This document shows, piece after piece, positions 1-64,000 of a stretch of DNA of 64,000 nucleotides. Location of the stretch: assembly GCA_000004985.1 (NCBI GenBank), contig GG738847.1. The stretch is one strand, 5' to 3'. The notes beneath the pieces are model-generated. The model made no database searches. It was not told the origin of the DNA and saw nothing but the letters and a program-made list of their open reading frames with translations. A program made the translations under genes and the position numbers. How positions within the stretch are numbered: position 1 is the first letter of the stretch; each line of letters starts with the position of its first letter. Origin of the DNA: Naegleria gruberi. Taxonomy: Eukaryota.

Positions 1-1636
1 GAATGGATTCTTCCTTGAGTGTTTTCATATCTCTGCAACCATGAGCTATGAGCTCTCGAGAAGAGAAATTACTAGATGAATCTCCTTCACTTAAGAATGG
101 AACAGAGGAAAGTGTGAACATGAAACATTTGGTGGTATCTTCTGGGAGTAAATATCCACCCTCTTCAAATACTTTCCAAAAATCTGTTTGTGTATCATTC
201 TTATTCATAGTGGACGGATCACTTCTTCCATATAAATATTCCCAATCTTGAGATTGATTTGTACTAATTCTCCACTCATTGTCATGATAAAAGAGCATAC
301 ACATGGTGCCAACATATTTCATTGTGACTTGAATGGATTGATTCTCTACAGGTTTGCTATTTGTTTTTAAAAGAATATTGTCACACGCATCAGAATCATA
401 TTGGAAAAAGTACTTGTATGGATGGGCCACAAGTTTCATATTAGCCCTGTCTAGAGTATTGGTCCAATCGGATGGTGGATGCATTTCAACAATAGAGCCA
501 TTCCAACATTCCTGAAGAGGAATTAAATCGTCCAATCTTTTGTGAACTTCTCTGTGAGTAATCATCTTGACCAACTTGGTTGAAATGAAAGATTCCTTCT
601 TGATGAGGTCAATTATTGATTGGTCTTGAGGAATATGATAGGTTCCCTCAATGAGGGATATGGCCGTTGGCGAGGATTGCTGTTCTCCCAAAATGACTTG
701 CTTTTCTTGTTGTTCTTTTTTAGATTCAAAGAGAGGTGAAACTACAATTGAAAAGTCTCGTGCTAACTCTGTAACTCCGTACCGTTTACAATATTCTAAA
801 AAGGCAGTGGAGGGTATGGATTTCTCAATAATTTCATTCATAATTTCATTGGAGAATGTTTGTGAACTTTTGAATATTTCATAACATGCATCATTCAATT
901 TAGATTTGAACAACTTATGTATTGGTCTAAACATTTCTTCATATTCTCTCCACAAGTTGAATTCTTTTGTCTTTTCAAAGAATAATTGGTGAAACTTTTT
1001 TGCATTTCTATACTTTACAATCTTCTTGTCCTTTGTGATGTGAATGGCATATTTCAAATAACGTATAGAATGGAGAAGGTTTTTCCTAGATCTCTTCAAA
1101 TCTCCATCATTGAATGATCTCTTAGCTGTAATCTTACACCACAAAGTGAGACCTCTCTGAATTTGTCTCAATCTAATATTCAATAGGGCCATCCAATACG
1201 TTCTAATCCATCTCATTAAATTTGATTCAAACCAAACAAATTGACCTCCATTTTCAAGCCACAATGGTAGAATGGATTTGTAATTGTGTTGCTCAATGAA
1301 AACATCCATCAGAAAATGTGAAACATCCATCACTACACAATCCATCTGATTCTCTCCACAACTCAACTCTAAAGTCATTCGAGAATCGGAAGGAAGTCTA
1401 TTATTCCTATTGATTCCCTCTCGTTCATCAGCCTTTCTATTGGTAATAATAATGAAATCATAATCACTTTTTGTTTGATCCGATTCACTAATATATGTAT
1501 TTTCAATTCCATACAAACGAGAGCCGAACAAATAGATGGCCTCTATATGAAAATTATCTCCTCCATTATATTCTATCAGAGTTTGCACTAGTGATTGTAC
1601 ATTCAACTCAAAAGAGGAGGAAGAAGATTGCGACAT
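1..1636 (-). CDS. Partial gene that runs off the window start and shows only the N-terminal 545+ aa. It has a Pol-beta-superfamily nucleotidyltransferase fold at the N-terminus (FGSRLYG...SDYDFIII...MDCVVMDV) followed by a long unknown C-terminal region. That region may contain a degenerate RNA-ligase-like KxDG-type segment (VTMKYVGT), but this is speculative.
   Basis: Hand translation of the minus strand from the ATG at about 1636 (MSQSSSSSFELNVQ...) gives an uninterrupted frame to position 1. The hG[S]x3G...[S]DxD motif plus a downstream hDh strand is typical of Cid1/TUTase/OAS/cGAS-type NTases. It is absent from the ORF track because no stop lies inside the window. Confidence 0.55.
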   Translation of the reverse strand, partial: MSQSSSSSFELNVQSLVQTLIEYNGGDNFHIEAIYLFGSRLYGIENTYISESDQTKSDYDFIIITNRKADEREGINRNNRLPSDSRMTLELSCGENQMDCVVMDVSHFLMDVFIEQHNYKSILPLWLENGGQFVWFESNLMRWIRTYWMALLNIRLRQIQRGLTLWCKITAKRSFNDGDLKRSRKNLLHSIRYLKYAIHITKDKKIVKYRNAKKFHQLFFEKTKEFNLWREYEEMFRPIHKLFKSKLNDACYEIFKSSQTFSNEIMNEIIEKSIPSTAFLEYCKRYGVTELARDFSIVVSPLFESKKEQQEKQVILGEQQSSPTAISLIEGTYHIPQDQSIIDLIKKESFISTKLVKMITHREVHKRLDDLIPLQECWNGSIVEMHPPSDWTNTLDRANMKLVAHPYKYFFQYDSDACDNILLKTNSKPVENQSIQVTMKYVGTMCMLFYHDNEWRISTNQSQDWEYLYGRSDPSTMNKNDTQTDFWKVFEEGGYLLPEDTTKCFMFTLSSVPFLSEGDSSSNFSSRELIAHGCRDMKTLKEESI

Positions 1637-2015
1637 TTTTTATAATTGGAAGATTTTGGTTCAGTTGTGTGGGTGCAATTTCAGAGTTTCATGTGCATGT
1701 GTATATATTTCTCTTGAGACTTTCACCATTTTCATATCATCTGTGCACTTTCTGATATTAATTAATTAGAAAATTCTTGTTAAGAGTGTTTAGTTTTATT
1801 GTTTTGTAATCAGTTTCACAAGATCAGTAATTTGATGGCTTTGGGCAGTGTGAAATTGTTTCTTGCACTTCTGATAATAAGTTCATTTTGTAATCTTTCA
1901 AGTGCTTTATCTTTCATCTACATTGATTGATTTGAATCAGCATTAAATAATTCTAAAACAAATATGATCATGTTTCATTATTGGGAAAGCTTCATCTCTT
2001 CAATACAGACTAAGT

Positions 2016-3008
2016 TCACGTATCATCAAAATAAACTTTGTAAAATGTTAGCAAACTCACATGGGTCACAAAATTTTCCTTTGAAACATTTCGTGAAAAG
2101 TGAAATCCAAATCCAGAAGCAGTATTTTTCATATGAAAGGAAAGGTTTGGTTTGCCAATCACATTCTTTGGATTTATCGTCGATGGTATTTGGATAAATA
2201 TTGAGCACTTGAGTTGTCTATCGTTTGGAACGCGTTCAATAATATTCCACTGTAAATTATCTGATTCCCTTTCTAATTTTCCAATGGTTTTCATTCCCTT
2301 CTTAATTCCTACAATATTTGTTAAAGGATTCAATAGTGGAATCTTGACATTGAGGTTGAATACTTTTTCTGATCTTTTAACACCAATTCCCATTAATATT
2401 TTGATAATTGAATATTCTACTGTTTGATTAACAACTCTGATATTAAAAAATAATTCTATGGGATTGATATCACGTTGTTTAAATGATCTAATGGTGTATG
2501 TTACGGATTCATTACGTATGTATGGTTCTGGCCAAATTGGAAACTTGTAGGTAGGAATTTTATACCTAGAAGGAGATATTTTGAAATTAGTTTCATTTCG
2601 TTTCACATAATTTCCATTCAATCCTTCTGTTCCTTCATGAATCTCAATAAAATTATTGAATTTCTCATTTAGAGATATCAAAATTTCCATTTTGGCAGAA
2701 CCTGAACAATCTGAGCTAAACGAGAAAGTACCTTCTAGTGTACAATTATTAAGATTCTTCACTATTGCTACTCTTTCTATAATATCGAGATGTAGATATG
2801 TAAATCTATGTTCTCTGATATGCCATAATAACGTTTGGGTGGATTTGGGTATATTTAACTCTTGAATTGGCTTTTCTCTCTTCAAAATAGAACTATCAAA
2901 AGGGTCAATCAAAAATTCTAGCATTTCACATGATTTTGATTCCTCTGACAGGTGTTTAAATTTTCTATGAATCAATTTTAGAGTTTCAAAAACCAAAAAG
3001 GTATTCAC
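2016..3008 (-). CDS. Hypothetical protein (330-aa ORF) with no recognisable domain. It may be the 3' exon of the same gene as the 3043-3702 ORF, but no clean GT-AG intron joins the two frames.
   Basis: Long ORF with coding-like composition. The upstream in-frame stop sits just 5' of it. Confidence 0.4.
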   Translation of the reverse strand: MNTFLVFETLKLIHRKFKHLSEESKSCEMLEFLIDPFDSSILKREKPIQELNIPKSTQTLLWHIREHRFTYLHLDIIERVAIVKNLNNCTLEGTFSFSSDCSGSAKMEILISLNEKFNNFIEIHEGTEGLNGNYVKRNETNFKISPSRYKIPTYKFPIWPEPYIRNESVTYTIRSFKQRDINPIELFFNIRVVNQTVEYSIIKILMGIGVKRSEKVFNLNVKIPLLNPLTNIVGIKKGMKTIGKLERESDNLQWNIIERVPNDRQLKCSIFIQIPSTINPKNVIGKPNLSFHMKNTASGFGFHFSRNVSKENFVTHVSLLTFYKVYFDDT

Positions 3009-3042
3009 ATTTCTTACACTTCTACAAAATATAACATCTGCA

Positions 3043-3702
3043 TTAATTAGATGTTGGATTTACAAATAAATGCAACTTACAAGTAAGATTCCTCTTTTTC
3101 AACACAAAATAATTGAATTCTCCTTTTTGAAATATTGGTTTGAATTCGTAGAGAATCATTTCTTTACAAATTATATCCTTAATGGTTTCGACCAAATTAA
3201 AAGTTCTAAATGCCATTTCCAATTGTTTACAATCTTCCCACAAGTGAAAGAATTCAATTTCCACTTTTTTACCAATAATCACCAATCCAGAATATCCAAG
3301 AAAATCTGATGAAGAATCATGATGAGCTAATAATTGATTTATATTTTCCAAATCCTTTTGTGTATCATTATTAAATTTTGGCATTCTCTCAGCATGATTA
3401 GATATATTAGCAAATTGTTTGGAAACCAATTTTAATATTGGATCAATCAATTGATCATTAGAATGTTTCCTCCGCTGATAAATATTATTCAAATAAAACA
3501 TTACAAAGTGTTCCGAATTGATTACTGTGTACCAACTCTTACACACAAGGTATGGTTTGCAAATTTTCCAATCTGTTGCATGATTAGTGAACTGTAACAC
3601 GGTGGCAATCAAGAAATGATCCATTTTTTGATAATTGAATTCAGTTTTAAATAAGCTCATTCTTATAAATTTGTTTAACAATCTCCGAATTGTATACATC
3701 AA
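3043..3702 (-). CDS. Hypothetical protein (219-aa ORF) of unknown function.
   Basis: Long ORF. It ends in ...ACT T|GTAAGT TGC..., which looks like a donor site, but I could not find a frame-compatible acceptor within 60 nt. Confidence 0.4.
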   Translation of the reverse strand: MMYTIRRLLNKFIRMSLFKTEFNYQKMDHFLIATVLQFTNHATDWKICKPYLVCKSWYTVINSEHFVMFYLNNIYQRRKHSNDQLIDPILKLVSKQFANISNHAERMPKFNNDTQKDLENINQLLAHHDSSSDFLGYSGLVIIGKKVEIEFFHLWEDCKQLEMAFRTFNLVETIKDIICKEMILYEFKPIFQKGEFNYFVLKKRNLTCKLHLFVNPTSN

Positions 3703-4093
3703 TGGATGATGAATTAAATTCCTTCCAGAGTTGTTGTGTTCTTCAACATATTTTTTATCAAAGATTTGAAACTAGTTTTTTGATAAGAGGGAATTCTGTT
3801 CAATTAGAAAACAACCAAAAGATTCTAATTTAAAAAAAGGCCACATACCAAATCAACGCTTACCATCACCATAACAACAAAATAGATTCATGGAGGTTAC
3901 TTCCTCATAGGCTCCGATCATCACGTTAAAAGTAGTTTGAAACACGATTGGTCATTCATATTATTTAAAAAAACATCACCAAACGTGATCGTGAAAACAT
4001 CAAAAAGAATCGGAAGTGGTCATATTGAACAACATCTCTCTGATATTTCGATTACTGAAGTAATATTATTATTATTTAAAAAGAATAGAAAGA

Positions 4094-7000
4094 ATGGGAA
4101 ATTCACTAGCTAATGCCCTTCATCAAAAAGTTGTGCTAGAAGTATTGAAAAGATCTCCGATATGGGAATTGATTCATCCAATATCAGTGAATCAAATTAA
4201 GACTTCTCTACCAACACGTTTTGATGCTTCAGAAAACATTAATCCCAATAATTTTCATTATTACAAGATTGAGAATGTTACATTTAGAGTTGATGTATTG
4301 AATCGATTCTTGGCATGTTCTGTTAGGAATTTGGAAATAACTGAAGGATATATTGAGTACATTTCTATTAGAATACCACACATGTCTAATATGGTAAATA
4401 ATTTATCGAGTATTAGAGTGGCAGTATTTGGAGTTTTATTGAGTATTAAATGGGTGGATGAATTTACTGACTTGTCAAATTCCATGCTTCAATCATCTGT
4501 AATGTTACAATCAGTTTCGGATATGCTTACTTCTCAATGGTCTGATAGGAGTGATATTGGTGATGCTTCTCCAATGACAGAATTTGGTGAGGGAGAGGCT
4601 GTTTTATTCAGTGCAGTTGATGCTTTTATTTCCAAATTTTCAATCAATATTCAAAACGTGACAATTAATATTTCAATGCCTCAGAATCAAGTTATTAGTT
4701 TATTCATTCCTCAGGTGGTTTATTTTGATAATACCAATCACAGCTCTTCTAACAAGGTGTACAGTTATACTATGAATTTAAAGAATGGATTTATTATTCA
4801 ATCTGGAGACAAACCAATTACAACGGATATTGACATGAAGAACAATTTCATGTATGCCAATGGTATGATTTCTCTGACAGTTTCAGTTGATGTTCAAAAA
4901 TCAAAGATTAATCTATCAGTACAGTGTGACCAGGCGCATCTCGTTCTTTCACCTTCAAGAATTGAAATGATGCTGAGAATGTATGCCTTTATATTTGACA
5001 AGAAACAACACATCAAGAGAAAGCAGCAGTCAAAAATTAGAACAGAAGATGTTAAAACTGAAGAGAGATTCTATATGGATTTTAATTTTGAAGCTGGAAG
5101 GATACAGGGAATATTACTCTTCAAAGACCAACAGGATATTGATTGGAAATCAGAATTTGGAATGATTGAGCCTCAAAATATTACAGTTCCTCATGTTGTT
5201 TGTGTATTCAATGATATTGCAATGAGATACAAATCTGCCTTTGATGGCATTCTACACACTACAACATCAATTGATGTTGGCCAATTATTTATTGTGGATG
5301 AGCTTTCAAAAGTCAAAACCTCTGATGATACTGCTCTGCTACCACTCACACCAATAGAAAATGCCTTGATGGTTCACATTGGAGCTGTAATTGTGGATAT
5401 CAAATTGATCACTCTATTCAAAGAATCTATCAAATTGATCAGTAGAATTGTAAAGTTGCATCAATCTTTTGAGGAGAAGAATCCTCAAACTATAATTTAT
5501 CAGCCCTATCGAGATGAGAATGATGATGATCCAAACGATAATAAGGATCTCTCCACTATTATTCGAAAGACAGTTTCACCATTTGTAAATATTGAACTCA
5601 TAGAAATTGACATTCGATCAGAGGAGAGTAACACTGTACTATATGCTTCAATGTTTGGTCTTCAATCAGATAATAATTACAAGTTTGAGGTTACCTCTTC
5701 CAGTGTTCACCTTGCAGATGAAGATACAGATATACGAAGTGAAATCATCTCTCTCGCCGATATGAGCATTTCCTTGAGGGAGGACTCGGTAGAGATTGGA
5801 AACAAGAATACCAGAGCCTCAGGCTCTCTTAATCAATACCAATATCATATTTTAATGGGTATAACTAATGAGATTTTATCCATTCTCTCATCAAAAGATA
5901 TGGAACAACTTTCTAGCCCTTCACTCGAGGAGACAGACTCCTCTGAATTTTCAATACTATTTAATTTTAATGAATTGGAGGTGTTGCTCTCTGGTGAATT
6001 GTACAGTGTAATGCTTGCTTTGAGTTCTGTGAGTGGCCAATTCCAATTGGAAGGGAAGGATTCAAAGGCCATTGTCGATATTGGTAATTGTAAAGTTTCA
6101 GAAAGACTTGATGGAGTAGAGAATTGCATTATTAACAAATTCTCCAATCTTTTAAAGCCATTCACCAAACAAGATCAAGCAATCAAGGTAATCTTCCTTT
6201 CTAGCCCTTCAACAACCTTTGTAGATATTCAAACATGTGGACTTTGTATTGACTTTTCAATGGAAAATTTAAAGACCATTGAATTTTTAACAAGCTTTTT
6301 CAAAACCGAAGAGAGTGGTAGAGAAGAGTCCAATTCAATGGACCCTCCAAAAGCTATGAGTATTACTGTACAAAATGATCATACCATACTCAATTTCAAA
6401 TCACCAGATGCTTCCATTTACCTCTATCTCAATCATTTGAAAACGAAAATTTCTCAACAAAGTGATTGTAATTGTACTATATTGGCCTCCATTTATCCAA
6501 CCCTCTCGAGTGTGACTAAGAGAAATTTGATCAATATAGATTTGGAAACAGTGGAAGGATTTATTGGACCTCTCATAACTTCTTCAGATCTTTCTAAGCG
6601 AGCCACTGATAATAGTTCCATAGATTTTGGTTTTTCATCCATCATGAAAAAGAGCGGATTTTTCGAGTTATTATCAGTGGGTTGTGCAAACTTATTGATC
6701 AAAACCAAACCAGGTAGTTTTGAACTTGATAAGGTGAAACTCAGTAATTCTACTCTTCATTTCTACTTGTCCAAAACCACTTTGGCTACTCTGACAAGAA
6801 TAATATCCTCTTTGAATAAGCCAACCAGCTACAACAACTCTGGTAATTACATGATGGTTGAGGAGAGTGTAATGGAATCCATGTACTCAATTGCTTCATC
6901 TCAAGTTGATGATTACTTTATTGTTGATTCTGATGTGGAAAGTGTTGCAGACGATGATTATGAGGACTACAAGACAATGACCTTCTCTAAATTATTGCCC

Positions 7001-8272
7001 TACGTGATTGATGAAGACTATGTTGATAAGCAGAGCTCCAAGAAGAATCAATTCCTATCGAATGTCAATTCTACATTCGAGTTATTTGTTACTGATGATG
7101 TGAATATATATCTTCACTTGACAAATTCCAAAGATACAAGAAATGAAAAGATGAGTGTAATTTTATCTGGAACATCTTTGAGATATGTGGAATTAACCGA
7201 TGAAGATGAATCTACCAAAGTTACTAACATAAGTCTGAAACTGAAGGATTTAGTAGTTCATGATAGGTATAATTTAAATTCTGTTTGTAAATTCATTTCT
7301 AGGAAACATTCCACATACGATATCGATGAAGACTTTCTCTCAGTTGGCCTAAAAATCAATAAGGATATGGAACAACAAACACACATTGAATTGACTGTTC
7401 AAGTAGTTCCCATCAAATTGGATGTTCACGAGCATACAGTTGATTTCCTTATTGATTTATTCTCGCCACCTGAGGATGATTCCTTGAATACTCGATCCAC
7501 CACTTCTGTAGCCACAACAACAGCAAGTATAACCAGAGATGGTGACTCTGCCTTAACTATTTTCGATCGTGTTATTATCAATGATATTACTGTATTCCTG
7601 AACTATTATCCATCCATTAAATCTTCTCTGCCAAGAGTTAGTGATGCCTCCCTAACAATTACCAGTTTCAAAGTGCTGAGGGGAGACGAAGTATGTGGTG
7701 TTGATAATTTGGTTGCCCTCATTACCAATCACATCTTTAAACACTTTACAAATCCAACAGATATTTTCAAATTATTACTTGGTTTGAGAACGATCAAGTC
7801 AATTTATAACATTGTGGGAGGTGTTGGCGATTTGGTCTTTATTCCAATAAGAGAATTCAGAAAGGATGGTGCGATGATACGAGGAGTGAATATGGGAATT
7901 TGGAATTTCATGAAAACACTCTCACTCAATACGACCATGTTTGCTGCAGGAACAGTTGATGCTCTCCATATGATCTGCACCAAGGTAGATAATTACCTCA
8001 CCGAGGAAGAAGGTCAAATGTTATCCTCCATTGATAATTATCCTCAATTTTCAGAGACAGGAGTCGCAGAAGCAGCCCTCAATGAAGTTAAACAAGGTAT
8101 TGCAGTAATTTCTCTTCCAACATCATCGAGTTCTGCTGTCCGAGTGGTTGTTTCCCCACTCAGAGGTATCACAAGTGCACTATCAATCATCTTTAATCGT
8201 CTCGTTGACAATATTACCACAACAGAAGATGGTTCATCCTCATCCATGAATTCACAAGATCATTCTCATTAG
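4094..8272 (+). CDS. ATG2/VPS13-family chorein lipid-transfer protein, most likely an Atg2 (autophagy-related protein 2) homolog. It is compact at 1392 aa and is a single exon.
   Basis: The N-terminus has a chorein-N-like pattern (MGNSLANALHQKVVLEVLKRS...RVDVLNRFLA...IRIPHM). The C-terminus carries the ATG_C signature (LGLRTIKSIYNIVGGVGDLVFIPIREFRKDGAMIRGVNMG, compare human ATG2 ...LPIEQYRKDGRLMRGLQRG). Confidence 0.65.
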   Translation: MGNSLANALHQKVVLEVLKRSPIWELIHPISVNQIKTSLPTRFDASENINPNNFHYYKIENVTFRVDVLNRFLACSVRNLEITEGYIEYISIRIPHMSNMVNNLSSIRVAVFGVLLSIKWVDEFTDLSNSMLQSSVMLQSVSDMLTSQWSDRSDIGDASPMTEFGEGEAVLFSAVDAFISKFSINIQNVTINISMPQNQVISLFIPQVVYFDNTNHSSSNKVYSYTMNLKNGFIIQSGDKPITTDIDMKNNFMYANGMISLTVSVDVQKSKINLSVQCDQAHLVLSPSRIEMMLRMYAFIFDKKQHIKRKQQSKIRTEDVKTEERFYMDFNFEAGRIQGILLFKDQQDIDWKSEFGMIEPQNITVPHVVCVFNDIAMRYKSAFDGILHTTTSIDVGQLFIVDELSKVKTSDDTALLPLTPIENALMVHIGAVIVDIKLITLFKESIKLISRIVKLHQSFEEKNPQTIIYQPYRDENDDDPNDNKDLSTIIRKTVSPFVNIELIEIDIRSEESNTVLYASMFGLQSDNNYKFEVTSSSVHLADEDTDIRSEIISLADMSISLREDSVEIGNKNTRASGSLNQYQYHILMGITNEILSILSSKDMEQLSSPSLEETDSSEFSILFNFNELEVLLSGELYSVMLALSSVSGQFQLEGKDSKAIVDIGNCKVSERLDGVENCIINKFSNLLKPFTKQDQAIKVIFLSSPSTTFVDIQTCGLCIDFSMENLKTIEFLTSFFKTEESGREESNSMDPPKAMSITVQNDHTILNFKSPDASIYLYLNHLKTKISQQSDCNCTILASIYPTLSSVTKRNLINIDLETVEGFIGPLITSSDLSKRATDNSSIDFGFSSIMKKSGFFELLSVGCANLLIKTKPGSFELDKVKLSNSTLHFYLSKTTLATLTRIISSLNKPTSYNNSGNYMMVEESVMESMYSIASSQVDDYFIVDSDVESVADDDYEDYKTMTFSKLLPYVIDEDYVDKQSSKKNQFLSNVNSTFELFVTDDVNIYLHLTNSKDTRNEKMSVILSGTSLRYVELTDEDESTKVTNISLKLKDLVVHDRYNLNSVCKFISRKHSTYDIDEDFLSVGLKINKDMEQQTHIELTVQVVPIKLDVHEHTVDFLIDLFSPPEDDSLNTRSTTSVATTTASITRDGDSALTIFDRVIINDITVFLNYYPSIKSSLPRVSDASLTITSFKVLRGDEVCGVDNLVALITNHIFKHFTNPTDIFKLLLGLRTIKSIYNIVGGVGDLVFIPIREFRKDGAMIRGVNMGIWNFMKTLSLNTTMFAAGTVDALHMICTKVDNYLTEEEGQMLSSIDNYPQFSETGVAEAALNEVKQGIAVISLPTSSSSAVRVVVSPLRGITSALSIIFNRLVDNITTTEDGSSSSMNSQDHSH

Positions 8273-8416
8273 GAATGAAGGAATAAATTTTGTGACAATC
8301 ATTTTAGTAATTCTACATTACAATAATAGTAATTTATATTTCTAATTAATCCTTAAAGTCAATTAAATTAATTGTTAATATTATATTTAAATTATAAAAA
8401 TTTAATATTAAAAAAA

Positions 8417-9439
8417 ATGCAAACACCACTCAACATTAACGTAGTCAAATCGTTGGGTCTAGGAAAAGTCTATAAAGGACACTCTAAAGAAATAAATGGA
8501 ATGGATTTCTTTAGAGATGGAAAATCACTTTTATGTTCATCCGATGATGATAATATTACATGGTTTGATTGTACAACTCTTACTCCGAAGAGTGAACCTT
8601 CTAAAACAATACCCAGCAAAAAGTATGGATGTAGTCTAGTTAAATTTACACACTCTGAAGATGCTTGTATTCATGCTTCTAACAAGGAAGGATTAAATGA
8701 TGATATAAGATATTTAAATATACATAATGGAAATTTTCTCAGATACTTTAAAGGACATACAAAGAAGGTTGTCTCCTTGTCCATGTGTCCTATTGATGAT
8801 GGTTTTGCATCAACATCACTTGATAATACTTTACGATTGTGGGATTTGAGAAAATCATCGGAAACACACAAATGTGCATTTACAGGAAAACCTGTTACTG
8901 CCTATGATCCTAAAGGATTGGTACTGGCAGTTACTACACCGCCTGGTGTTATCAAATTATATGATGTCAGAAATTTGGACTCGCCATTTTCCACTTTTGC
9001 TCTCACTTTTCAAGAAACTCCAGATTATTCTTCCATGCTTTTTTCACCAGATGGAAATTATATTACAGTTGTTTCATCAGATTCTATATCGCTAATTGAT
9101 GCTTTCAATGGAAAGGAATTATTCAGAAAGACCAATGATGAAATTAGTGTCCTCTCAGAGGAAGATAAGGCATTCTATACGAAAAATAATTTCCCACTTC
9201 CCCAAAGTTCAGGAATTTCTCAAACTGGTGCTTCATTCTCACCAAATAGCGAATTTTTATTTGTTGGAACAGAAGATGGACGACTGCTCACAATTGAAAC
9301 TAGTTCAGGAAAATTCTGTCACTCATTCACAAACACAGATTTCAGACACAGCGGTGAAGTGAGTGCTTGTTTCAATCCACAATATTGTATGTTAGTGAGT
9401 GCTTGTCAAGCTGTTTGTTTCTGGGTTCCATCCATGTAA
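8417..9439 (+). CDS. WD40-repeat protein of the WDR82/Swd2 type (COMPASS / PP1-PNUTS subunit).
   Basis: MQTPLNIN... with WD repeats. The blocks SLVKFTHSEDACIHASNKEGLNDDIRYLNIHNGNFLRYFKGHTKKVVSLSMCPIDDGFASTSLDNTLRLWDLRKS are closely similar to conserved WDR82 blocks. Confidence 0.7.
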   Translation: MQTPLNINVVKSLGLGKVYKGHSKEINGMDFFRDGKSLLCSSDDDNITWFDCTTLTPKSEPSKTIPSKKYGCSLVKFTHSEDACIHASNKEGLNDDIRYLNIHNGNFLRYFKGHTKKVVSLSMCPIDDGFASTSLDNTLRLWDLRKSSETHKCAFTGKPVTAYDPKGLVLAVTTPPGVIKLYDVRNLDSPFSTFALTFQETPDYSSMLFSPDGNYITVVSSDSISLIDAFNGKELFRKTNDEISVLSEEDKAFYTKNNFPLPQSSGISQTGASFSPNSEFLFVGTEDGRLLTIETSSGKFCHSFTNTDFRHSGEVSACFNPQYCMLVSACQAVCFWVPSM

Positions 9440-9573
9440 TGTTGAGACTCTATAAAATTAAAATAATTTATTTTCTGAATTGCAATTCATCCAAAGCATG
9501 CATGTAAGCCCTTCCAGTGGAAATTCGAACAAATCAAAAAAAATTAAATACTTATTTTTAAAATTTAAAAAAA

Positions 9574-11098
9574 ATGTCGTTAAATAACGAAGTTTCGGAT
9601 CAAACACAAAATATTGTGAATACACTCGTGTTGGAGTATCTTCTCACGGTGGAGAATCAGGACGACCATAATGCACAATATCCTTCCCATCAGCACTTTA
9701 TAGAAAATATTCAGCAACATTATGATGATGGTCATATTCCGATTAGGGTGAGAATGTGTCTTCAACAATTTAAAAAAACCATGAAAGAAGTGGAGCAATC
9801 TAGGAATATTGATCCAGAAACATACAAGAGGAGAGTATTGAATAATATTGATGTAATCAGATCAATTTTATCGGAAGTACAAGAGGATGAATTTTCATCA
9901 ATATTTGTGGGAGCTTCCTTTGAAAAATCAGAATTTATTTATAAGATCACAAAGTGGGAAGATGATTTGAGAAAGAATATTGAAAATGGGGAAGATAGAG
10001 ATAAAGCAGCTGGTAAATTGTTAGATTATGTGAGAATATTGGCCAATTCATTGGTTGTTCCTCGAATTGTTTCCATTGTTTCAGATAGTTTAAATAATGA
10101 TATTCGTTCCATTGGAAGTTTCATGTCTGAGGCCATTAGTGAAATTCCTCAACAAGATGAGCCACCAACTCCTCCAAGAGAACAAGAAGAATTGAGACAA
10201 ACTCTCAATATTCTTACTCCCTTCTCAGAGGCAAAGAAACTCTCCTCACGTATTTCAGCAGTATCTAATGGATCATCAACTCCAGATATTCCACCTCCAG
10301 GACTCAACTCTACACAAACCATTATTTGTGATTCTGATGAAGAGAGTCAGCCATCTCAATTATTCTTGGAAAAACCAAACATTTTTAGATTAACAAACCC
10401 ATCCAAGAATGGACGTCATTCTGCCACAAGTTCTTCCAATGCTGCTGTTGTACCTTCTTTTACTGATTCTTCCACACACAGTAATAATGGTAGTATAACA
10501 CCAATAAGCGATGAAAATAATAACAATATATTCTCCGATGAAACTGTAATTGAGCAACAACCTCCTCCTCCAAAAAAGAAGAGAAAGATTGGAAATATTA
10601 AGCTTTCAAAGGGAGAACTTGTAGAAGCTGTCAAAAGTATAGCAAAGAAGGAAAAGAAAATTGGCATGTCATTCACATTCAAAACCAAGAAAGCATGGGA
10701 TTTTATTGAAAAGAGAGTTTATGGAGATGATGTTTCCATACTTGGTGATTCAATGCTAGAGGAAGATACCAGAGAACCAGCATTTTCTCCTGAAAGATGG
10801 AAGAGAAGAGTAAGTTATTGTAAATTGATATTTTTGAAATATTCAACATATATATTGACATATTTAAACAAATTAAAAGGATGGAAAAGCTGCCAGATAT
10901 TGGACCAAAGATGAATTAAAAGCTCTATGGGAAGGATTCCAAAATTATGGAAACGATTTTGAAGCAATTTATTACACTTATAAGGATCGATTCCACATGA
11001 CTAGACATCCAGGTTCTCTCGGCAAGAAATTCAATCGAACATTGAAACCTTTAATTGTTGATGATGAAATAGATTTTGATCAAATACCTGATGAGTGA
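9574..11098 (+). CDS. SANT/Myb-like domain protein in two exons (9574-10809 and 10880-11098, phase 0, 70-nt intron GTAAGT...AG).
   Basis: The exon 1 ORF ends ...ERWKRR|gtaagt. Exon 2 encodes DGKAARYWTKDELKALWEGFQNYGNDFEAIYYTYKDRFHMTRH..., a SANT-like W...W...Y helix pattern. Confidence 0.6.
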
Positions 11099-11694
11099 GT
11101 GCTCTCACTTAATTGACTCAATTATAAGAATATCTATGCTTTCTGATTCCAATTGTTGTGCTGTAACAGATTTATTACTAGTACCATAAGAATCGAATAG
11201 ATCTAATTATTTGTTTAATAATCAATGTTGAGAAAGAATAAGAGAATTGTTGAAGGGACCACAGAGAAAAAGTCTTGAAACCCGCTTTTGCTCACCTTCC
11301 TCATTGTAAAGTAGGAACGTTTTTTCACCGCCAAACCTTTCGTCTTGCCTTTTCGAATAAACTGTACACACAACTCTACAGAAAAAAAATATCAAACCAC
11401 CAACCTCCTTTTTACTGTCAAACGTCATCACAACAACTACAGCTTCATCTACAGTCGCGTTACACAATTAGTATGTAAAATTTCTATTTAATATTAAACA
11501 AAAATCATTAATCCACTTTCGAATAATTATTTCTTTCATCATCCGAACAAAATGTCCATCACCAACGACTATGATTAATCAATATATCAAATTCATGTCT
11601 TCCTTCTTCCTCTCTATGGACAACAAACCACAACAACACTAACAACATCATTCACCATCATCAATCCGAAACTAGACTAAATTCCTTTGACAAT

Positions 11695-14600
11695 ATGCTA
11701 CCAACAGCAGCTGCTTCCCACAATAACTCTGGTGCAAGCAATAACTCCTCCTCCAACAACAATAATAACACAAATGGTTCCAATAGTCCCATGATTTCAT
11801 CATCATTACCCGTTCGTCACGTCCACAATGGTTTACCAGCTCGACATTTGACTATGGGTACTGGTGCTACTACTACTAACACTTCCACCACAACCAACAA
11901 CAACACCACCACAAGTAGTGCTACTGGTAGTGGTGGTAGTGGCAGCAGTGTCATTGGTGGTGGTAGTGGTAGTGGAACAATGAATCAATCCACAACAGCT
12001 GTTCCTCAATATCAACAATATTTCACAATGTTACAATCGATGGCTTCAAATTCTTCATCTTCTGCTGGACTTCCCAATTTACCATCTACAAGTTCAATAA
12101 TGGCCATGCATGGAATTCCATCCTCGAATAGTTCAATCATGAGAAAAACTTCATTTTCTGCAATTTTGGCTGGAAATGCTCCTAAAAGTGTGAATTTACA
12201 AACCTTGTCAAGTCAAATTGCAACTCCTCAATCAACAATTCAACCAAAGAAACATAATTCACCTCCTTCTTCGACTTCTACTGCCAATAATAATCAAATG
12301 TCACCTGCTTTGGGTGTCATTTCAACACAAAGTGCACAAAATAGTTCAGAATTAGTTGCTTCTGGAACTGTTCCTTCAAATTTATTGGAATCCGCATTGA
12401 ATAATGTTTCTAATAATGGTAGTGTTGGAATGGTTGGAATGGATCACCAAGATGTTTCAAATGGTTCAAATGGTGGAGTTTCCAATGCACTGAAACAAAT
12501 ACCAGAGAATATGAGACCTGTACCAGTTAGTAATTTAGAAAGTCAACAGGCCTCTCCTGCAGTTTCCACTCCAAAACCAAGAAAACCAAGAAAGAAGAAG
12601 GGAGAAGAAACTCCCTCCTCACTCAGCACTACACCAAATAGCAGCAGTGGAACAACTGATAGTACTACTGTCTCCTCTCCACAGACTGCCGATGAAGACA
12701 GTTCCCTTACACCCAACACTGAGAAATTATCCAAAGGAAGAAGCAAAACCTGCAAACGATGGACAGAAGAACAGAACAGACTCCTCAAGGAAGCAGTCAT
12801 TAAATATGGACCTAGAAATTGGAAAAAGATTGCTGGTGAAATTTGTGGAGGAATTTTCACAGCAGATCAATGTAACCAGCATTGGCATCGTGTTCTACAT
12901 GTAAGTTTTTTCTAAAAAGAAAGTTTTCAAATTTAATCTAATCATACATTGTAAACAACTTCATATAATTTACTTGTAATTTAATGCAATTTAAAACAGC
13001 CACGTATTATTAAGGGTGAATGGACTCCAGAAGAAGACAATCTCCTAATTGAAAAAGTTGAGGAATTTGGTGAATCAAGTTGGACCAAAGTTGCTGAATT
13101 TCTCGCTGGTAGAACCGATATTCAATGTAGACATCGTTACTTTCAAAAGAAGAAGGAGAATGATACTGGTAGAAGAAAGAGTGTTACTTCCATTTCCTCA
13201 CCATTCATGGGAGGATCTACAAGTTCACCAAGTTTGGGACAAAGCTCAGTTGCCTACGATCTCTCTCCAATGCTTGGCTCCTCTGTAGGTAACACTGCTG
13301 AATCTACTCAGGCCATTCTCAATAATGCACTCATGAGTGGTGTCAATTTCCCATCTCCATCGTTGGGTATTTCTCCAAGTTCAATCTTGACTGGTGGTTC
13401 AACAAATACCTCAAATTTTGTACATCAACATCGTGTAGTTCCTCCACTCTTTTCTGCTCCATCCACTGTTCCACTCCAGGAGAGATTGAAAGGAGATTCA
13501 GTTGTGTTGGGCTCATCGAGCACTCCAACAATGAGTTCATCTAGCTCACCATTCCTCTCATCAAATTTGAATGAAATTCCACCCTTCCCTGAGAGTAAAA
13601 AGAAGCAGAATCAATACTTTTATGTTGAAAAGAATGGATTGGACGAGAGTGATTTCACACCCCCATTAGCTACCAGTTCAACATCTCCAGTGTTGGCCAG
13701 TTCTGTAACCATAGATTCTACTCCATCGATGGACAAGAAGGAACATGTCAAATCAAGTTCCACCTCTAATATTAACGAAAATTTATTGTTGTGTGATGAA
13801 GAAGATTTGTCAACTCCAAATATTGAAAAGGATTTGGATTCAATTAAGAAGAAGACAACAACAGCAAGCAATACTCCACTCATGAAGAGTTCATCATCAA
13901 ATATGATGATTACCGATGATGATGACGACATGGATGAAGATGAAGAAGAAGCTCAATTGACCATTGATGAAATGGACACAGATAAGGCCAGTATTCCACA
14001 ATCCAAGCCATTATCACTACCTTCTCACCACCACGCCCAACACTCTGCTTCAACAAGTACTCCTGATGTAATGAAGAAGGAAATTCCAGAATCTCCACAG
14101 CTAATGAACTCTCCAGCCATTGTCGGCGCCTCTCCATCTGTAGCCAATGAAAAACCAAAGAAACGTTCCAGTGCATTGAATAGAATGAGAGCGAATATCA
14201 ATGTTTGGGTACCATTCAGTGAGAGTGAGGAAATTGTTTTGAGAAGAGAAATTTCCAAACAATTGAACCAACATTCAGGTTCTTCCTCCTCTGCTTCTTC
14301 AGCTAATACTCCAGTTTTGACAAGTGGCAATATACTTTCTACTGTTGATCCAAATGCTCCAAAACCAATTCAAGTCATTTCCTTCTCGAACCATAATGAG
14401 GATTTCTTAGATCGAATTGATTTTGTAACTATTCTAAGGGAGAATACTTCATCTTTCCATCCATTGAGAACTCCAGTTTCACTTAAAGTTCACTCTCAAG
14501 CTTTGAGACAAGAATTGGGAGATTCAGTTTTAATTGACGAAAATTTCAAAGGAGAAACACCTCGTTCACTCTATGAAAAGAGTAATTCGCATTCGTGGCT

Positions 14601-14949
14601 TGCATCCAGTAAGAATGCAAGAACTAGCAACAGTGGAACAAATGCAAGTGGAAGCACAAATGAAACAAAGCCAAGAAGAAGAAAGAATCATATTGATGCT
14701 AGTGGAGATAATCTTACAGGTAGCTCAGCATCATCTGGAAAACCACCAGTTCCTGGAAGAAAGAGAAAGCAAAATGTTCCAATTTCAAATTCACCTGCAA
14801 TGGCCATGCAAGCAAATAACAATGGTGCTGACTCATCTTCTGTTTTGGAACCTTCTCAGAAAAAGACTAAAGTTGACGAACCTCCACAAGCTGCCAATTC
14901 GACATTCCTTGTTTTATTACTGGGTAAAGGGAGGACCAAAAGAAACTAG
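11695..14949 (+). CDS. R2R3-type Myb DNA-binding transcription factor with long N/T/S-rich low-complexity regions. It has two exons (11695-12900 and 13000-14949). A coding-like C-terminal extension to 15154 sits in another frame.
   Basis: Two Myb repeats are split by a GTAAGT...AG intron: KRWTEEQNRLLKEAVIKYGPRNWKKIAGEI...CNQHWHRVLH | PRIIKGEWTPEEDNLLIEKVEEFGESSWTKVAEFLAGRTDIQCRHRYF. Confidence 0.8.
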
Positions 14950-16245
14950 ACAAATTCAACCATCCAAGATGTGTCTTCCTTTGGACACAACCTTATTTGG
15001 ATTAGTTGCAAAAATCAGAGAGGAATTATCACTCGATTATGATCCTCAATTGATTTGTGATTTTATGCCAGTGAGGAATTATGGTCAAACTTTACAGGAA
15101 TTAATGGAAGAGAATGAAATTAAGATTAATGAATTGTTGATTCAATATAAATAAATTGATAAGTTAATTCTACCATTCAAATTAAGAAGAGAAATTGTAT
15201 TATTGCAAAGAAGTGTTCATAGTACTGGTGTTCAAGCCAGTCATTACTAGAGCAACGACCATCAAATCCTAAGGATTCTGAGATATTACATTTGTCACAA
15301 ATACTGTCATTACCTAGTAAAATTGAGTTGTGGAGATTAAAATAGAGGAGTCTTTTCTGATAATAATACAAGAGTTTCTCCAAGTGCCATTATCTAATTG
15401 GCCCAACTCAGTATGTAGTTTTTCTGGATCGCTGAGTTTCAATGATAGCCTTTCTAAGGTTGGAGACAGGTTTGTGATACACAAGAAGACCCATTCATTA
15501 TCTGTGGATTGAAGTAATATTTCAGATCTTTCATTGTAGTGGCAGCATTTTTCATCAGTTAATATGTAGTTTCACCCTTTTGAGCAAGTCGATGCGACTT
15601 TTTGGGTAATAGGAGAGGTAGAATTGACAAACCTACAGACACGTGGAAAGGATGAAAGCCAAGACACCTTGAGATTTATCACACTTAGATAACGGCTTTA
15701 GAGAGCCTGTTGTCACATCCAATTCTTTTCTTATTACTAAATAATGAATTTCCACAAAAACTATTATGAAAAGAAAACAATATTGATGATGGTTCAATAA
15801 TCGGATGATGATTTGTATTTTCCAACCTTCCATAGTAGTAAATTACTATTATTACTATCCATATTCACAACATGTTGAGGTTTGAAATTCTTGAAGTCTC
15901 TCTTTTCCTGTGTGGATTTGCAATTCTCCAAATACTAATTTCAAAAGCACCGAAAAGTTTTGAAACTTTCTAGGATGATACAATCATGATTTAAAACATG
16001 ATGTTGCCAATGATGTTCTTGTTGAATGTTATCCTTCATGATGAAAATATCTATTTAATAAATTGATGATGAAATTATTCATGGATGTAAAACATTTAAT
16101 CATTAATCAAAATATAATGTAATAATATATGGTGTGTTCATGATAATGATGGAGTTTTCTCCCAATTATAAACTGATGGTCATTCCGTATTGGTGCATTT
16201 TCCGATCATTTTTTTCTATTAAACTTTATTGTTAATTTATATTTT

Positions 16246-16266
16246 AATAATAATAATAATAATAGT
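16246..16266. repeat. (TAA)n microsatellite of about 7 units.
   Basis: The sequence taataataataataataatag is directly visible. Confidence 0.9.
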
Positions 16267-19200
16267 AAACAAATGCTACATTCATATGAAGAGGCAAGTT
16301 ATAACCCAATCACATATAACAAACTTTCATTCAATTGAATAATGTTTTTTTAAAATGAAATTGCAACTATTTTGCATTTTCAAGATTGTTAATAACTTTC
16401 ATTAACTTTCGAATATATTGAATTAAGGTTGAATTAAAAGAGAATTATGATGAATTTAAATTTTATACAATGATCATATTGATTGTTGACTTTTGGTGCA
16501 GCATAACGAATTTGGAAAGAAATAGTTGCAGTATCGTGTCCTTTTTGAATGCATTTTTACCTTCCTCATTCTGCTTGTTGAATTCTGGATTAGTCTGATA
16601 TCGTCCATTTAATTAGAAAGGAAGGTGAAACTCTTAGCAAGCCCAAATATAAGTCATTCACTTATATCATTGATTGTACTTTGAAGTAGCAATAGATTTT
16701 ATACAATGATTCGAAAACGTTAAGAGTTTCAATTCGAATATTGTAAAAGTTGAAGCACTAATTATCAACATTCATGGTATGGTTCAATTATAGTTATTCC
16801 TCCTGAGATTCAAAAAAGTTTATCAATTCAATGATTGTAAACAAGCATTACTGCGAATTATTAGAAACATTTCTAATAATTTTCACGTTGTAAACTTGTG
16901 TGTTGACCATTTCACTCTTGAATATTACAAAACAGTCTAGCTGACCGGTAGGGAGGTTTAAATTCAAAAATGGTCGGTTTCCTCACATGGGAAGTGAAAT
17001 CTTTTGAATTCGAATGTCACCTCTGAATGCTAAACATTTTATACAATCAAATAATACTGTAAATTGTTTACAAAATATTGAATGATGGACAGTTGATATT
17101 ATTGTTGTGTTGATGGATCGAATATTGTGTTAGATTACGGTATGGCTAATGACCATTTCTTCTTGAAAAATATTCGAATCTCTCAAACATGTCCACTTTC
17201 AAATAGCCGTTCAATATTAAATATTCAATTATAATAATATTCAATTGTGCATGAACAGTATTGCCACTTCATTATGCTGTAGAATACACTTCATTAACAT
17301 TTTAATATTTCTTTCTTCCAAATGCAATGTATAGTATTTAACCGAAATAGCTCGCTCTCTATCCAACACAATCCAAGAAACAATGATGTTGGAACTGAAG
17401 GAGCACTTCTATCACTGACTCAACTCAATGAACTGTTCATTGCCAACCATACAAAGCATTCAGTGAAAAACAGTTCAAAAGAGAAAACGTGTTGATCTAA
17501 GATTAGATATCAAGTTTGAAAGTTTATAACACGTTTTTCACGTGTTTTTCATTGTTGGTGAGTGGTATGATATTTGATATTTGATTTTGAAATGAACTTG
17601 TTTTAATCACATCCACAGGGGATATTTAAAATGGATCTTTGTATGGAGGTAGAAGCGCTAAGAAGGGGTGATAAAATACCGTTTTGCAACATCCAATAAT
17701 TGTTATTTTGTAAAATGTCAAGTCAACTGGCAAAACACCTTTTCGGGTAGTGGTTAACAATTTGGATGATTTAATCACATTGTAATAACGTGCATAAAGA
17801 TCTCCTCCTTTACATGGCCAATTCAGAAATACCTCACCATTTCATTGATTAGAATAACCAACTCTTATTGAGATAAGAGCACATTCAACAATTGGACTAA
17901 TCTCTCTTACTCCTACTACCATCTCGATTAGTTGTTTTTGAATATTAATATCCAATATCCATAAGTTATAAATTTAACAATTGATTTCCAATGTAATAAT
18001 ATTAAACATCTGACCAAGTATACAGCAAGAGAATCACCCATCTCTCTTGATGTTACCATTTAACAATTTGATGTGATGATACCAAATTAATAATATTTAC
18101 AATTGTAATACTTGTTGTATTGAAACGAGCACATTATTTACGATACCGATCCAACCATTGATGTTAGAGTTGAATAAGGTCTTTGAACAAACACTTTTTG
18201 CTGTAATCAAACCCTTGGATCCAAATGGAAGAATGGAACAGTGGCAAAATAAGGAAGAGGGTCTCCTTAAACCTTTTCGCCGTTTTTTTTCGTGAATCTT
18301 TTTCGATCCCTTATTTGCGTGTTTTGTATGAAACTTACAGCCCCTTAATATCGAAGGTATTCATTCTCTCGAGTTGTATATCTCAAATATTTCCTCAAAA
18401 GAAACCGAGTGAGTGACAATATAGAGGTAAAATTGTTAAGTTCATTTCCAAAATATGTTATTCATGAAAACAATGAGAAATATTATTATTGAATAATCCA
18501 TTCAATAATATTTAATGTGAATATTGAGAAGTAATTTCCAACACGTTATTGTTGGAATAATCTATTCCTTAAAAAATTTGGAATATTGAGCAGGTGATGG
18601 CAAATGATCGCTTGCCTTTTATTCCAGATTCTTAACACATTTCCCTCATTGTGTTGTCATTCCCAGTAAGGGACTTTCTACTCTTTGGCATTGTATTGAC
18701 AAATTGACGTTTGGCCAATCGACAATCAAATACCAATATTCGCATTCGACACCTGCTTTGGTCAATTGATGGATGGCGGGAGAAGTCTATCACAAAATAT
18801 TTTGCTTTAAAGCAGCAATAGCAAGTCACATTATGGGATCAAAAAGACGCAACGTGAAGGTACTAAATTTTCTTGGTCGCACCGTATTGATCACACAATG
18901 ACGCACAAGCAAAAAACCATTATGAGAACGAGTTTAGCAAATGGAGGTTGTGCTGAAAAGTTTCGCGGGTCTTTACCACTGCCAATTTTCGACTTTAAAA
19001 AAACCACCAACACCAAACTCACTTCTCCATCCACCACATTTCTTTGTTGTGCACAACCGAATAATTATTGAGAGCTAACATCTACATTGATCATCATCTC
19101 TCTCTGTTCTAGTAGTACAATAAGAAAAATTTTGATTCTCTCCCTCAACAACTCTAGTCGACTCCACCTGATAGATTCAACAACGTGTATTGTCAAGTAC

Positions 19201-19355
19201 CCATCACGAAGTTTTTTCAATTCTATCAAACTAACACAACGGCCAACAACCATAGACGTCCATCATTGAGAGTTTTTATCAAACATCAATACCGATACTA
19301 GTATCTATTGAAAACGTACTATTCATTTTCCAATCATCTCTATAGAAAGAAAACA

Positions 19356-20774
19356 ATGACACACAATAATACTGTTGTACAATCAACAAGTACCACTACT
19401 ACTAATACTACTACTTCTAGTAATTCTAAACACTATGAAGGCGAATTAATTAATACAAGATCAAGAGCTTCTTCTAATGTAAGAAACTCTGAGCGATCAC
19501 GATCTGTTAGTAATGCAAGTGTGTCGAGCACTACAATTTCCTATCCAAATCAAACTAGTAATAATAATGAACACCAATACGAAGCTCCTGTATCATCATC
19601 AACCAATCTAACTCAACCTGAATCCCTCCACCACCACCAACAACAAACTGTATCACCACCATCTAGAGCATGCCAACCAACCCTTTCCAATACAACATCT
19701 TCTAACGTCCAACAACTTAATTTAATGCATCCTACTCCTCAACAACGATTGACGATAGAAAGACTCTTACAAATACCACCAGAATCAGTACAATCACGTA
19801 ATCCAAAACTCTATGATTTACTAGTACAATTAAGAAGACAATATATGTGGCAAGCTGTTACTACTCCAATAACAACAACAACAACAACAGCTGCTGTAGA
19901 CAAGTCATCCACTACTAATGCACATCCTTTAGAGAAGATGAAACAAGAAGATGCAATGGTCTTCTCTTCGCATATTGATGAAATTTGTGCTTGTGTCAAT
20001 CAGCTCTTAGAAGATTTAGATGTTGAGGAGTATGGTTTGGGACAAAACCTAGGCTATAAGGCTGTTTGGGTACAAGAAGAAGAATTAAAGGCAAAAGCTA
20101 AACGTGAAGTACTTGCAGTACCTGAAGATCAAATGCAAGACGAAGATTGCGAAGAAGAGTGCGAAGAGGAAGAATTTGAAGAAGAGGTTGAAGAATCTCT
20201 TGATCAAACTCCTCAACCTTCAGCATCCACTGCTCCAATTCTTTCCAACAATGATGATGGTTGTGATGAAGATGATTCTTGTCCATCATTGATGGAAGAT
20301 GAGGATGAAGAAGAAGAATCTTCTTGTGATGCTGAAGAAACAACACAAGCAACTGTCAATGCTCAATCACAAGATGGATCTAGTACCAAACTCCAAGAAT
20401 TCTTTAGACAGTTAGAAAATGTTGAACCAATTCCAAACGGTAAATTATCCTTTTTCCAAAACCACCATTTGGTAGTTGGAAAGTTTGACAAGAAGTTGCT
20501 CGTTGAGAACAATGTTCTGTCTTGTACTGTAATGAAGAAGAGTACCCTCAATGTTGTAGTTCATAGAAGATGTACTCGTCTGAAGAAGGACAATGACAGA
20601 TTCCCATTCGATGCAACTTCTGGAAACTATCATGACAGAAGAATACTCAAGAAACAATCTCTTGCAAAATCAGTTGTAAGATTTGCCAAAGTTAAGGTTG
20701 ATTTTGGACAGATTGTTGAAGAAGTTATTCGTAAATCAACCAGCCCTGTTTGTGACGAAAACGATAAAAAATAA
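19356..20774 (+). CDS. Hypothetical nuclear-type protein. It has poly-T/N tracts, a long acidic D/E block and a conserved-looking basic C-terminal domain of unknown function.
   Basis: ATG at 19356 (MTHNNTVVQST...). An acidic run EDCEEECEEEEFEEEVEE precedes the C-terminus ...LSFFQNHHLVVGKFDKKLLVENNVLSCTVMKKSTLNVVVHRRCTRLKKDNDRFPFD.... Confidence 0.5.
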   Translation: MTHNNTVVQSTSTTTTNTTTSSNSKHYEGELINTRSRASSNVRNSERSRSVSNASVSSTTISYPNQTSNNNEHQYEAPVSSSTNLTQPESLHHHQQQTVSPPSRACQPTLSNTTSSNVQQLNLMHPTPQQRLTIERLLQIPPESVQSRNPKLYDLLVQLRRQYMWQAVTTPITTTTTTAAVDKSSTTNAHPLEKMKQEDAMVFSSHIDEICACVNQLLEDLDVEEYGLGQNLGYKAVWVQEEELKAKAKREVLAVPEDQMQDEDCEEECEEEEFEEEVEESLDQTPQPSASTAPILSNNDDGCDEDDSCPSLMEDEDEEEESSCDAEETTQATVNAQSQDGSSTKLQEFFRQLENVEPIPNGKLSFFQNHHLVVGKFDKKLLVENNVLSCTVMKKSTLNVVVHRRCTRLKKDNDRFPFDATSGNYHDRRILKKQSLAKSVVRFAKVKVDFGQIVEEVIRKSTSPVCDENDKK

Positions 20775-20938
20775 AAAAACCAAAAAAAATTAAATAATTA
20801 ATTGAATTTTTAGTTTTATTAAATTTGATAATACAAAAGTGGTTGATAATCTTTGCATTCTTTAATCGTTAATCAATTTAGATTGATTTGGCTTTCAATA
20901 TGTTTATTTCAAATAACATTTGAAGTTAATTAATGGAT

Positions 20939-23900
20939 TTACTGCATGTAACAACATGAAAAACAGCCAAAGTTTGATGTGTTACCATAGAGTCTATTTC
21001 TCTCAATGAAAGCTTGTGTCCTCTCAAACAGTTGAATGTATTCCTCTACCAGTGGAGCTGGATCGTTCGTGAGCTTGTAATTCAGATACCATTCAGAATA
21101 GCCAATAATATCTGAGCCGTGCATGGAAGATTTCATGCTAGAATTTGGATTTTTGGGAATTATCATTGCACTATTGTTTAGGATGAGTTCAAGTGCTTTC
21201 GAGGCATTGTCAAGAATATTTGGTAATAATGAACTATAACCAGTTTGCTTTTCAACTAGCTCACTCTTCATGAGAATCAACTTGAGAATTTTACAATCAA
21301 TCAAAACATTTGAATGATTAATTAGTAAATCACAAATTTCATATAAACTCTCAGGTCTGTCGATAAAATCTTTGACAAACACATGCGTAATTAAATTGAC
21401 ACCAATATTCAAATCTCTATCAATTTTTTGCAAGTTGAATTTCTTGTCTTGTTCTCTAAATCTTGTGCATAATAATTTGTAAATTTGCAAAATGTCAAGA
21501 GAGTAGACAGGTTTTGGTTCATTATTCCTAATTTCAATCTTGCTAATAATCTTGAGAAAATTGTCCTTATTTTTGAAACTTCCAGAGCTTCTAATGAGAT
21601 TCCTACCGGTACTAATTGATGATTTCCAAGCTTCCTCTATTGATTTGAATGAATTTTCATTCTCAAAGTCTGCTAGAGGGTCCATATTAAAGAAGGTAAA
21701 TAAACGATCAAGAATAATTGTTGGATTTTGAGTAAGTAGGAATTCTGCAAAGTGTTTGCTATGGAAACATCTGCTCACAAATTTTGGATCAATCTTGTTC
21801 ATTTTTTTAGCATAATCCAAGAAAGGTGCCATATTAATATTCTCAAGAAGGAAGAATAAAATCTCTTTTCTATTCATATCAATAGAAAACTTATCAATTA
21901 GGTAATCAAAGAATGAAAGAGCTACAGTATTTTCACCATTATTTTGAAAGCATGCCTTAATAATAGAAATATGAGGGTCAATAATACTTTCAGTTGTTGT
22001 AGATGTCAATTTCTTAAAATGAGAAGCTATTTGCTTATTATCAATTCCGTAATGAGTTTGCATAATATCAAAGAGCATATCTACAATATGTCTATAATCT
22101 CCTTCTTCCATTGCTGCAGAAGGTATTATCTTGTTGATCACGAAATGGAGAAAATCACTCTCAGCACTCTTGTGTTTGATTTTTCCTCTTCCATGGTCTA
22201 CCAGTTTGGTTAAACGAGGAGTGAGCTGCGTTTCATAATCGAAAAACTTTTCCTTTGCCTTCTCAAGTATGAGAACGAGAAGTTTGTTCTTACCAATACG
22301 GGCAAAGGAATCCATAAAGAGTGATAATACATCAAAACTAATTTCAGGATTCAATCTATCCACAACAAGTGTAAAGTATTTGGTAATTAGTTTGTCAGCT
22401 AAAAATTGAGCCTCAGTGCTATTTGAACATTTTGCAGTTTCTGAAGGCATGATTTTCCTCAACTCTCCATAAAACTCAGGATAATCAATGGGATTTGTAA
22501 TCAAGTTGGTCTTTAGTGCTTTAAGACCCATCAAGAATAGAGAAAAGAATTGAACTGAAATATGTTGGAATAACTCGGTCATGAATCGATTCTTTTCAGA
22601 GACTTCAAGCTTTCCAACAATAATACTCTTGGCAGAGGATAAAAATTTAGCCACAGGGGAATACAATTGAGGGAAGAAAAAGTAGGTCATTCTGGATATG
22701 CTATACTCCTTATCCACAAGACATTTAACCAATTGAACAGGTTGCAAAATTTTAAGTCCAATCTGAATTCTTGATCTTGTTTCATCTTTCACCAATTCTA
22801 AATAGATTTGCTTGGATGATAATTCCTCAACTTGTTCTTGTTTTGGAGGTTTGCTCTTCTTAACAGGTGCCTTTTTCATATCAAAGAGAGAGGCTGTTGA
22901 ATGGGCGTGTTTTCGAGGAGACATCAAGTTTGGAATAGCAGTGCTGGATGGAGGGCTAGTTGGATTTTGAAAACCAAATCCAACAAAGTTTGATAAGTCG
23001 TCAAATCTGGGAGATGTGAGTCTATCAGTAGAGCTGGATGTTCTTCTTCTGGTTTCCAAATTTTCAAACTGTTTAAAGTTGGCAATTGTTCCTCTTCTCA
23101 CATGAATAATTTCAGGTTCAGCTGTTGGTATAAAATTAATTGGCTTGGCTGTTGTCAACTCTTTTTGGAGGGCTTTTAAAAATTTGTATCTCTTGTTCAA
23201 TAATCTGTACTTGATGGATATACCTTCCTTCTTCTTTGGTTGGAGACCAGATTTTGGATGACTCTCACTAAAACCATAATATGCTCCAACAGTATCCCAA
23301 TAACTCTTGATAAGATTTTCTAAGTAATTCAAATACATGGCTCTCCAAACATTGTCATCATCAAGGAAAGAATGCCATGTTGAACAGACTTCTCTCAATA
23401 TAAAGAATTGATTTCCTCCTTTGCAGAATGAACAAATTAATAGGAGAGTATCTGCACAGAAAAGGGATTCGAGTTTCTTAATTGGTTCTTTTGGTGAGTT
23501 GTGCCTTGAACTGTTTGGTATTACTACAGTGGGTGTTGGTGGAGATAAAGTAAAGATATCATCTTGGGTCAAGTTGGCAGGTTGTGTCTGTAACTTTTTG
23601 TTGTGCTTTGGAGAGTTTAGGAATTCTGGTTTGTCTGGTAGGGATAATTTTCTTTTTGGAGCTTCTTCTTGTTTAATATTGTCAAAAATGGTTTTCTTCT
23701 CACCTCTGTGAGTTCTAGAACTCTTTGGACCTTCAAACAATGTTGGCACAATTTGTGAAAAATTCAAGAGGGAAACTTTTGGAGATTTTGTCTTGTCTTC
23801 TGAAAATGGTGAAGAGGGTGAAAAAACCATTGGTGAAGCATCAGAATATTGAGAGGTCATATCATTTGCAGAGCTATAAAATCTTTGTCTATTTGTTGCT

Positions 23901-25393
23901 AGAATATTCCTGAGGGATGAAATTTGTGGATTACTCGATTTACGAGGTGTTTCAGGAGATTTTTCAATGATTTTCAAGATTGGATTCTTTAAATCAATTT
24001 CGCTTGCATTGCTGACAAAACTATTCATACTACTGATACTCGTGTTGAAAGTGTCTGCAGATTGAGATTTTTCACTTAATAAGTGTGAGTATTGTTGGTT
24101 ATTTTCTAGCAACAGTAGAGGTGGACGATCAGTTGTAGCAACATGATCAGTGCTACTACTATTTACATTCTTTTTGTGCTTTGACCTCCAAGTTGAAATC
24201 TTATTCTGTATGGTAACAGAGAGTGAGAGTTTTCTCTTGTGTGGTGATTGATCAATATCTGCATTCATGAGAGATGTGGCTTCTGAAGGATTTCTATGAT
24301 GTGAAGGATTACTTCTTTCTTCTGAATCATTTGTAGTACTCTTCTTTTTTCGTTTCTGTGAAGAGTTAGAGTTGTTCGAATCGCTGGATTGTTTTCGTGG
24401 ACGAACAGGATCTGAATTCTTCTTTTTAGGACTTTGTTTAATACTACTTTTATCATTGCTATTATTACTATTATTACTAATCAGAGGTGCTGAGGAAGAA
24501 GGAGAGTTATCTTTTGAATGATTACTGCCAATAACTGATGATGAAGGTGTTGTTGGCTTGTTAGAAGAAGAAGGATTAATTGGAGAGTTGGGATTTGTTG
24601 CTTTAAGTCCTTTCAAAATATCTCCAATAGAAATCCTTGGTTGTTGTTGATTGGTCGATTCTTGAATTTTCACTTCATTATTATTATCACTATTCTTCCT
24701 ACTATTATTTTCATCCAATAACATTCCATTATTATTATCACTATTCTTCCTATTATTATTGTTCAATAATTTTCCGTGTTGTTGTTCCTCATCGTCCAAT
24801 AATATTTGATCATCATTTCTATTCGCCATCATCATTTCATCAAATTCCTTCTCATCCTCATGATTAATATCATTACCCGAAGGCATGTGATTCATCATCA
24901 TCATATTCATCATACCCGATGTTGAACAAGCCGACACCAAGGAAGTACTCAGTGTTGTTGTAGTTCCATTATTCTCAGTTTCAGACTCATCTTCAAACAT
25001 GATAATCGATGAGGGAGCTTCATGTGTCGATAGAGAGCCAACAGAGTCTCGTGTGGAGCAAAAATCTGCAGCACCAGCACCACTCTTTACATGCTGCTGA
25101 TTGCCGCCATTTTTGTTTACAGTTGTTGTAGTTAATATTGGCGGGTCTTCTTGTGATTTTGTTGTTGGTAATAATAAAAAAGCGTCGTCGTCATCTTGTT
25201 GCTCATTATTGGTGATGAAAAAAGATTTTTGATTTTGTTGTGGTGGATGATGAATATTGTTGTTATTATTTGATGGAAATTTACTCGTGTTATGGATGAT
25301 TGTAGTGGTGTTTGATTGCTGTTCTTCTTGTTGATTTATAATAGTATGTTGCAGTTGTTCGATATGAACGTTGGTAAGTTCGGGAGTGGTCAT
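20939..25393 (-). CDS. F-box protein of 1484 aa. It has a long N/S-rich low-complexity N-terminus and a large C-terminal domain of unknown function. There is an internal in-frame tandem duplication.
   Basis: F-box-like segment LESLFCADTLLLICSFCKGGNQFFILREVCSTWHSFLDDDNVWRAMY. It is a single long ORF. The duplicated 50-nt unit is at 24676-24775. Confidence 0.6.
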   Translation of the reverse strand: MTTPELTNVHIEQLQHTIINQQEEQQSNTTTIIHNTSKFPSNNNNNIHHPPQQNQKSFFITNNEQQDDDDAFLLLPTTKSQEDPPILTTTTVNKNGGNQQHVKSGAGAADFCSTRDSVGSLSTHEAPSSIIMFEDESETENNGTTTTLSTSLVSACSTSGMMNMMMMNHMPSGNDINHEDEKEFDEMMMANRNDDQILLDDEEQQHGKLLNNNNRKNSDNNNGMLLDENNSRKNSDNNNEVKIQESTNQQQPRISIGDILKGLKATNPNSPINPSSSNKPTTPSSSVIGSNHSKDNSPSSSAPLISNNSNNSNDKSSIKQSPKKKNSDPVRPRKQSSDSNNSNSSQKRKKKSTTNDSEERSNPSHHRNPSEATSLMNADIDQSPHKRKLSLSVTIQNKISTWRSKHKKNVNSSSTDHVATTDRPPLLLLENNQQYSHLLSEKSQSADTFNTSISSMNSFVSNASEIDLKNPILKIIEKSPETPRKSSNPQISSLRNILATNRQRFYSSANDMTSQYSDASPMVFSPSSPFSEDKTKSPKVSLLNFSQIVPTLFEGPKSSRTHRGEKKTIFDNIKQEEAPKRKLSLPDKPEFLNSPKHNKKLQTQPANLTQDDIFTLSPPTPTVVIPNSSRHNSPKEPIKKLESLFCADTLLLICSFCKGGNQFFILREVCSTWHSFLDDDNVWRAMYLNYLENLIKSYWDTVGAYYGFSESHPKSGLQPKKKEGISIKYRLLNKRYKFLKALQKELTTAKPINFIPTAEPEIIHVRRGTIANFKQFENLETRRRTSSSTDRLTSPRFDDLSNFVGFGFQNPTSPPSSTAIPNLMSPRKHAHSTASLFDMKKAPVKKSKPPKQEQVEELSSKQIYLELVKDETRSRIQIGLKILQPVQLVKCLVDKEYSISRMTYFFFPQLYSPVAKFLSSAKSIIVGKLEVSEKNRFMTELFQHISVQFFSLFLMGLKALKTNLITNPIDYPEFYGELRKIMPSETAKCSNSTEAQFLADKLITKYFTLVVDRLNPEISFDVLSLFMDSFARIGKNKLLVLILEKAKEKFFDYETQLTPRLTKLVDHGRGKIKHKSAESDFLHFVINKIIPSAAMEEGDYRHIVDMLFDIMQTHYGIDNKQIASHFKKLTSTTTESIIDPHISIIKACFQNNGENTVALSFFDYLIDKFSIDMNRKEILFFLLENINMAPFLDYAKKMNKIDPKFVSRCFHSKHFAEFLLTQNPTIILDRLFTFFNMDPLADFENENSFKSIEEAWKSSISTGRNLIRSSGSFKNKDNFLKIISKIEIRNNEPKPVYSLDILQIYKLLCTRFREQDKKFNLQKIDRDLNIGVNLITHVFVKDFIDRPESLYEICDLLINHSNVLIDCKILKLILMKSELVEKQTGYSSLLPNILDNASKALELILNNSAMIIPKNPNSSMKSSMHGSDIIGYSEWYLNYKLTNDPAPLVEEYIQLFERTQAFIERNRLYGNTSNFGCFSCCYMQ

Positions 25394-26030
25394 GTTTTAC
25401 AAGTTAGAGTTTCATACGGGTAGACTTTCGTGTTCTTTGATTCGAATGGAGTCAATGATTTTTTTTTTGACTTGTGGCGTGTGACTGTCACTGCTAAGCT
25501 ATCTAAAGAAGGCAAGAACCCACATAATGTGTGAATGAGAGTAAATCTTGACCGATTTGAGTGAATGGACCGCTTACAATATTGTAAGATATTAACTCGT
25601 AAAATTTTCCCTTTGAAAATAATGCGAATCAAATTAACATTTTTACAAATTTTTATACAATAACACTTTTGAATCGTTTGAGTTTCACAGATCAGTAAAT
25701 AGTATTCTGATTTGTTTAAACATGATTTACAACCCTTATTACAAAAAAATGAAACAACTGAAGATGATGATGTAGGATACGAACCAAAAATTAAAAGGCT
25801 AAAATCTGATCATCCAACCAATGTTAATATCACCATTAATTATTGTCATCAGTACTACCATATATTTAACCACACGATTGATATTTATAGATGGAGTAGA
25901 GAATCACTAGACAAATGCAATGCTCCGAAAAAAGCTTGCATATTTCGTTTGTGGCGGAATGATTTCATCCATTGACATATCATTATTGTGCCAAATAATC
26001 GAAGAAAATATAATCTCAATGTAATAATTA

Positions 26031-26324
26031 TTGGTAACCAGTGATGGATTAACTTTGCTTGGTAAGGAAACAAGCAATTATATTCTATCAACAGATGAAT
26101 GTTTCAAAAGTTATCACTATTACAAACAATCTAATAGATTGTTCTCTATCAAAGATAGCTCTATATTTGAGATCGATATTGAGATTGAAAAACACTCTGT
26201 GGTCAATCTTTTATCTAAAGATATTAGGGATGCTGTGGAAACATTAGGAGGAAAATCCAAAACATTTTCAAGCGTTCCAAAAGTTCCACTCTCTATTAAT
26301 TATTTCCAACAAAGAAATTATTAG
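26031..26324 (+). CDS. Small hypothetical ORF. The region 25712-26585 holds several short plus-strand ORFs of unclear structure.
   Basis: A 97-aa ORF with coding-like composition. No domain recognised and no clean splice junction to its neighbours. Confidence 0.2.
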   Translation: MVTSDGLTLLGKETSNYILSTDECFKSYHYYKQSNRLFSIKDSSIFEIDIEIEKHSVVNLLSKDIRDAVETLGGKSKTFSSVPKVPLSINYFQQRNY

Positions 26325-26586
26325 TTTTATCATTCACATGATATTGATGCTTCAATAATTTTGAATGTAGCCCCTGGAATAGATAGTAGTTGTAAAAGAT
26401 TGAATGTTAATGATATTGGTGAGCCAACCATAAAAGATAAGCCATTTAAATTTGTGTTTACTTACCGAATAATTCAAGATACAGACCTAATATTGATTGG
26501 TAGCAATCTCACAAAGAAAAACTATGGTATGGAAGGGGTTTTGGGATTGTTTCATGTTCAAAAGTACGCATTTTATATTAGTTAAT

Positions 26587-27645
26587 TTAATTCTTTGTAA
26601 AACTCTTCTTTACACTCTTTCTAATTTGTTTCCAAGTTCCCTTAATTCCACCATAACATTGAATATAATCAACCAAGGTCAATACAATAGTATACAATAC
26701 AAAGAAGATAATAATTGAAGCACAAACAGCTGAGCATACACTGACCACTTGATTTGCCTTTTGTTTGACACTAACTGCAAATAAGGCCCAAGAAAAGACA
26801 CTTGCAAATACGAAATCACGTTTCCAATGGAGAAAGATAATTCCCAAACAAACAATAACACCTTCCAAAATGCATGTCCAAATTACATTAGAAACTCCCC
26901 ACAATGATCTCTCATAAATATTCGATTCTGTGGTGGAAAAGTGAGTAGTGAGAGTAATGGCAATATTAATAGTGGTGGCAACACTAATCCAACCCATATA
27001 CAAACTAATCATTGGTTGAACAATCCAATATTCCCAGAAATTGCATTTTCTTGTCATGGTGAAAGAATTTACAAATTTAGCAAGAATTGAATTTCCTTGA
27101 ATGGTAGGTTTAGAATTTTCCTTTTTTGATGGTTCATAATAATGCACATTCACTCTCAAATACATTAAAATCAAACTAGCCAAAATTCCAAACATGAAAA
27201 CCAAACTCAACCACAACAATCCAATATTTCCACGTGCAGAATATTGCCAAGCAAACATCCACAAACAATTAAAAAGGAAATTGACAGGTAATAGGATTGA
27301 AATCTTTTCATTCAACAGTTCATTATTTCTTCCCATAATCAAGCTCTGAACAGTATTAATAACAATTACCAAGGCAATGAATGTATAAATTAATCCCCAA
27401 ATGGAAAATGCATAACCTGCAGGAGTGAGTGGAGTTTCATATTCATCAGAAACCTTTCCAGTTGGAATGTTATTCAAAATTCCAGCCGCTCCCAATGCAT
27501 TCACTATAATTACCAATATAAAACCAATGATATTGAGGGCAGGAATTAATCGGAGTTGAATCTTTTGAAATTTTGATGGAGATGGTGCAGAATTTGTGTT
27601 TGCTGATTCGTTCATCATTGGATCTTCATTTGTTTCTTCATACAT
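26587..27645 (-). CDS. Multi-pass integral membrane protein of 352 aa with about 7-8 TM segments. The N-terminal TM has a TspO/MBR-like PxxYAFSIWGLIY motif. Family uncertain.
   Basis: Several hydrophobic stretches, for example IGFILVIIVNALGAAGIL, AFSIWGLIYTFIALVIVI, LLWLSLVFMFGILASLILMYL. Confidence 0.5.
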   Translation of the reverse strand: MYEETNEDPMMNESANTNSAPSPSKFQKIQLRLIPALNIIGFILVIIVNALGAAGILNNIPTGKVSDEYETPLTPAGYAFSIWGLIYTFIALVIVINTVQSLIMGRNNELLNEKISILLPVNFLFNCLWMFAWQYSARGNIGLLWLSLVFMFGILASLILMYLRVNVHYYEPSKKENSKPTIQGNSILAKFVNSFTMTRKCNFWEYWIVQPMISLYMGWISVATTINIAITLTTHFSTTESNIYERSLWGVSNVIWTCILEGVIVCLGIIFLHWKRDFVFASVFSWALFAVSVKQKANQVVSVCSAVCASIIIFFVLYTIVLTLVDYIQCYGGIKGTWKQIRKSVKKSFTKN

Positions 27646-27842
27646 TTTTGAATAGTAATAAAATAAATATTGTGATTATTGTTGATGCTTGTTGTATTGT
27701 TTTTTTATGTTGTTTTTCAAAAATCTAGGGTTAAATCTGAAAAGTTGAGATTCAAGTATGGATAATTGTCGTAGAATTGCGTACTTGAGGCGCGCTTTAC
27801 AATCGAAGATAAAATATTATATCAATGATGAATTGAAGTTGT

Positions 27843-29063
27843 TTATTCGTTTTGATGAGAATGTGTTATTAAGGAATGGTTTCGTATTTGAAGTAGATAC
27901 CAATGTAGTAATTTGAGCTTTGTCAATATTCTACTAATTGCATAATTCCAATTCTCTGTCGATTTGTTCATCATTGGAAAATTGAGACATTTGAGAATGA
28001 CTTTCAAAGTCTTGTCCTCCAGGAAGAATGTCGAATGTTCTGAAATAAATAACTTTTCTGGTGCATGTGTTTCCAAGTGATTACACAAATCGTAGAGAAT
28101 TCTAGTGAAATATTTGACTCCCTCATTGAAATTGGATGTATTGTTTCCATTCAGGAATAAATCAAAGGTTTTTCCTTCATAGTAAATTTGAGTGAATTCT
28201 CCTAAGAATATTAAGTTTGCTTTGCTATCTGAATTGTAATGATTCAATGGAGGTGGAAGATTTTGGATATCCTTAATGAGAGAAAAGAGCATTTGACAGC
28301 ATCTAGTCCAACCATGATTGCTGTCATGTATTATTTGTGAATCAGAACGATTTCTGTCAATACTCAAAATATAGCCATCAATTGTACTTTTCGAGTAATC
28401 AATGAGACAGAAACTTGGACTTATTGAACCCCTATTCATTAATAGCAATCTCTCTTCTTTCAATACTTTGTCAATTTCTATATCCATTAAAAGCTCATTA
28501 TTCTCCTTCCAATAAAATTCCTCCTCTAATTGACAGATTTTTACAAATTCTGCATCAAGATTTGGCTGCTGATTTTTCTGTAGTTTTTCTATAGATAATT
28601 GAAGAGTCTTTTCCTCTTCCAATAATTCCATATATTCCAATTCCAATTTTTCAATAAGATTTCTCTCATCCCCATCCTTACCTTCTTCCACTTTCTTCTC
28701 ATATATCTGAATTGATTTCTCCAAAAATTTAATTTCATTCCCAAAAACGTTAAACACTTCTTCCAAACATTTCCAACACGTCACTTTAAAATCTTTACAA
28801 ATTCTCCCTTCACCAATCATTTTCTCAAAATATTGCACAATCAATTCATCATCATCATTATCAATTTGATCCATTAAAATTAATTTCCAATTAATTTTAG
28901 ATTCAAATTCTTCATCATTTTCTTCATTTTCTTTGCTGGGAAGAGGAAAAATTAGTAAATTACAAGAAAGACAATGTAGAGGTGCATTCGGATCATTTTC
29001 TTGTGGTTGGTGGTGCTGTTCTGATGAGTGGCTGTATAATTGTGAAGAGGTGAGGTTTGCCAT
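27843..29063 (-). CDS. Protein with two CxxC motifs, a coiled-coil and a C-terminal BARA-like domain, in the style of Beclin-1/Atg6/Atg14/UVRAG. It is a candidate PI3K-complex autophagy subunit.
   Basis: HCLSCN and TCWKCLEE CxxC motifs. A heptad-rich region KFLEKSIQIYEKKVEEG...LELEYMELLEEEKTLQLSIEKLQK. The C-terminal blocks FCLIDYSKSTIDGYILSIDR / DSNHGWTRCCQMLFSLIKDI / FDLFLNG...VKYFTRILYDLCNHL align loosely with Beclin BARA blocks FHIWHSGQFGTINNFRLGR / EINAAWGQTVLLLHAL / LYCSGG...MVAFLDCVQQF. Confidence 0.35.
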   Translation of the reverse strand: MANLTSSQLYSHSSEQHHQPQENDPNAPLHCLSCNLLIFPLPSKENEENDEEFESKINWKLILMDQIDNDDDELIVQYFEKMIGEGRICKDFKVTCWKCLEEVFNVFGNEIKFLEKSIQIYEKKVEEGKDGDERNLIEKLELEYMELLEEEKTLQLSIEKLQKNQQPNLDAEFVKICQLEEEFYWKENNELLMDIEIDKVLKEERLLLMNRGSISPSFCLIDYSKSTIDGYILSIDRNRSDSQIIHDSNHGWTRCCQMLFSLIKDIQNLPPPLNHYNSDSKANLIFLGEFTQIYYEGKTFDLFLNGNNTSNFNEGVKYFTRILYDLCNHLETHAPEKLFISEHSTFFLEDKTLKVILKCLNFPMMNKSTENWNYAISRILTKLKLLHWYLLQIRNHSLITHSHQNE

Positions 29064-29516
29064 TTTTTTTTTGAAAATTCCTAATATTGGAATCACGTTT
29101 TGTTGTAAACTTGAAACTCTTTTTCACGTTTTGGATTTATTGAAGATTGAAATTGTTCTCAATCTTTTTTAATCTAATAATTTTATTGTAATGTTTAGTC
29201 AACCCGACTAGAGTCGGAAATCAAACTGAAATATCTTTATCTCCAAGCACATGGAATCCAAACTAAATTTACAACAACTATTCAATACAGTAAATAGTAG
29301 TGTGTGTTTTTGACTTTACTTTTTCCAAACATTCTTAAAAAGTTAACCTTCCAAATCCTCTTCTCCAAAATTATCATCATCACCAAACTCCAACCAACAC
29401 CAAACAACACAATCAGCAAACACCATCAAACAATCAACGTTATTAATTTTTGCTTTGTGTTTGTGTGCTGAGATTTTCAATTCATTCGTGCTTGGACCTC
29501 ACAAGCTTAAAAAAAA
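29064..29516. promoter_or_regulatory. Divergent intergenic/promoter region between the Beclin-like gene (-) and the ephrin-like receptor gene (+). It contains a GC-rich near-palindrome, CCGACTAGAGTCGG, at about 29204-29217.
   Basis: Gene starts at 29063 (-) and 29517 (+). A CG-containing inverted repeat in an otherwise AT-rich spacer. Confidence 0.4.
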
Positions 29517-32500
29517 ATGTCCACTCGCAAAAGTTGTAAAAGAGAATCATCATCTCTGATAATGATGATGATGGTGCTGATGGTGGTAGTGTTCATGTCA
29601 TGCTCGGTGTTGTTGGTTGAGGGACAAACGTGTGCAGCCAATAAGAAGTATCCGAATAGTTATACTCATTGTGTGGGATTGACTTGTGGAGGAACAACAC
29701 CAATGATCTTTGTTAATAATCCAACATCACCAACCAGATCGGTTAGGAGAGAATTATCTCATCATCATCTTTAACTAGTAGTAGTAGTAGCACTTCAGAA
29801 GAAATTGTATTGAGAGGAGATTTGCCTCTCACTGTTGGTTGTACATGTGATCCACTGGTTGATATTGGTGCTCGTTTTACTCAGTGTGATAATTCAACAA
29901 ATACTAAATCAGCCTTCTACTTTTACAAACCACCTGCTGTATGTACAGGATATGAATTACCAACTCCAATCAGTGGTCTTCCATGTGATTTGGTTTGTGA
30001 GGAAGGCACTCGTTTGGATGTTAACTCAAAGAAGTGTTTACATTGTGAGCCTGGTAGTTATGCCCACAGTGGTGAATTGTCCATGATTAGTTGGACTTCT
30101 ACTGGTCTCGATCTTGATACCAATACTGGTATGTTTTTAATAATTTAATATTTAATCTAATTCTCTCTCTATTAATTCATTCATTCTGATCCTCGATCCT
30201 CTATCAAATCCTACGATTGTTATTATCTGATCTTACATTATTATTAATTAATATTTACAGAATCACCTGTTTTCCCACCACAAATGCGTTCCTATTGCAG
30301 TAATTATGCTTGGAGTTCAGCATGTTCACCTTGGCAACCAAGAGGTGATTATGTTGACAGTGGTAATAATAGAGGAAAAAACTTTGCAAAGAATTACCTT
30401 GAATTTTATGTTGAAATTTCACAACTTGCTGTTGATAGTGGAAATGCTAGTGTTTCTTTTGAATATCAAGTTGATGCTGAACAATTTTATGACTTTTTCT
30501 TTTTCGGAATTGATAGTACTCAAGATTTCCTCATGAGAGCAGATCAACAACTTACTTGGAAGAAGCAAACATTTAAATTCAATAAGGCTGGTTTCCACAC
30601 CTTGATTTGGGCCTATATTAAGGACAGTTCAAAGGATGAAGGTGAAGATAGAGCCAAGGTTAGAAATATTGTTATCAATGGTTCTGTTGATAAGGAAGTT
30701 GTTCTCAGATGTGAACTTTGTCCTAAGGGATCTGCTTCTGATGGTACTGTTCCATGTCAAAAGTGTCAACCAGGTACCTATGCTGATGAAGAAGGTTTGG
30801 ATCAATGTAAGCCATGTGCTCCTGGAAAGACTTCTTTCTCTGGATCTACAGATTGTTTCTTGGCTGATATTCCTTGTACTTCAGCTGATTATTCATACAG
30901 ATATGGATCCACTTGTGAAAATGATTTGAGAACTATGGAATATTTCTGGGTTTCACCAATCATTTGTAATGCATCCAATCCAGATAGCGCTCCATTACCA
31001 GCATTATCTAATACTAAATGCTCTGAAACACTCAAATGTCCACTCGGTATGAAAAAGTCCATTCAAGGAAATATTCAATCCTGTGTTTATTGTGAACCTG
31101 GTTCATTCAATGATCATGATAATCGTAATAATAATGAAACTGAAACTGATACTCAACTCAGATCAATTCAACATGCTGAAACTGAATGTGAAGCTTGTCA
31201 AACCAATGAAGCTTCCAAATATAAGGTTGTTCATATTTATGATGTTGTAGCTGGAATTTCATCACCATATGTTTCCAGTTGTACTGGTGAATGTATGTCT
31301 GCTATTGGTTGGAGAGATCTTGGTGCTGTTGGTTTGGATTCGGGTACTAGTAATGGTAAATCAGTTGCCAAAGTCTTGTTCCAAAACATGCCAACTGTAA
31401 GTATGGAAGAAGATGTTACTCCATATTTCAGTACCAGATTGTTCCTTTCATGCCCAGCTAACAGTGGAAATAGAGTTGACTTTTTAATTGATGGTGTTGT
31501 AAGAAAGTCAGTCTTTTGTGGAGGATGCATTCCATTCGAACAAGATGAAAATGAAATTGAGGAAGATTGGATGACTGTCGATGTTCCATTAACCCTTACT
31601 GAACGTAAGAAGCTTCCATTGACCTTTGAAGTTTACTTTGTTTCTGTTAATCCTGTTTCTACTGTTAATGATACTTACAATTGTGATCGTGCTGTTATTT
31701 CAAAGGTTTCACTCTATGGTGTTGCCAATCAAGGAGGTGCTGTAGTTTGTAAGACATGTGCAGGTGGTAAATATCCATTGTTGGATGAATGTAAGGATTG
31801 TGCTGCTGGTTCTTATTCACCTCCTGGTAGTGCCAGTTGTGGTATTTGTAATGCTAATCAATTCAGTTATAATGCTAGTGATCGTTGTTATGATTGTGGT
31901 GAAGGACAAACTAGTGCTAAGGGAAGTCAAGCTTGTTCATGGAAAGGCCAAGTTTGTGAAAATACTCATAATGTTGGTGGTGCTGACAAGACATTCAATA
32001 TGAATAAGTTTAGTGAATTATTAGGTGGAGCCAGATTCTATAATCCAACCATCCTTGATGCCTCATTCTACTTTGACATTTGTAAGAATCCATCCTCTGT
32101 TAATCTTCGTTCAAATATTTTCAATTTCCAAGAACAGGAATTATATGATCTCATTAAGCCATTGAATAGCATGATGGAAGTTGGTGAATATGCCAGTGTT
32201 TGTCCAGCCAATTCCTATGCTTGTATCAGATATAGAAATGGTCAAGTTGTTGATTTTGGTAACTCTCTTTCCATGACTCCAATTCTCGATAGCCACAATG
32301 TTGGTGTCAATATCACTTTGAGAAATTATCAAAATGTATGCTATAACAATGTTACTGGAAGAGATGGTCCATCAATGATTAGTGTTATTGCCATGTGTAC
32401 TACAGACAGTGCCACTGAATCTTCTCTTGCTGACTCTCCAAGAATTGTTGCCACTGACGACAGCAGATGTAACTTCCGTTTGGAAACATTGTCCATTCAT

Positions 32501-32839
32501 GGTTGTCCATTGTGTACTGAAAGCAATTTCAATCGTTTGGAAGGTGAATGTTCCTCTGAAACAAAGACCAGAACAATCAGATATGCCAGAAAGGAAGGAT
32601 TGGTCAATAAGTGTGCCAGAGGAGATGGTGATTTGACCAATGTTGTCAAGACTGAAGCTTGTGAGCCACTCTCAATTACTGCTCCATATTGGATTGTTGC
32701 CATTGTATTGGTTGTTGGTTTGGTCATTGTCATTGGTATTTCAATTGTTGCTGTCTTTTTATACTTTAAATACAGATCTATGGCTAAGAAGTATTACAGT
32801 CAAATAAGAGATGATGATACAACTAATCAAACTCTTTAG
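29517..32839 (+). CDS. Type I transmembrane glycoprotein with a signal peptide, several ephrin-receptor-like / TNFR-type cysteine-rich repeats, one TM and a short cytoplasmic tail. The architecture is reminiscent of ELAPOR/KIAA1324. Exons are 29517-29774 (?), about 29775/29810-30128 and 30261-32839.
   Basis: Signal peptide MMMMVLMVVVFMSCSVLLVEG. Repeats CELCPKGSASDGTVPCQKCQPGTYADEEGLDQCKPCAPGKTSFSGSTDC and CKTCAGGKYPLLDECKDCAAGSYSPPGSASCGICNANQFSYNASDRCYDCGEGQTSAKGSQAC. TM VAIVLVVGLVIVIGISIVAVFLYF. Intron GTATGT(30129)...AG(30260) is verified in frame. The exon 1/2 junction is unresolved, with a frame change near 29740-29810. Confidence 0.6.
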
Positions 32840-32946
32840 TGTGAACATTAACTTGTGAATAAATGTAATTAATCAATAATGGAACCTAGTGATCAATCCG
32901 ATTTGACAAGTTTCAAATATTATTCGAAATTAAAATTTAAAAAAAA

Positions 32947-34255
32947 ATGGCAACCTCATCACTCACAACAACCTTGACCAATTCACGTCCCTTCCTCATC
33001 GATGATTTATTAGAAGTAAACATTTACAAGGGCACTTCATTCCCAGTCACTGATTTGGATGGAACTAGTGATCCATACATTATTGTAAACAAAACTTCAA
33101 GTCAAAAGAATCAACCTGTTAAAACAAGTGTCATTCACAATTGTTTAAATCCCGTTTGGAATGAACAAGCAAAACTTGTTTATTCTACTATTAACAAATT
33201 TGATGGATTAAAATTTCAAGTTATGGATAAAGATCATTTGACTAGAGATGTAAGTTGTGTTTTTTTTATTGGAAACTTTAATTTGTGAATATATTATTAT
33301 TTATTTATTTGAATATATATAGGATAATGTTGGTGAGATTTGTATTGATATGAAATCTCTTCCTATCAATGTTTCTAAAAAAGATGTTAGAGCAATTAGT
33401 TCTAAATATTCCAATTCGAAACTTGAATTCGAATATCAATTGACTAGAATGGATCCATTGTTTTTGAATGCAACGATTGATCCATCTACTCAATTACAAT
33501 CATTTTCAAATTCAAAACTTGAAGGTTTGAATTTATTTATTCCAAAATCTTGGAAATTCATTGATTATCATCACGAATCACCACATTACAAAATTGGTAA
33601 TTTAGATTCGAATAGTGTTGTTACATTCTTGACTGAAAAGGGAAAGAATGATGAAACTGATGTTCACATTGATGTTTGTGAACATGTTAGTTTACAAATT
33701 GTAAACAGTTTGGAAAAATTCCATTCACGTGTTGAATTATTTGATTCCATTTATAGAAATCATTTACAACATTACAATGAAGCTGATTTTGAATTGGTTA
33801 ATGAAGAAGAAGGAAATCACAAATCAGATTATTTTGCAATTGGAAAATTATTCGAAAAGGAAGATAATTTACAATATTATCAATCTCAATATGTTTTTAG
33901 AAAGAAATCTAAAGGTTCAGTTAATGAATCAGGACTCAAGATTCGTTATTTCCTTGTTGGAGAAAGTAGTGGAGATATGGATAAGGTTTTAATTGTTAAA
34001 TTTGCAACTGAACATTCATTATTCGAAACCTTGTCAATGCATCAAACTAATCCTTCTTTAGTTTCTAAAAAGACAGATACCACTGGTTCTCATCTTCCTC
34101 TCATTGCTCAACCTTCTTTCGTATTGAAAAATTTACCACCAATTCCATTCTTGAAACAAGAAGAAACTACTCAATCAGAAACTTCACAAGTTTTGAATTA
34201 TAGAAAGATTGTTAGTGAATTACAACAAGTACTAATCAAATTAAGTTTCGATTAG
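32947..34255 (+). CDS. N-terminal C2-domain protein of about 412 aa in two exons (32947-33249 and 33323-34255, 73-nt GTAAGT...AG intron, phase 0).
   Basis: C2 signature TDLDGTSDPYIIVNK...NCLNPVWNEQAKLVYS...FQVMDKDHLTRD|DNVGEICIDM. Both exon frames verified. Confidence 0.7.
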
Positions 34256-34499
34256 GTTGTTTTCATCACTATTTCGATTATTTTCATTTAATTAACAGGA
34301 ATGAGAAATTAGTCGAATCAAATTTAAATAAAATTGTAAAGAATTTCATGTTAAACAGTAATGTTTGGTGAAAATAATGAAATTTGATCGAGAATATTAT
34401 GATCTGATGAAAAGTAATTGTTTCTAATACATTTTCATGTAGATTCGAATACTTGTAAAACGTCACTTGATTTGTTTGTCAAAATAATAATCAAAAAAA

Positions 34500-35296
34500 A
34501 TGTCAGCAACACAAACAACAACAGAAAAAGCTGAATTATTTAAAATTGCCGTAGTTGGGAGTGGAGGTGGTATGTTTCATAATATTCAATGTCATCATTC
34601 GAATAAATTCTAGTTGGAAAAAGTGCCATTACGCTCCGATTTGTTAATAATACATTCGTTGATTATTATGATCCGACCATTGAAGATAGTTATTCGAAAC
34701 AAGTGCTTGTTGATGGAAAAACTGTAAAACTAGAAATTTTGGATACTGCTGGACAAGGTATGAGTTAATGTTTCGGATAAAAATTTATCAATTTTATCAA
34801 TTTAAAGATGGTGAGTAGTTTAAATATTTACAGAAATGGTGAAATTAATTTAAAATTTAATCATCCTCACCACTTCAATTTGGGAATATCTTCAAAAATT
34901 ATAATAGAATATGAAATATTACGTGATTCCTATATGAGAAATAATGATGGATTTATTCTAGTTTATTCCATGGTTGATCGTTCATCATTTGAGGAATTGG
35001 AGAAAAAGTTTATGAATCACATTGTTCAATGTAAGGATGGAAGTATGGATGTACCAATGGTGCTTGTTGGAAATAAATGTGATTTGGAATCAAGTAGACA
35101 AGTTCAAAAGAGTGTTGGAAGAGACATGGCTAAAAAGTGGAATATCCCATTTTTAGAATTGTCTGCAAAACAAGGAACTAATGTACAGGAATGTTTCCAA
35201 GCAATTGTTAGACAATTGAGAGAAATGAATGAGGAAGAGGATGGTCAACCAAAGAAAGATACTACTGATGGACAAAAGAAGTGTCTGATTATGTAA
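34500..35296 (+). CDS. Ras-superfamily small GTPase (Rap/Ras-like) with a C-terminal CaaX box (CLIM). Three exons: 34500-34569, 34614-34757 and 34908-35296.
   Basis: KIAVVGSGG|[48 protein letters not shown]|[22 protein letters not shown]...LVGNKCDLE...ELSAKQ...KKCLIM. Introns GTATGT...AG and GTATGA...AG are in frame. Confidence 0.85.
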
Positions 35297-35315
35297 ACTA
35301 GTAAATTTTGTAATT

Positions 35316-38300
35316 TTATTCAGCATCTTGTTCATATTCAAAGTTTTCAGATTGAACCTTAGTTTGACCAACAAGAGCTCCTTCAACATACATACTAATA
35401 ATGTAATTACCTGGTTTTTGAATCAAGTATTTGATTTGGAAAAGTCCTTCACCCACATAGTTAATGTTATACTTGATTTCTTCAGTTAGAGCATTGGTTT
35501 CTTCCTCAACGAAAGTGACCTTTACAGATTCCAATTCTTCCTCATCAGGATCAGTGTACTTGTTTCCTTGATCATCAAATAATTGAATTTGGAATGATCT
35601 TTCTGTAAGTTTGGCAAGTAATCCTCCTGGTGGAAGAATATTGATACCTCTTGCAGGAGAATTTCTAACTGGAGCTCTATTCACCTTTACATCAATATTA
35701 TATTTGCCAGGAACGAGTGGTGTCCATTCAACTTCATGTACACCATTTGGTTTTTCGGTAATCTTAACCTTTTGAGGTGGATATCTGTCCAATGTTGGAT
35801 CTTCTGGAGTTACATTAACAGTAACATCAGTAGCACCAGGAACTCTAACTGGTTTTCCATCCTTAGTTCTCAGTTTGACATCAAAAGTGATTGGTTTGTG
35901 TACAAATCCAGTCTTTGAAACTGGTCCCATTTCGCATCTGGTTGGATCTGGAGCATATTGTGAGTCAGTGACAGGAACTTGGTATGGGGAATCCTTAATT
36001 GGTTTACCCTTGTGTGCAATATTTACATTGTGAACACCAACATTAGTTGGAGTGTAAAGGTATGGATAAACTCCATTCTCCTCAACTGGCAATGGCTTGA
36101 CATTGACTTCATCACCATTTGAATCATGAACAGTAACATCAAATGACAAGTTAGGATCTTGAACTCTATTATCATTGTGATCTCTAGCTTCCACATAGAA
36201 AATGGCTGGTGTATCGACAAAACCTTTCACCAAACCAGGACCATAGGCAATAGTGTTAGAAGGTTCAATACCATCAGAGACAATCATTGGATGAGGAGAG
36301 AATTGAAGAGCTTGATCATTGAGTGTCAAATCAAAAGTGTAAATACCAGGTTGTTCTGGAACAAAGTCAATAGAATAAGTTCCGTCAAAATTATCGGTCA
36401 GAACATTATCTGGAGCTTCAAGTTTGATACCATTTTGTGTCTTTTTGTCTGGACGATAGTAAACTTGAGTGAGAATTGGTTCACCTCCACTCTTGACAGC
36501 AACACCTCGTTGATCTCTGGCTTGAACATTGAATTTGAGCGGGAGTCCATTTCTGCTGTACAAATCTCCACCATTCAATTCATTTCCAAATATTGTACAC
36601 ATTCCAGGGTCAACTCTTGGTACAGCTGTTATGGTAATGTCGGCAAGAATTGGAGAATCATTAATCTTGGCCTTGAAATTGTACTTTCCTGGAACTGGAC
36701 AAACAAATGTAACATCATACTTGCCAGTGTCATTGTCGGAAATAAAGGTCATTACTTGATCACCAAATTCACTCTCCAAAACAATTTCAACATCATCACC
36801 TCCACAAAGCTTCTTATCACCATTAGTATCGTATGTTGTGAGTGAGAATGTTTGAGGAACATCAACAGGAACAGTGGTAGACAACTCGGTCACCAAAGTA
36901 CGAGTTGGATCCATTTCAAATTCAACCAACAAGTGAACTGGTGAATTATTGATTGGTTCTCCATTGAAAAGTACCTTAACTGGGAAAACACCAGACTTCT
37001 TTGGTATATATGGAACAGTATAACTACCATTATTATTATCCTTAATATCCTTAATATCCAAAACAGTTCCATCCTCCAATTCACATGTAACTTCATCTCC
37101 ACCTTCAATAATATCCATTCCATTTTCATCCTTAGCTTGCACATAAAACTCTCCAGGACAATTCACATAATTTGGTTTGTAAGGCTTTGTCTTTTGTTCA
37201 GGATTATACAATGAATCACCATAAGCCATAGCTTCTCTAGCCAAAGGCAATGGATGTACAGTAACTTGTCTCGGACCATACTTGCTTGGTTTTCCCTTCA
37301 CCTTAAATTCAATTAAATAATTTCCAGGACCATCTGTTGGTATAAAATCCAATTCAAGTTGATCATTCTCATCATTCTCATCATTATTATCCATAACAGT
37401 CTTCTTCCTAGCCTTCACCACACCACAATTACCATTCGGTCCAACCCACTCAGCCTCCACTTGATCAGGTGGCACTCGTACATTTTTTCCCTTGTTATTT
37501 TTGGCGGTAAAGTTAATCTTACCGATTTGTCCACTTCGTAAGCCATCACGTAAGCCTCTTCCCTCAACATTGATATCCTCAATGTCTTCCTCTGGTTCCT
37601 CGATTGGGAGGGTTGGAGGGATGAGGGGAAGTTTGAGTGGATTCTGAGAGATATTCTCCAATGTTGGATCGATTGAGGAAGGTGTGTTGATGTGAGGCTG
37701 TGGTGGTTGTTGCTGCTCGAGAATGGCCTGTTGCTTACGTTGTTTCTTGAGGGCTTTCTCTTCCAAGTCAATGCAACGAACGCTAATGTGGAGATCGCCT
37801 GAAACTTTGTCTTTGGAAGTTCTCTTTTGGAGAGGAAGCCATACTGTTTGTTGAGGATGAAGAAGATATTTGTAATAAGTATTATTTGATGATGACGATT
37901 GTTATAATGGATCAAGTTGTGTGTATTATAATTGATGTATAAATTAATTTCATAATATTTTGATGATGAAATTAATAATATATAATATATAATATTTAAA
38001 TAAAAATATAACATGATTATAAAGGAAATAGAATGTGGAAAACTTACATTCAAACCACTTTCCAGTAGTTTCCTTCAAAGCAGCATAATCATTAAATCTA
38101 ATAGTAACTTCTCCGAGAAAATCATGTTCATGATCATCACTCTTACTCCAATCGTACAATTCACAACGAATATTCATTGGTTGTTTGGTCTTGGTCCAAT
38201 TTCTACAATATACATTCAATGTTTGATTCCACTTTGGACTGGTTGTCTTCTTTTGGGGTTCAGTAGTAACTCTTGGAAATGATTCCTTTAAAACATAAAC

Positions 38301-38594
38301 TCCAAGATATGGATTTGGTTTTTTAATGATACTTCCTACAAGATTTCTAGCTTCAATGGCTGTTGTTGTTGTTGAGTTGGATCATATATGATGATGATCA
38401 TTATTAATATGAAATAATATGAATATTAATATTGTTTAGGATAATCTAATGTAAAGATTTATGGAAAGTGGAAGAAACTAACCTTGTACTTGAATTTCAA
38501 TATCATCATCTTTTCTTTCGTTGGCTGTTGGATCGACAACTTTGTGGCTTCTTGGTCCTTGTTGTTCCTTTTTGCTTGCCTCTCCTAACACCAT
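35316..38594 (-). CDS. C2-domain + filamin-repeat (Ig-like ABP120/filamin rod) protein of about 980 aa. Three exons: 38594-38483, 38359-38048 and 37843-35316 (minus strand), with GTTAGT and GTAAGT donors.
   Basis: Exon 1 MVLGEASKKEQQGPRSHKVVDPTANERKDDDIEIQVQ|. Exon 2 C2 domain ...KPNPYLGVYVLKESF...NVYCRNWTKTKQPMNIRCELYDWSKSDDHEHDFLGEVTIRF...GKWFE|. Exon 3 LWLPLQKR...GDLHISVRCIDLEEK... followed by 6 or more filamin-type repeats (for example VTDSQYAPDPTRCEMGPVSKTGFVHKPITFDVKLRTKDGKPV). Splice phases checked. Confidence 0.7.
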
Positions 38595-38940
38595 TTTTTT
38601 TTTTGATTTGATGGTTGACGTTAAATGGTTTTATGTAATGACATGACATTCATAGTATGATAACAAGCTCTCTTTACCCTGGTGATGCAATTTTTCACAC
38701 CCTTAAAAACAATATTATGAACATCTTAATTGAACTGTAGTCAATTCAAGTTCATTGTTCCAAGACCTTATCTCTACATGTGTTGGATACACTCCTTATT
38801 TTACCAACCTCAATATCAAACAAAATTACTGTCAAATGAACCTCAATTTCAATCATGAAAAAAACCTTAAATCCACTCTGAAATTTTCCAAATTTTAAAC
38901 TTCATAACAAAAAAAAGAAAACAAACTTGAAAACAAAAAA

Positions 38941-39387
38941 ATGATGCTCAATACACAAGTGAGTGATGAAATTATTCAATCCTATGAAGAGATGAGACTT
39001 GGAAAGGGAAAATTCAAAGAAAGCAAGTTCATCGTCCTTCACATGGAAGAAGGTTCAATTCAAATTGATCAAAATTTAACTCGCTTACAAAATCTTGATG
39101 AATTGGTTGACAAATTGCCAGCAAAAAATTCTCGTTTTATTTGTTATCATTTGAGTTTTGAAATGCCATCCCAAACAAGTGGATTAAGAGAAGGAAAGAG
39201 AACGAAAATGGTATTTATTACTTGGTGTCCAAACGAGGTAAATGTCAAGGAAAAGTTTAAGGTTGCTGCCACTTGTAAAACTGTCAAAGCAAAGCTTAAT
39301 GGAATGTCAATGAGTTATTATGCTGGTTGTAAAGGAGAACTTGATGAAAAGCAACTCATTGAAAAGTGTATTACATTTATCAAGTAG
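38941..39387 (+). CDS. Cofilin/ADF (actin-depolymerising factor homology domain) protein of 148 aa.
   Basis: VSDEIIQSYEEMRLGK...KMVFITWCPNEVNVKEKFKVAATCKTVKAKLNGM matches the cofilin N-terminal and ADF-H core patterns (compare VSDGVIKVFNDMKVRK...[33 protein letters not shown]). Confidence 0.7.
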   Translation: MMLNTQVSDEIIQSYEEMRLGKGKFKESKFIVLHMEEGSIQIDQNLTRLQNLDELVDKLPAKNSRFICYHLSFEMPSQTSGLREGKRTKMVFITWCPNEVNVKEKFKVAATCKTVKAKLNGMSMSYYAGCKGELDEKQLIEKCITFIK

Positions 39388-39540
39388 AGCAATAATTAAT
39401 TGTAAAATCTTTTCTGTATTTTTAAATGTAAATAAATTGATAATTAATTTAAATTCTCGAAGTTTATTTACATTATTCGTCATATATCTATTATACACAA
39501 TATTACAAAATTTCCAAATTCACAAGCTCAATAACTTGTG

Positions 39541-40898
39541 TTATTCTGATGTCATATTAATTGATGACAAGATTGAACTATCCAAGCTCATTGATAGCTG
39601 CTGATCACTTCCTTCACCAGTTGGACTTGTTGGTGATTTCAACTTTTTAACATCCAACATTTCATTGGAAGAAGTTGGCGAGAGAACCAAATCTTGAGTT
39701 GAATTTCTCGATTTTCCATTTGAAGAAGATAATGAAACATTCGAAGCTTGTGGAATAATCTTTTGATCAGAATCCATTCTAAACAACTTTTGTACCTCTC
39801 TCAATGGATTGTAAATTGAGAGAATCAATACTACAAACGCAATAATTCCAATATTGTAAAGCATGTGAAAGAAATTCATGAAATAATTCCAAGTTAAGGT
39901 GAGTGGAATGAAAACGAAACCAATAAATTGGAAAATCAATGAAATGGTCAATCCGTATTGAATAGCCATTGATTTTCTCAAGGCAACTTTCTTGAATTTG
40001 TAAGTTTTGATTTTTTCAACACTTTTTCCCTTAATTTCGGATGGAGAAACTCCACGAAGCATATTCTTGATTTTTTCCTTGCTTTCTTTCAAACTCTTGA
40101 TGAGTTTTCTGCCAATCACATTGAGGAAGATTGAAACGGAAACTGTTGAGATGAAAAATAAAAGAGCTGCGCTCAGGAAGAAACCCAATTGGAGATAGCT
40201 CAATAAATCTGGGTCAATATTGGCACGACCAGCTGCTAAACCTCCAAAAGCAATGGTAATGCAACAGAGGAGAACGAACAATCCACCCAAAATGATCAAG
40301 AAGGCAAATAATCCCTTTCTAACAATTTCGAATGCTCTTTCAGATAAAACACTGATAGAACGACAAGTTTCGGCACTATTTGCAAAGATTGTTAATAGGA
40401 ATTATATCAAAAGAAACTTACAAAATGTAACAAATATGAGCCATCAACACTACTTCAACATAAATTGCAATATTCACAAAACATCTGTCAAAAATCTTGA
40501 TAACAACACTTGCCACTTTTCCTTCATTTGGAACCATGTGTAATAGAGCCAGCTCACTTGAAATTCTAGTTAGCATATTGACAAACACCAAACTTTCCAG
40601 AACAAACAAAATAGCAAACAAAATGTGTTGATTTCTCTTCATGTTCTTTTGTTGCATCAAGTAACTGACAACTGACGCAATAAATAAACCACCAAATATC
40701 AAAACGAAAGGAGAAGTCAAAGATATAACAACAGTGTTGTAATCACCATAAATCGCGCTTGTTGTTGTAGAACTATTGGTAGAATTGACCAATTCAACAG
40801 CTGACAGTTGTCCCATCAATGGCAGTGAAACATCTTGTTGATCGATAACTAATGGACCCAACAGAAATTCTGATGGTAATTGGGAATGATATCTAGAC
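39541..40898 (-). CDS. Seven-transmembrane receptor-like protein with an S/T-rich cytoplasmic tail. Two exons (40898-40422 and 40375-39541, minus strand) split by a 46-nt GTAAGT...AAATAG intron.
   Basis: Seven hydrophobic helices: FVLIFGGLFIASVVSYLM, ILFAILFVLESLVFVNML, VNIAIYVEVVLMAHICYI, LIILGGLFVLLCCITIAFGG, LGFFLSAALLFFISTVSVSIFL, LTISLIFQFIGFVFIPLTL, IGIIAFVVLILSIY. The splice joins ...AHICYIF|AETCRS... in frame. Confidence 0.5.
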
Positions 40899-42108
40899 AT
40901 TCTTTTTGATTTTGTTTCTTTCGTATTGCATCTCTCGCTATTCGATAGGTATTGGTGGATGTGATAATAGTTTAGGATGGACCTGTCAGTTATAGATGAT
41001 TTCAATAAATTGGGACATTTCATCAACCATCTTTCTGAACGCTTTGGAAAAACGACATGTTTTTGATGGGACAAAATTGACAAGTTGACACATAGCAAGT
41101 ATGATAACAAATTAGTGATTTGCCTAGTTGAGTTTTAGAGGATGTAGTGAGCTTTATTGGATTGTTGCATTTTGATTCTGGAATCCAGAAGAATCTTGTT
41201 TCGATTTTTCCTTAAGAAAAAAAGGTTTCGTCGCTTCATTTACAGGATGTGTATCCGAAAGGTTGAGTTGTAAAAGAACATGTTTTGTTGAAGGATGATT
41301 TCTCAAGTTTCATTCACTAGTCCAATATGAAATCTTTGAAACTGTCATCTGTAGGTCAGTTTCTTAATGTTTATTCAAACCTTTCCAATGAAAAAAATGT
41401 AAAAATCAACAATTTAAACACATGTTATTTTTGATTAATAGTGACATTGCCTGTTATTGTGGAATTGGTAGAATAATCCAATAATTGAAGTGTTGATTTA
41501 GAAGTTGTAAACTAAAGTACAACAATTCACACCCATCACAAACTACTGCATTCTTCCATTACAATCATTGATGAGTGGAAAGTTGTACATTTCTGAGTGT
41601 TTGATTTTTCAATAATTGTAAAACAATAATGTTATTGGATAACACAACAATTTCTCCTCTTGATTCATTCTCATGCAGTATTGCACTAAGAGAGGTAAAA
41701 CTTTTCAAACTTCACTTGTTTGTGTTGAATGAATTGTAGATATCGAACAATGAAATTAATTTTTTTAAAACTGTCTCTCTGTGTAATCCATTTCCAATAC
41801 TGAAAACTAATTATTGAATTATCAATAATTCATCATCTCCAAAGAAAATGTGATTGACTTGAGTCATTGTTATAACCAACAATTAAAAGAGACGTTTCAA
41901 ACCATTGAAGTGAGGGTGTTAAATGTTGAATTTCAACGAAGAAAGGGGAGACACTTCACCAATCAACAAAATTGCTGTAAAGTTGACAACAAGTGTCTAC
42001 TGTCATCTTATCACAAACTAGAAAAAAAAAACTCAATACTTGATCAACGCAAATCTTCACACAGTTCACATAAATTGATTGCAATATTTTGTAACCCATC
42101 ATCACACA

Positions 42109-43926
42109 ATGAGTAACAATAATTCTGAAGATATTGCTGCTTCAAGTTTTGCCAATAGAAAGGCTCTATTCCAAAACCTACAGAGCAATCCAAGTAATAG
42201 TAGCACAACTACCAAATCTACTACTACTCAATCTTCCACTTCCACTACTACCACTGGTAAATTACCTGCATTCAATCCGATCAATAAATCATCGACACCA
42301 AGCAACTCGTCATCTACTACCTCCAGCACAACTCCCGCCAATTCTAATACAGTAGTCACCAACAACACAAGTGGCAGTGGAGGAGGTTCGAGCCAATTTA
42401 GGGAAGCTTTGAAAGGATTGAGTGGTGCAGCTGGAGGTAATCCACTGTTTGCTGGTGGTTTTGTGAAGAGTACAACAACAACTGCAACCACCAGTTTGCC
42501 AACTTATAAACCATCAACACCGAGAGGTAATAATAATAACAGTGGTGTTGTAAATTCGGTGAGTGAAAAGAAGGAACCACCTAAATTACCACCACGTAGA
42601 GGATCTGGTATTGGATCAAACAATACAAGCACTGCTACACTCACATCAGGTGGTAGTAATAATAATAATAATAATTTGCAAACAGCAACAACAACAACAA
42701 CTAGTCAACCTCCTCCTGCTTTGCCTCCTAGAAAACTTTCACAAAAGAAAGATGAACCACCACAAATACCAATTGTTACTAAGCAACAAGTTGTCGTAGA
42801 GGAAGAACCAATTGTTGAGGAGGAAATTCATCACGAAGAAGAAGAGGAAGACGAGGAAGAAGTTATTCAAGTACGTGATAGTATTCGACATGAAAGTGAT
42901 GACGAGGATGAGTCAGACTCGGAGGAAAGTTCTACACCTTCTACACCAAGTGGAACATCATCTTCTACTACATCAATTAACAATAACAATAATTCACTTC
43001 CACAAACATTGACCATTCAGAGTACTCCACCTCCTCTACCAAAGAAAACACCAAGTCAAGAAACACCAATTGTTGATAGTTATTCCATCACATTACATAA
43101 TGCTACACAATCTTTGAACAACAACAAATCAAATCAGAATGATGACGAAGATCCAACAGCAAATCTACCAAAGGGATGGACAGCCTACTTTGACCCTGGT
43201 CGTCAGGCCCACTATTACCACAATGAATTTACTGGAAAAACAACATGGAAGAAGCCTCCATCCGATGTTATTGTCTCCTCTTCATCATCTACTTCTGCAA
43301 CAACAACAAAGGAAGAAGAACAATTAGAAGATGGATGGACAGCCTATTTCGACTCTGGTAGACAAGCCTACTACTATCATCACGAACAGACTGGTAAAAC
43401 TACATGGAAGAAACCAATCAAGCAACAACAACAACCAAAGGTTTCTCCTCGCAAGCAAACTCCACCTCCAACTAGTACTACCACTTCTGCTGTACAACAA
43501 CAACAAACTTCTCCACAGAAACAAACACCTCCAGTTGTCCCAACTAGAAAACTCTCACAAAAGAAGGATGATGTTGCTCAGGAATCAACAACGCAACAAC
43601 CTCCTTCTATTCCTCCTGTAAAACCAACTCGTCCTGCTACCAAGAGTATTATTGAGAATAATCCTCCTCCAGTTGTTGTTGTCGAGAGCAAACTTCCATC
43701 ATTACCACCTGCAAAACCAATTAGAAAGGAAACAAATTCTCCAACAACAACTCAAGGAGATTCATCTGCTCCACCTCTTCCTCAGGAAAACCACTCAACA
43801 AGGCAACACCCCCACCACAAATTCCAACAGGAAAACCATCAAGAAATCCTTTGGAATCTTCTGCAAAGAATGATCATCGTCAATCGACAGTCATTAGGGA
43901 AGATGTCATGTTGCAACCACAATTAA
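42109..43926 (+). CDS. Proline-rich protein with two WW domains. It is very probably the N-terminal part of the downstream myosin gene, separated from it by a 1-nt frameshift at about 43785-43790.
   Basis: WW domains LPKGWTAYFDPGRQAHYYHNEFTGKTTWKKP and LEDGWTAYFDSGRQAYYYHHEQTGKTTWKKP. Flanking repeats PPALPPRKLSQKKDEPPQ and PPVVPTRKLSQKKDDVAQ. The ORF ends 75 nt after the start of the myosin frame. Confidence 0.7.
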   Translation: MSNNNSEDIAASSFANRKALFQNLQSNPSNSSTTTKSTTTQSSTSTTTTGKLPAFNPINKSSTPSNSSSTTSSTTPANSNTVVTNNTSGSGGGSSQFREALKGLSGAAGGNPLFAGGFVKSTTTTATTSLPTYKPSTPRGNNNNSGVVNSVSEKKEPPKLPPRRGSGIGSNNTSTATLTSGGSNNNNNNLQTATTTTTSQPPPALPPRKLSQKKDEPPQIPIVTKQQVVVEEEPIVEEEIHHEEEEEDEEEVIQVRDSIRHESDDEDESDSEESSTPSTPSGTSSSTTSINNNNNSLPQTLTIQSTPPPLPKKTPSQETPIVDSYSITLHNATQSLNNNKSNQNDDEDPTANLPKGWTAYFDPGRQAHYYHNEFTGKTTWKKPPSDVIVSSSSSTSATTTKEEEQLEDGWTAYFDSGRQAYYYHHEQTGKTTWKKPIKQQQQPKVSPRKQTPPPTSTTTSAVQQQQTSPQKQTPPVVPTRKLSQKKDDVAQESTTQQPPSIPPVKPTRPATKSIIENNPPPVVVVESKLPSLPPAKPIRKETNSPTTTQGDSSAPPLPQENHSTRQHPHHKFQQENHQEILWNLLQRMIIVNRQSLGKMSCCNHN

Positions 43927-46900
43927 TGCCATCTCTTCCAGATGAAGTTGGATTTTCTAGAAAGTCCATCTCACGTGATCGTTATCAACCAATCAACTCT
44001 GCATATCAACAAGATTTCCGTGTTCGTAGATTGGAAGATCGTGAAATGTGTGACGATTTAACATTGCTCCTTTCACAAAGTTCAATGAAATCAAAGAAAT
44101 CCGAGCAAATGGTGGTTCCACAAAAGACTGAAATTACAGAAATTGATTTGACCAACATTTTGGCCAATCGTTATTATCAAAATGAAATTTACACATGTGT
44201 TGGTCCTGCCATTCTCTCAATCAATCCATATAAGGCTGTAAAGGGTCTATACAGTAATGAAACAAAGGCTCTCTTCCACTCTCACATTCCATACGAGTTG
44301 GCTCCTCATATTTATTCACTTGCTGAGGATGCTTATCGTACATTGTTGGAACATGCCACTGCTAACAAGCCAACCTCCACTCATGTCACAAGAGCTAGAC
44401 CTGCCATTACTGCTGTGTCATCTTCTTCTGCTCACTCTAAAAAGATGCCACCTCCTCCACCTCCTGGTAAACCAATCAATAAGGAAGCTGATTTGGATGA
44501 TGATACATTCATTATTAATGATTTCAGTATTTCAGATGGTATTGGTGTTGGACAAGCAATTATTATTCAAGGTGAATCTGGTTCTGGTAAGACACTAGCC
44601 AGCAGAATTATCATGGAATACTTGGCTGCTGTTTCAATTTCTGGATTGGAAACTCAAAGAATCAAGGATTCAATTCTTCAAAGTAATCCACTCTTGGAAA
44701 GTTTTGGTAATGCCAAGACTCTTCGTAACAACAACTCTTCTCGTTTCGGTAAATTTACCAACTTGTATTTTAACTTTAAGGGCCAACTCATGGGAGGTGA
44801 GCTCACAACCATTCTCCTCGAAAAGGCCAGAGTTGTCAAGAGAAGACTTGGAGAACGTAATTTCCATATCTTTTACCAATTGTTATCTGATGATTATATT
44901 AGAAAACAACTCAATCTTGGTTTCCCAGAAGAGTACAATTACCTCAACAATAATGTTATCAATATTAACGAAGTTGATGACAAGTCAGAATTTGAAACAA
45001 CCAAACGTGCCATGGATTTATTGGACATGAGTGTTCCAGAACAAATGGCTGTTTTCAAGATTGTTGCTGCCATTTTGCAATTGGGTAATATTACCTTCAC
45101 AGCCATTGAAGATCCTGAGGAGAGAAAGAGAAGAAACATCGCTCCTGGTGTTGAAGCTTGTGATGTTTCTAATGAAGCTTCATTGAAATTGGTTGCCAAC
45201 ACTCTCCAAATTGATGCTGAATTCTTGAGAAGATCAATGATTATCAGAGTTATCAAGACTGTTGGTTCTCCAATGCCAATTGAACAAACTCAATCAGTGG
45301 AACAAGCTGAATTCAACAGAGATACTCTCGCCAAGAATATCTATGAACGTTTGTTCTTGTGGTTGGTCAAGAGAGTCAACAGAGCATTGAGAGTTCCTGA
45401 CTATGAAGATTTTGTTGCCAAGAAGAATTCTGAAACTTACTACAATATTGGTATCTTGGATATTTATGGTTTTGAAATCTATGACAAGAATATTGGAACA
45501 GGAAAGATTGTTGATCAAGATGAAGCATCCAATCAAGGCAAACTCAAGAACGGCTTTGAACAATTGTGTATCAACTTTGTCAATGAAAAGATTCAAAGTG
45601 GTGTTCAAAGATCCATCAAGAAGGAACAAGAAGACATTCAAAAGGAAATTTATGGAGATGACTTTAAGCCAACTCTTGCCTCTACTCAAGAGAGAAACAA
45701 GAGATTCGACTCTGATGCTGCTATTCAAATGATTGCTGGCAAGCCAATCAGTGTCTTTTCATTGTTGGATGAAGAATCCATGTTCCCTAATGGTAATGAT
45801 GTTAACTATGTTCAAAAGATGAAGACCAACATCAAACATCCATACTTTAAGATTCCAAGAATTGCAGAACCAACAGAATTTGAATTGGAACACTTTGCAG
45901 CTCTCGTCAAGTATAACACTGCAGATGGATGGGTTGACAAAAATCGTGACACTTTACTCGCTGAAATGCTCTACACTATGCAAAATACAAAGGACCACTT
46001 GCTTATGGCTCTCTTCCCTAAGAATGAACAAGCTAATGATGTTCTCTCTAAAAAGCCAGCCAATGCAGGAACCAAACTTCAACAAACAACTGCTGAAAAG
46101 TTCTTGAGAGATGTCAGCAAGTTGATGAATCAATTGAGTTCATGCAGCTTGAAACATCACCACATTAGATGTATCATTCCAAACTATGAAGGAAGAGCTG
46201 ATGATTTCCAAAAGGACGTTGTTAATCACCAAGTTAGATATTTGGGTATTTTAGACACTGTCCTCTCGAGAAAAGCCGATGATTTGGGATCCAATGTGAC
46301 TGGTTACAGCATTAAGATTCCGTACGATACCTTCCTTGAAAGATACAAGCTTCTCTGTCCTGAAACATTCCCATATTGGGAAACTTTCATTACCAACAAG
46401 TATGGTCCTGTTGAGGAATTCACTATTGAACACAAGAAGGAAGCAGTCCATCAAATTTTGAGCCAAGAACATATTGGTATGACCAATCCACAAGATTTCT
46501 TCTTGGGTAGAGGTAATGTCTTGTTGGCCTCTCCAGTTCAACTCTTCCAATTGGATGAAATGATCAGAGAACAAAAACATGAAATGGCTAGAAAGATTCA
46601 AAACTCCTTCAGAAGATACAGAAAGAAGAGAGCTGGAAAGATGGAAGAAATGATGAAGAAGGCTATCAAGACAACTGAACCAACCAAGCAAAAGGAAGCT
46701 CCTGAAGAAATCAGAATTAGACATGACGGTTTCAGAACATCCAACTTTGGTGAAACAAAGAAACGTGTCTTGATCACTGGTAGTGACAGAAGAAATATTT
46801 TCCTCTTGGATACTACAAGCTCATCTTCAGAGTTTGAACAATTGAGAAAGATTGCCATTAGAGATATCAAGAAGATTTACATTTCACCATACTCTGATAA

Positions 46901-49526
46901 TTACATGATTTTCAAGTTGGACATGGATGAAGGTGATGAATTGGTAGAACTAGATAACAAGTGGGAATTTTTGGAAGAATTTAACAAGCTTATTGAATCA
47001 ACTGCCTCTAACTTTAAGGGTGAACATGTTCCAAGAGTTGAAGTTACCAAGGACATTAGTATCCTCAATCATCAAAAGGACAAGAACACTGGTACTCAAA
47101 ATTTATTGGTCAGATTTATTCCATCTGCCTACAATACCAAGAAGACTGTTACCACTGAATGCTATGCTGATGAATTTGATAATAGACTCTTCATTGTCAA
47201 CACCTTCACTCAAGCTGATATTTACAATCAAAGAAAGTTGAGAAGAAAGGCCTCACTCTATGCCAAGCAAGATCAAAACAGAGATTACTTGAGAATGCAA
47301 AACAGTGAATTGATGCAACTCTTAAAGAAGGATTATGATGACTCCAAAGTTCTATTCTCTGGTGTCGTTTCCAAGTATAACAAGAGATTCAAGAAGCAAG
47401 ACAGAATTTTCATGGTCACCGATAAGGCCATTTATAATATTGATCCAAGTGGTGGTTACCTCATCAATAGACGTGTTCCAATTGGCCAAGTAACCTCTGT
47501 CACTGTCTCACCTTACACTGATAACTTCTTTGTTGTTGATCATCCAGATCAAGATATTTTGAGTGAAAGTGCCAAGAAGACTGAAATTTTGGAATCCATT
47601 TTGGAAAGCTTCCAAAATGCTACCAATCAATTGTTACCGGTCAAGGTCACTACCAACTATTACATTAACTTGGCCAAGAAGAATACCAAGCGTGTCGCTA
47701 TTTCATGGATTATTGAACCAGAAAATCAAACACAATTCTCAGTTTCTACACTTGTTCCAAATACTGCTGGTGGAGCTGATGTTCATGTTGTTTCTGAAGT
47801 TGATAACGATAATGACAAGTCAATGAATGATTTGGCTGTTAGACAATCCTTCCAACGTAGATCAGTTCGTGGTAAGATGGTTAAGAATGGTGATATGGAT
47901 GAGGTTGATTTGAATGACGTCTTTGGTGGTTTGAAGGTTCGTAGAAAGGACTCTCTCCTCGTCTGGTTCCAAGGTGATTATTTGAACTTTAAGGACAATC
48001 CAAAATTCATCGAAATGGTCAAGAAGCACGATCCAGAATGGAATGGACAAGTTCTCTTCTCTAACCTAATGACTAAAGTCAATAAGAGATTCAGAACTCA
48101 ACCTAGAAAGGTTGTAGTTACACCAAATTACATTTACACTCTCGATGATGAAAAGTTACACTTTAACAGAATTACTCCAATCAAGGATTTGAGTGGTATT
48201 TCTCTCAGTACTATGAGAGATGCCTTCTTTGTTGTCCACTGCCCAACTGATCACGATTTATTTGCATCTTGTAAGAAGAAGACTGAATTAGTTTCTGTTA
48301 TTTGTGATGCCTTCAAAGATAAGACTGGTATGGATCTCCCAGTTCACGTAGAAGATAAATTCGTCTACAAACCAAGTACAGATGTTAAAGGTGTTAAAAC
48401 AATTGAATTTAGACATGATCCAACCACCAAGGTTCCAATCCTTACTCCAACCAAGTTGGGTTGTCTCATTCAAGTTAACAATTCTGATCCTGAAAAGGTT
48501 AAACAAAACTTACCAACTGCCAAACAACAAAAACCAGCTGCAACTCCACAACTCAAGTTATATGAAGGTTCTGATGAAAGAGGTATTCAAGATAAGATGG
48601 ATTCCATCTATACAGGAAGAAAGGGACGTAATAGAAGATCTCTCCTTCGTGAATATCTTGGTGACTATTTGAGATTGGAAGGTACACAAAGAATGAAGAA
48701 GGTTTTCGATAGAAATGGTGATACTGAATTAATCTTCTCTGGACAAGTTCTCAAATATAACAAGAACTTTAAGAAGCAACATCGTTTATTGGTTGTAACA
48801 GACAAGAATGTTTACAATATTGATGAACAAGAATTCAAGATTAAGAGAAAGATTCCACTTGAAGAAATTACAGGTGTCTCTGTTTCTCCATTCGACGACA
48901 ATGTATTTGTTATGCACTGTCCAACTAGTGGTGACTATTTGTTGGAAGATGAAAAGAAGACTGAAATTATTTCTGCTCTCCAAAATGCAAGACTCAGACA
49001 CTTGAAACAACCATTGAAGATTAATGTTGATGACCAATTTAACTTTGCTCCAAACTCTTCATCTACCATGCCAGTTACTTTCATTAGTGATGATCACTGC
49101 AAGGATACTTGGGCTGAGAATAGAGCTAATGCATTGGTTGTTCACGTAAAGAGACAAGAACCTGGTGTAGTATTGGAAGCTGCCTATCTCTATTTGAATG
49201 AAGAATCTAAACCAATTGAAGTTAAATCAACACCAATTCTTATCAAATTGAAGAAGAGATGGACCTACAAGTTGCAAATTCGTTTCTATGTCAATGAATA
49301 CTTGGCAGGATGTGAATTCCACGAAAAGATTGATACTGTGTCTTCGAGACTTGAATTTGTATCCAAAGTTGTTGAACTGGAACCAAAAGAAGAACGTTAT
49401 GTTATTACCCTTCCTGAAAGAAAGGTAATTTATTCATTGCTTTCCAAAACCAGAGTCAAGTGCAAGCTAGTTGATCCAAGTGGTAAAGTTCTCATGGCTG
49501 TTCGTTTTGTTTATGATATTCAATAA
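43851..49526 (+). CDS. Unconventional myosin heavy chain: motor domain, an IQ motif and three tandem myosin-I-type TH1 (tail homology 1) domains. The reading frame is continuous upstream to 43725 and merges with the WW-domain ORF if one A is added to the A-run near 43787.
   Basis: P-loop GESGSGKTLASRII, switch I NNNSSRFGKF, switch II LDIYGFE, IQ ARKIQNSFRRYRKKRAG. Three TH1 repeats: ...FSGVVSKYNKRFKKQDRIFMVTDKAIYNIDP...VSPYTDNFFVVDHP, ...FSNLMTKVNKRFRTQPRKVVVTPNYIYTLDD...AFFVVHCP, ...FSGQVLKYNKNFKKQHRLLVVTDKNVYNIDE...VSPFDDNVFVMHCP. Confidence 0.85.
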   Translation: MESSAKNDHRQSTVIREDVMLQPQLMPSLPDEVGFSRKSISRDRYQPINSAYQQDFRVRRLEDREMCDDLTLLLSQSSMKSKKSEQMVVPQKTEITEIDLTNILANRYYQNEIYTCVGPAILSINPYKAVKGLYSNETKALFHSHIPYELAPHIYSLAEDAYRTLLEHATANKPTSTHVTRARPAITAVSSSSAHSKKMPPPPPPGKPINKEADLDDDTFIINDFSISDGIGVGQAIIIQGESGSGKTLASRIIMEYLAAVSISGLETQRIKDSILQSNPLLESFGNAKTLRNNNSSRFGKFTNLYFNFKGQLMGGELTTILLEKARVVKRRLGERNFHIFYQLLSDDYIRKQLNLGFPEEYNYLNNNVININEVDDKSEFETTKRAMDLLDMSVPEQMAVFKIVAAILQLGNITFTAIEDPEERKRRNIAPGVEACDVSNEASLKLVANTLQIDAEFLRRSMIIRVIKTVGSPMPIEQTQSVEQAEFNRDTLAKNIYERLFLWLVKRVNRALRVPDYEDFVAKKNSETYYNIGILDIYGFEIYDKNIGTGKIVDQDEASNQGKLKNGFEQLCINFVNEKIQSGVQRSIKKEQEDIQKEIYGDDFKPTLASTQERNKRFDSDAAIQMIAGKPISVFSLLDEESMFPNGNDVNYVQKMKTNIKHPYFKIPRIAEPTEFELEHFAALVKYNTADGWVDKNRDTLLAEMLYTMQNTKDHLLMALFPKNEQANDVLSKKPANAGTKLQQTTAEKFLRDVSKLMNQLSSCSLKHHHIRCIIPNYEGRADDFQKDVVNHQVRYLGILDTVLSRKADDLGSNVTGYSIKIPYDTFLERYKLLCPETFPYWETFITNKYGPVEEFTIEHKKEAVHQILSQEHIGMTNPQDFFLGRGNVLLASPVQLFQLDEMIREQKHEMARKIQNSFRRYRKKRAGKMEEMMKKAIKTTEPTKQKEAPEEIRIRHDGFRTSNFGETKKRVLITGSDRRNIFLLDTTSSSSEFEQLRKIAIRDIKKIYISPYSDNYMIFKLDMDEGDELVELDNKWEFLEEFNKLIESTASNFKGEHVPRVEVTKDISILNHQKDKNTGTQNLLVRFIPSAYNTKKTVTTECYADEFDNRLFIVNTFTQADIYNQRKLRRKASLYAKQDQNRDYLRMQNSELMQLLKKDYDDSKVLFSGVVSKYNKRFKKQDRIFMVTDKAIYNIDPSGGYLINRRVPIGQVTSVTVSPYTDNFFVVDHPDQDILSESAKKTEILESILESFQNATNQLLPVKVTTNYYINLAKKNTKRVAISWIIEPENQTQFSVSTLVPNTAGGADVHVVSEVDNDNDKSMNDLAVRQSFQRRSVRGKMVKNGDMDEVDLNDVFGGLKVRRKDSLLVWFQGDYLNFKDNPKFIEMVKKHDPEWNGQVLFSNLMTKVNKRFRTQPRKVVVTPNYIYTLDDEKLHFNRITPIKDLSGISLSTMRDAFFVVHCPTDHDLFASCKKKTELVSVICDAFKDKTGMDLPVHVEDKFVYKPSTDVKGVKTIEFRHDPTTKVPILTPTKLGCLIQVNNSDPEKVKQNLPTAKQQKPAATPQLKLYEGSDERGIQDKMDSIYTGRKGRNRRSLLREYLGDYLRLEGTQRMKKVFDRNGDTELIFSGQVLKYNKNFKKQHRLLVVTDKNVYNIDEQEFKIKRKIPLEEITGVSVSPFDDNVFVMHCPTSGDYLLEDEKKTEIISALQNARLRHLKQPLKINVDDQFNFAPNSSSTMPVTFISDDHCKDTWAENRANALVVHVKRQEPGVVLEAAYLYLNEESKPIEVKSTPILIKLKKRWTYKLQIRFYVNEYLAGCEFHEKIDTVSSRLEFVSKVVELEPKEERYVITLPERKVIYSLLSKTRVKCKLVDPSGKVLMAVRFVYDIQ

Positions 49527-49800
49527 ATTAATTGTTATTTTAACAACTACCAACAAACAGTAAGGCAAACAAGGTCAATTTCCAATCATACACGTCAATG
49601 CACTGGTTTTGTAATATGCGTTCTCATATTTCTATGTGAAAGATTCGAGTACATGGTACAGATCTCCGCTATTGGAGTTGGTTGTGAAGGTCCTTATAAT
49701 TCCAAAAACATGAATTAATAGGTGATGTAAAATTGGGTCAGGCAAAACCCTAAGGGAGTAAGAATTTCTAATTATCGTCGAGCCGGCAAAAAAATTTACA

Positions 49801-49836
49801 AGTCGAGCCACAGAAGATCAGTACTTGGTCTCGACT
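49801..49836. repeat. GC-rich inverted repeat / hairpin (AGTCGAGCC...GGTCTCGACT) between the convergent myosin and Rieske-oxygenase genes. Another direct copy of GTCGAGCC sits at 49777-49784.
   Basis: Directly visible: a 9-bp imperfect stem around a 17-nt loop. It lies in the 3' intergenic region between stops at 49526 (+) and 50001 (-). Confidence 0.5.
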
Positions 49837-50000
49837 CTAAAACAATTTGGTTGGAACAACGAATACATGGCATGATACTCCAAATGAATTCGTAACTGCT
49901 TGTTGTCCAGAGATTTATATATTGTATTTTAATTTCCTTAATAATTTATTATTTTTAAAATTTTAAAGATGTATTTTGAACAAAAAATTACATTTTTATT

Positions 50001-51230
50001 TTAAAAAGACAAGTCAATCTTTTTCGAGTAAAATTGTTTGTACCACCTTCTCAACTTCATCACTGGCCCATCACCCTTCACCAAACTCGGTGTTCTCTTA
50101 TAAATCTTATTCTCCCAAACTGTGATATCATTCTGCCACTGAGCTACCCAATTTCCCACAACATACCAAACTAATAGTCGAGGAATTTTCTTCTCTGCAT
50201 ACGCAACAAAGCCAACATCCAGATTTGTTTTGCTCTTTGGAGAATGTGTATGGAATAGATAGATTCTGCCAAAACTTCCATCAAATCTGAAAAGTGCAAT
50301 TCCTGCAGGACCAAATAATTCAATTCGAGCATTTACGGTCGTGGAGGTGAGTTTCTTACCGAAAATTTCGAGACATGCCTTGTTAGTAAAGTAGGCAATA
50401 TGAGGATCTGAATCTGAGAGTTTAAATTCTGCTTGATGTATAATTTGGACGAAAGGAACCTGAATTGAACGACCAAATATTGATCTAGGTCCACTCCATG
50501 GCAAAACCATTTGGCCATGCAAGGGTTGGAAATGTTGAAAATCTGCCGAGTTCTCAGCAAAATCTTGAATATTCATTCTAATATCTTCATATGAATAATT
50601 CCCAAAATGGTAAAATTTGTCCATGTCCAAATCTTGTGGATTCAACAATGGATACTGAGGTGGTAAACCTTCCTTCTCTGAATGGAACCACACCAAAATC
50701 ATACCATACTTCTCTTCACAATACCACGATCGAGTGTGAGCATTCTTTGGAATTGTTTCATTACAATTTTCTGAATGTTGACATGAGCTCTTGTCACAAT
50801 TATTTGGAATTTTGACACATTGACCATCTCTATCAAATTCCCATAAATGAAATGGACATTGAATGTTATTTCCAATAACCTTACCTTCCACTCCTAAATT
50901 ACTTCCCAAATGTGGACAATAAGCATCTAAAACTCCGACAGAACCATCAAATCCTCGAAACACAACCATGTCCTCGCCAAAGTAGTGGACAAGTTTGGAG
51001 CTACCTTTTGATAACTCATTTGAGAAACAAATTCTGAACCAACCGTTTGGAAACTGATCAATAAACGTACTTTCTCTAAATTTAGATGATGCATTTCTAT
51101 TCGATTCTGCTGAATGTTTTTGATCTTTCGTTTTGAAATCATACCACTTGTTGGCTATCAGGACTGCCAATAGTACAAGATTGAGAAGTAAACTAACTGC
51201 AATAAGCGTTTCAGTTTCAAAACTAAACAT
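50001..51230 (-). CDS. Rieske [2Fe-2S] non-haem iron oxygenase of the Neverland/DAF-36 (cholesterol 7-desaturase) family, with an N-terminal membrane anchor.
   Basis: Rieske motif CPHLGSNLGVEGKVIGNNIQCPFHLWEF. Mononuclear iron motif ENSADFQHFQPLH (compare Neverland ENAADIAHLAHLH). PNGWFRICFSNELSKG... aligns with Nvd PNGWFALLESRELKVG. N-terminal TM LIAVSLLLNLVLLAVLIA. Confidence 0.75.
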   Translation of the reverse strand: MFSFETETLIAVSLLLNLVLLAVLIANKWYDFKTKDQKHSAESNRNASSKFRESTFIDQFPNGWFRICFSNELSKGSSKLVHYFGEDMVVFRGFDGSVGVLDAYCPHLGSNLGVEGKVIGNNIQCPFHLWEFDRDGQCVKIPNNCDKSSCQHSENCNETIPKNAHTRSWYCEEKYGMILVWFHSEKEGLPPQYPLLNPQDLDMDKFYHFGNYSYEDIRMNIQDFAENSADFQHFQPLHGQMVLPWSGPRSIFGRSIQVPFVQIIHQAEFKLSDSDPHIAYFTNKACLEIFGKKLTSTTVNARIELFGPAGIALFRFDGSFGRIYLFHTHSPKSKTNLDVGFVAYAEKKIPRLLVWYVVGNWVAQWQNDITVWENKIYKRTPSLVKGDGPVMKLRRWYKQFYSKKIDLSF

Positions 51231-51878
51231 TTTTTTTAACTTTCTCAAATTGACTAGACGAAACTGATTGTACTCACGTGTTATTGAAGTGAAAATAGAG
51301 AAAGGATGCATTTAAATCATCTCTTTAGTCAATCGGAAGTGAGGAGGAAATCCTCAAACCCTATACACCCTCATTTGTCCATTCTCTAAAATTAAACCGC
51401 CAACAAGATCCTCGCTCAAATAAATTGGCCAATCAGCACAATCATTAGGAAGTCCGAATAATTTTGGAGGTAAAACTAACAATTAAAAACCTTATGCAAG
51501 CGAATCTCTGATACAAAATGTCCTTAATGAACCACATGCGTGTATTATATAAGGCACCAGCACAATTTCGCTACAAAAATTGCCACACCCTTAAATGAAA
51601 CTGTCTTTATAAAAGTATAGTGCACTGCCTTATTACTGTATAACTTCCTAAATCGTTCCTTGAATGATCCAGGAACAAATTGGAATGCGTGCCACTTTTT
51701 CTGAATTGTTCCAATGTTGTAGTTGTTTTAAAAAACATTAAAAAAACAGTGCAACGCCCAAACACCTCCAAATCTCCATCACAAAGACAATTGTTTGTTC
51801 TGTGTGTGTGAATCTCTTTTCTCAAAACCTCTATTCTCTGTTTTTTATACAAGAACAAGAATAAATACTCTTTATCAA

Positions 51879-52721
51879 ATGCTTAATGATACTGTAAGAA
51901 TGGAAAATCAAGATTGTGATGTGAGTGGTGCTGCTTGTACTGTTGATTGTCCTGCTAACAACTCTACTTCAGCTCGATCTAGAATTCGTGCCACCTCTCT
52001 TCCCCTTATTTCCTCTGTTAATTCCTTAGATGTGTCCATGACGTCTCCTCTCCTTCATGATGAAGAGTCCGAGAGTGTGATATCATCAATTCCCTCCCCA
52101 AAGTCATCATCATCATCATCATCATCTCCCTCCAACTTTATTATAGCCGAGAATCCATCCCAATCACCATTCAATTCAACAACTCATGCAATTCCGCCAT
52201 CATCCCCTAATCAAAGATTGAGACTTTTATGTGAAAAGTATAATTCCTCTGCCCATCAAAACAATAGATCCAATTCTTGTATACCCAACCAACCATGCTC
52301 TCTGAAAACCTTACTAATGGATGACTTGCAATCTAGTCGATCCAATAGCTCTATTTCAGGAAACACTTTCCATGCAAAACATTGTCCATTTCACAGACAT
52401 TCAACCAGTGACTTGTTTTGTGTTTCTAGAACTAAGATGAGCGATGCATATTTCCACTCTAACATTGGAAAGCCCTCTTCCTCATCCTCTCCAATGGATG
52501 ACATGGAAAATAGTGGTGGATGCACTGAAAGTGAAATGGCACACATGTTCTTTTACTTTGTCTTGGGAATTGTCATGGTTATTGTACAATTCGCCAAAAA
52601 GTGTTTCAAAGATGATGTCAGGTCTCAAACAATTTCACAAACCTCTTCCTCCTCCTATAAAACTCCAATCATTGTTGGTGAGCCATCCTCAGCAACAACA
52701 ACCTCATCATCAATACGATGA
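51879..52721 (+). CDS. Serine-rich hypothetical protein with a C-terminal transmembrane segment.
   Basis: ORF MLNDTVRMENQDCDVSGAACTVDCP... with a poly-S tract and TM MFFYFVLGIVMVIVQF near the C-terminus. Confidence 0.45.
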   Translation: MLNDTVRMENQDCDVSGAACTVDCPANNSTSARSRIRATSLPLISSVNSLDVSMTSPLLHDEESESVISSIPSPKSSSSSSSSPSNFIIAENPSQSPFNSTTHAIPPSSPNQRLRLLCEKYNSSAHQNNRSNSCIPNQPCSLKTLLMDDLQSSRSNSSISGNTFHAKHCPFHRHSTSDLFCVSRTKMSDAYFHSNIGKPSSSSSPMDDMENSGGCTESEMAHMFFYFVLGIVMVIVQFAKKCFKDDVRSQTISQTSSSSYKTPIIVGEPSSATTTSSSIR

Positions 52722-53179
52722 TAAATCAAAATCCAAAAACAACAAATAAATTATTTTTCTCCGTAAGATATAATTAAGGTGTTTGGTTAGTTCGTTCCAT
52801 AATAATTCGATAGTCGCAGGAGATAATAAATAAGGTACCTTGGTGAATTATCTCTTCTCAACAATGAATAAGAAGTGAAAAGTGTTAAATATATTGATTC
52901 TTGGTTCCTTAAATCCAAACTTGGTATTGTAAATTTACAAAATACGATACGAATAAACGTGGCAGGTAGAGTGGAATATTTATTTCAGGAAAAGGCAACC
53001 AATCACAATCCTCCAACCTTTTTTAGTTCGAGAAAAATCCTTTTTGCAGCCAACTAAAAAAATTCTGTTGGCGAGAATTGCAATTAACAGAAACAACAAA
53101 AAAAACTTGTTCACAAGGTGCTCGGCTACACTTCAACAATTTTCATCATCTTTTGAAGTGGATACCTAAAATACAATAC

Positions 53180-56100
53180 ATGACAGCAGCTGTCAATAAT
53201 CGAAAGAAAATGAAGTGTTCAAATAAGAGACGACAACAGTTGACCACCACCATCATGATGTTCATGGTGATGGTGATTGGAATTATTTTACTCACCAAAA
53301 ATGTTCAAAGTTTATTACCACGATATAAAATTGAAGTGCTATCCGGAAATCCATACATGTCCACAGCACTCTATGATGGAATTATGGCCACAGATGCAAT
53401 TCTCAACCTTCCAAGAAACGTACTCCTCTACAATGATGAATTGTACATATCCGATACCTTTAATCACATGATTAGAAAGGTTTCGAAAAATGGAACACTC
53501 ACCACATTGGTAGGAGTTGGTGCTGCTGGTTCAAATGATGATGATGGTTTGCTTGGAATTGATACTCAACTAAACAATCCGAATGGTTTATCCATTTCTC
53601 CAAATGGTGAATTATTGTTTATTGCTGATACTGATAACAAATTGATTCGAGTTTTGAATATGAAAACAATGATTTGTAATGTATTTAAAATGTTTACATC
53701 GAGTGGGGTGTTAGATACCTTGACGAAACCAGTTGGTGTTTCCATTACAAGTAATTGGAATATTTACATAACCGATGACAAGTATGTGAAAAAGGTTAAT
53801 TATTATACAAGAGTAGTTACAATTATTGCAGGAGGTATGTTATATTGTTATTGTTTTTAATACGAAACTATTGAAATTTGTTTTTTTTTGTTCTGATTGA
53901 CTAAAAAGGTGGAAGTGGTAGTTATAAAGATAATGTCGTTCCAACAACCATTTCAATCACAAGTCCTAAACTCATTCATACCATTCCTTACACTCCTGAT
54001 TCTACTCTTGTAGTTTTTACTGATGCCACAACTGCTAAATTTATTATAGATACAGAAAGTTTACAATCAACCACAAAAACAGGACTTGTAGGAGGGTAAG
54101 TTTTAATCATCAATTTATTGAGTACTAGAGTAATATATTTTGAAAAATAGTTCAAATATTCCAGCAATTTTTCCATTTTCCACCACAACATTTTACTATT
54201 CTTTGGGAAATGGGATTTTTAACTTGGAAAGTGGAATTAATACTCCTAAATCTGCAACTACTGGTGGTGATGCTGGAAAGTATAGTGTAACTAATATGGC
54301 GTATTCTTATTTTAACACTTCTTATGGATTACATGGAAATAGTTCAGTGATTTATATTGCAGATTCGGCTAATTATTGTATTAGAAAGTATGATATTGCG
54401 AATAATTCTGTATCAACTGTTGCAGGTTTCAAATATCAACCTTCTTTTGAAGGAGTTTATGCTTTATCTGTTTATGCAGATTTGAAAATTCAAAAGTTAA
54501 CCGTGACCTACAAGGATGAAATTATTTATCTTGACACTAACAACAGAGTTAGAATGATTACAGCCAATGGAAGAATCAAAACACTCATTGGATCTGAGTA
54601 TACATCCAAATATCCAGTTTGTGTTTCAACATCTATTGCTTTGGAATGTAGGGCAACTAACGCGATTGATATTATGAGCGTTGGAGATTCTCTAATTCTC
54701 TCAACTTTAAAATTATTCAGTTATGATTTGGCAAGCATTTCAGGAACATCTACCATTACCCAACAAGGTACTGAACTAGTAGGTACTTTCTCTCTAAGAG
54801 CAATGAATGGCTCATCAGGTGCTGTCGTATATTTCCTAAATAATGCCAATCAATTGTTAAAAAAATCTTTAACTGGTTTGGAAACAGTTGTGAAAGGATC
54901 ATTATCTGCATCAGATTTCAATATTGTAAATATTGATACTGATTTCGCTAGAATTTGCTATATTGAGAGTGGAATTATCACTTGCTTTAATGAGACTGAT
55001 TTAAGTTCAATTGTTCTCCCAATGCCATCTGGAGAAACCAAGTTCACAAGCGTTGCACTCACTAGTACTACTGTCTATGCATCAACAAGTAATAGAATCT
55101 ATGCCTATTCAGTTTCTGATTATTCAACTGCTTACCTAATTGCAGGTTCAAAGCCAGTTAATGTGAATGGACAAACTTTTGATTATAGTGGGTACAACAG
55201 TGATTACATTTTGGCAACTAGTGCTATTTTGAGTGATATCAGTAATTTGCAAGTCTCTTCTTCTAATGGAAATATCTATTTTGTGAGTGGTGGTACTTTG
55301 ATTAGAAGAATTGCCAATGGATTTGTTTCTACAGTTGCTGGTATTTCACCTCTCCATACAGAAGGTATAACACCAATGGCAATTGCAAGAGATTCAGCTA
55401 AAAAGATCACCTATTTCATTGACAGTAATACACATGTTAAAATGATGGATGAAGCCAGTGGAATTATTAGTCCACTTACTTTACCAATTAAACCAAGTCC
55501 TGATCCACAAAATATTACATTACCATTAACATTTTTAAGAGCTCCACCAAAGAATGCAGGTCAATTATTGACTTATTCCTCCTATGATGGTTTATTATAT
55601 CTTGCAGATTATTGCAGAATTATTTCCATCAATGTTACATCTGCTTCATACAAGCTTGTAACTGGTACTGTGTGTGGAGATAGTGCTGACAATATTTTAG
55701 CAATCAATTCATTCATTCAAACACCAAGTTCCATGACAGTCGACTCTAAAACTGGAGATTTATACTTTACGTTTGGAACAAAGATTTTGAAAATTGAAAA
55801 GAAAACTGGTTTATTAACGACATTATATGGCAGTACTGGTAAAATTGGAACTGTTGTGAATGGAATAATTTCCAAAACTTCTCTCCTCACCAACATTACA
55901 AGTTTGGTCGTGTCTGATGATATTATTTACTTTGCAGATATTACTCGTAGCGTTAGACAAATAGCTCTATCAAACAGTAATTTGACAACTTTGGTTACCA
56001 TGGCTGCGGTCACTGAAAAGATGCTTTCAATTTCACTCGATAAGAATGGTGACATTTTCATTCTCGATACCTATACTTACTTAATTAGCAAGTACATTAA

Positions 56101-57656
56101 AAGTTCAGGTGGGGTCCCCAAAGAGGTAGCAGGAAAACAATTTGGTAAAGGATTCAATGGAAGATACAATGCTCAGGCAACGAATTCCAATTTGAGAAAT
56201 TTTATTTCCTCTGTCAACATTGACAATGGAATAATGTTTACTGAAATTGCAGATAAGACTGGTGGTCTCATTAGAAAAATAACAGCTCAATGTGATGGAA
56301 ATTCAACCCTGGACTCTAGTGGAGGTAGTTGTGTCTGTAATGATGGATACACTGGAGATTCTTGCAATGTATTCGTTTGTTATGGTTTAACTGCAACTAG
56401 TTCAGAAGTATGCTCAGGAAATGGATCGTGTATTGATGTGAATGTGTGTAAATGTAGGGATGGATTCGAAGGTTCCTCATGTAATATTGTTAAGGCTGCA
56501 AATGTCACAACAGGAGATTCATTGGGTGTGATTTTACCTGCTGTTCTCGTTCCAATATTGGTTATTTTGATTATTATTGTAATTATAATTGTAGTGGTAA
56601 TCATTGTGTTTGCCACAAAAAAGAAGAAGAAGAAGGATAAGGGATTGGAAGAAACCACAGATTTTGATGAAGTTCCAATGAGTGATTTGCCATCTGACAT
56701 GTCTGTCATTTTGAGTAGCAGTTTGACAAGAAGTGTTTCATCATCAACCAATGAAGAAGAAAATCTCTTTACAAGATATCAAGATATTGTCAAGATTGGA
56801 CAGGGAGCATTCGGTAGTGTTTTTAAAGTTAGAGATACCAAAGACGGAGACAAGATCAAAGCTGTTAAAGTTTTGAAATTTAATTCTGTCAGTGATTTGA
56901 ATATGATTATGAAAGAAGGTGCTCAATTAACAAACGCCAAACACAACCACATTCTCAAAGTCAATGATTATTTCATTACTAACGACAATTTACTTTGTAT
57001 TGATATGGACTATTATGAAAAGGGAGATTTGTCTCAATTTACCAAAACTGATTGTCCAGAACATATTGTAAAACAAATTCTCTATCAATTATGTGATGCT
57101 TTGAGTTATGTTCATGGAACTCTTTCCATGATTCACAGAGATATCAAGCCAACTAACATTTTTGTAAAGGAATATGATGGAACAAATGTCAGTGTCATTC
57201 TTGCTGATTTTGGTTTAGCCAAACAAGCTCAAGAATCAGCTGCAAATTCATATGCTGGTACTCCACTTTGTAAGTTTTTAATTTTCCTTTTTATTTACAA
57301 ATATTTCAATTAATTTTACAATTTTAATTTTTTTAATATTTCAATTGTTAATTAATAATATTTCAGATATGAGTCCTGAACTTGGATTAGGAGGAAAATA
57401 TTATCCAAACTCTGATACTTATTCACTAGGTGTTACAATTTATCAAATAATGACAAAGGACCTTACCACATCAATCAGTCACTTGTTGTTGAATGATCCA
57501 CAAAATGCTCAATCGAAATTGAGAGACAAGATGAAACAATCTAAACTGGGTTACTCAGATCAGCTTATTGACTTGATTATTAGAATGTTGGACAAGGACA
57601 GTTTAACTAGACCTAATGCTGCAGACATTCTTTCAGATTCGTATTTCAGAAGATAA
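53180..57656 (+). CDS. Single-pass receptor kinase: signal anchor, NHL-repeat beta-propeller-like ectodomain, EGF-like cysteine modules, a TM segment and a cytoplasmic NEK-like Ser/Thr kinase domain. Four exons: 53180-53834, 53909-54095, 54151-57269 and 57367-57656.
   Basis: NHL-like repeats (LYISDTFNHMIRKVSKNGTLTTLVG..., LLFIADTDNKLIRVLN, IYIADSANYCIRKYD...). EGF-like CVCNDGYTGDSCNVFVC...CSGNGSCIDVNVCKCRDGFEGSSCN. TM VLVPILVILIIIVIIIVVVIIVFA. Kinase YQDIVKIGQGAFGSVFKVRD...AVK...HRDIKPTNIFV...DFGLAK...GTPL|YMSPE (NEK-like GTPxYMSPE). All three introns have GTATGT/GTAAGT donors and were verified in frame. Confidence 0.75.
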
Positions 57657-57944
57657 TTAAACCGCAATCATTTGATTACTTTCTGCACATTATTTTATTA
57701 TCATTCGAATGAGTTGGTTTATTATTGGTGCTCAAATGGTTTCTTTGGAACTTCAAATATGGAAATCAATTTTTATCTCAAACAAATTGGAGAAAAATTG
57801 GTTCAATTTGGTGCATAAAGAAGAAACAATTGGATAAAAACCATTAATCACCCAATTTGAGACAATGATGACAATGCTATTTTAAAACTTTCAATCTACA
57901 ATATTGAAATATCCAACTTTAAAAAAAACAAGCAAGTTACTTCA

Positions 57945-59324
57945 ATGACTTCTATCGATTTGGAAATAATTGATGACCCAAAGTTGGTCAATTCATATCA
58001 TTCACATAAGAAACATAATCATAATGATCACCATCATTTGAATCACCATCACAAACACTCATGTCAAGAGGAGGAAGAAGAATTGCAACCTGTTGAATTG
58101 ACAACTACTCGTGTTAGATTGGACAATTCAACCTTGAGGAAGATCTATCTCTCAAAGAACAAACCATTATGGAAGGAAGCTGATTTTATCAAGATGATCA
58201 TAATGATTGCCATGATTTTTGTCATGTTTGGTGCTGAACTTTCTGTTGGTATCTTGGCTGCATCTTTAACACTTCTGGCCGATTCGTTCCATATGCTTTC
58301 AGATGGAATTTCTCTAATTGTTGGTGCAGCATGCATTTGGTTGGCTAAGAAGGGACCTACTGCAAATATGACCTTCGGTTTTGGAAGAGCTGAAACATTG
58401 GGTGGTTTAATTAATGCTGTGTTTTTGGTGAGTGTTGTGCTGTATGTGATAATGGAATCTATTCAGAGATTTTTCATGCCAGAGAGAATTGAGGATCCAA
58501 TACTTGTGTTGTGTGTTGGAGGTGCTGGTTTGTTGATTAACTTGATTGGTCTTTTTATGTTTTGTGGCCACCATCCTGGACATGACCATGATCATGGACA
58601 CGAACATGACCACAAACACTCAAAGGAAGAAGACCACCAACATGAATCTCATGAACACGATCATGAACATACTGACCCACAATCCAACAATTCTCAAAAG
58701 AAAGAACACAAAGAACACAAGCACAGATCTGAAAATATTTTTGGTGTTTTTTTACACATTTTGGGTGATTTTCTTGGCTCAGTTGCTGTCATGATTTCCT
58801 CTGGTCTCATTCTCATATTTGACCAAAAGGATGAGCAAGGCAATTATCCAAATACATGGGTTCTCTATGTTGACCCAGTTCTCAGTTTAGTAATGAGTGG
58901 AATCATCTTATTCACAGCTGTTCCACTATTGAAATCAACATGTAGAACCTTGTTGCAATCAGTTCCTACAGCAGTTGACATTCCTCAATTGAAAGCAAAT
59001 ATATTGGAAGTGGAGGGTGTAATTTCGTGTCATGAATTGCATGTTTGGCAACTTGCTGGAAAAACTAGCGTTGCAAGTGTTCACATTCTAACATCTGAAA
59101 GCAATGAAGAGTTTATGAGAATTGTTAAACGAGTACAACAGATATTCCACAAATTCAATGTTCATGCAACAACGATTCAACCAGAGTTTATTTCACTAAA
59201 TTCCATGCAAGGAAATGAATCTCAACCTTGTCATTTAATTTGCTCTCCGTCATGCTATGAACAATTTTGTTGTGCACCAAATCCAGTGGAAATGGATATT
59301 GTAGATCCATCCAATAAAGTTTAA
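57945..59324 (+). CDS. Cation diffusion facilitator (ZnT/SLC30-like) zinc transporter with a histidine-rich cytoplasmic loop.
   Basis: Six TM helices. CDF signature SLTLLADSFHMLSDGISLIVGA...FGFGRAETLGGLINAVFLV. His-rich loop HHPGHDHDHGHEHDHKHSKEEDHQHESHEHDHEH. Confidence 0.85.
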   Translation: MTSIDLEIIDDPKLVNSYHSHKKHNHNDHHHLNHHHKHSCQEEEEELQPVELTTTRVRLDNSTLRKIYLSKNKPLWKEADFIKMIIMIAMIFVMFGAELSVGILAASLTLLADSFHMLSDGISLIVGAACIWLAKKGPTANMTFGFGRAETLGGLINAVFLVSVVLYVIMESIQRFFMPERIEDPILVLCVGGAGLLINLIGLFMFCGHHPGHDHDHGHEHDHKHSKEEDHQHESHEHDHEHTDPQSNNSQKKEHKEHKHRSENIFGVFLHILGDFLGSVAVMISSGLILIFDQKDEQGNYPNTWVLYVDPVLSLVMSGIILFTAVPLLKSTCRTLLQSVPTAVDIPQLKANILEVEGVISCHELHVWQLAGKTSVASVHILTSESNEEFMRIVKRVQQIFHKFNVHATTIQPEFISLNSMQGNESQPCHLICSPSCYEQFCCAPNPVEMDIVDPSNKV

Positions 59325-59335
59325 TAGCCCTTTAT

Positions 59336-60530
59336 TTAATTAAAAACTTCCCAAATTGGCCTCAATGATTTGTATGGAATTGCAAATGGAATCTCAATGA
59401 ATCCTCTAAAGATCTTCATCACATCTAATCCTGCCAACACACCAATAATTGCACCAATTTCTCCCAAAGCAGATTCAAGCGTAACAGAATGAATCTCTTC
59501 AATTTCATACTGATTCAGTGTTGCATACGCAAATGAAACTACAATGATATCTTCCTCATGTTCAGTCAATCCAATTGCTGCCAAAGAGGCTCTCTGAAAA
59601 CAATCATTAATCCAATAAATCCTATTTAACAATACTTACCCATCTCATTTCTTCTCTTGTGGAGGAACTGCTACTAGTTTCGCTAGTGCTACTTCCTTCC
59701 CCAGAAGATTTAATTGATTGAGCTTTTCTTGCTGATATACTTTCAACAGTTCCAGAGCTACCTGATTGGTGACTGTCCAAATACTTGGTATGATACTTTG
59801 TCAAAATGAAAAAATTATCAACTCCAGCCATTGCAAAATTACTTTCCGAAACTACATCAGGAACTGTTCCTTGTTTGTGAAATGAAACTTGTAATCCGTA
59901 TCTAAAATAAAGATTGTTTGGCATCTTGGGAACTTTGAAAAAGAGTGAATAGGAAGCTCCATATCCAGTCAAGGAAGCTTCTGGAAGTGGATGATGGGTA
60001 TCATTATTAATAACAATGCAATGAAAACTATCAATCACTGCCGAATCGTAATGCATTTCAAAGTCTATGATAGATCCATTTTCTAAAACTCTTGTAGTAT
60101 GTTCCAATGTGAGGTTACAAGTATCACAATGCTTCAAAGCATTATAATTACAAATAGTAATTGCAGGAAAAGCCATCGGAATGTGTTCAACCAATGAAAG
60201 TGAAGTCACAGGATTATGTAAGGCATGAAGGTAGTGAGTTGCCACATCATATATAAACCAAATTGTGAAGGATATCGCAGCAATCCAACAAACAAATATT
60301 ATTAATTCCTGATATCTAATTCCGAAAGGTAATTTAGGAAATCCAAAATCATTCTTTTCAAATCTCTTTTTCTTCAGTGTTTTCGAATCCACTTCTCCGT
60401 CATGATTTAATGGAACAACCTTGTTAGTATTTATTGAAGCTGTCTTTTTAGCCTCTTCTTGTTGTTTGCTTTTTGATGATGCCGTAGGAATTTGATGTTG
60501 CTGCTGTTGATCCCCCACCACAGCTGCCAT
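59336..60530 (-). CDS. Two-TM channel-like protein with DEG/ENaC (ASIC/degenerin) family hallmarks. It lacks the Cys-rich thumb and has GLD in place of the GAS filter. Two exons (60530-59640 and 59593-59336, minus strand), with a 46-nt GTAAGT...TTTCAG intron in phase 0.
   Basis: TM1 LIIFVCWIAAISFTIWFIY. Post-TM1 motif AFPAITICNYN (compare ASIC FPAVTLCNLN). Palm strand RYGLQVSFHKQGTVPDVVSESNFAMAGVDNFFIL (compare [34 protein letters not shown]). Pre-TM2 VVSFAYATLNQYEIEE. TM2 LGEIGAIIGVLAGLDVMKIF (compare [21 protein letters not shown]). Confidence 0.65.
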
Positions 60531-60707
60531 TATTATTTCTTTTTTGTTATTTTTGAGCCAAAATCTACAGTTAACGGTTATTAAGGTTTATAAGGGCAAT
60601 TTCGCTACGTTTTAACGCCATGTACTTTACATGTTCACAAACCAAGTTGTTGGTATTCATATGTTTATACTATGCTCATCACGAGTGCGGATTTTTGAAA
60701 AGAAAAA
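60531..60707. promoter_or_regulatory. Shared 177-bp divergent promoter region between the two ENaC-like paralogs.
   Basis: Start codons at 60530 (-) and 60708 (+) face away from each other. The spacer is short and AT-rich. Confidence 0.5.
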
Positions 60708-61813
60708 ATGTCTAATATTCATCAAGGTGTGGAATTAAAAGAAGTGGGAGCTACAGCTCTTGCAAAGGAAGAGACTGTTATTAAGGTATTGAGGATTTCA
60801 AATTCGGAAGAACAACACAAGGAAGAGGAAAAACCAAAAAGAAAAACTATTGTGCATCATCATCATGGCGATTATGAGGAAGGAGAAGAATCGGAAGCAG
60901 ATTGCTTACACTCTAAAATAGGATACTCCATTAAGGATTTAATTTTAGTGTGTATTTGGTTTATATTATTAGGGTTTTATATATGGTATCTTGTTGAATT
61001 GGCAATTTCCTTAGATGAGGAACTGAATAATCCAACAACATCAATCTCCTTTGTTGAGAAGATTCCCAAGGATTTACCTCAAGTCACAGTGTGTAATTGG
61101 AATTCATTTGAAGGTTGTGGAGGGCAGTGTAATTTAACTCTAGTTGATTGTTCGCAAGTTGACTCGGAAGGTACTCCCATCCCTTGTGTAAATCATCCTC
61201 GTTATGTTCAATATGAACAGAATGGTAATACTTTTTACTGTTATCAATATAATTATGATGAGAAGCATCCTATTCAAGTTAAGAGTACTGGTTATGAGGG
61301 AAGTGTTTCATTGTACTTTAATTTCCCAACAATGCCTCAAACTGAGACCAATAGAAATGGCCTACAGGTGACATTTAACAAGATTGGCCATGAACCAAAT
61401 GTTTTGGATGAAACCAATTATGCCTATGAGAATGTAGATAATTTCTATGTCATGACTCACGTTGTTGTTGAAACCTTGGCTAAGAATGATAATCATCAAC
61501 CTGAATATTGGGATTTATCCTATTCTAGAATTGGAACTGCCACGGAAAATGTGACAGTGGTATCATTCTGTTATGCTACCTTGAATATCAATGATGTTAA
61601 GGAAGTTCAAACTGTAACAAATATTGAAATTTTTGCCAAAGTTTGTGAAATGTTATTAATCTTAGTGGTAAGTTGTTGGTGTAACAAATACTTTGTCTCA
61701 TTAATATATAATCAAAGGGAATTGATTTTATCAAAGTTATAAGAGGAATTGTGCTCATCCCAGAAGCAATCAAATATAGAGAATTCAAGGAAATCTTTGA
61801 AACTTTCATCTAA
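60708..61813 (+). CDS. Paralog of the adjacent DEG/ENaC-like two-TM protein. Two exons (60708-61667 and 61718-61813), with a 50-nt GTAAGT...AAAG intron inside TM2.
   Basis: HG-containing N-terminus (HHHHGDYEEG). TM1 LILVCIWFILLGFYIWYLV. DLPQVTVCNWN. RNGLQVTFNKIGHEPNVLDETNYAYENVDNFYVM. VVSFCYATLNINDVKEVQ. TM2 split by the intron as MLLILV|GIDFIKVIRGIVLIPEAIKYREF. The C-terminus matches its paralog (GLDVMKIFRGFIEIPFAIPYKSL). Confidence 0.65.
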
Positions 61814-63009
61814 ATTACATTTTACTGTTTGAATGATGAAGTAATGAAAATGAACAATTATTAATCAGAACATTTGATATGTGATTTGAAGAAGAAGGGA
61901 AAGAAAGTCATCAATTTTACAGATTTTTTCGTAATAAATGTTATTGTTTGCAAGATTGTTGAATATCTTGTGGTGAACCAACATGATTATCGTGTTCTCT
62001 TGTTGAATATCAAAATTAATAACTTGAAAATATTCTAGTTTGCCAAACAAAATTTTCCTTTAATTTAATCGTTGCCTTTTAAAATTCAAATCCAATAAAA
62101 TCAACTTTACACATTCCATATAATCCTATCCTATTGTCCTGAAAATATTTTGCACTGAGATGAAGAATTGCCTTTGAAAATCATAATAGATGTGATGAAT
62201 TTTTTAATTAATGTATTTTTTTTCAAAAATAACAAACAAATTCAATTCCTATTCAACAAAATTAAAAGAAGAATATCTAAAACTTGTAGCAATATGATTA
62301 GAAGAAAAGTTTCAAATATTAAAATTAAACTCCAAATGTAAGATATTAAATATACACTTGAGCCGAGAATCAACCCTGCATAGCATGAAATTCCAACTTG
62401 GTAAATTGACAACGTGACGATAATTTGATGAAAATATATGGAGTTTATTAGTGATTTAAATAATAGTACTAGAAGAGTGTATTCAAGTTGGTGATATGTA
62501 TGTTAAAAAATTCACATGTACCTATCCCTATCATATCTTGACCAAGATTGATCAGAGAAATACTCCTACCTACTATTGACCATTCCGAACAATGCTACAT
62601 TAACAGTTTTCCAGCTTGTCCAGTAGATACAGTAGTGATGATGAATTTAGTGAAAATTTTGACATTTCACCAAAATTACATTACTAAAAATTAATTTCCA
62701 CAAATAATACTATTATTATTTTGATGGCAAACAACATTGATGATGTGAATGATCCGATGATTAAACACCAACTTGTGATTTTCCATTATGAAAAATAAAT
62801 TCCAATTTCATGATGATAATTCACCAATAAAAATTACTATTATTACTACTATTTAGATGATGTTGAGATGATGATGTGAAAGTTTGGTTGTTTAGTGATG
62901 TAAAACCACTCCGAAAATCAGCAGTTGTTTGTTGAAGTTTGGTTGGTATTTTTTTCAACTTCCTAAAACACTTTTCGTCCGATAAGGCAATAAATTCGTT
63001 GGACCTTTC

Positions 63010-64000
63010 TTGGACTCATCACAAAAAAAAATGAGATTAAAGGTGGTGAAACGTATTGTTTCCTCTTCTGCTAGTGGATCCTCACCAACATTGCGAAAAT
63101 ATTCATCATCCGGATCAATTAAATTATCTACCACAACTATTTCTTCTGCATCATCATCATCCAGTGTTGGTGCTAATACAATTGTTGGCTCCTACTCTTC
63201 ATCGGCAGATCATCATCAGGAATTATTTATTTGTTTTTATCATGAAACAACAGAGAGATGGATTGTCTTGACAGATTTGATTAATCACTTATCTACCATG
63301 TCAATATTTTGGAATGATTCACAGAGTATGGATGAACCTCCATCACCTTCTAAAATTCTATCATCGGGTGAGTTTTTCCAAGTGTTTAGTTAATTAATTT
63401 ATTATGGGTAATTTGAATATTGATACATGGATGTTAATGTGTATGAATTGTGAATTTTTGTGATTAATATAGGGTGTATGGGACATCATAAAGATCATTT
63501 AGAATTGATCAAATCTTCTATGGAGAAGAATTCACGTATTGGTTCTGATATGTGTGAATTTTTGAAGTTCTACAAGGAACATGGTGATCAGATCAAGGCA
63601 TTCCTTCTTCATTGTCCTGAGTTGACCATTGAATTGAAGGATTTGTTGAGAAAGAACAAACATAGAGATATGTTTATTGATGGAACCGAATTCAGTGATG
63701 CAAAAACATCAACAGATGTTGCCTCTGACTGTCCATATCAAGATTTATTACCTTTCAAACCAAAATCCTTCAGGGACGCTTCATTGTGGCTTTCACATAA
63801 TATTAGAGCAGCAAGAGGATTGGCAAAGATGACACTTCCACTTGCTTATTATTCTGTAATTTTCCCATTTGAGAATATCTTTCCAAGGATTACATTCCCA
63901 GTTTTCAATCCTTCAAAATCATTCTTTGATCATCCAATTTTCTATATTGGAAATCCATTGACAATGTATGGAAATGGGGCTGAGATTCCATATCCACATT
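63010..64000 (+). CDS. Hypothetical protein that runs off the window end. Two or more exons (63010-63367 and 63473 to beyond 64000, GTGAGT...TATAG intron). S-rich N-terminus and unknown domain.
   Basis: MRLKVVKRIVSSSASGSS...ILSSG|G CMGHHKDHLELIKSSMEKNSRIGSDMCEFLKFYKEHGDQIKAFLLHCPELTIELKDLL.... The frame is restored across the intron. Confidence 0.5.

What the first reader, a model, noticed from the sequence alone, without database searches (positions are those of the whole stretch)
42109..49526. WW-WW-myosin-3xTH1 gene, split by a single-base frameshift in an A-run
An upstream ORF encodes two tandem WW domains flanked by PPxLPPRK proline motifs. It overlaps the start of the myosin frame by 75 nt. 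The myosin frame stays open back to 43725 and reads ...KPLNKATPPPQIPTGKPSRNP... contiguous with the WW protein's ...SAPPLPQE. No GT...AG intron can join the two frames. A 1-nt length difference in the run caggAAAAcc (about 43785-43790) would fuse them into a protein of about 2480 aa. The tail has three tandem myosin-I TH1 domains instead of one. An N-terminal WW-domain extension on a myosin with three TH1 domains is an unusual architecture. The frameshift is either an assembly error, a pseudogenising mutation or a programmed +1/-1 event.
Basis: seen in the sequence. Interest (0 to 1): 0.7.

Follow-up and report, generated by a model that had tools for sequence, protein, structure and literature searches.

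The report
Naegleria WW-myosin-I gene with frameshift
This is the Naegleria gruberi copy of an already described amoeba-specific class-I myosin (two WW domains, a motor and repeated TH1 membrane-binding domains), broken in this assembly by one missing base in a run of A's, so it is a gene-model problem and not new biology.

Summary
ORF1 (42109-43926, frame 1) encodes a proline-rich region with two WW domains. The myosin frame (frame 0) is open from 43725 to 49526. Adding one A to the run at 43787-43790 gives one 2472-aa protein.

The window is Naegleria gruberi. The reference protein D2V147 (1826 aa) starts at an internal Met and lacks the WW part. The N. fowleri ortholog is one uninterrupted 7629-nt ORF (2542 aa) in three assemblies. 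It aligns to frame 1 up to PPLP and to frame 0 from KP..PPPxIPxxKP, which places the shift at the A-run. Frame 0 has conserved sequence upstream of its first ATG, so it cannot start on its own.

This is one gene with a 1-nt indel. A consensus error seems most likely, and a recent or allelic mutation in strain NEG-M is the next option. I found no independent N. gruberi data to decide between them. An intron or programmed frameshifting is poorly supported.

The architecture is already published (Kollmar and Mühlhausen 2017, supplement).

One addition: the last ~120 aa form a strongly conserved RhoGDI-like beta-sandwich, which I did not find mentioned in the papers I searched.

The parts
42109..43788 (+). 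5' part of the coding sequence (frame 1). It encodes a low-complexity, proline-rich N-terminal extension with PxxPx[K/R] motifs.
   Evidence: ORF list. The N-terminus MSNNNSEDIAASSFANRKALFQ aligns to the N. fowleri start MSDKDNN..SSTSFANRKALFQ. Motif scan.
43165..43257 (+). WW domain 1
   Evidence: Pfam PF00397, best stretch at residues 363-393 of ORF1. Sequence GWTAYFDPGRQAHYYHNEFTGKTTWKKP.
43324..43416 (+). WW domain 2
   Evidence: Second Pfam WW stretch. Sequence GWTAYFDSGRQAYYYHHEQTGKTTWKKP.
43787..43790 (+). A4 run, the inferred site of the 1-nt indel. Here the frame-1 codon GAA and the frame-0 codon AAA share base 43788.
   Evidence: PPLPQE is frame 1 at 43771-43788 and KPLNKA is frame 0 at 43788-43805. 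tblastn HSPs of the N. fowleri protein switch frame at 43806-43818. The MAFFT alignment is collinear across the site.
43788..44126 (+). Frame-0 linker between the shift and the motor. It is conserved with N. fowleri and Willaertia (TPPPQIPTGKPSR, STVIREDV, YQQDFRVRRLEDR) and has no ATG before 43908.
44127..46590 (+). Myosin motor domain. It has a P-loop GESGSGKT (44571), switch I NNNSSRFGK (44727) and switch II DIYGFE (45459). A PPPPPPGKP insert lies at 44448-44474.
   Evidence: Pfam PF00063, E=3e-163. Motif scan.
46596..46631 (+). Single IQ-like motif (IQNSFRRYRKKR)
   Evidence: Regex match only. Pfam IQ did not score.
46788..47054 (+). Partial TH1 unit (TH1a), matching profile positions 63-153 of 185
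   Evidence: Pfam PF06017, 42.3 bits against a cutoff of 31.1.
47241..47705 (+). TH1 unit b
   Evidence: Pfam PF06017, E=1e-29. It is 36-37% identical to units c and d.
47940..48428 (+). TH1 unit c
   Evidence: Pfam PF06017, E=4.5e-35.
48627..49154 (+). TH1 unit d, with a PH_3 hit inside it
   Evidence: Pfam PF06017, E=7e-40, and PH_3, E=8e-6.
49155..49523 (+). C-terminal RhoGDI-like beta-sandwich domain, the most conserved part of the protein family
   Evidence: It is 61-89% identical across paralogs that are 36-40% identical overall. The AF2 model has pLDDT 85.7. The top 31 Foldseek PDB hits are all RhoGDI, with E about 5e-9 and TM about 0.7. Pfam Rho_GDI is sub-threshold in 5 of 10 members.
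49524..49526 (+). Stop codon

Best explanation
Positions 42109-49526 are one gene, the Naegleria gruberi ortholog of a heterolobosean class-1 myosin. Its layout is a roughly 700-aa proline-rich N-terminal extension with two WW domains, then a motor, one IQ-like motif, four TH1 units (one partial and three complete), and a C-terminal RhoGDI-like beta-sandwich.

In this assembly the reading frame is broken by a 1-nt length difference in the A-run at 43787-43790 (A4 where A5 is needed). The most likely cause is an error in the consensus sequence, and the reference gene model (D2V147, 1826 aa, starting at an internal Met) is truncated because of it.

Shown here: the domain content, the exact place where homology changes frame, the intact state in N. 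fowleri and Willaertia, and the RhoGDI-like fold of the tail end.

Inferred: that the indel is an artefact and not a real mutation. The function is also inferred. The TH1 units would give multivalent binding to acidic membrane lipids. The WW domains and PxxPxK/R motifs would recruit or self-bind adaptor proteins. The RhoGDI-like pocket would bind a lipidated cargo.
For: - The window is N. gruberi. P0008 (D2V147) is 100% identical to the window ORF.
- N. fowleri P0001 (2542 aa) is encoded by one 7629-nt ORF. It is seen in three independent assemblies and has 2 WW, a motor and 4 TH1 stretches.
- The Willaertia ortholog is also one intronless ORF, with a proline-rich N-terminal extension joined to the motor.
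- tblastn of the N. fowleri protein matches frame 1 for 42115-43818 and frame 0 for 43806-49520.
- The junction alignment PPLP|KP..PPPxIPxxKP is collinear.
- Frame 0 holds conserved peptides at 43806-43907, but its first ATG is at 43908.
- Both halves are otherwise free of stop codons.
- The upstream neighbour gene is shared with N. fowleri.
- Published description: 700-aa N-terminal tails with two WW domains and tandem TH1 duplications in heterolobosean class-1 myosins, with N. gruberi as representative (PMC5583752 supplement). The repaired N. gruberi extension is 696 aa.
Against: - No independent N. gruberi reads, cDNA or second assembly could be reached. Exact look-ups of ORF1, ORF2 and the fused protein found nothing. 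A metagenome scan for the 4A or 5A junction found nothing.
- The truncated reference protein suggests the public assembly carries the same shift, so it is not an independent check.
- A4 is a short homopolymer, and such runs are not a common site of consensus error in Sanger data (my own knowledge, not tested here).
- NEG-M is a long-cultured laboratory strain reported to be heterozygous (my own knowledge, not checked here), so a real allelic frameshift is plausible.
Confidence: 0.6

Rival explanations
1. The frameshift is real in strain NEG-M, either as a recent laboratory mutation or as one allele of a heterozygous locus. The gene is then being pseudogenised or split. It would yield a 605-aa WW protein with a 45-aa out-of-frame tail. 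At best it would also yield an N-terminally truncated myosin started at Met 43908 or 44046.
For: - The reference protein set carries only the truncated 1826-aa myosin.
- No fused N. gruberi protein exists in a collection of 15 billion sequences.
- A4 is not a typical error hotspot (my own knowledge).
- Both halves are still intact, which fits a very recent event.
Against: - Everything else in 7.4 kb is open and under visible constraint, with 75% identity to N. fowleri over 1936 aligned residues.
- The conserved frame-0 sequence lies upstream of any ATG.
- The orthologs are intact.
- The published N. gruberi architecture is the fused one.
Confidence: 0.3
2. A spliceosomal intron joins the frames. 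The best-looking candidate is 43646 (GTATTA) to 43785 (CCTCTTCCTCAG), 140 nt.
For: There are 205 formal GT..AG pairs that keep the frame open. This candidate has a pyrimidine-rich CAG acceptor.
Against: - The candidate has GC 0.41, the same as the coding sequence around it. A real intron in a neighbouring gene (30129-30260, GTATGT..TTTACAG) has GC 0.24.
- The candidate stays open in frame 1 and encodes the same proline motifs, including the PPLP block that aligns to N. fowleri.
- The N. fowleri and Willaertia orthologs are intronless.
Confidence: 0.03
3. Programmed -1 ribosomal frameshifting, or transcriptional slippage, at GGAAAAC makes the full-length protein from the shifted genome.
For: The required shift is -1 and the site holds a short A-run.
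Against: - There is no X XXY YYZ heptamer in the frame-1 phase (read from the sequence).
- The first 20 nt downstream are unpaired, and the 110-nt downstream fold is not exceptional (z=-1.5, with 15 of 200 shuffles folding as well).
- A4 is too short for known transcriptional slippage (my own knowledge).
- The orthologs need no recoding.
Confidence: 0.02
4. Two separate genes are the natural state in N. gruberi: a WW adaptor protein and a myosin.
For: The Willaertia ortholog has no WW domains, so the WW part is evolutionarily separable.
Against: - The N-terminal extension is fused to the motor in both other species, including Willaertia.
- The ORFs overlap by 76 nt.
- The frame-0 conserved region has no start codon.
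- The 45 codons of frame 1 after the shift match nothing in N. fowleri.
Confidence: 0.03

Closest known systems
Heterolobosean class-1 myosins with an N-terminal WW-containing extension and tandem TH1 domains (Kollmar and Mühlhausen 2017, BMC Evol Biol 17:211, Additional file 1 near Fig. S5). The N. fowleri protein XP_044568826 / A0A6A5C0Z3 belongs to this group.
   Same: - A roughly 700-aa N-terminal tail with two WW domains (696 aa here after repair).
- A class-1-like motor and repeated TH1 domains.
- 71-76% identity to the N. fowleri protein, with the same domain order and a shared upstream neighbour gene.
   Different: The window copy is interrupted by a 1-nt frameshift. The public N. gruberi model (D2V147) is truncated to 1826 aa.
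Canonical class I myosins (for example Myo1e/f and the Dictyostelium and Acanthamoeba long-tailed myosin I)
   Same: They share a motor with intact P-loop and switch motifs, an IQ-like motif and a TH1 lipid-binding tail. All the best non-family hits are class I.
   Different: - Four TH1 units instead of one.
- No TH2/SH3. Instead there is an N-terminal WW and proline-rich extension and a C-terminal RhoGDI-like domain.
- The TEDS position is Met (Thr in N. fowleri).
- There is a poly-proline insert before the P-loop.
Kinetoplastid Myo1 (TbMyo1) and class IV myosins, which also carry WW domains
   Same: They combine a WW domain with a myosin motor (PMC2924389; PMC3942036).
   Different: In TbMyo1 a single WW sits in the tail, next to a TH1 split by a FYVE domain. 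Class IV has a MyTH4 tail. Here two WW domains sit about 300 aa upstream of the motor.
RhoGDI / PDE6-delta / UNC119 lipid-binding beta-sandwiches
   Same: The C-terminal 120 aa are predicted to adopt this fold. The top 31 PDB matches are RhoGDI, followed by PDE6D and UNC119. The weak sequence similarity is collinear.
   Different: - Only 18-19% identity.
- Below the Pfam gathering score.
- No N-terminal regulatory arm.
- Fused to a myosin tail.
- The family is tiny, with 23 representatives among 1.84 billion proteins.

Membership tests
Class I myosin | Myosin motor domain with intact nucleotide-binding motifs | tested here: met
   Pfam PF00063, E=3e-163. GESGSGKT, NNNSSRFGK and DIYGFE are present.
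Class I myosin | TH1 (PF06017) tail domain | tested here: met
   Four stretches, all above the 31.1-bit cutoff.
Class I myosin | Motor groups with class 1 in a phylogeny | not tested
   I built no tree. All the best hits outside the family are class I myosins. The literature assigns the heterolobosean WW and multi-TH1 myosins to class 1.
Class I myosin | TEDS-rule residue (T/E/D/S) 16 residues before DALAK | tested here: not met
   The residue is Met in N. gruberi, Thr in N. fowleri and Asn in Willaertia. This feature is typical of the class but does not strictly define it.
Heterolobosean WW-class-1 myosin (Kollmar and Mühlhausen 2017) | A roughly 700-aa N-terminal extension with two WW domains, continuous with the motor | tested here: inconclusive
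   Met only after adding one A at 43787-43790. The extension is then 696 aa with 2 WW domains. As assembled, the frames are split.
Heterolobosean WW-class-1 myosin (Kollmar and Mühlhausen 2017) | Tandemly duplicated TH1 domains | tested here: met
   The units are 33-37% identical to each other.
WW domain (PF00397) | Two conserved Trp residues spaced about 22 residues apart, with a C-terminal Pro, and a score above the Pfam cutoff | tested here: met
   68.3 bits against a cutoff of 26.9, in two stretches. Both copies fit GW..(22)..W..P.
RhoGDI (PF02115) | Immunoglobulin-like beta-sandwich of the RhoGDI C-domain | tested here: met
   AF2 pLDDT 85.7. Foldseek PDB E about 5e-9 and TM 0.68-0.74 to RhoGDI1/2.
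RhoGDI (PF02115) | Sequence score above the Pfam gathering threshold | tested here: not met
   17.4 bits against a cutoff of 26.5. Five of 10 family members hit, with best E=1.3e-4. A PDB profile search found nothing.
RhoGDI (PF02115) | N-terminal regulatory arm that contacts the GTPase switch regions | tested here: not met
   The domain starts directly after TH1d at 49155. Only Pfam profile positions 91-191 are matched.
RhoGDI (PF02115) | Hydrophobic pocket that binds a prenyl group | not testable with these tools
Programmed -1 ribosomal frameshift site | X XXY YYZ slippery heptamer in the zero frame | tested here: not met
   The frame-1 codons are CAG GAA AAC CAC, which contain no such heptamer.
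Programmed -1 ribosomal frameshift site | Stable stimulatory RNA structure 5-9 nt downstream | tested here: not met
   The first 20 nt are unpaired and z=-1.5 against shuffles.
Spliceosomal intron | GT..AG borders with non-coding, AT-rich content typical of this genome | tested here: not met
   The borders exist formally. The content has GC 0.41, against 0.24 for a real neighbouring intron, and it is open and homologous in frame 1.

The most novel reading that the evidence does not exclude
The strongly conserved C-terminal RhoGDI-like beta-sandwich may be a lipid-binding cargo module that I did not find described in the papers I searched. It is 61-89% identical across paralogs whose overall identity is below 40%. 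It occurs in only about two dozen sequence clusters worldwide, and it is also attached to RGS and RING-TH1 proteins. If it binds lipid, this family of four-TH1 myosins could directly hold prenylated (or otherwise lipidated) small GTPases while sitting on the membrane.

A much less likely novel reading, roughly 2%, is that the A4 frameshift is genuine and is decoded by -1 recoding.
Probability: 0.3. Interest if true: 0.5.

Novelty: already known. Interest (0 to 1): 0.2.

Why it matters
The main use is for annotation. The public N. gruberi myosin model (D2V147 / XP_002682373) starts at an internal Met. It lacks about 650 residues, including both WW domains and the proline-rich motifs. I could not find ORF1 as an annotated protein. 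Anyone using the N. gruberi proteome for cytoskeleton work or proteomics would miss the real N-terminus.

The frameshift itself is only worth a PCR check.

The biologically more interesting point is the RhoGDI-like end domain. It suggests a testable cargo-binding mechanism for this heterolobosean myosin family. That family includes a protein of the pathogen N. fowleri.

Tried and rejected
- Homolog search with the full fused protein. Low-complexity words swamped the candidate list, and it missed even the identical N. gruberi protein. Only the N. fowleri hit was useful.
- Homolog search with the WW-to-motor junction segment. It returned nothing, not even N. fowleri, so it gives no information on how ORF1 is annotated.
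- Exact look-ups of a neighbouring ORF, of P0008, of ORF1, of ORF2 from ATG 43908, and of the fused protein. None is on record, so no second N. gruberi assembly or transcript could be reached.
- Metagenome DNA scan for the junction with A4 or A5. No match.
- Metagenome loci found with the C-terminal profile. Only two came back (L004, L005). L004 has only about 830 nt upstream of the match and L005 is a 1-kb contig, so neither reaches the N-terminus.
- Intron reading. Rejected on composition, coding content and the intronless orthologs.
- Programmed frameshift reading. Rejected for lack of a slippery heptamer and of a downstream structure.
- Sequence-profile search of the PDB with the C-terminal domain. 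It found nothing. Only fold comparison and sub-threshold Pfam hits link the domain to RhoGDI.
- Literature search by accession numbers. No papers.

Full report
**1. What is in the sequence**

The ORF scan shows a 615-codon ORF at 42079-43926 in frame 1, whose first ATG is at 42109. It also shows an 1891-codon ORF at 43851-49526 in frame 0. Three-frame translation shows that frame 0 is already open from 43725, after a stop at 43722-43724. The two ORFs overlap by 76 nt.

Pfam finds two WW stretches in ORF1 (E=5.5e-19). In the frame-0 product it finds Myosin_head (E=3e-163), Myosin_TH1 (E=4e-111, four stretches) and PH_3.

CAGGAAAACC lies at 43783-43792, so the A-run is 43787-43790. Adding one A gives a single open product of 2472 aa from the ATG.

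**2. Whose gene this is**

The frame-0 ORF is 100% identical to Naegleria gruberi 'myosin' D2V147 / XP_002682373 (P0008, 1826 aa). That model begins at an internal Met (MCDDL, 44046) and has no WW part.

The next best hit is N. fowleri P0001 (2542 aa; 71% identity to the fused query and 76% to the myosin part). P0001 carries 2 WW, a motor and 4 TH1 stretches. Its gene is exactly 7629 nt, so it is one intronless ORF. It occurs in three independent assemblies: the NCBI genome, an ENA strain with 2543 aa, and a Logan run.

Willaertia magna P0009 (2121 aa) is also one intronless ORF. It has a proline-rich N-terminal extension continuous with the motor. Neither the protein nor the 22-kb locus contains WW domains.

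Orthology is backed by a shared upstream neighbour gene (window 40417-40778 against N. fowleri L002 146-509).

**3. Where the frame changes**

tblastn of the N. fowleri protein matches frame 1 for residues 6-653 (42115-43818) and frame 0 for residues 628-2541 (43806-49520).

In the three-species alignment, N. gruberi '..SSAPPLPQ-EKPLNKA-TPPPQIPTGKP..' lines up with N. fowleri '..SVPPPLPSVGAKPSIGANRSPPPSVPSNKP..'. PPLPQE is frame 1 (43771-43788) and KPLNKA is frame 0 (43788-43805). The shift is therefore pinned to within two or three codons of the A-run. The A5 repair also recreates the conserved Lys-Pro.

Frame 0 contains conserved peptides upstream of its first ATG at 43908. These are TPPPQIPTGKPSR at 43806-43844 and STVIREDV at 43884-43907. 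In N. fowleri that Met position is Ile. The myosin frame therefore cannot be a self-standing gene with its conserved N-terminus. It must be, or until very recently was, read through from ORF1.

**4. Alternatives for joining the frames**

The best-looking candidate is 43646 GTATTA to 43785 CCTCTTCCTCAG. Three things count against it:
- Its GC is 0.41, like the coding sequence around it. A genuine intron in a neighbouring gene (30129-30260, GTATGT..TTTACAG) has GC 0.24.
- It is open in frame 1 and encodes the PPLP block that aligns to N. fowleri.
- The orthologs have no intron.

A programmed -1 frameshift is also unsupported. The frame-1 codons CAG GAA AAC CAC hold no X XXY YYZ heptamer. The downstream 110 nt fold no better than shuffles (z=-1.5), and the first 20 nt are unpaired. 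The orthologs need no recoding.

**5. Error or real mutation?**

I could not reach independent N. gruberi data:
- Exact look-ups of ORF1, ORF2 and the fused protein failed.
- The encoding-contig index does not hold the N. gruberi record.
- A metagenome scan for the A4 or A5 junction found nothing.
- The last homolog search returned nothing.

Both halves are otherwise intact over 7.4 kb and visibly constrained. The indel is therefore either an artefact of the consensus or very recent or allelic.

I weight these at about 0.6 and 0.3. My reasons are that the published description of the family uses N. gruberi as its representative, with a '700 aa-long N-terminal tail containing two WW domains', and that the repaired extension is 696 aa. 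This weighting is a judgement, not a measurement.

**6. Anatomy, corrected**

Running Pfam on pieces of the tail gives four TH1 units:
- a partial one at 46788-47054 (profile positions 63-153, 42 bits)
- 47241-47705
- 47940-48428
- 48627-49154

The three complete units are 33-37% identical to each other. All orthologs and paralogs tested, including Acrasis, give four stretches. The four-unit tail is therefore old within Heterolobosea, whereas the WW pair is seen only in the two Naegleria orthologs.

The motor has normal P-loop, switch I and switch II motifs. It has a poly-proline insert before the P-loop. The TEDS position is Met, against Thr in N. fowleri.

The N-terminal extension holds six PxxPx[K/R] motifs and two PPLP motifs, and no PPxY.

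**7.

The last ~120 residues (49155-49523) are the most conserved part of the family. They are 61-89% identical across paralogs that are otherwise 36-40% identical.

Evidence linking this domain to RhoGDI:
- Pfam gives a sub-threshold Rho_GDI hit (E=0.0036, with 5 of 10 members hitting).
- An AlphaFold2 model built on a 10-sequence alignment is confident (pLDDT 85.7) and all-beta.
- The top 31 Foldseek PDB hits are all RhoGDI C-domains (E about 5e-9, TM about 0.7), followed by PDE6-delta and UNC119.
- hhalign against human RhoGDI1 is weak but collinear (E=0.002).
- A PDB sequence-profile search finds nothing.

An exhaustive profile search finds only 23 representatives in 1.84 billion proteins. 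Among them are an RGS protein and a RING-TH1 protein. The domain lacks the RhoGDI regulatory arm.

I therefore call it RhoGDI-like in fold, and not a member of PF02115.

**8. How it probably works (inference)**

- The four TH1 units are PH-like binders of acidic lipids in class I myosins, so they would give multivalent membrane attachment.
- The RhoGDI-like sandwich could hold a lipid anchor of a cargo such as a prenylated GTPase.
- The N-terminal WW pair and the many PxxPxK/R and PPLP motifs could recruit SH3 or WW partners, or fold back on each other.

None of this is tested.

**9. Comparison with what is known, and verdict**

The WW-plus-tandem-TH1 architecture of heterolobosean class-1 myosins is stated in Kollmar and Mühlhausen 2017 (PMC5583752, Additional file 1). 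WW domains also occur in kinetoplastid Myo1 tails (PMC2924389) and in class IV myosins (PMC3942036). The N. fowleri ortholog is already annotated full length.

The finding is real and correctly read. It amounts to a frameshifted and truncated gene model of a known protein type, so interest is low.

The RhoGDI-like tail domain is the only element that may be new. 'RhoGDI' does not occur in the main text or the held supplements of that 2017 paper. A full-text search of the paper library listed no paper tying a RhoGDI domain to a myosin.

Noticed in passing
window 49155-49523: The C-terminal ~120 aa of the myosin fold as a RhoGDI/PDE6-delta-like beta-sandwich and are the most conserved part of the family. 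The profile finds only 23 representatives in 1.84 billion proteins. Among them are an RGS protein (P0141) and a RING+TH1 protein (P0142).
   Followed up: yes
window 44046 (start of the reference model) and 42109-43926: The public N. gruberi protein D2V147 / XP_002682373 starts at the internal Met of MCDDL. It omits conserved upstream sequence. ORF1 (the WW part) is not found as an exact protein in the 15-billion-sequence collection.
   Followed up: partly
window 44448-44474: A poly-proline insert (PPPPPPGKP) lies inside the motor domain, shortly before the P-loop. It is also present in N. fowleri as PPPPP. It may be a further SH3, WW or profilin-type ligand.
   Followed up: no
window 45270-45335 (loop before DTLAK): The TEDS-rule position 16 residues before DTLAK is Met in N. 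gruberi, Thr in N. fowleri and Asn in Willaertia. Paralogs have Ser or Glu. Regulation by heavy-chain phosphorylation may therefore differ between orthologs.
   Followed up: partly
L003 8001-14366 (Willaertia magna): The Willaertia ortholog keeps a roughly 400-aa proline-rich N-terminal extension, but neither the gene nor the 22-kb locus has WW domains. The WW pair was therefore gained in Naegleria or lost in Willaertia.
   Followed up: partly
window 30001-34051 against L002 14486-19277: The genes that lie downstream of the myosin in N. fowleri (a C2-domain protein and an ELAPOR1/ephrin-receptor-like protein) lie about 8-12 kb upstream of it in N. gruberi, which indicates a local rearrangement. 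The immediate upstream neighbour (40417-40778) is conserved.
   Followed up: no
window 30129-30260: This is a clear spliceosomal intron in the ELAPOR1-like neighbour gene (GTATGT...TTTACAG, 132 nt, GC 0.24). The gap between homologous blocks lies at the same place in N. fowleri. It is a useful local reference for what an intron looks like in this genome.
   Followed up: partly
window 38956-39387: This stretch is similar to the cofilin/ADF gene that lies upstream of the Willaertia myosin ortholog (L003 4070-4486). It is a second trace of conserved gene neighbourhood.
   Followed up: no

What the first reader, a model, noticed from the sequence alone, without database searches (positions are those of the whole stretch)
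50001..51230. Neverland/DAF-36-type Rieske sterol 7-desaturase candidate in a protist genome
The protein has both the Rieske CxH...CxxH cluster motif and the E-x3-D-x2-H-x4-H non-haem iron motif, with block-wise similarity to Neverland (PNGWF..., ENxADxxHxxxLH). It implies that this organism can 7-desaturate sterols, taken up or endogenous, the way Tetrahymena Des7 does. It may also be of interest as a small membrane-anchored Rieske oxygenase.
Basis: partly seen in the sequence, partly recalled or inferred. Interest (0 to 1): 0.5.

Follow-up and report, generated by a model that had tools for sequence, protein, structure and literature searches.

The report
Naegleria Neverland-like Rieske sterol oxygenase gene
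This is an intact, already annotated Naegleria gruberi gene for a membrane-anchored Rieske iron oxygenase, most likely the enzyme that turns cholesterol into 7-dehydrocholesterol; this idea is already published for Naegleria, though the protein belongs to a sister branch of the tested Neverland/DAF-36 enzymes.

Summary
Window 50001-51230 (-) is an intronless CDS that is 100% identical to N. gruberi XP_002682583.1 (UniProt D2V148, auto-named "cholesterol 7-desaturase"). It has an N-terminal TM anchor, a Rieske domain (CPH-x17-CPFH), a KshA_C catalytic domain, the ENSADFQHFQPLH iron motif and the third-ligand Asp.

Zhou 2018 showed by 13C labelling that N. gruberi makes 7-dehydrocholesterol from exogenous cholesterol, and listed a DAF-36-like gene. 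Herman 2021 and Darnet 2021 say the same.

What I add is phylogenetic placement. I recovered real B. mori, C. elegans, zebrafish and Xenopus Nvd and Tetrahymena DES7 sequences from a paper supplement. With these, the protein falls in a sister clade (99% NJ bootstrap; clade HMMs 486 vs 345 bits). That clade holds Naegleria, bdelloid rotifers, Physarum, other protists and Myxococcota, and none of the enzymes cited as C7-desaturases that I could place. It is still much closer to Nvd than to KshA or SdmA. Its distance from animal Nvd is about the same as that of the proven enzyme DES7.

Best reading: sterol C7(8)-desaturase, confidence about 0.65. Interest is low.

The parts
50001..51230 (-). Annotated CDS (409 aa plus stop) of N. 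gruberi XP_002682583.1 / D2V148, a Rieske non-heme iron oxygenase; intronless here
   Evidence: ORF list. 100% identity to P0001. Translation checked.
51231..51311 (-). Possible 27-aa N-terminal extension from an upstream in-frame ATG (51309-51311), with a stop codon directly upstream. An ENA gene call (P0121, 436 aa) uses it, but RefSeq does not.
   Evidence: Which ATG is used is unresolved.
51147..51209 (-). N-terminal hydrophobic helix TLIAVSLLLNLVLLAVLIANK, a predicted single-pass membrane anchor
   Evidence: Kyte-Doolittle mean up to 2.76 over 19 residues. AF2 models a long helix over residues 4-55. Heterolobosean and rotifer homologs all have an equivalent hydrophobic segment.
50799..51041 (-). 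Rieske [2Fe-2S] domain (Pfam PF00355, residues 91-171 of the 436-aa ORF)
   Evidence: E 2.8e-20; coordinates checked.
50847..50918 (-). Rieske cluster ligands C-P-H ... C-P-F-H (C105, H107, C125, H128 in 409-aa numbering)
   Evidence: Invariant in the 56-sequence alignment and at >=95% across both clades.
50754..50816 (-). Cys-rich insertion after the Rieske core (VKIPNNCDKSSCQHSENCNET). It is the only low-confidence part of the model and aligns to a gap in KshA.
   Evidence: KshA alignment gap. pLDDT 66-70 for residues about 141-160. Sequence.
50028..50693 (-). Catalytic domain, Pfam KshA_C PF19298 (residues 207-428 of the 436-aa ORF)
   Evidence: E 2.3e-19, full-length profile match 1-207/207. 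The model's best PDB matches are KshA structures.
50517..50555 (-). Mononuclear-iron motif ENSADFQHFQPLH: E226, N227, D230 (bridging Asp by analogy with KshA), and H233 and H238 (Fe ligands)
   Evidence: E, N, D, H and H are invariant.
50127..50129 (-). Asp (D368 in 409 numbering, D395 in 436 numbering) in the motif N-D-I-x-V-W-E-N-K, inferred to be the third iron ligand. It aligns with the Asp of KshA's F-E-Q-D-I/V-E-I-W.
   Evidence: KshA alignment. Invariant D368, W372 and K375. Its identity as the carboxylate ligand rests on my knowledge of KshA structures, not on a test here.

Best explanation
The gene most likely encodes a membrane-anchored, KshA-fold Rieske non-heme-iron oxygenase that acts on the sterol B ring. 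Its most probable activity is sterol C7(8)-desaturation (EC 1.14.19.21-like), converting scavenged cholesterol and related delta5 sterols into delta5,7 sterols such as 7-dehydrocholesterol. Shown here: an intact CDS; an N-terminal hydrophobic anchor; a Rieske [2Fe-2S] site (C105/H107/C125/H128); an iron site (H233/H238 plus D368) with D230 in the bridging position; a confident KshA-like fold; and a sister-group relationship to the Nvd/DAF-36/DES7 clade. Inferred by analogy with KshA and other Rieske oxygenases: electrons from NAD(P)H reach the Rieske cluster through an unidentified partner. I recall that Tetrahymena microsomal C7 desaturation depends on cytochrome b5, but I did not check this. 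The electrons then pass through the bridging Asp to the mononuclear iron of a neighbouring subunit in an alpha3 trimer. There O2 is activated and two hydrogens are removed from C7/C8, giving the double bond and two waters. The link between this gene and the cholesterol-to-7DHC flux measured in N. gruberi is an inference. It has not been demonstrated.
For: Identity to XP_002682583.1 / D2V148, which UniProt auto-names cholesterol 7-desaturase. Rieske plus KshA_C architecture. All metal ligands are conserved. AF2 gives pLDDT 93.7, with KshA as the best PDB fold match (E 7e-24). The protein scores 157-191 bits against the B. mori, C. elegans, D. rerio and X. laevis enzymes, the same range as proven Tetrahymena DES7 against those enzymes (159-180 bits). 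KshA scores only about 100 bits. The Nvd-like supergroup (this clade, the Nvd clade and DES7) separates from KshA and a short bacterial clade at 85% bootstrap. Neither homolog listing (top 120 each) returned any other Naegleria Nvd-like protein. 13C labelling shows cholesterol in N. gruberi is exogenous and 7DHC has a dual origin, which implies a C7-desaturase, and the authors list a DAF-36-like gene in both Naegleria species (PMC6136796). [quoted passage not shown] A review reaches the same conclusion (PMC8172173). The gene is conserved at about 60% identity in N. lovaniensis and an N. fowleri-like contig.
Against: The protein lies in a sister clade (W), not in the clade holding the enzymes cited as C7-desaturases that I could place: 99% NJ bootstrap and 486 vs 345 bits with clade HMMs. 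I know of no characterised member of clade W. Zhou 2018 lists a different N. gruberi accession (XP_002682415) as the DAF-36-like gene, so a second candidate gene may exist. Another heterolobosean (sp. BB2) has a true Nvd-clade protein. The Naegleria proteins carry Asn at a position that is His in >=95% of both clades, although DES7 has Gln and KshA has Asn there. Bacterial clade-W genes are not in sterol gene clusters. No reductase partner is in the window. The trees are NJ only, with one partial KshA sequence as outgroup.
Confidence: 0.65

Rival explanations
1. It is a sterol or steroid oxygenase of the Nvd-like superfamily with a different regiochemistry or reaction. Examples are hydroxylation elsewhere on the nucleus, or the 'missing' C22-desaturase that Naegleria needs for ergosterol. 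Clade W would then be a functionally distinct paralog.
For: Clade W is robustly separate from the Nvd clade and has no characterised member known to me. [quoted passage not shown] The iron-motif signature differs: ENSADxxHF in W against ENGADxxHL in Nvd. Both clades occur within the same eukaryotic supergroups, for example Naegleria against Heterolobosea BB2 and Physarum against Arcella and Gocevia, as expected for old paralogs.
Against: The characterised relatives act on adjacent B/C-ring carbons: Nvd at C7/C8 and KshA at C9 (my knowledge of these families). The only identified Tetrahymena C22-desaturase belongs to a different superfamily (PMC9485055). Naegleria demonstrably has C7-desaturase activity, and no other Nvd-like gene turned up. 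Divergence from animal Nvd is no greater than that of functional DES7.
Confidence: 0.2
2. It acts on a non-sterol hydrophobic substrate, such as an aromatic or another lipid. This has been speculated for some expanded arthropod Neverland paralogs.
For: Rieske oxygenases are catalytically versatile. A preprint raises non-sterol roles for Nvd paralog blooms. Bacterial clade-W members show no sterol-gene neighbourhood.
Against: The closest characterised families on both sides (Nvd and KshA) are steroid enzymes. The host has the matching sterol activity. There is a single copy per Naegleria species rather than a paralog bloom.
Confidence: 0.1
3. It is a KshA-type 3-ketosteroid 9-alpha-hydroxylase, or an SdmA-type sterol C4-demethylase oxygenase, acquired from bacteria.
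For: The best solved-structure matches are KshA. The top NCBIfam hit is SdmA. Myxococcota sequences sit in the same clade.
Against: KshA scores only about 100 bits and serves as the outgroup. The SdmA model scores 57 bits against a cut-off of 600 and aligns only to the Rieske half; DAF-36 itself scores 52 bits on the same model. The motif starts E-N, not KshA's D-N. The protein has a eukaryote-style N-terminal anchor. Its GC content matches the host (0.369 vs 0.344). Naegleria has ERG25-type C4 oxidases.
Confidence: 0.03

Closest known systems
Neverland / DAF-36 cholesterol 7-desaturases of animals (EC 1.14.19.21)
   Same: Rieske plus KshA_C two-domain architecture, an N-terminal hydrophobic segment, identical metal-ligand set, PNGW and E-N-x-A-D-x-x-H-x-x-x-x-H blocks, and 26-31% identity (157-191 bits). 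The host organism performs the same cholesterol-to-7DHC conversion.
   Different: The protein falls in a sister clade rather than within the family (99% bootstrap; 345 vs 486 bits with clade HMMs). The motif is ENSADFQHF rather than ENGADxxHL. There is a Cys-rich insertion after the Rieske core. Activity is untested.
Tetrahymena thermophila DES7 (TTHERM_00310640), sterol C7-desaturase
   Same: A protist Rieske/KshA_C enzyme acting on scavenged sterols. It is similarly distant from animal Nvd (159-180 bits) as the window protein is (157-191 bits). Like Naegleria, it lacks the otherwise conserved His at alignment position 220.
   Different: Only 27% identity (125 bits) to the window protein. DES7 prefers the Nvd-clade HMM (292 vs 203 bits) and joins the Nvd side in 67% of bootstraps against 7% with the window clade.
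KshA, 3-ketosteroid 9-alpha-hydroxylase oxygenase of actinobacteria (PDB 2ZYL, 4QCK, 4QDC, 4QDF)
   Same: Same fold (Foldseek E 7e-24, TM 0.65-0.74), the same ligand positions and a steroid substrate.
   Different: About 23-27% identity. It acts as the outgroup in the trees. It is soluble with no N-terminal anchor, has a D-N-x-x-D motif start and belongs to a bacterial catabolic context with the KshB reductase (KshB from my own knowledge).
Uncharacterised 'clade W' homologs (N. lovaniensis, bdelloid rotifers, Physarum, Leptophrys, Ammonia, Cymbomonas, Myxococcota MAGs)
   Same: 36-61% identity and the same motif signature ENSADxQHFxPLH. The heterolobosean and rotifer members share the single N-terminal anchor.
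   Different: Many protist members carry a 320-370 aa polytopic membrane domain instead of a single helix. None has a known function.

Membership tests
Rieske non-heme iron oxygenase, KshA-like (Pfam PF00355 + PF19298) | Rieske CxH...CxxH [2Fe-2S] ligands | tested here: met
   C105/H107/C125/H128 (409 numbering). Found by regex and invariant in the alignments.
Rieske non-heme iron oxygenase, KshA-like (Pfam PF00355 + PF19298) | Mononuclear Fe 2-His-1-carboxylate site plus bridging Asp ((D/E)x3Dx2Hx4H and a C-terminal Asp) | tested here: met
   E226..D230..H233..H238 and D368 are present and invariant. D368 aligns with the Asp of KshA's EQD motif. The ligand role is inferred from KshA.
Rieske non-heme iron oxygenase, KshA-like (Pfam PF00355 + PF19298) | Both Pfam domains above gathering threshold, and a KshA-like fold | tested here: met
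   72.4 and 70.7 bits against cut-offs of 20.3 and 23.3. AF2 pLDDT 93.7, with KshA as the top PDB match.
Rieske non-heme iron oxygenase, KshA-like (Pfam PF00355 + PF19298) | Alpha3 homotrimer with inter-subunit electron transfer | not tested
   Only a monomer was modelled.
Nvd/DAF-36/DES7 cholesterol 7-desaturase (EC 1.14.19.21) | Phylogenetic placement inside the clade containing the characterised enzymes | tested here: not met
   Sister clade: 99% NJ bootstrap against Nvd, DES7 and the outgroups. Clade HMMs give 486 bits (W) against 345 bits (Nvd). NJ only; a maximum-likelihood confirmation is desirable.
Nvd/DAF-36/DES7 cholesterol 7-desaturase (EC 1.14.19.21) | Closer to Nvd than to any other characterised Rieske oxygenase family | tested here: met
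   157-191 bits to Nvd/DAF-36 against about 100 bits to KshA and 57 bits to the SdmA model. The W, Nvd and DES7 group separates from KshA at 85%.
Nvd/DAF-36/DES7 cholesterol 7-desaturase (EC 1.14.19.21) | N-terminal membrane anchor (microsomal enzyme) | tested here: met
   A hydrophobic helix at residues 8-28 of the 409-aa protein. It is also present in the nearest homologs, and B. mori NVD and DAF-36 start with a comparable hydrophobic stretch.
Nvd/DAF-36/DES7 cholesterol 7-desaturase (EC 1.14.19.21) | Catalyses cholesterol to 7-dehydrocholesterol | not testable with these tools
   The organism-level activity is published (PMC6136796). This protein has not been assayed.
KshA 3-ketosteroid 9-alpha-hydroxylase | Orthology to KshA, with a KshB-type reductase partner | tested here: not met
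   KshA is the distant outgroup. No reductase is among the window ORFs scanned against Pfam. The rest of the genome could not be searched.
SdmA 4-methylsterol monooxygenase (NCBIfam NF052579) | Score at or above the curated cut-off of 600 bits | tested here: not met
   57.4 bits, aligned to the Rieske half only. Clade relatives and DAF-36 score 45-71 bits.

The most novel reading that the evidence does not exclude
Clade W may be an old, functionally distinct paralog of Neverland. It comprises Naegleria, bdelloid rotifers, Physarum, Rhizaria, a prasinophyte and Myxococcota, and many members are fused to an unannotated polytopic membrane domain. Under this reading its reaction or substrate differs from C7(8)-desaturation of cholesterol. 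The true Naegleria C7-desaturase would then be another gene, possibly the XP_002682415 listed by Zhou et al.
Probability: 0.22. Interest if true: 0.45.

Novelty: already known. Interest (0 to 1): 0.2.

Why it matters
Rieske C7-desaturases are absent from mammals, so the Naegleria enzyme has been proposed as a drug target against the brain-eating N. fowleri. It would also explain how Naegleria channels scavenged cholesterol into delta5,7 sterols. The only new point here is that the Naegleria gene represents an uncharacterised sister clade of Neverland. Assaying it would assign a function to a widespread protist, rotifer and myxobacterial subfamily. As a genome-scan finding it is an ordinary, already annotated gene.

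Tried and rejected
- Genomic context of Myxococcota homologs: no sterol or redox-partner cluster, so uninformative.
- Window-wide Pfam scan for a reductase, ferredoxin or cytochrome b5 partner: none found.
- A search with AT-rich relatives P0140/P0186/P0228, hoping they were ciliate DES7: only 10 hits and no ciliate names.
- The listing of cluster members on representative sequences: mostly unnamed.
- The afdb50 fold library was unavailable.
- The Najle 2013 paper is not held.
- A full-text search for the accessions found nothing, so the XP_002682415 vs XP_002682583 mismatch stays unresolved.
- The exact look-up of the 409-aa protein in the contig index failed.
- Synteny with the N. lovaniensis and N. 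fowleri-like loci: only the gene itself matches, so positional orthology can be neither confirmed nor excluded.
- SdmA identity for clade W was rejected.
- L-INS-i realignment timed out, so MAFFT --auto was used.
- Tandem paralogs in the window: none by tblastn.

Full report
**What is there**

The minus strand of window 50001-51311 carries one uninterrupted ORF of 436 codons. A stop codon lies directly upstream of its first ATG. It is exactly the 409-aa RefSeq/GenBank model XP_002682583.1 / EFC49839.1 of Naegleria gruberi (UniProt D2V148) at 100% identity. NCBI names it "Rieske non-heme iron oxygenase family protein". UniRef names it "cholesterol 7-desaturase".

The window is therefore N. gruberi nuclear DNA, with about 34% GC and mostly intronless genes. 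The neighbours are unrelated eukaryotic genes:
- a 1891-aa myosin with several TH1 domains
- a filamin-repeat protein
- a WW-domain protein
- an NHL/EGF receptor kinase
- a CDF transporter
- an ATG2-like protein

The gene's GC content (0.369) matches the window (0.344). tblastn finds no second copy in the window.

**Anatomy**

Pfam finds a Rieske [2Fe-2S] domain (E 2.8e-20) followed by a full-length KshA_C catalytic domain (E 2.3e-19). Residue numbers below use the 409-aa protein.
- An invariant Asp (D368, in NDIxVWENK) aligns with the Asp of KshA's EQDxEIW motif. I take it to be the carboxylate iron ligand from my knowledge of KshA structures.
- Residues 8-28 form a strongly hydrophobic helix. 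The nearest homologs all have an equivalent helix.
- An AlphaFold2 model built from a 56-sequence alignment is confident (mean pLDDT 93.7, pTM 0.87). Only a Cys-rich insertion after the Rieske core is poorly defined.
- The model's best solved-structure matches are the KshA steroid 9-alpha-hydroxylases (E about 7e-24), followed by SxtT/GxtA and dicamba monooxygenase. The sequence search of the PDB gives the same ranking.

**What is already published**

- Zhou et al. 2018 (PMC6136796) fed N. gruberi U-13C-glucose. Cholesterol stayed unlabelled, so it is exogenous. 7-Dehydrocholesterol had intermediate labelling. They inferred conversion of scavenged cholesterol by a C7-desaturase and stated that both Naegleria genomes encode a DAF-36-like protein.
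- Herman et al. 2021 (PMC8296547) searched with Tetrahymena DES7 "as there is an ortholog in N. gruberi". [quoted passage not shown]
- A review (PMC8172173) says Naegleria "most probably" uses a Rieske-type C7-desaturase.

One loose end remains. Zhou's S1 table lists XP_002682415 for N. gruberi, not XP_002682583. I could not retrieve that accession. The 60% identity they quote equals what I find between the window protein and its N. lovaniensis and N. fowleri-like counterparts (61% and 60%). That is compatible with a table error but does not prove one.

**Family placement**

- A word-indexed search returned Naegleria, bdelloid rotifers (48-50% identity), Physarum, several protist transcriptomes, Cymbomonas and Myxococcota MAGs (about 40%). 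It returned no canonical animal Nvd.
- An exhaustive HMMER search of 1.84 billion cluster representatives gave 402 relatives at E <= 1e-30.
- Among these I identified Caenorhabditis DAF-36 (P0244; motif positions match the published C122/H124/C143/H146 and E230) and a mollusc enzyme.
- A search seeded with a Heterolobosea sp. BB2 protein brought in named Drosophila, Bombyx, Danaus, Caenorhabditis, Capsaspora and Diplonema sequences, but no Naegleria.
- Supplementary Table 1 of PMC7425431 prints codon-optimised ORFs of B. mori NVD, C. elegans DAF-36, D. rerio NVD, X. laevis NVD and Tetrahymena TTHERM_00310640 (DES7). I translated these and added them.
- I rooted the trees with the KshA1 (4QDF_B) segments aligned.

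The neighbour-joining trees used 208-213 sequences and 323-324 columns, with 100 bootstraps:

| Grouping tested | Bootstrap support |
|---|---|
| Window clade W apart from the Nvd clade, DES7, KshA and a short bacterial clade | 98-99% |
| Nvd clade alone monophyletic, before the five references were added | 88% |
| W + Nvd + DES7 apart from KshA and the short bacterial clade | 85% |
| DES7 with the Nvd side | 67% |
| DES7 with clade W | 7% |
| DES7 outside both clades | 10% |
| Naegleria with bdelloid rotifers | 100% |

Clade W holds Naegleria, rotifers, Physarum, Ammonia, Leptophrys, Cymbomonas and Myxococcota.

Clade HMMs built without Naegleria and rotifers agree with the trees:

| Protein | Clade W HMM (bits) | Nvd clade HMM (bits) |
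|---|---|---|
| Window protein | 486 | 345 |
| Animal enzymes | 278-346 | 447-517 |
| Tetrahymena DES7 | 203 | 292 |

All of these C7-desaturases therefore sit on the Nvd side, and the window protein sits in the sister clade.

The distances are nonetheless modest. The window protein scores 157-191 bits (26-31% identity) against the four animal enzymes. Proven DES7 scores 159-180 bits against them. SdmA is excluded for the window protein and for members of both clades, at 45-71 bits against a 600-bit cut-off.

**Function and mechanism**

The best-supported reading is a microsomal-type, single-pass-anchored Rieske oxygenase that desaturates the sterol B ring at C7(8).
- Shown: the cofactor sites, the fold, the anchor and the relationship to Nvd.
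- From the literature: the organism carries out the reaction.
- Inferred: that this gene is responsible, that it works as an alpha3 trimer with Rieske-to-iron transfer through D230, and that electrons come from an NAD(P)H-dependent partner.

I recall that the Tetrahymena microsomal activity depends on cytochrome b5, but I did not check this. No partner is encoded nearby.

Several points argue against full confidence:
- The protein lies in the sister clade.
- Clade W has no characterised member known to me.
- The published accession does not match.
- Heterolobosea BB2 has a true Nvd-clade gene.
- Naegleria has Asn at a position that is His in >=95% of both clades. DES7 has Gln and KshA has Asn there, so this is evidently tolerated.
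- The phylogeny is NJ only, with one partial outgroup.

I put the C7-desaturase assignment at about 0.65. I give about 0.2 to a different sterol oxidation (Naegleria's C22-desaturase is still unidentified). I give about 0.1 to a non-sterol substrate, and very little to a KshA- or SdmA-type role.

**Verdict**

Novelty: already known. The sister-clade placement, the rotifer link and the fused membrane domain in relatives are minor additions. Interest is low (0.2). The most novel reading not excluded is that clade W is a functionally distinct Neverland paralog (probability about 0.22).

Noticed in passing
window 43851-49526 (+): An intronless 1891-aa myosin: a motor domain followed by four separate Myosin_TH1 stretches (total E 3e-111) and a PH-like domain. 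A multi-TH1 tail is an unusual architecture for a class-I-like myosin.
   Followed up: no
homologs P0022, P0028, P0053, P0058, P0068, P0153, P0164, P0178, P0190 (not in the window): Many protist relatives are 650-805 aa long. A conserved 320-370 aa polytopic domain (3-7 predicted TM helices) with no Pfam match is fused in front of the Rieske/KshA_C part. The extensions are homologous to each other (BLAST E down to 1e-123, and 1e-15 to 1e-20 between distant pairs). Naegleria has only a single helix, and no convincing homolog of this domain is in the window.
   Followed up: partly
homologs P0007-P0014 (bdelloid rotifers Didymodactylos, Rotaria, Adineta): Bdelloid rotifer proteins are the closest named relatives of the Naegleria enzyme outside the genus (48-50% identity; sister group at 100% NJ bootstrap). 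They are not in the animal Nvd clade, which suggests horizontal transfer between a protist lineage and bdelloids. Most (P0008-P0014) have a longer Rieske loop, CxH-x19-CxxH.
   Followed up: partly
literature vs window 50001-51230: Zhou et al. 2018 (S1 table) give XP_002682415 as the N. gruberi 'DAF-36-like' 7-desaturase, whereas the window gene is XP_002682583.1. This is either a second gene or a table error, and could not be resolved with the tools.
   Followed up: partly
P0205 (Heterolobosea sp. BB2, EukProt): Another heterolobosean encodes a genuine Nvd-clade protein (motif ENGADVGHLGYLH; 38-42% identical to insect Nvd). No such protein was seen for Naegleria, so both paralog types occur within Heterolobosea.
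   Followed up: partly
L007 10001-11394 (N. lovaniensis PYSW02000002.1) and L005 4319-5738 (SRR29240419 contig): The N. lovaniensis and N. fowleri-like counterparts have an intron near the 3' end, with the last 16 codons lying about 100 bp downstream. Their neighbours are different (Ras GTPases, an ankyrin protein, ribosomal protein L27). The N. gruberi gene is intronless and not syntenic with them.
   Followed up: partly
window 50754-50816 (-): A Cys-rich insertion (NNCDKSSCQHSENCNET) lies between the Rieske core and the catalytic domain. It is absent from KshA and is the only low-pLDDT region of the model. Tetrahymena DES7 has a longer, unrelated insertion at the same place.
   Followed up: no
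window 54140-57313 (+) and 53078-53860 (+): A receptor-like protein with NHL repeats, teneurin-like EGF domains and a C-terminal protein kinase. It is preceded by a separate NHL-repeat ORF, which may be one gene split by an intron.
   Followed up: no

What the first reader, a model, noticed from the sequence alone, without database searches (positions are those of the whole stretch)
53180..57656. Receptor-type NEK-like kinase with an NHL-propeller and EGF ectodomain
A four-exon gene encodes a signal anchor, then about 1000 aa of extracellular NHL-type repeats and EGF-like Cys modules, then a single TM, then a kinase domain whose motifs (HRDIKPTNIF, GTPLYMSPE) resemble NEK-family Ser/Thr kinases rather than receptor Tyr/TKL kinases. 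A transmembrane receptor fused to a NEK-like catalytic domain is not a standard architecture. It suggests independent invention of receptor kinases in this lineage.
Basis: partly seen in the sequence, partly recalled or inferred. Interest (0 to 1): 0.65.

Follow-up and report, generated by a model that had tools for sequence, protein, structure and literature searches.

The report
Naegleria NHL-propeller receptor Ser/Thr kinase
This is a real four-exon Naegleria gruberi gene for a single-pass membrane receptor with NHL propeller repeats and EGF modules outside and an active-looking Ser/Thr kinase inside; it is one of a sizeable, uncharacterised Naegleria-specific receptor-kinase family, so the architecture is genuine but not unique to this gene.

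Summary
One in-frame GT-AG model (exons 53180-53834, 53909-54095, 54151-57269, 57367-57656) gives a 1416-aa protein. It has an N-terminal signal or anchor, about 1000 aa of NHL blades, two EGF-like modules, one TM helix followed by KKKKKK, and a complete protein kinase domain. Exon 3 alone carries NHL, EGF, TM and most of the kinase in one ORF, so the fusion does not rest on splicing.

The window is Naegleria gruberi NEG-M. The architecture is not a one-off. [quoted passage not shown] Four of them align end to end at 30-33% identity.

The kinase is clearly not TK or TKL (Pfam Pkinase 162 bits against PK_Tyr_Ser-Thr 101). "NEK-like" is only weakly supported. NEK2 and NEK1 lead two of three PDB rankings by 5-11 bits, MST3 leads the third, and GTPLYMSPE also occurs in bacterial kinases.

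My best reading is a lineage-specific type I receptor Ser/Thr kinase, probably activated by ligand-induced clustering and activation-loop autophosphorylation. That mechanism is inferred. No searchable paper describes the family. Interest is moderate.

The parts
53180..53834 (+). Exon 1. Contains the start ATG, the basic N-terminus, the hydrophobic signal or anchor, and the first NHL blades (residues 1-218, phase 1).
   Evidence: Unique in-frame model. ORF listing. Blade HMM hits at residues 84, 140 and 190.
53237..53296 (+). N-terminal hydrophobic segment, residues 20-39 (LTTTIMMFMVMVIGIILLT). It follows RKKMKCSNKRRQQ and is either a signal peptide or a signal anchor.
   Evidence: Kyte-Doolittle peak of 2.37. 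No SignalP was available, so cleavage was not tested.
53835..53908 (+). Intron 1 (74 nt, GTATGT...AAAAAG, GC 20%).
   Evidence: It contains an in-frame stop at 53858. Paralogue alignment is continuous across the junction.
53909..54095 (+). Exon 2 (residues 219-281), part of the NHL region.
54096..54150 (+). Intron 2 (55 nt, GTAAGT...AAATAG, GC 20%).
54151..57269 (+). Exon 3 (residues 282-1320). It carries NHL blades, the EGF modules, the TM helix, the juxtamembrane segment and the kinase up to GTPL in one uninterrupted ORF.
   Evidence: ORF 54140-57313. tblastn.
53315..56278 (+). NHL-repeat ectodomain, residues 46-990, interrupted by introns 1 and 2. Eleven blades are recognisable by sequence. 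The length suits roughly three six-bladed propellers.
   Evidence: Pfam TEN_NHL and NHL. Self-built blade HMM. The AF2 model is all-beta with four-strand blades and pLDDT 80-90 for residues about 750-940. Foldseek hits teneurin-like protein, SOQ1, NHLRC2 and Pizza6 propellers.
56285..56482 (+). Two EGF-like Cys modules, residues 993-1058. One has four Cys and one has the canonical six.
   Evidence: Pfam EGF_Teneurin 993-1021 and EGF_2 1031-1058. Cys positions. These Cys columns are invariant or nearly invariant in paralogues.
56525..56617 (+). Transmembrane helix, residues 1073-1103, followed by KKKKKKDK (positive-inside).
   Evidence: Hydropathy peak of 4.24. Paralogues have a TM at the same distance upstream of the kinase.
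56618..56776 (+). Juxtamembrane segment, residues 1104-1156. It is acidic and then Ser/Thr-rich (SSSLTRSVSSST). It contains M1131, which aligns with the start of the kinase-only N. gruberi models.
56777..57647 (+). Protein kinase domain, residues 1157-1414, interrupted by intron 3. Key residues: G-loop at 1164, K1187, E1203, D1278, N1283, D1300, S1314, T1318, E1325 and R1402.
   Evidence: Pfam Pkinase, 161.6 bits, covering positions 1-263 of 263. All 27 columns that are invariant across the 16-member family alignment A3, which includes this protein, carry the residues listed.
57270..57366 (+). Intron 3 (97 nt, GTAAGT...TTTCAG, GC 11%). It splits GTPL|YMSPE.
   Evidence: The junction reconstitutes the family-invariant GTPL.MS.E motif. 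Relative L003 lacks this intron.
57367..57656 (+). Exon 4 (residues 1321-1416 plus the TAA stop).

Best explanation
The locus encodes a type I single-pass receptor Ser/Thr kinase of Naegleria gruberi. It belongs to a Naegleria-specific multigene family with the layout signal/anchor, NHL beta-propellers, teneurin-type EGF module(s), TM helix, a short Ser/Thr-rich juxtamembrane segment, and a C-terminal kinase.

**Shown**
- The gene structure.
- The domain order and the predicted topology.
- Retention of every catalytic residue.
- The existence of end-to-end homologues in three Naegleria species.

**Inferred**
- The NHL/EGF ectodomain is exposed at the cell surface. It binds an extracellular ligand or surface, for example prey, substrate or another cell.
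- Binding clusters the receptors.
- The RD-type kinase then trans-autophosphorylates. A likely site is the Ser1314 position of the activation loop, which is conserved in most family members. After that it phosphorylates cytoplasmic targets.

The kinase domain is a lineage-specific eukaryotic Ser/Thr kinase. It is roughly equidistant from NEK, ULK, STE20 and CAMK, with NEK marginally closest. It is not a TK, TKL or RLK-type domain. The family is therefore most likely an independent assembly of a receptor kinase.
For: **Gene model**
- There is a unique GT-AG in-frame solution.
- The introns are AT-rich and carry stops.
- Exon 3 is one ORF from NHL to kinase.

**Domains and topology**
- Pfam domains.
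- Two hydrophobic segments, with a positive-inside KKKKKK after the second.
- 13 N-x-S/T sequons in the ectodomain against 1 in the cytoplasmic part.

**Organism**
- Three window ORFs are identical to N. gruberi NEG-M proteins XP_002682376.1, XP_002682579.1 and XP_002682364.1.

**Family**
- An exhaustive phmmer search found many long proteins aligned in one stretch across EGF, TM and kinase.
- All those checked are Naegleria proteins.
- Six of six tested carry NHL/TEN_NHL hits plus a C-terminal Pkinase.
- Collinear full-length alignments exist with P0333 (N. gruberi, 32.7%), P0209 and P0207 (N. lovaniensis, 31% and 30%) and P0339 (N. fowleri, 30%).
- About 30 proteins (a few of them near-identical or fragmentary copies of one gene) score at least 250 bits on the family kinase profile, against 166 for the nearest outsider. 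Most of the long models have a TM shortly upstream of the kinase, roughly 30-120 aa.

**Kinase competence**
- All family-invariant residues are present.

**Kinase class**
- Pkinase scores far above PK_Tyr_Ser-Thr.
- The nearest non-family neighbour, P0129, is a clear NEK2 homologue.

**Ectodomain fold**
- The AF2 model shows four-strand blades.
- Foldseek hits are to a teneurin-like protein, SOQ1, NHLRC2 and Pizza6 NHL propellers.
Against: - There is no transcript, protein, localisation or activity data. Ligand, surface exposure and the activation mechanism are all inference.
- Five deposited N. gruberi relatives are kinase-only models. Two of them start at a Met homologous to M1131. A shorter kinase-only product from an internal start therefore cannot be excluded.
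- The ectodomain model is poor overall (mean pLDDT 56, pTM 0.46). The count of three propellers is an estimate.
- The locus's own protein never appeared in protein searches, while the neighbour's did. I could not see how, or whether, it is annotated.
- Independent origin rests on score rankings and taxonomic restriction. It does not rest on a phylogeny.
Confidence: 0.8

Rival explanations
1. The catalytic domain is a true NEK (NIMA-related) kinase, phylogenetically nested within NEKs, that was captured by a receptor ectodomain.
For: - NEK2 and NEK1 are the top PDB hits for the single sequence (94.7 and 91.5 bits). They are also top for the 16-member family profile (161 and 159 bits).
- The closest non-family protein in the word-seeded search, P0129, is NEK2-like. 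It scores 232 bits to NEK2 against 173 for the next hit.
- The HRDIKPxNIF and GTPxYMSPE motifs are present.
- A Ser sits four residues before the GT of GTP. From memory, this is where NEK2 has its activating Thr175.
Against: - The margins are small: 11 bits over ULK3 and 7 bits over ULK1.
- MST3 outranks the NEKs with the subfamily profile.
- GTPLYMSPE is common in bacterial Ser/Thr kinases, and the word-seeded search is biased towards it.
- The longer beta7-beta8 link (KEYDGTNVSVILADFG) resembles ULK and CAMK rather than NEK. This comparison is from memory.
- The layout is unlike any NEK: a C-terminal kinase, no coiled coil, and membrane-anchored.
Confidence: 0.3
2. The fusion is only apparent. 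In vivo the locus yields two products: an NHL/EGF/TM surface protein, and a separate roughly 285-aa cytosolic kinase translated or transcribed from M1131.
For: - The deposited N. gruberi relatives P0121, P0122, P0123, P0126 and P0127 are kinase-only. P0121 and P0122 begin 'MIISSS', which is homologous to the window's 'MSVILSSS'.
- NHL-EGF-TM proteins without a kinase exist (P0002 and P0018).
Against: - There is no stop, splice signal or frame change between the TM helix and the kinase. Exon 3 is a single 1043-codon ORF.
- At least nine independently predicted full-length models in three species keep the two halves together and collinear.
- The short models may simply be truncated predictions.
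Confidence: 0.07
3. It is an organellar (ER) type I sensor kinase analogous to PERK or IRE1, rather than a cell-surface receptor.
For: - It has type I topology with a non-TKL Ser/Thr kinase, as in PERK and IRE1 (established knowledge).
- PKR and GCN2 (PEK family) are among the better PDB hits, at 78 and 143-146 bits.
Against: - EGF-like modules and NHL propellers of the teneurin type are typical of extracellular proteins.
- The family has many paralogues per genome, unlike the single-copy stress sensors.
- PEK scores are below those of NEK, ULK and STE20.
- No ER-retention motif is evident at the C-terminus (...SDSYFRR).
Confidence: 0.05
4. It is a decaying or non-functional paralogue (pseudogene) of the family.
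For: - No self-hit was found in the protein databases.
- A close environmental relative, L003, carries a premature TAA. It also has substitutions at invariant residues.
Against: - The 1416-codon reading frame is intact, with canonical splice sites.
- All 27 family-invariant kinase residues and all the EGF cysteines are retained.
Confidence: 0.04

Closest known systems
Uncharacterised Naegleria NHL-EGF-TM-kinase proteins. Examples: N. gruberi XP_002672884.1 (D2VSK9), XP_002678153.1, XP_002674300.1 and XP_002672252.1; N. lovaniensis XP_044550582.1 and XP_044542747.1; N. fowleri XP_044563041.1.
   Same: - The same domain order from end to end.
- Collinear alignment at 30-33% identity over about 1400 aa.
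- Kinase domains 47-65% identical.
- A TM helix at about the same distance from the kinase.

   Different: - These are paralogues, not this gene. The best full-length identity is only 33%.
- Some relatives have far more EGF repeats and blades (2100-2800 aa).
- One N. gruberi protein (P0347, and its near-identical ENA copy P0211) has a degenerate catalytic loop, HGN in place of HRD.
- None has been studied experimentally as far as I could find.
Mycobacterium tuberculosis PknD, a receptor Ser/Thr kinase with a six-bladed NHL beta-propeller sensor. Recalled from memory; see also PMC6107167 and PMC1262709, listed.
   Same: - A single-pass membrane Ser/Thr kinase whose extracytoplasmic sensor is made of NHL blades.
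- The modelled propeller matches Pizza6 designer propellers with TM-score 0.67. From memory, these were derived from the PknD sensor.
   Different: - The order is reversed: PknD is kinase-TM-propeller, while this protein is propeller-EGF-TM-kinase.
- PknD has one propeller and no EGF modules. This protein has roughly three propellers.
- PknD has a bacterial PknB-type kinase, whereas the top hits here are eukaryotic kinases.
- The resemblance is therefore analogy, most likely convergence.
NEK (NIMA-related) kinases, for example human NEK2 and NEK1.
   Same: - They are the best or near-best scoring characterised kinase family.
- They share the HRD(I/L)KPxN(I/V)F and GTPxYMSPE motifs.
- Both are RD kinases with a phosphorylatable residue at the same activation-loop position.
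   Different: - NEKs are soluble, with an N-terminal kinase and coiled-coil or other C-terminal regulatory regions.
- The score margin over ULK and STE20 is 2-11 bits and reverses in one test.
Teneurins and teneurin-like proteins.
   Same: - The ectodomain matches Pfam TEN_NHL, EGF_Teneurin and EGF_TEN.
- The best Foldseek hit is a teneurin-like protein, 9ifo_A.
   Different: - No YD-shell, Tox-GHH or other teneurin-specific domain was detected.
- Teneurins are type II membrane proteins without a kinase.
Plant RLK/Pelle and animal TGF-beta-type receptor Ser/Thr kinases (TKL group).
   Same: Type I single-pass receptor with a cytoplasmic Ser/Thr kinase. The logic of ligand-induced oligomerisation is presumed to be the same.
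   Different: - The kinase is not TKL-like. PF00069 exceeds PF07714 by 60 bits.
- Some environmental NHL-EGF-TM-kinase proteins do look TKL-like (P0290 and P0307).
- The ectodomain type is different.

Membership tests
Naegleria NHL-EGF-TM-kinase receptor family (deposited, uncharacterised) | End-to-end collinear homology with family members | tested here: met
   blastp gives window residues 25-1416 against P0333 residues 12-1380 at 32.7% identity. P0209, P0207 and P0339 give 30-31% over more than 1300 aa.
Naegleria NHL-EGF-TM-kinase receptor family (deposited, uncharacterised) | Family-type kinase domain, separated from other kinases by score | tested here: met
   The window scores 446 bits on the family profile and other members score 250-467. 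The nearest outsider, P0129, scores 166. In the phmmer ranking there is a sharp drop from 219 to 121 bits. Caveat: the window's own kinase domain is one of the nine sequences in the profile (A1), so its 446 bits is partly circular. The independent support is the 53-59% identity to family members and the 219 to 121 bit drop in the phmmer search.
Naegleria NHL-EGF-TM-kinase receptor family (deposited, uncharacterised) | NHL blades and EGF module(s) N-terminal to a TM helix that lies roughly 30-120 aa upstream of a C-terminal kinase | tested here: met
   for the window. for the relatives.
NEK (NIMA-related kinase) family | Kinase domain groups with NEKs to the exclusion of other ePK families | tested here: inconclusive
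   Single sequence: NEK2 94.7 bits against ULK3 83.4. Nine-sequence profile: MST3 128 against NEK1 126.6. Sixteen-sequence profile: NEK2 161 against ULK1 154. No labelled kinome was available for a tree.
NEK (NIMA-related kinase) family | Soluble protein with an N-terminal kinase and C-terminal coiled-coil or regulatory region | tested here: not met
   The kinase occupies the last 260 residues and ends 2 aa before the stop. The protein has a signal or anchor and a TM helix.
NEK (NIMA-related kinase) family | Catalytic-loop HRDxKPxN and P+1 GTPxYMSPE motifs | tested here: met
   Both are present. They are not diagnostic, because the same P+1 motif occurs in many bacterial Ser/Thr kinases.
TKL / receptor-type kinases (RLK-Pelle, TGF-beta receptor, RTK) | TK/TKL-type catalytic domain (PF07714 scoring at least as high as PF00069; TK/TKL among the best structural relatives) | tested here: not met
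   PF00069 scores 161.6 against 101.1 for PF07714. The best-scoring PDB sequences are Ser/Thr kinases (NEK, ULK, STE20, CAMK, PKR and, p38 MAPK), apart from one anomalous two-stretch 'EGFR' entry.
PknD-type bacterial NHL-sensor Ser/Thr kinases | N-terminal cytoplasmic PknB-type kinase, then a TM helix, then a C-terminal extracytoplasmic NHL propeller | tested here: not met
   The domain order is the reverse. The best kinase matches are eukaryotic, and no mycobacterial Pkn appears in the top 60.
Teneurins | Type II topology with EGF repeats, NHL propeller, YD/Rhs shell and a C-terminal toxin-like domain | tested here: not met
   Only the NHL and EGF components match. There are no YD, Rhs or Tox hits at E <= 1. 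The topology is type I.

The most novel reading that the evidence does not exclude
Naegleria assembled its own receptor-kinase system independently of animal RTK/RSTK and plant RLK lineages. It did so by joining a bacterial-like NHL propeller and teneurin-type EGF ectodomain to a lineage-specific, NEK/ULK/STE-like Ser/Thr kinase.

The same ectodomain cassette is also plugged into GPS-7TM-RGS receptors (P0015). It also occurs in kinase-less single-pass proteins (P0002 and P0018). Together these would form a modular surface-sensing toolkit, for example for prey, substrate or kin recognition, that nobody has described.
Probability: 0.5. Interest if true: 0.55.

Novelty: new variant of a known kind. 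Interest (0 to 1): 0.4.

Why it matters
**Why it could matter**
- Receptor kinases are textbook examples of repeated, lineage-specific invention: animal RTKs and RSTKs, plant RLKs, Entamoeba TMKs.
- Heterolobosea are a deep, little-studied eukaryotic branch.
- Finding a sizeable Naegleria family adds an independent example of how a free-living amoeboflagellate may sense its surroundings. The family couples NHL propellers and EGF modules to a non-TKL kinase, and it shares that ectodomain with 7TM-RGS receptors.
- It gives concrete candidates for prey or contact sensing. These include candidates in the pathogen N. fowleri, which has homologues.

**Why the interest is limited**
- The family's sequences are already public.
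- This gene is just one paralogue.
- Everything functional is inference.

Tried and rejected
1. **Looking up the locus or its N. gruberi paralogues on contigs.** The neighbouring ZnT gene and P0121-P0123 were 'not on record'. I therefore could not inspect N. gruberi paralogue loci, or test whether the kinase-only models are truncated.

2. **N. fowleri homologue P0128.** It sits at a contig end with only 263 nt upstream, so it is uninformative about an ectodomain.

3. **Full-length word-seeded search.** It was swamped by bacterial NHL proteins and missed the true paralogues. The kinase-only search also missed the full-length family. Only the exhaustive search revealed it.

4. **Self-BLAST for repeats.** It returned nothing. 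I replaced it with an iterated blade HMM.

5. **Structure prediction of the whole spliced ectodomain.** The exon-3 part was modelled at low overall confidence, so the number of propellers remains an estimate.

6. **Claiming the gene is unannotated.** No self-hit was returned, while the neighbour gave a 100% self-hit. I did not claim it, because GenBank accession numbering of the flanking plus-strand genes (EFC49620...EFC49632) leaves room for a model here and I could not read the record.

7. **A real phylogeny of the kinase.** No labelled kinome sequences were obtainable with the tools, so I used PDB score rankings instead.

8. **Literature.** No paper in the searchable library describes Naegleria NHL receptor kinases. 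The N. gruberi genome paper itself is not held.

9. **Horizontal transfer of a PknD-like gene.** I rejected this because the domain order is reversed and the kinase is of the eukaryotic type.

Full report

Yes. The region is AT-rich eukaryotic DNA (window GC 34.4%).

I scanned all GT/AG pairs around the proposed junctions. Exactly one stop-free, in-frame model came out: exons 53180-53834, 53909-54095, 54151-57269 and 57367-57656, encoding 1416 aa.
- The three introns are 74, 55 and 97 nt long. They begin GTATGT or GTAAGT and end in AG.
- Their GC content is 11-20%, against 34-35% in the exons.
- Without splicing the frame stops at 53858.

Exon 3 is a single ORF (54140-57313). It carries NHL blades, the EGF modules, the TM helix and the kinase up to GTPL. 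The fusion of ectodomain and kinase therefore does not depend on any splice.

Evidence for the individual junctions:
- The exon 1/2 junction lies inside a '...TIIAGGG...' motif that is conserved in paralogues, with no indel.
- The exon 3/4 junction rebuilds the family-invariant GTPL.MS.E motif.
- An 82% identical environmental contig (L003) reads straight through that point without an intron.

**What the protein looks like**

Pfam gives these hits:
- Pkinase at 1157-1414 (E = 3e-47, full model length).
- TEN_NHL and NHL.
- EGF_Teneurin at 993-1021.
- EGF_2 at 1031-1058.

Hydropathy finds only two hydrophobic segments.
- Residues 20-39 follow a basic N-terminus. This is a signal peptide or signal anchor, and cleavage was not testable here.
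- Residues 1073-1103 are followed by KKKKKKDK.
- This gives a type I topology, with about 1030 aa outside and the kinase inside.
- There are 13 N-x-S/T sequons in the ectodomain and one in the cytoplasmic part.

Ectodomain:
- A blade HMM built from the protein itself recognises 11 NHL blades, spaced about 50 aa apart.
- An AlphaFold model of the exon-3 ectodomain is poor overall (mean pLDDT 56).
- It is all-beta with four-strand blades, and it is confident (pLDDT 80-90) for residues about 750-940.
- Foldseek matches a teneurin-like protein, SOQ1 and NHLRC2 NHL propellers, and Pizza6 six-bladed propellers.
- From its length, the ectodomain could hold about three six-bladed propellers. This is an estimate.

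Kinase:
- All catalytic residues are present: the G-loop at 1164, K1187, E1203, HRD D1278, N1283, DFG D1300, APE E1325 and R1402.
- All 27 invariant columns of the 16-member family alignment, which includes this protein, carry the residues listed.

**Organism and surroundings**

Three ORFs of the window are identical to Naegleria gruberi NEG-M proteins on a 941,567-bp scaffold:
- ZnT/SLC30, XP_002682376.1.
- XP_002682579.1.
- Atg2-like, XP_002682364.1.

The neighbouring genes are unrelated in function. They are a Rieske/KshA-like oxygenase, a ZnT transporter, an ASC/ENaC-like ORF, and a myosin with TH1 tails. There is no paralogue of the receptor kinase in the window. Nothing of note lies on the opposite strand.

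**The key result: it is a family, not a one-off**

The word-seeded searches were misleading.
- The full-length query was swamped by bacterial NHL proteins.
- The kinase query returned only short kinase-only Naegleria models at 53-59% identity.

The exhaustive phmmer search used the last blade, EGF, TM and kinase as the query. It found many long proteins aligned in one stretch across EGF, TM and kinase.

Cluster look-ups show these are Naegleria proteins deposited as 'predicted', 'hypothetical' or 'uncharacterized' protein, or as 'serine/threonine protein kinase':
- N. gruberi: XP_002672884.1, XP_002678153.1, XP_002674300.1, XP_002672252.1, XP_002675547.1, XP_002679892.1, XP_002673894.1, XP_002674574.1 and XP_002676784.1.
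- N. lovaniensis: XP_044550582.1, XP_044542747.1, XP_044543675.1 and others.
- N. fowleri: XP_044563041.1 and XP_044565022.1.

Further support:
- Six of six tested carry NHL/TEN_NHL hits and a C-terminal Pkinase.
- Four align collinearly with the window protein over about 1350-1400 aa at 30-33% identity.
- About 30 proteins (a few of them near-identical or fragmentary copies of one gene) score 250-467 bits on the family kinase profile, against 166 for the nearest outsider. Most of the long models have a TM shortly upstream of the kinase, roughly 30-120 aa.
- Larger relatives (2100-2800 aa) have many more EGF repeats and blades.

**Kinase class**

The domain is a Ser/Thr-type ePK, not TK or TKL. 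Pkinase scores 161.6 bits against 101.1 for PK_Tyr_Ser-Thr. The best-scoring PDB kinases in all three rankings are Ser/Thr kinases: NEK, ULK, STE20, CAMK, PKR and, p38 MAPK. The one exception is an anomalous two-stretch entry named EGFR.

| Query | Top PDB hits (bits) |
|---|---|
| Single sequence | NEK2 94.7, NEK1 91.5, ULK3 83.4, MST3 79, PKR 78 |
| 9-member subfamily profile | MST3 128, NEK1 126.6, NEK2 125.6, ULK1 122.5 |
| 16-member family profile | NEK2 161, NEK1 159, ULK1 154, MST3 150, CDPK 148 |

- The nearest non-family protein, P0129, is clearly NEK2-like.
- That search is seeded by shared words such as GTPLYMSPE, which also occur in many bacterial kinases.
- NEK is therefore the marginally closest characterised family, but membership is not established.
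- The protein's layout is unlike any NEK.

**Mechanism**

Shown:
- The topology prediction.
- A complete catalytic apparatus.
- An RD-type catalytic loop.
- A Ser (S1314) four residues before the GT of the P+1 loop, conserved in most but not all family members. It is invariant in the 9-member subfamily alignment.
- A Ser/Thr-rich juxtamembrane segment.

Inferred:
- Ligand or surface binding by the propeller/EGF ectodomain.
- Receptor clustering.
- Trans-autophosphorylation of the activation loop.
- Downstream Ser/Thr phosphorylation.

Nothing here identifies the ligand.

**Comparison with known systems**
- The closest relatives are the uncharacterised Naegleria paralogues.
- The closest described analogue is bacterial PknD, an NHL-propeller sensor joined to a Ser/Thr kinase. 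Its domain order is reversed, and its kinase is bacterial.
- The ectodomain shares domain types with teneurins but lacks their defining YD shell.
- Plant and animal receptor Ser/Thr kinases use TKL-type domains, which this is not.
- Some environmental proteins have the same NHL-EGF-TM-kinase layout but with TKL-like kinases (P0290 and P0307). Propeller-EGF receptor kinases have therefore been built more than once.

**Novelty and verdict**

I found no paper describing this family. The N. gruberi genome paper could not be read. The sequences themselves have been public since 2010.

The locus's own product never came back from the protein searches, although the neighbour's did at 100%. I cannot tell whether it lacks a deposited model.

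Overall:
- The finding is a correct description of a real gene.
- The unusual architecture is genuine, but it is shared by a lineage-specific family.
- The 'NEK' label is weak.
- 'Independent invention' is plausible but untested by phylogeny.
- Interest is moderate, at 0.4.

Noticed in passing
P0015 (N. gruberi, 2442 aa); P0002 and P0018 (N. lovaniensis, 1410 aa): The same NHL plus teneurin-type EGF ectodomain is attached to other membrane modules. P0015 has a GPS motif at 1800-1839, at least six hydrophobic segments at 1857-2191, and an RGS domain at 2227-2309. This looks like an adhesion-GPCR-like 7TM-RGS receptor. P0002 and P0018 end in a single TM helix with no cytoplasmic domain.
   Followed up: partly
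L003 (ENA ERZ27254845, contig k141_1875099, 651 nt), aligned to window 56963-57538: This is an environmental relative, 82% nucleotide-identical to the kinase exon. It has no intron at the window's intron-3 site. Stop-rich, non-coding-looking sequence lies just upstream of 'NDYFIT'. A TAA replaces the APE glutamate, and family-invariant G and D residues are substituted. It looks like a decaying copy or an error-laden assembly.
   Followed up: partly
P0211 / P0347 (N. gruberi XP_002676784.1): A family member whose catalytic loop reads HGN in place of HRD and whose glycine loop is degenerate. It is probably a receptor pseudokinase.
   Followed up: no
P0121, P0122, P0123, P0126 and P0127 (N. gruberi); window residue M1131 (about 56699): Five deposited N. 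gruberi relatives are kinase-only models of 189-290 aa. P0121 and P0122 start 'MIISSS', homologous to the window's juxtamembrane 'MSVILSSS'. They may be truncated gene models, or they may hint at internal-start isoforms. Their loci could not be fetched.
   Followed up: partly
window 53180-57656: No identical or near-identical protein for this locus was returned by any of three protein searches. The neighbouring ZnT gene returned its own 100% match. Either the locus lacks a deposited model or the indexes miss it. GenBank numbering of the flanking genes leaves room for one.
   Followed up: partly
P0290 (L002, JGI metagenome 3300050380), P0307 and P0237: Environmental proteins with NHL-EGF-TM-kinase (P0290 and P0307) or RCC1-EGF-TM-kinase (P0237) layouts. 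The kinases of P0290 and P0307 score about equally on PF07714 and PF00069, which is TKL-like. Similar receptor layouts therefore exist with a different kinase type.
   Followed up: partly
window 59622-60530 (-): An ORF with a match to the amiloride-sensitive sodium channel (ASC/ENaC) family, E = 3e-11. This is an unusual family for a protist.
   Followed up: no
window 42079-49526 (+): An ORF with two WW domains overlaps, at its end, an 1891-aa ORF with a myosin head and four Myosin_TH1 matches. It may be a single WW-myosin gene with multiple TH1 tails.
   Followed up: no
PDB entry 9p9u_A: A 678-residue chain named 'Epidermal growth factor receptor' tops the family-profile PDB search through two matched stretches. 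Its best stretch lies at residues 15-216. It behaves like a two-kinase chimera, so I disregarded it for classification.
   Followed up: no

Follow-up and report, generated by a model that had tools for sequence, protein, structure and literature searches.

A divergent gene pair in Naegleria gruberi encodes members of a core-only protist clade of the DEG/ENaC family

The gene pair and its structure

The window analysed here is a stretch of 64,000 nucleotides from the amoeboflagellate Naegleria gruberi (contig GG738847.1, assembly GCA_000004985.1). Positions 59336-61813 hold two head-to-head genes, A and B, which encode paralogous two-TM proteins of 382 aa (A) and 351 aa (B) and whose start codons are 177 bp apart; each gene contains one short intron. 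The two proteins are 32% identical across 318 residues (BLASTP, E 8e-54), well past chance, and the divergent paralogous pair proposed in an earlier sequence-only reading of this DNA is borne out with exact coordinates:

59640..60530, minus strand: gene A exon 1, residues 1-297, with the predicted cytosolic N-terminus, TM1, FPAITICNYN, the beta core and a Ser-rich linker (basis: open reading frame)
about 60237-60308, minus strand: gene A TM1, within exon 1
60141-60170, minus strand: gene A FPAITICNYN, within exon 1
59594..59639, minus strand: gene A intron, 46 nt, GTAAGT...CAG, phase 0 after ...EEMRW
59336..59593, minus strand: gene A exon 2, residues 298-382 and stop, with beta10-beta12, the pre-TM2 LNQYEIEE, TM2 and the C-terminal tail (basis: translation)
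about 59405-59467, minus strand: gene A TM2, within exon 2, which HMMER aligns to ASIC beta12/TM2
59423..59431, minus strand: gene A G352-L353-D354, where ASIC has its G-A-S selectivity belt; K357 and R360 come next
60531..60707, no strand: A/B spacer, 177 bp between start codons, presumed shared bidirectional promoter region
60708..61667, plus strand: gene B exon 1, residues 1-320, with the N-terminus, TM1, PQVTVCNWN, the complete beta ectodomain and the N-terminal half of TM2
about 60933-61016, plus strand: gene B TM1, within exon 1
61077-61103, plus strand: gene B PQVTVCNWN, within exon 1
61668..61717, plus strand: gene B intron, 50 nt, GTAAGT...AAG, phase 0, inside TM2 directly before G-I-D
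61718..61813, plus strand: gene B exon 2, residues 321-351 and stop, opening with G-I-D-F-I-K, with the second half of TM2 and the C-terminal tail (basis: translation)
61718-61726, plus strand: gene B G-I-D, the first codons of exon 2

Both proposed introns (46 and 50 nt) are confirmed by intron-less homologues, and that of A also by strain polymorphism. P0003 runs across A's splice site and aligns with A exon 2 without a break, while P0013 is continuous over B's splice site, where it reads ...FLILLGIDFIKIVRG, its C-terminus being 74% identical to the product of B exon 2. P0002, P0004 and P0014 retain A's intron position, because each shows the read-through ...RW/VS at A's splice point (slash). 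The position of B's intron is also occupied in a paralogue on L003, by an intron of 38 nt.

Differences between two N. gruberi strains comprise six substitutions in A exon 2, all six synonymous in the proposed frame, and seven synonymous versus three non-synonymous ones in A exon 1. Gene A overall thus shows 13 synonymous and 3 non-synonymous changes (P ~2e-6, if 24% synonymous changes are taken as a crude expectation) and is under strong purifying selection. The reading frames of both genes are intact, and their splice sites are kept across species. These observations argue against A and B being decaying copies. Hard to square with a protein that has a mere anchor in the membrane is the conservation of TM2, the most conserved segment among the relatives of A and B, including its intramembrane Gly, Asp and Lys. 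We therefore regard it as highly improbable that the two genes are decaying or that they encode not channels but two-pass beta-core proteins for adhesion, sensing or trafficking.

The product of A exon 1 is 99% identical to metagenomic P0001, and the divergent order of A and B is kept in L001 (a 99% strain, with the same 177-bp spacer) and in L005, which derives from a species with a 69%-identical A orthologue and has a spacer of 95 bp; the pair is conserved in these two only. Comparison of the spacer with that of L005 revealed no convincing sequence conservation. Two ASC genes on L003 were considered as a tandem A/B pair and rejected, as a neighbor-joining tree assigned them to the P0012 type and the N. 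fowleri P0020 type.

The open reading frames flanking A and B are identical to the N. gruberi NEG-M proteins EFC49632, EFC49620 and EFC49834. A collection that includes these proteins of neighboring genes contains no protein model for A or B, which indicates that annotation pipelines did not call either gene.

Family membership

DEG/ENaC channels are usually regarded as an animal invention. Gene A matches the Pfam ASC profile (PF00858) at 52.9 bits (E 4e-14), above the gathering threshold of 23.6. This profile had been suggested as a check on both proteins; A passes it, but B on its own does not, since the whole protein has no match and its N-terminal fragment reaches 18.2 bits, under the threshold of 23.6. 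B is assigned to DEG/ENaC because of its similarity to A, the B-type homologue P0013 (25.7 bits) and its fold. All eight relatives tested exceed the ASC threshold, and every one of 41 short full-length relatives matches the profile (best E 3e-22). A profile built from these 41 sequences and searched against the PDB finds ASIC5 (3.5e-17), ASIC1 (~1e-14), FaNaC (8e-15) and ENaC alpha (4e-12), with the first unrelated sequence appearing at E 0.06.

Recovery of homologues depended on the query. Unmasked queries in a word-indexed search returned four metagenomic matches only, whereas queries from which the low-complexity N-terminus and the Ser-rich linker had been removed recovered N. gruberi paralogues and full-length homologues. 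The clade comprises 438 clusters with E<=1e-3, of which 59 reach E<=1e-30. Its members include several paralogues from N. gruberi and sequences from N. fowleri (both Discoba) and from Planoprotostelium (Amoebozoa), and its tree contains many old paralogue subtypes. A GTDB scan with two clade motifs gave no confirmed match that would point to a prokaryotic source.

Among the named paralogues are EFC47565/D2V6F8, EFC39296/D2VVE1, P0010 and P0012 of N. gruberi and FDP41_006661 of N. fowleri, for which public data already list a precomputed PF00858 assignment. Several of these models appear faulty: P0010 joins two tandem genes into one, and part of TM1 is missing from P0012. In practical terms, A and B seem to have gone unmodelled in N. 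gruberi, and several of the paralogue models contain fusions or truncations. Studer et al. are said to have reported an ENaC/degenerin homologue in N. gruberi in 2011.

Phylogenies of DEG/ENaC published in 2023 list only heterokont and filasterean-related exceptions outside animals (PMC9822975, PMC10507113). One of them included BLASTp searches of Discoba and Amoebozoa with animal queries, for which no candidates were reported (PMC9822975, PMC10507113).

A core-only ectodomain

Each protein contains two hydrophobic segments (residues 69-98 and 333-365 in A, 69-103 and 302-338 in B). Based on the orientation of the family, both termini would be cytosolic. Monomer structures were predicted from the exon translations of the window and from the intron-less homologues P0013 and P0003. 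The AF2 models, built from a 12-sequence alignment with mean pLDDT 70-75 by a network trained with ASIC structures seen, show for both types a long helix at either end and about 12 strands between them. The ectodomain is modelled as 12 beta strands with helices of only 4-5 residues and has the palm and beta-ball core fold of a beta sheet; a P2X-type ectodomain, the kind of differing topology that had been named as an objection to the family assignment, was not found.

Since the modelled ectodomain has no real helices, it lacks the finger, the thumb and the knuckle alike. The sequence-only reading had called the proteins thumb-less, which understates the case, as the models and the gaps in the Pfam profile agree that finger and knuckle are missing too. 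Matches to ASC cover only profile positions 22-86, 149-269 and 366-447, leaving ~90-149 and ~269-366 unmatched, and between aligned anchors A has 60 residues versus 126 in ASIC1, and 75 versus 136. The ectodomain spans ~240 aa in A, ~45 of them in a Ser-rich linker that sits where ASIC carries its thumb, and ~200 aa in B. Conserved ectodomain cysteines number only three to four (C127, C135, C138 and C171).

Conserved motifs and the putative pore

The family motifs claimed from the sequence are mostly present. FPAITICNYN (A) and PQVTVCNWN (B) follow TM1, and the palm GLQVSFH...GVDNFFIL and the pre-TM2 LNQYEIEE...LGEIGAIIG are found as described. The HG-type N-terminus is the exception: the aligned position reads F-G in A and I-G in B, with only the Gly semi-conserved, and among aligned relatives it is I-G in P0013, T-G in P0012 and L003g1 and C-R in L003g2, so that the His is never conserved. 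In ASIC, the HG motif lines the lower pore. B also contains a HHHHG run, which sits upstream of the aligned HG position and is absent from P0013.

The replacement of the G-A-S selectivity filter by G-L-D or G-I-D is upheld by alignment: when A is compared with ASIC1, ASIC2 and ASIC5 by phmmer and hmmsearch, its G-L-D falls on G-A-S, and the G-I-D of B aligns there as well. Relative to the G-x-S motif of DEG/ENaC, A and B thus retain the Gly and have Asp for Ser. Moreover, hmmalign shows G-[LIVM]-D-x-x-K in TM2 to be a hallmark of the whole clade. G-x-D-x-x-K occurs in 34 of 54 near-full-length short representatives and G-x-D in at least 39 of the 54, while canonical long proteins in the same alignment mostly have G-x-S. 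In A, the residues aligned with ASIC T448 and E451 are Lys and Arg.

Our preferred reading, to which we assign a probability of roughly 80%, is that A and B are two subunit types of this core-only protist DEG/ENaC clade that most likely form trimeric channels with a G-[LI]-D pore ring. Each subunit would consist of a cytosolic N-terminus, TM1, a 12-stranded beta ectodomain (palm and beta-ball), TM2 and a short cytosolic tail. Trimers are most likely by analogy with every solved relative and could be homomeric or A/B heteromeric, the latter being conceivable because the head-to-head pairing is conserved. The pore is predicted to be non-voltage-gated and lined by TM2, with the G-A-S belt replaced by a G-[LI]-D ring and the conserved Lys and Arg lying three and six residues further in. 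A ring of Asp would speak for a cation pathway without Na+ selectivity, perhaps one that divalent ions can permeate or block. As the thumb/finger "acidic pocket" is missing, gating, whatever its stimulus, could not be ASIC-like.

Several observations count against this reading. B has no ASC match and lacks the LG[DE]IGG portion of TM2, and the HG motif is absent. Judged from the alignment, the Lys and Arg at the T448 and E451 positions are unlike a cation-selective lower pore, and their conservation just below the Asp complicates the suggestion that these might be Ca2+- or proton-related channels. The same residues recall PAC, an anion channel with a Lys in its pore, and leave some room for a PAC/ASOR-like trimeric anion channel, possibly acid-activated, in which the TM2 Lys and Arg would set selectivity and the Asp would be a structural salt-bridge partner; we consider this improbable.

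Relation to PAC and the origin of the clade

The top Foldseek match of the model is PAC. Both a core-only architecture, with a beta domain and two TM segments in about 350 aa, and similarity of fold to PAC were found. The likeness of PAC to ASIC and ENaC has been termed "structural convergence", without recognizable homology at the sequence level (PMC7904269). The clade profile, however, retrieves Xenopus ASOR (2.5e-10), bovine (5.7e-8) and human (1.6e-7) sequences from the PDB, with most of the score contributed by TM1 and the region after it, and hhalign of the clade against PAC gives 85.7% probability (E 5.5e-6, 251 columns). The strongest similarity lies in TM1 and where PAC has KHPVMSVSYKEV..APGI and the clade NP.TS.S..E..P..FPAV. 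These comparisons suggest a weak but significant sequence similarity of the protist clade to vertebrate PAC. In the reverse direction, none of the 41 clade members matches Pfam TMEM206 (PF15122) at E<=1, and human PAC, which scores 564 bits on the TMEM206 profile, has no ASC match at E<=10.

Based on this similarity, the short protist clade may link DEG/ENaC and PAC by sequence. The two families would then be homologous and descend from a core-only ancestor in early eukaryotes (Discoba and Amoebozoa), with finger, thumb and knuckle added later in animals and G-x-D-x-x-K representing the ancestral type of filter. We advance this scenario tentatively, at somewhat less than even odds.

Alternatively, the short form could be a secondary reduction, in which amoeboid lineages stripped the finger, thumb and knuckle from a canonical DEG/ENaC gene that may have reached them by lateral transfer, with an animal or a different protist as donor. 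Such a history would fit the patchy distribution of DEG/ENaC outside animals and the published proposal of lateral transfer (Elkhatib 2023, PMC10507113), and the variable, Ser/Thr-rich low-complexity linker at the thumb position of subtype A could be a remnant of the deletion. However, the clade is large and deep, with many old subtypes, it spans Discoba (Naegleria) and Amoebozoa (Planoprotostelium), and the motif scan found no prokaryotic source. In addition, PAC is within reach of the clade profile but not of the canonical ASC profile, a pattern that a core-only form near the common ancestor would predict. Secondary reduction thus appears unlikely; if it is true, the clade says little about the origin of the DEG/ENaC family.

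A deep, paralogue-rich and core-only protist clade that scores on ASC and reaches PAC bears on both the animal origin of DEG/ENaC and the "convergence" of PAC, and turns the origin of the two families into a testable question. It also constitutes a natural experiment on what the beta core alone can gate and what a pore with Asp, Lys and Arg selects.

Comparison with known channels

Metazoan DEG/ENaC channels (ASIC1-5, ENaC alpha/beta/gamma/delta, FaNaC and degenerins; PF00858) have finger, thumb and knuckle helices and a Cys-rich thumb, none of which is present in A and B. Their ectodomain is about 360 aa long, compared with 200-240 aa in A and B, and the whole proteins 450-700 aa, compared with 300-400 aa in the clade. 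They also carry the HG motif, which A and B lack, and the Ser of G-x-S, which is Asp in A and B, while ASIC T448 and E451 correspond to Lys and Arg in the A/B clade. Even the recently solved short metazoan channels of the DEG/ENaC type, PDPNaC1 (9jf7) and BRTNaC1 (8ymr), are longer and, at 10-11%, less identical to the model.

Cafeteria, a Symbiodinium species, dinoflagellates and Tunicaraptor, like the A/B clade, provide DEG/ENaC proteins from outside animals (PMC10507113, PMC9822975). Compared by published description, those homologues group with metazoan ASIC/ENaC sub-clusters, unlike the A/B clade. The named Naegleria paralogues share clade, architecture and G-[LI]-D-x-x-K with A and B and are 33-41% identical to them, but belong to other subtypes and are labelled only "predicted protein" or "hypothetical protein".

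PAC/ASOR/TMEM206 resembles A and B in size (350 aa) and in having a near core-only, 12-stranded beta domain between two TM helices, and shares basic residues in the inner half of TM2 with the clade. It differs in lacking the DEG/ENaC glycine pattern in TM2, which the clade has, and in containing a helix-turn-helix insertion (PMC7904269), where the models of the A and B types have helices of only 4-5 residues. PAC has been reported solely from vertebrates and one hemichordate, without paralogues (PMC6663466), whereas the clade to which A and B belong is found in protists and has many.

Gene Models and Annotation of the Divergent Pair

Reading of the region 58800-62400 together with an ORF listing yields two long divergent ORFs, each of which is completed on translation by removal of a single GT...AG intron:

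Gene A, minus strand: exon 1 60530..59640, intron 59639..59594 (46 nt, GTAAGT...CAG), exon 2 59593..59336; 382 aa
Gene B, plus strand: exon 1 60708..61667, intron 61668..61717 (50 nt), exon 2 61718..61813; 351 aa

A spacer of 177 bp lies between the two start codons. These models match exactly the coordinates and intron sizes of the sequence-only reading, and the motifs it quoted are all present apart from the N-terminal HG, which is F-G in A and I-G in B, with the Gly alone semi-conserved. BLASTP aligns the two proteins over 318 residues with 32% identity (E 8e-54), and each contains two hydrophobic segments (residues 69-98 and 333-365 in A; 69-103 and 302-338 in B).

As judged by alignment, metagenomic homologues settle the splicing of both genes. 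The A homologue P0003 runs uninterrupted across the A splice site (...IETRWESSLSVVEL...), while P0002, P0004, and P0014 terminate in 'RW|VS...', having been read through into an intron that sits where that of A does. P0013, a full-length, intron-less B-type homologue, spans the B splice site (...FLILLGIDFIKIVRG) and shares 74% identity with B exon 2; a paralogue on contig L003 has a 38-nt intron at a position identical to that of B. A second N. gruberi strain (contig L001; 98.87% DNA identity) differs from the window strain at 16 sites in gene A, 13 synonymous and three non-synonymous; the six that fall in A exon 2 are without exception synonymous when read in the frame proposed. The probability of the synonymous excess is ~2e-6, given a crude expectation of 24% synonymous changes. 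Based on this excess in gene A and the homologue-supported splicing, A and B are evidently real genes under purifying selection.

Three flanking ORFs are identical to N. gruberi NEG-M proteins (SLC30 EFC49632, Atg2-like EFC49620, and F-box EFC49834), and spliced A and B are absent from the protein collection containing these neighbours. Homologue searches and an exhaustive HMMER search returned no close N. gruberi protein for either gene; the nearest entries come from metagenomes, namely the ORFs P0001, with 99% identity to A, and P0064, with 94% identity to a portion of B. We therefore infer that the deposited annotation lacks a gene model for both. Several annotated N. gruberi paralogue models on other scaffolds also look wrong: P0010 (492 aa) is a fusion of two tandem family genes and is missing the end of TM2, P0012 is missing part of TM1, and in P0026 (EFC39296, 1563 aa) the channel domain is confined to residues 1370-1563.

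Neighbouring genes in the window include the following:

57945-59324, plus strand: SLC30/ZnT zinc-transporter gene (Cation_efflux, His-rich loops)
53078-57310, plus strand: receptor-like protein kinase, with teneurin-type NHL and EGF domains preceding the kinase domain
50004-51311, minus strand: Rieske [2Fe-2S] oxygenase ORF with a KshA-like C-terminal domain (3-ketosteroid 9-alpha-hydroxylase type)

Only 11 bp separate the end of the SLC30/ZnT gene from the stop codon of gene A (59336, minus strand), so the 3' ends of these opposite-strand genes must overlap or abut, a closeness typical of a very compact genome. An adjacent NHL-repeat ORF may be an upstream exon of the kinase gene. The Rieske plus KshA-like architecture is more familiar from bacteria.

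Family Membership and Fold

Gene A matches the DEG/ENaC family (Pfam ASC, PF00858) with 52.9 bits, above the gathering score of 23.6, but gene B alone has no ASC match, its N-terminal fragment reaching only 18.2 bits. The proposed family assignment is thus obtained directly for A and not for B by itself. All eight relatives tested pass the ASC threshold, and ASC is matched by 41 of 41 short full-length relatives. In a phmmer search of PDB sequences, A finds ASIC1 (E 2.8e-4), with 'LGEIGAIIGVLAGLDVMKIF' aligned over a 22-residue ASIC1 stretch that places G-L-D on the G-A-S filter, as had been read from the sequence.

An AF2 model of P0013 (12-sequence alignment) has a mean pLDDT of 74.7, with most of the ectodomain at 82-94; that of gene B exon 1 averages 69.8. 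In both models a long helix stands at either end, with ~12 strands between them and no intervening helix longer than 4-5 residues. Foldseek with the P0013 model ranked PAC/ASOR chains at the top (E 2e-13, TMt 0.60-0.65) and ASIC1 close behind, and there was no P2X structure among the structural matches. Of the outcomes that the sequence-only reading named as refuting, neither the lack of an ASC-family or ASIC-fold match nor a different topology, such as a P2X-like one, was observed.

The Pfam ASC matches cover profile positions 22-86, 149-269, and 366-447 of 455. Between ASIC1-aligned anchors, A has 60 residues in the finger region versus 126 in ASIC1, and 75 in the thumb and knuckle region versus 136. 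About 45 of these 75 residues are a Ser-rich low-complexity linker, at the position of which B has a loop of only ~10 residues. Taken together, the anchor spacing, Pfam gaps, and helix-free models indicate that finger, thumb, and knuckle are all absent, which extends the original description of the proteins as thumb-less. What remains without these domains is the core common to ASIC, ENaC, and PAC (Deng et al., PMC7904269).

In proteins of subtype A (A, P0002, P0003, and P0014), the ASIC thumb position is occupied by a low-complexity Ser/Thr-rich linker that varies in length and might be a mucin-like O-glycosylated stretch. In gene A it lies as follows:

59640-59790, minus strand: Ser/Thr-rich linker (residues ~250-295)

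Breadth of the Clade and the Pore Motif

A profile search over 1.84 billion cluster representatives matched 438 clusters at E<=1e-3, a number that falls to 106 when the cut-off is tightened to 1e-10 and to 59 at 1e-30. Many of the matched proteins are 300-400 aa and match end to end; canonical 450-700 aa proteins appear only further down the list, aligned in two or three pieces. No prokaryotic relatives were found in GTDB genomes. Named members of the clade are:

Naegleria fowleri: FDP41_006661 (350 aa)
N. gruberi: EFC47565, EFC39296, P0010 (two tandem genes fused), P0012
Planoprotostelium fungivorum (amoebozoan): PRP82860

With A and B, there are therefore at least seven paralogues in N. gruberi. 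A neighbor-joining tree groups A with P0003 and P0014, and B with P0013 and P0022. The 99%-identical strain (L001) preserves the head-to-head arrangement of A and B, as does a species (contig L005) with a 69%-identical A orthologue, where the spacer is 95 bp. Contig L003, from an oil-sands tailings pond metagenome (JGI 3300002220; GC 39%), has two family genes in tandem at 3674-6147, with introns of 38 and 40 nt, flanked by a glutamine synthetase/SET-domain pair and a pseudouridine synthase. These are of other subtypes than A and B, and the organism is presumably another heterolobosean-like amoeba.

The TM2 hallmark of the clade in an hmmalign alignment is G-[LIVM]-D-x-[LIV]-K, and x-x-R-G frequently comes next. 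G-x-D-x-x-K occurs in 34 of 54 near-full-length short representatives, with Asp replaced by Glu, Asn, Ser, or Gly in a few; G-x-S is the form seen in most of the long proteins aligned with them.

Judging from all solved relatives, the most likely assembly is a trimer whose pore is lined by TM2. The three Asp residues ringed at the level of G-A-S would argue for cation passage without Na+ selectivity; substitutions of ENaC alpha-S589, including Asp, were reportedly found by Kellenberger and colleagues in 1999 to let K+ and divalent ions through the filter. The Lys and Arg at positions aligned with ASIC1 T448 and E451 speak for a pore that is not of this simple cation type, and PAC anion selectivity depends on a TM2 Lys. 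Alternatively, a salt bridge may link the Asp to the Lys, which lies three residues away. Because thumb and finger are absent, the predicted trimer would have no ASIC-type acidic pocket; candidates for gating include pH acting via other residues, osmotic or mechanical stress, and constitutive activity. In B-type subunits the LG[DE]IGG half of TM2 is gone but G-I-D-F-I-K is retained; taken with the divergent pairing, which is conserved, this renders co-assembly of A and B into a heteromer plausible.

Relationship to Known Channels

PF00858 tags are already attached to N. gruberi paralogues in public data, and an ENaC/degenerin homologue in N. gruberi was reportedly described by Studer and colleagues in 2011, so the existence of DEG/ENaC-type genes in Naegleria is not by itself new. 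A BLASTp survey that included Discoba and Amoebozoa listed candidates only from holozoans, one alveolate, and one stramenopile (Elkhatib 2023, PMC10507113), and none was reported in pathogenic protozoa (Prole and Taylor 2013, PMC3681921). In the literature searched, we found no account of the core-only architecture or its G-x-D-x-x-K pore, nor of how broad the clade is, of the A/B pair that lacks annotation, or of a profile link to PAC. PAC has been described as having no sequence homology to ENaC and ASIC (Deng et al., PMC7904269), and TMEM206 as having no homologues beyond deuterostomes (Ullrich 2019, PMC6663466).

Searched against PDB sequences, the clade profile (A5; 41 sequences) matches both DEG/ENaC channels (ASIC5, 3.5e-17; ASIC1, ~1e-14; ENaC alpha, 4e-12) and PAC (Xenopus ASOR, 2.5e-10; bovine TMEM206, 5.7e-8; human PAC, 1.6e-7), the first unrelated sequence appearing at E 0.06. 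The match to PAC has two co-linear parts. The first covers TM1 and the PAC segment 'KHPVMSVSYKEV..APGI', which aligns with 'NP.TS.S..E..P..FPAV' in the clade; the second, over beta9-beta12, is weak. Alignment of the clade with PAC by hhalign extends from pre-TM1 to TM2 (85.7% probability, E 5.5e-6, 251 columns). The human PAC sequence used is taken to be correct, as it reproduced the score and coordinates of the search exactly and it matches Pfam TMEM206 with 564 bits; it has no match to Pfam ASC at E<=10, and none of the 41 clade members matches Pfam TMEM206. By sequence the clade thus belongs to DEG/ENaC; a position closer to PAC than that of the canonical family is suggested by these matches, without being proven.
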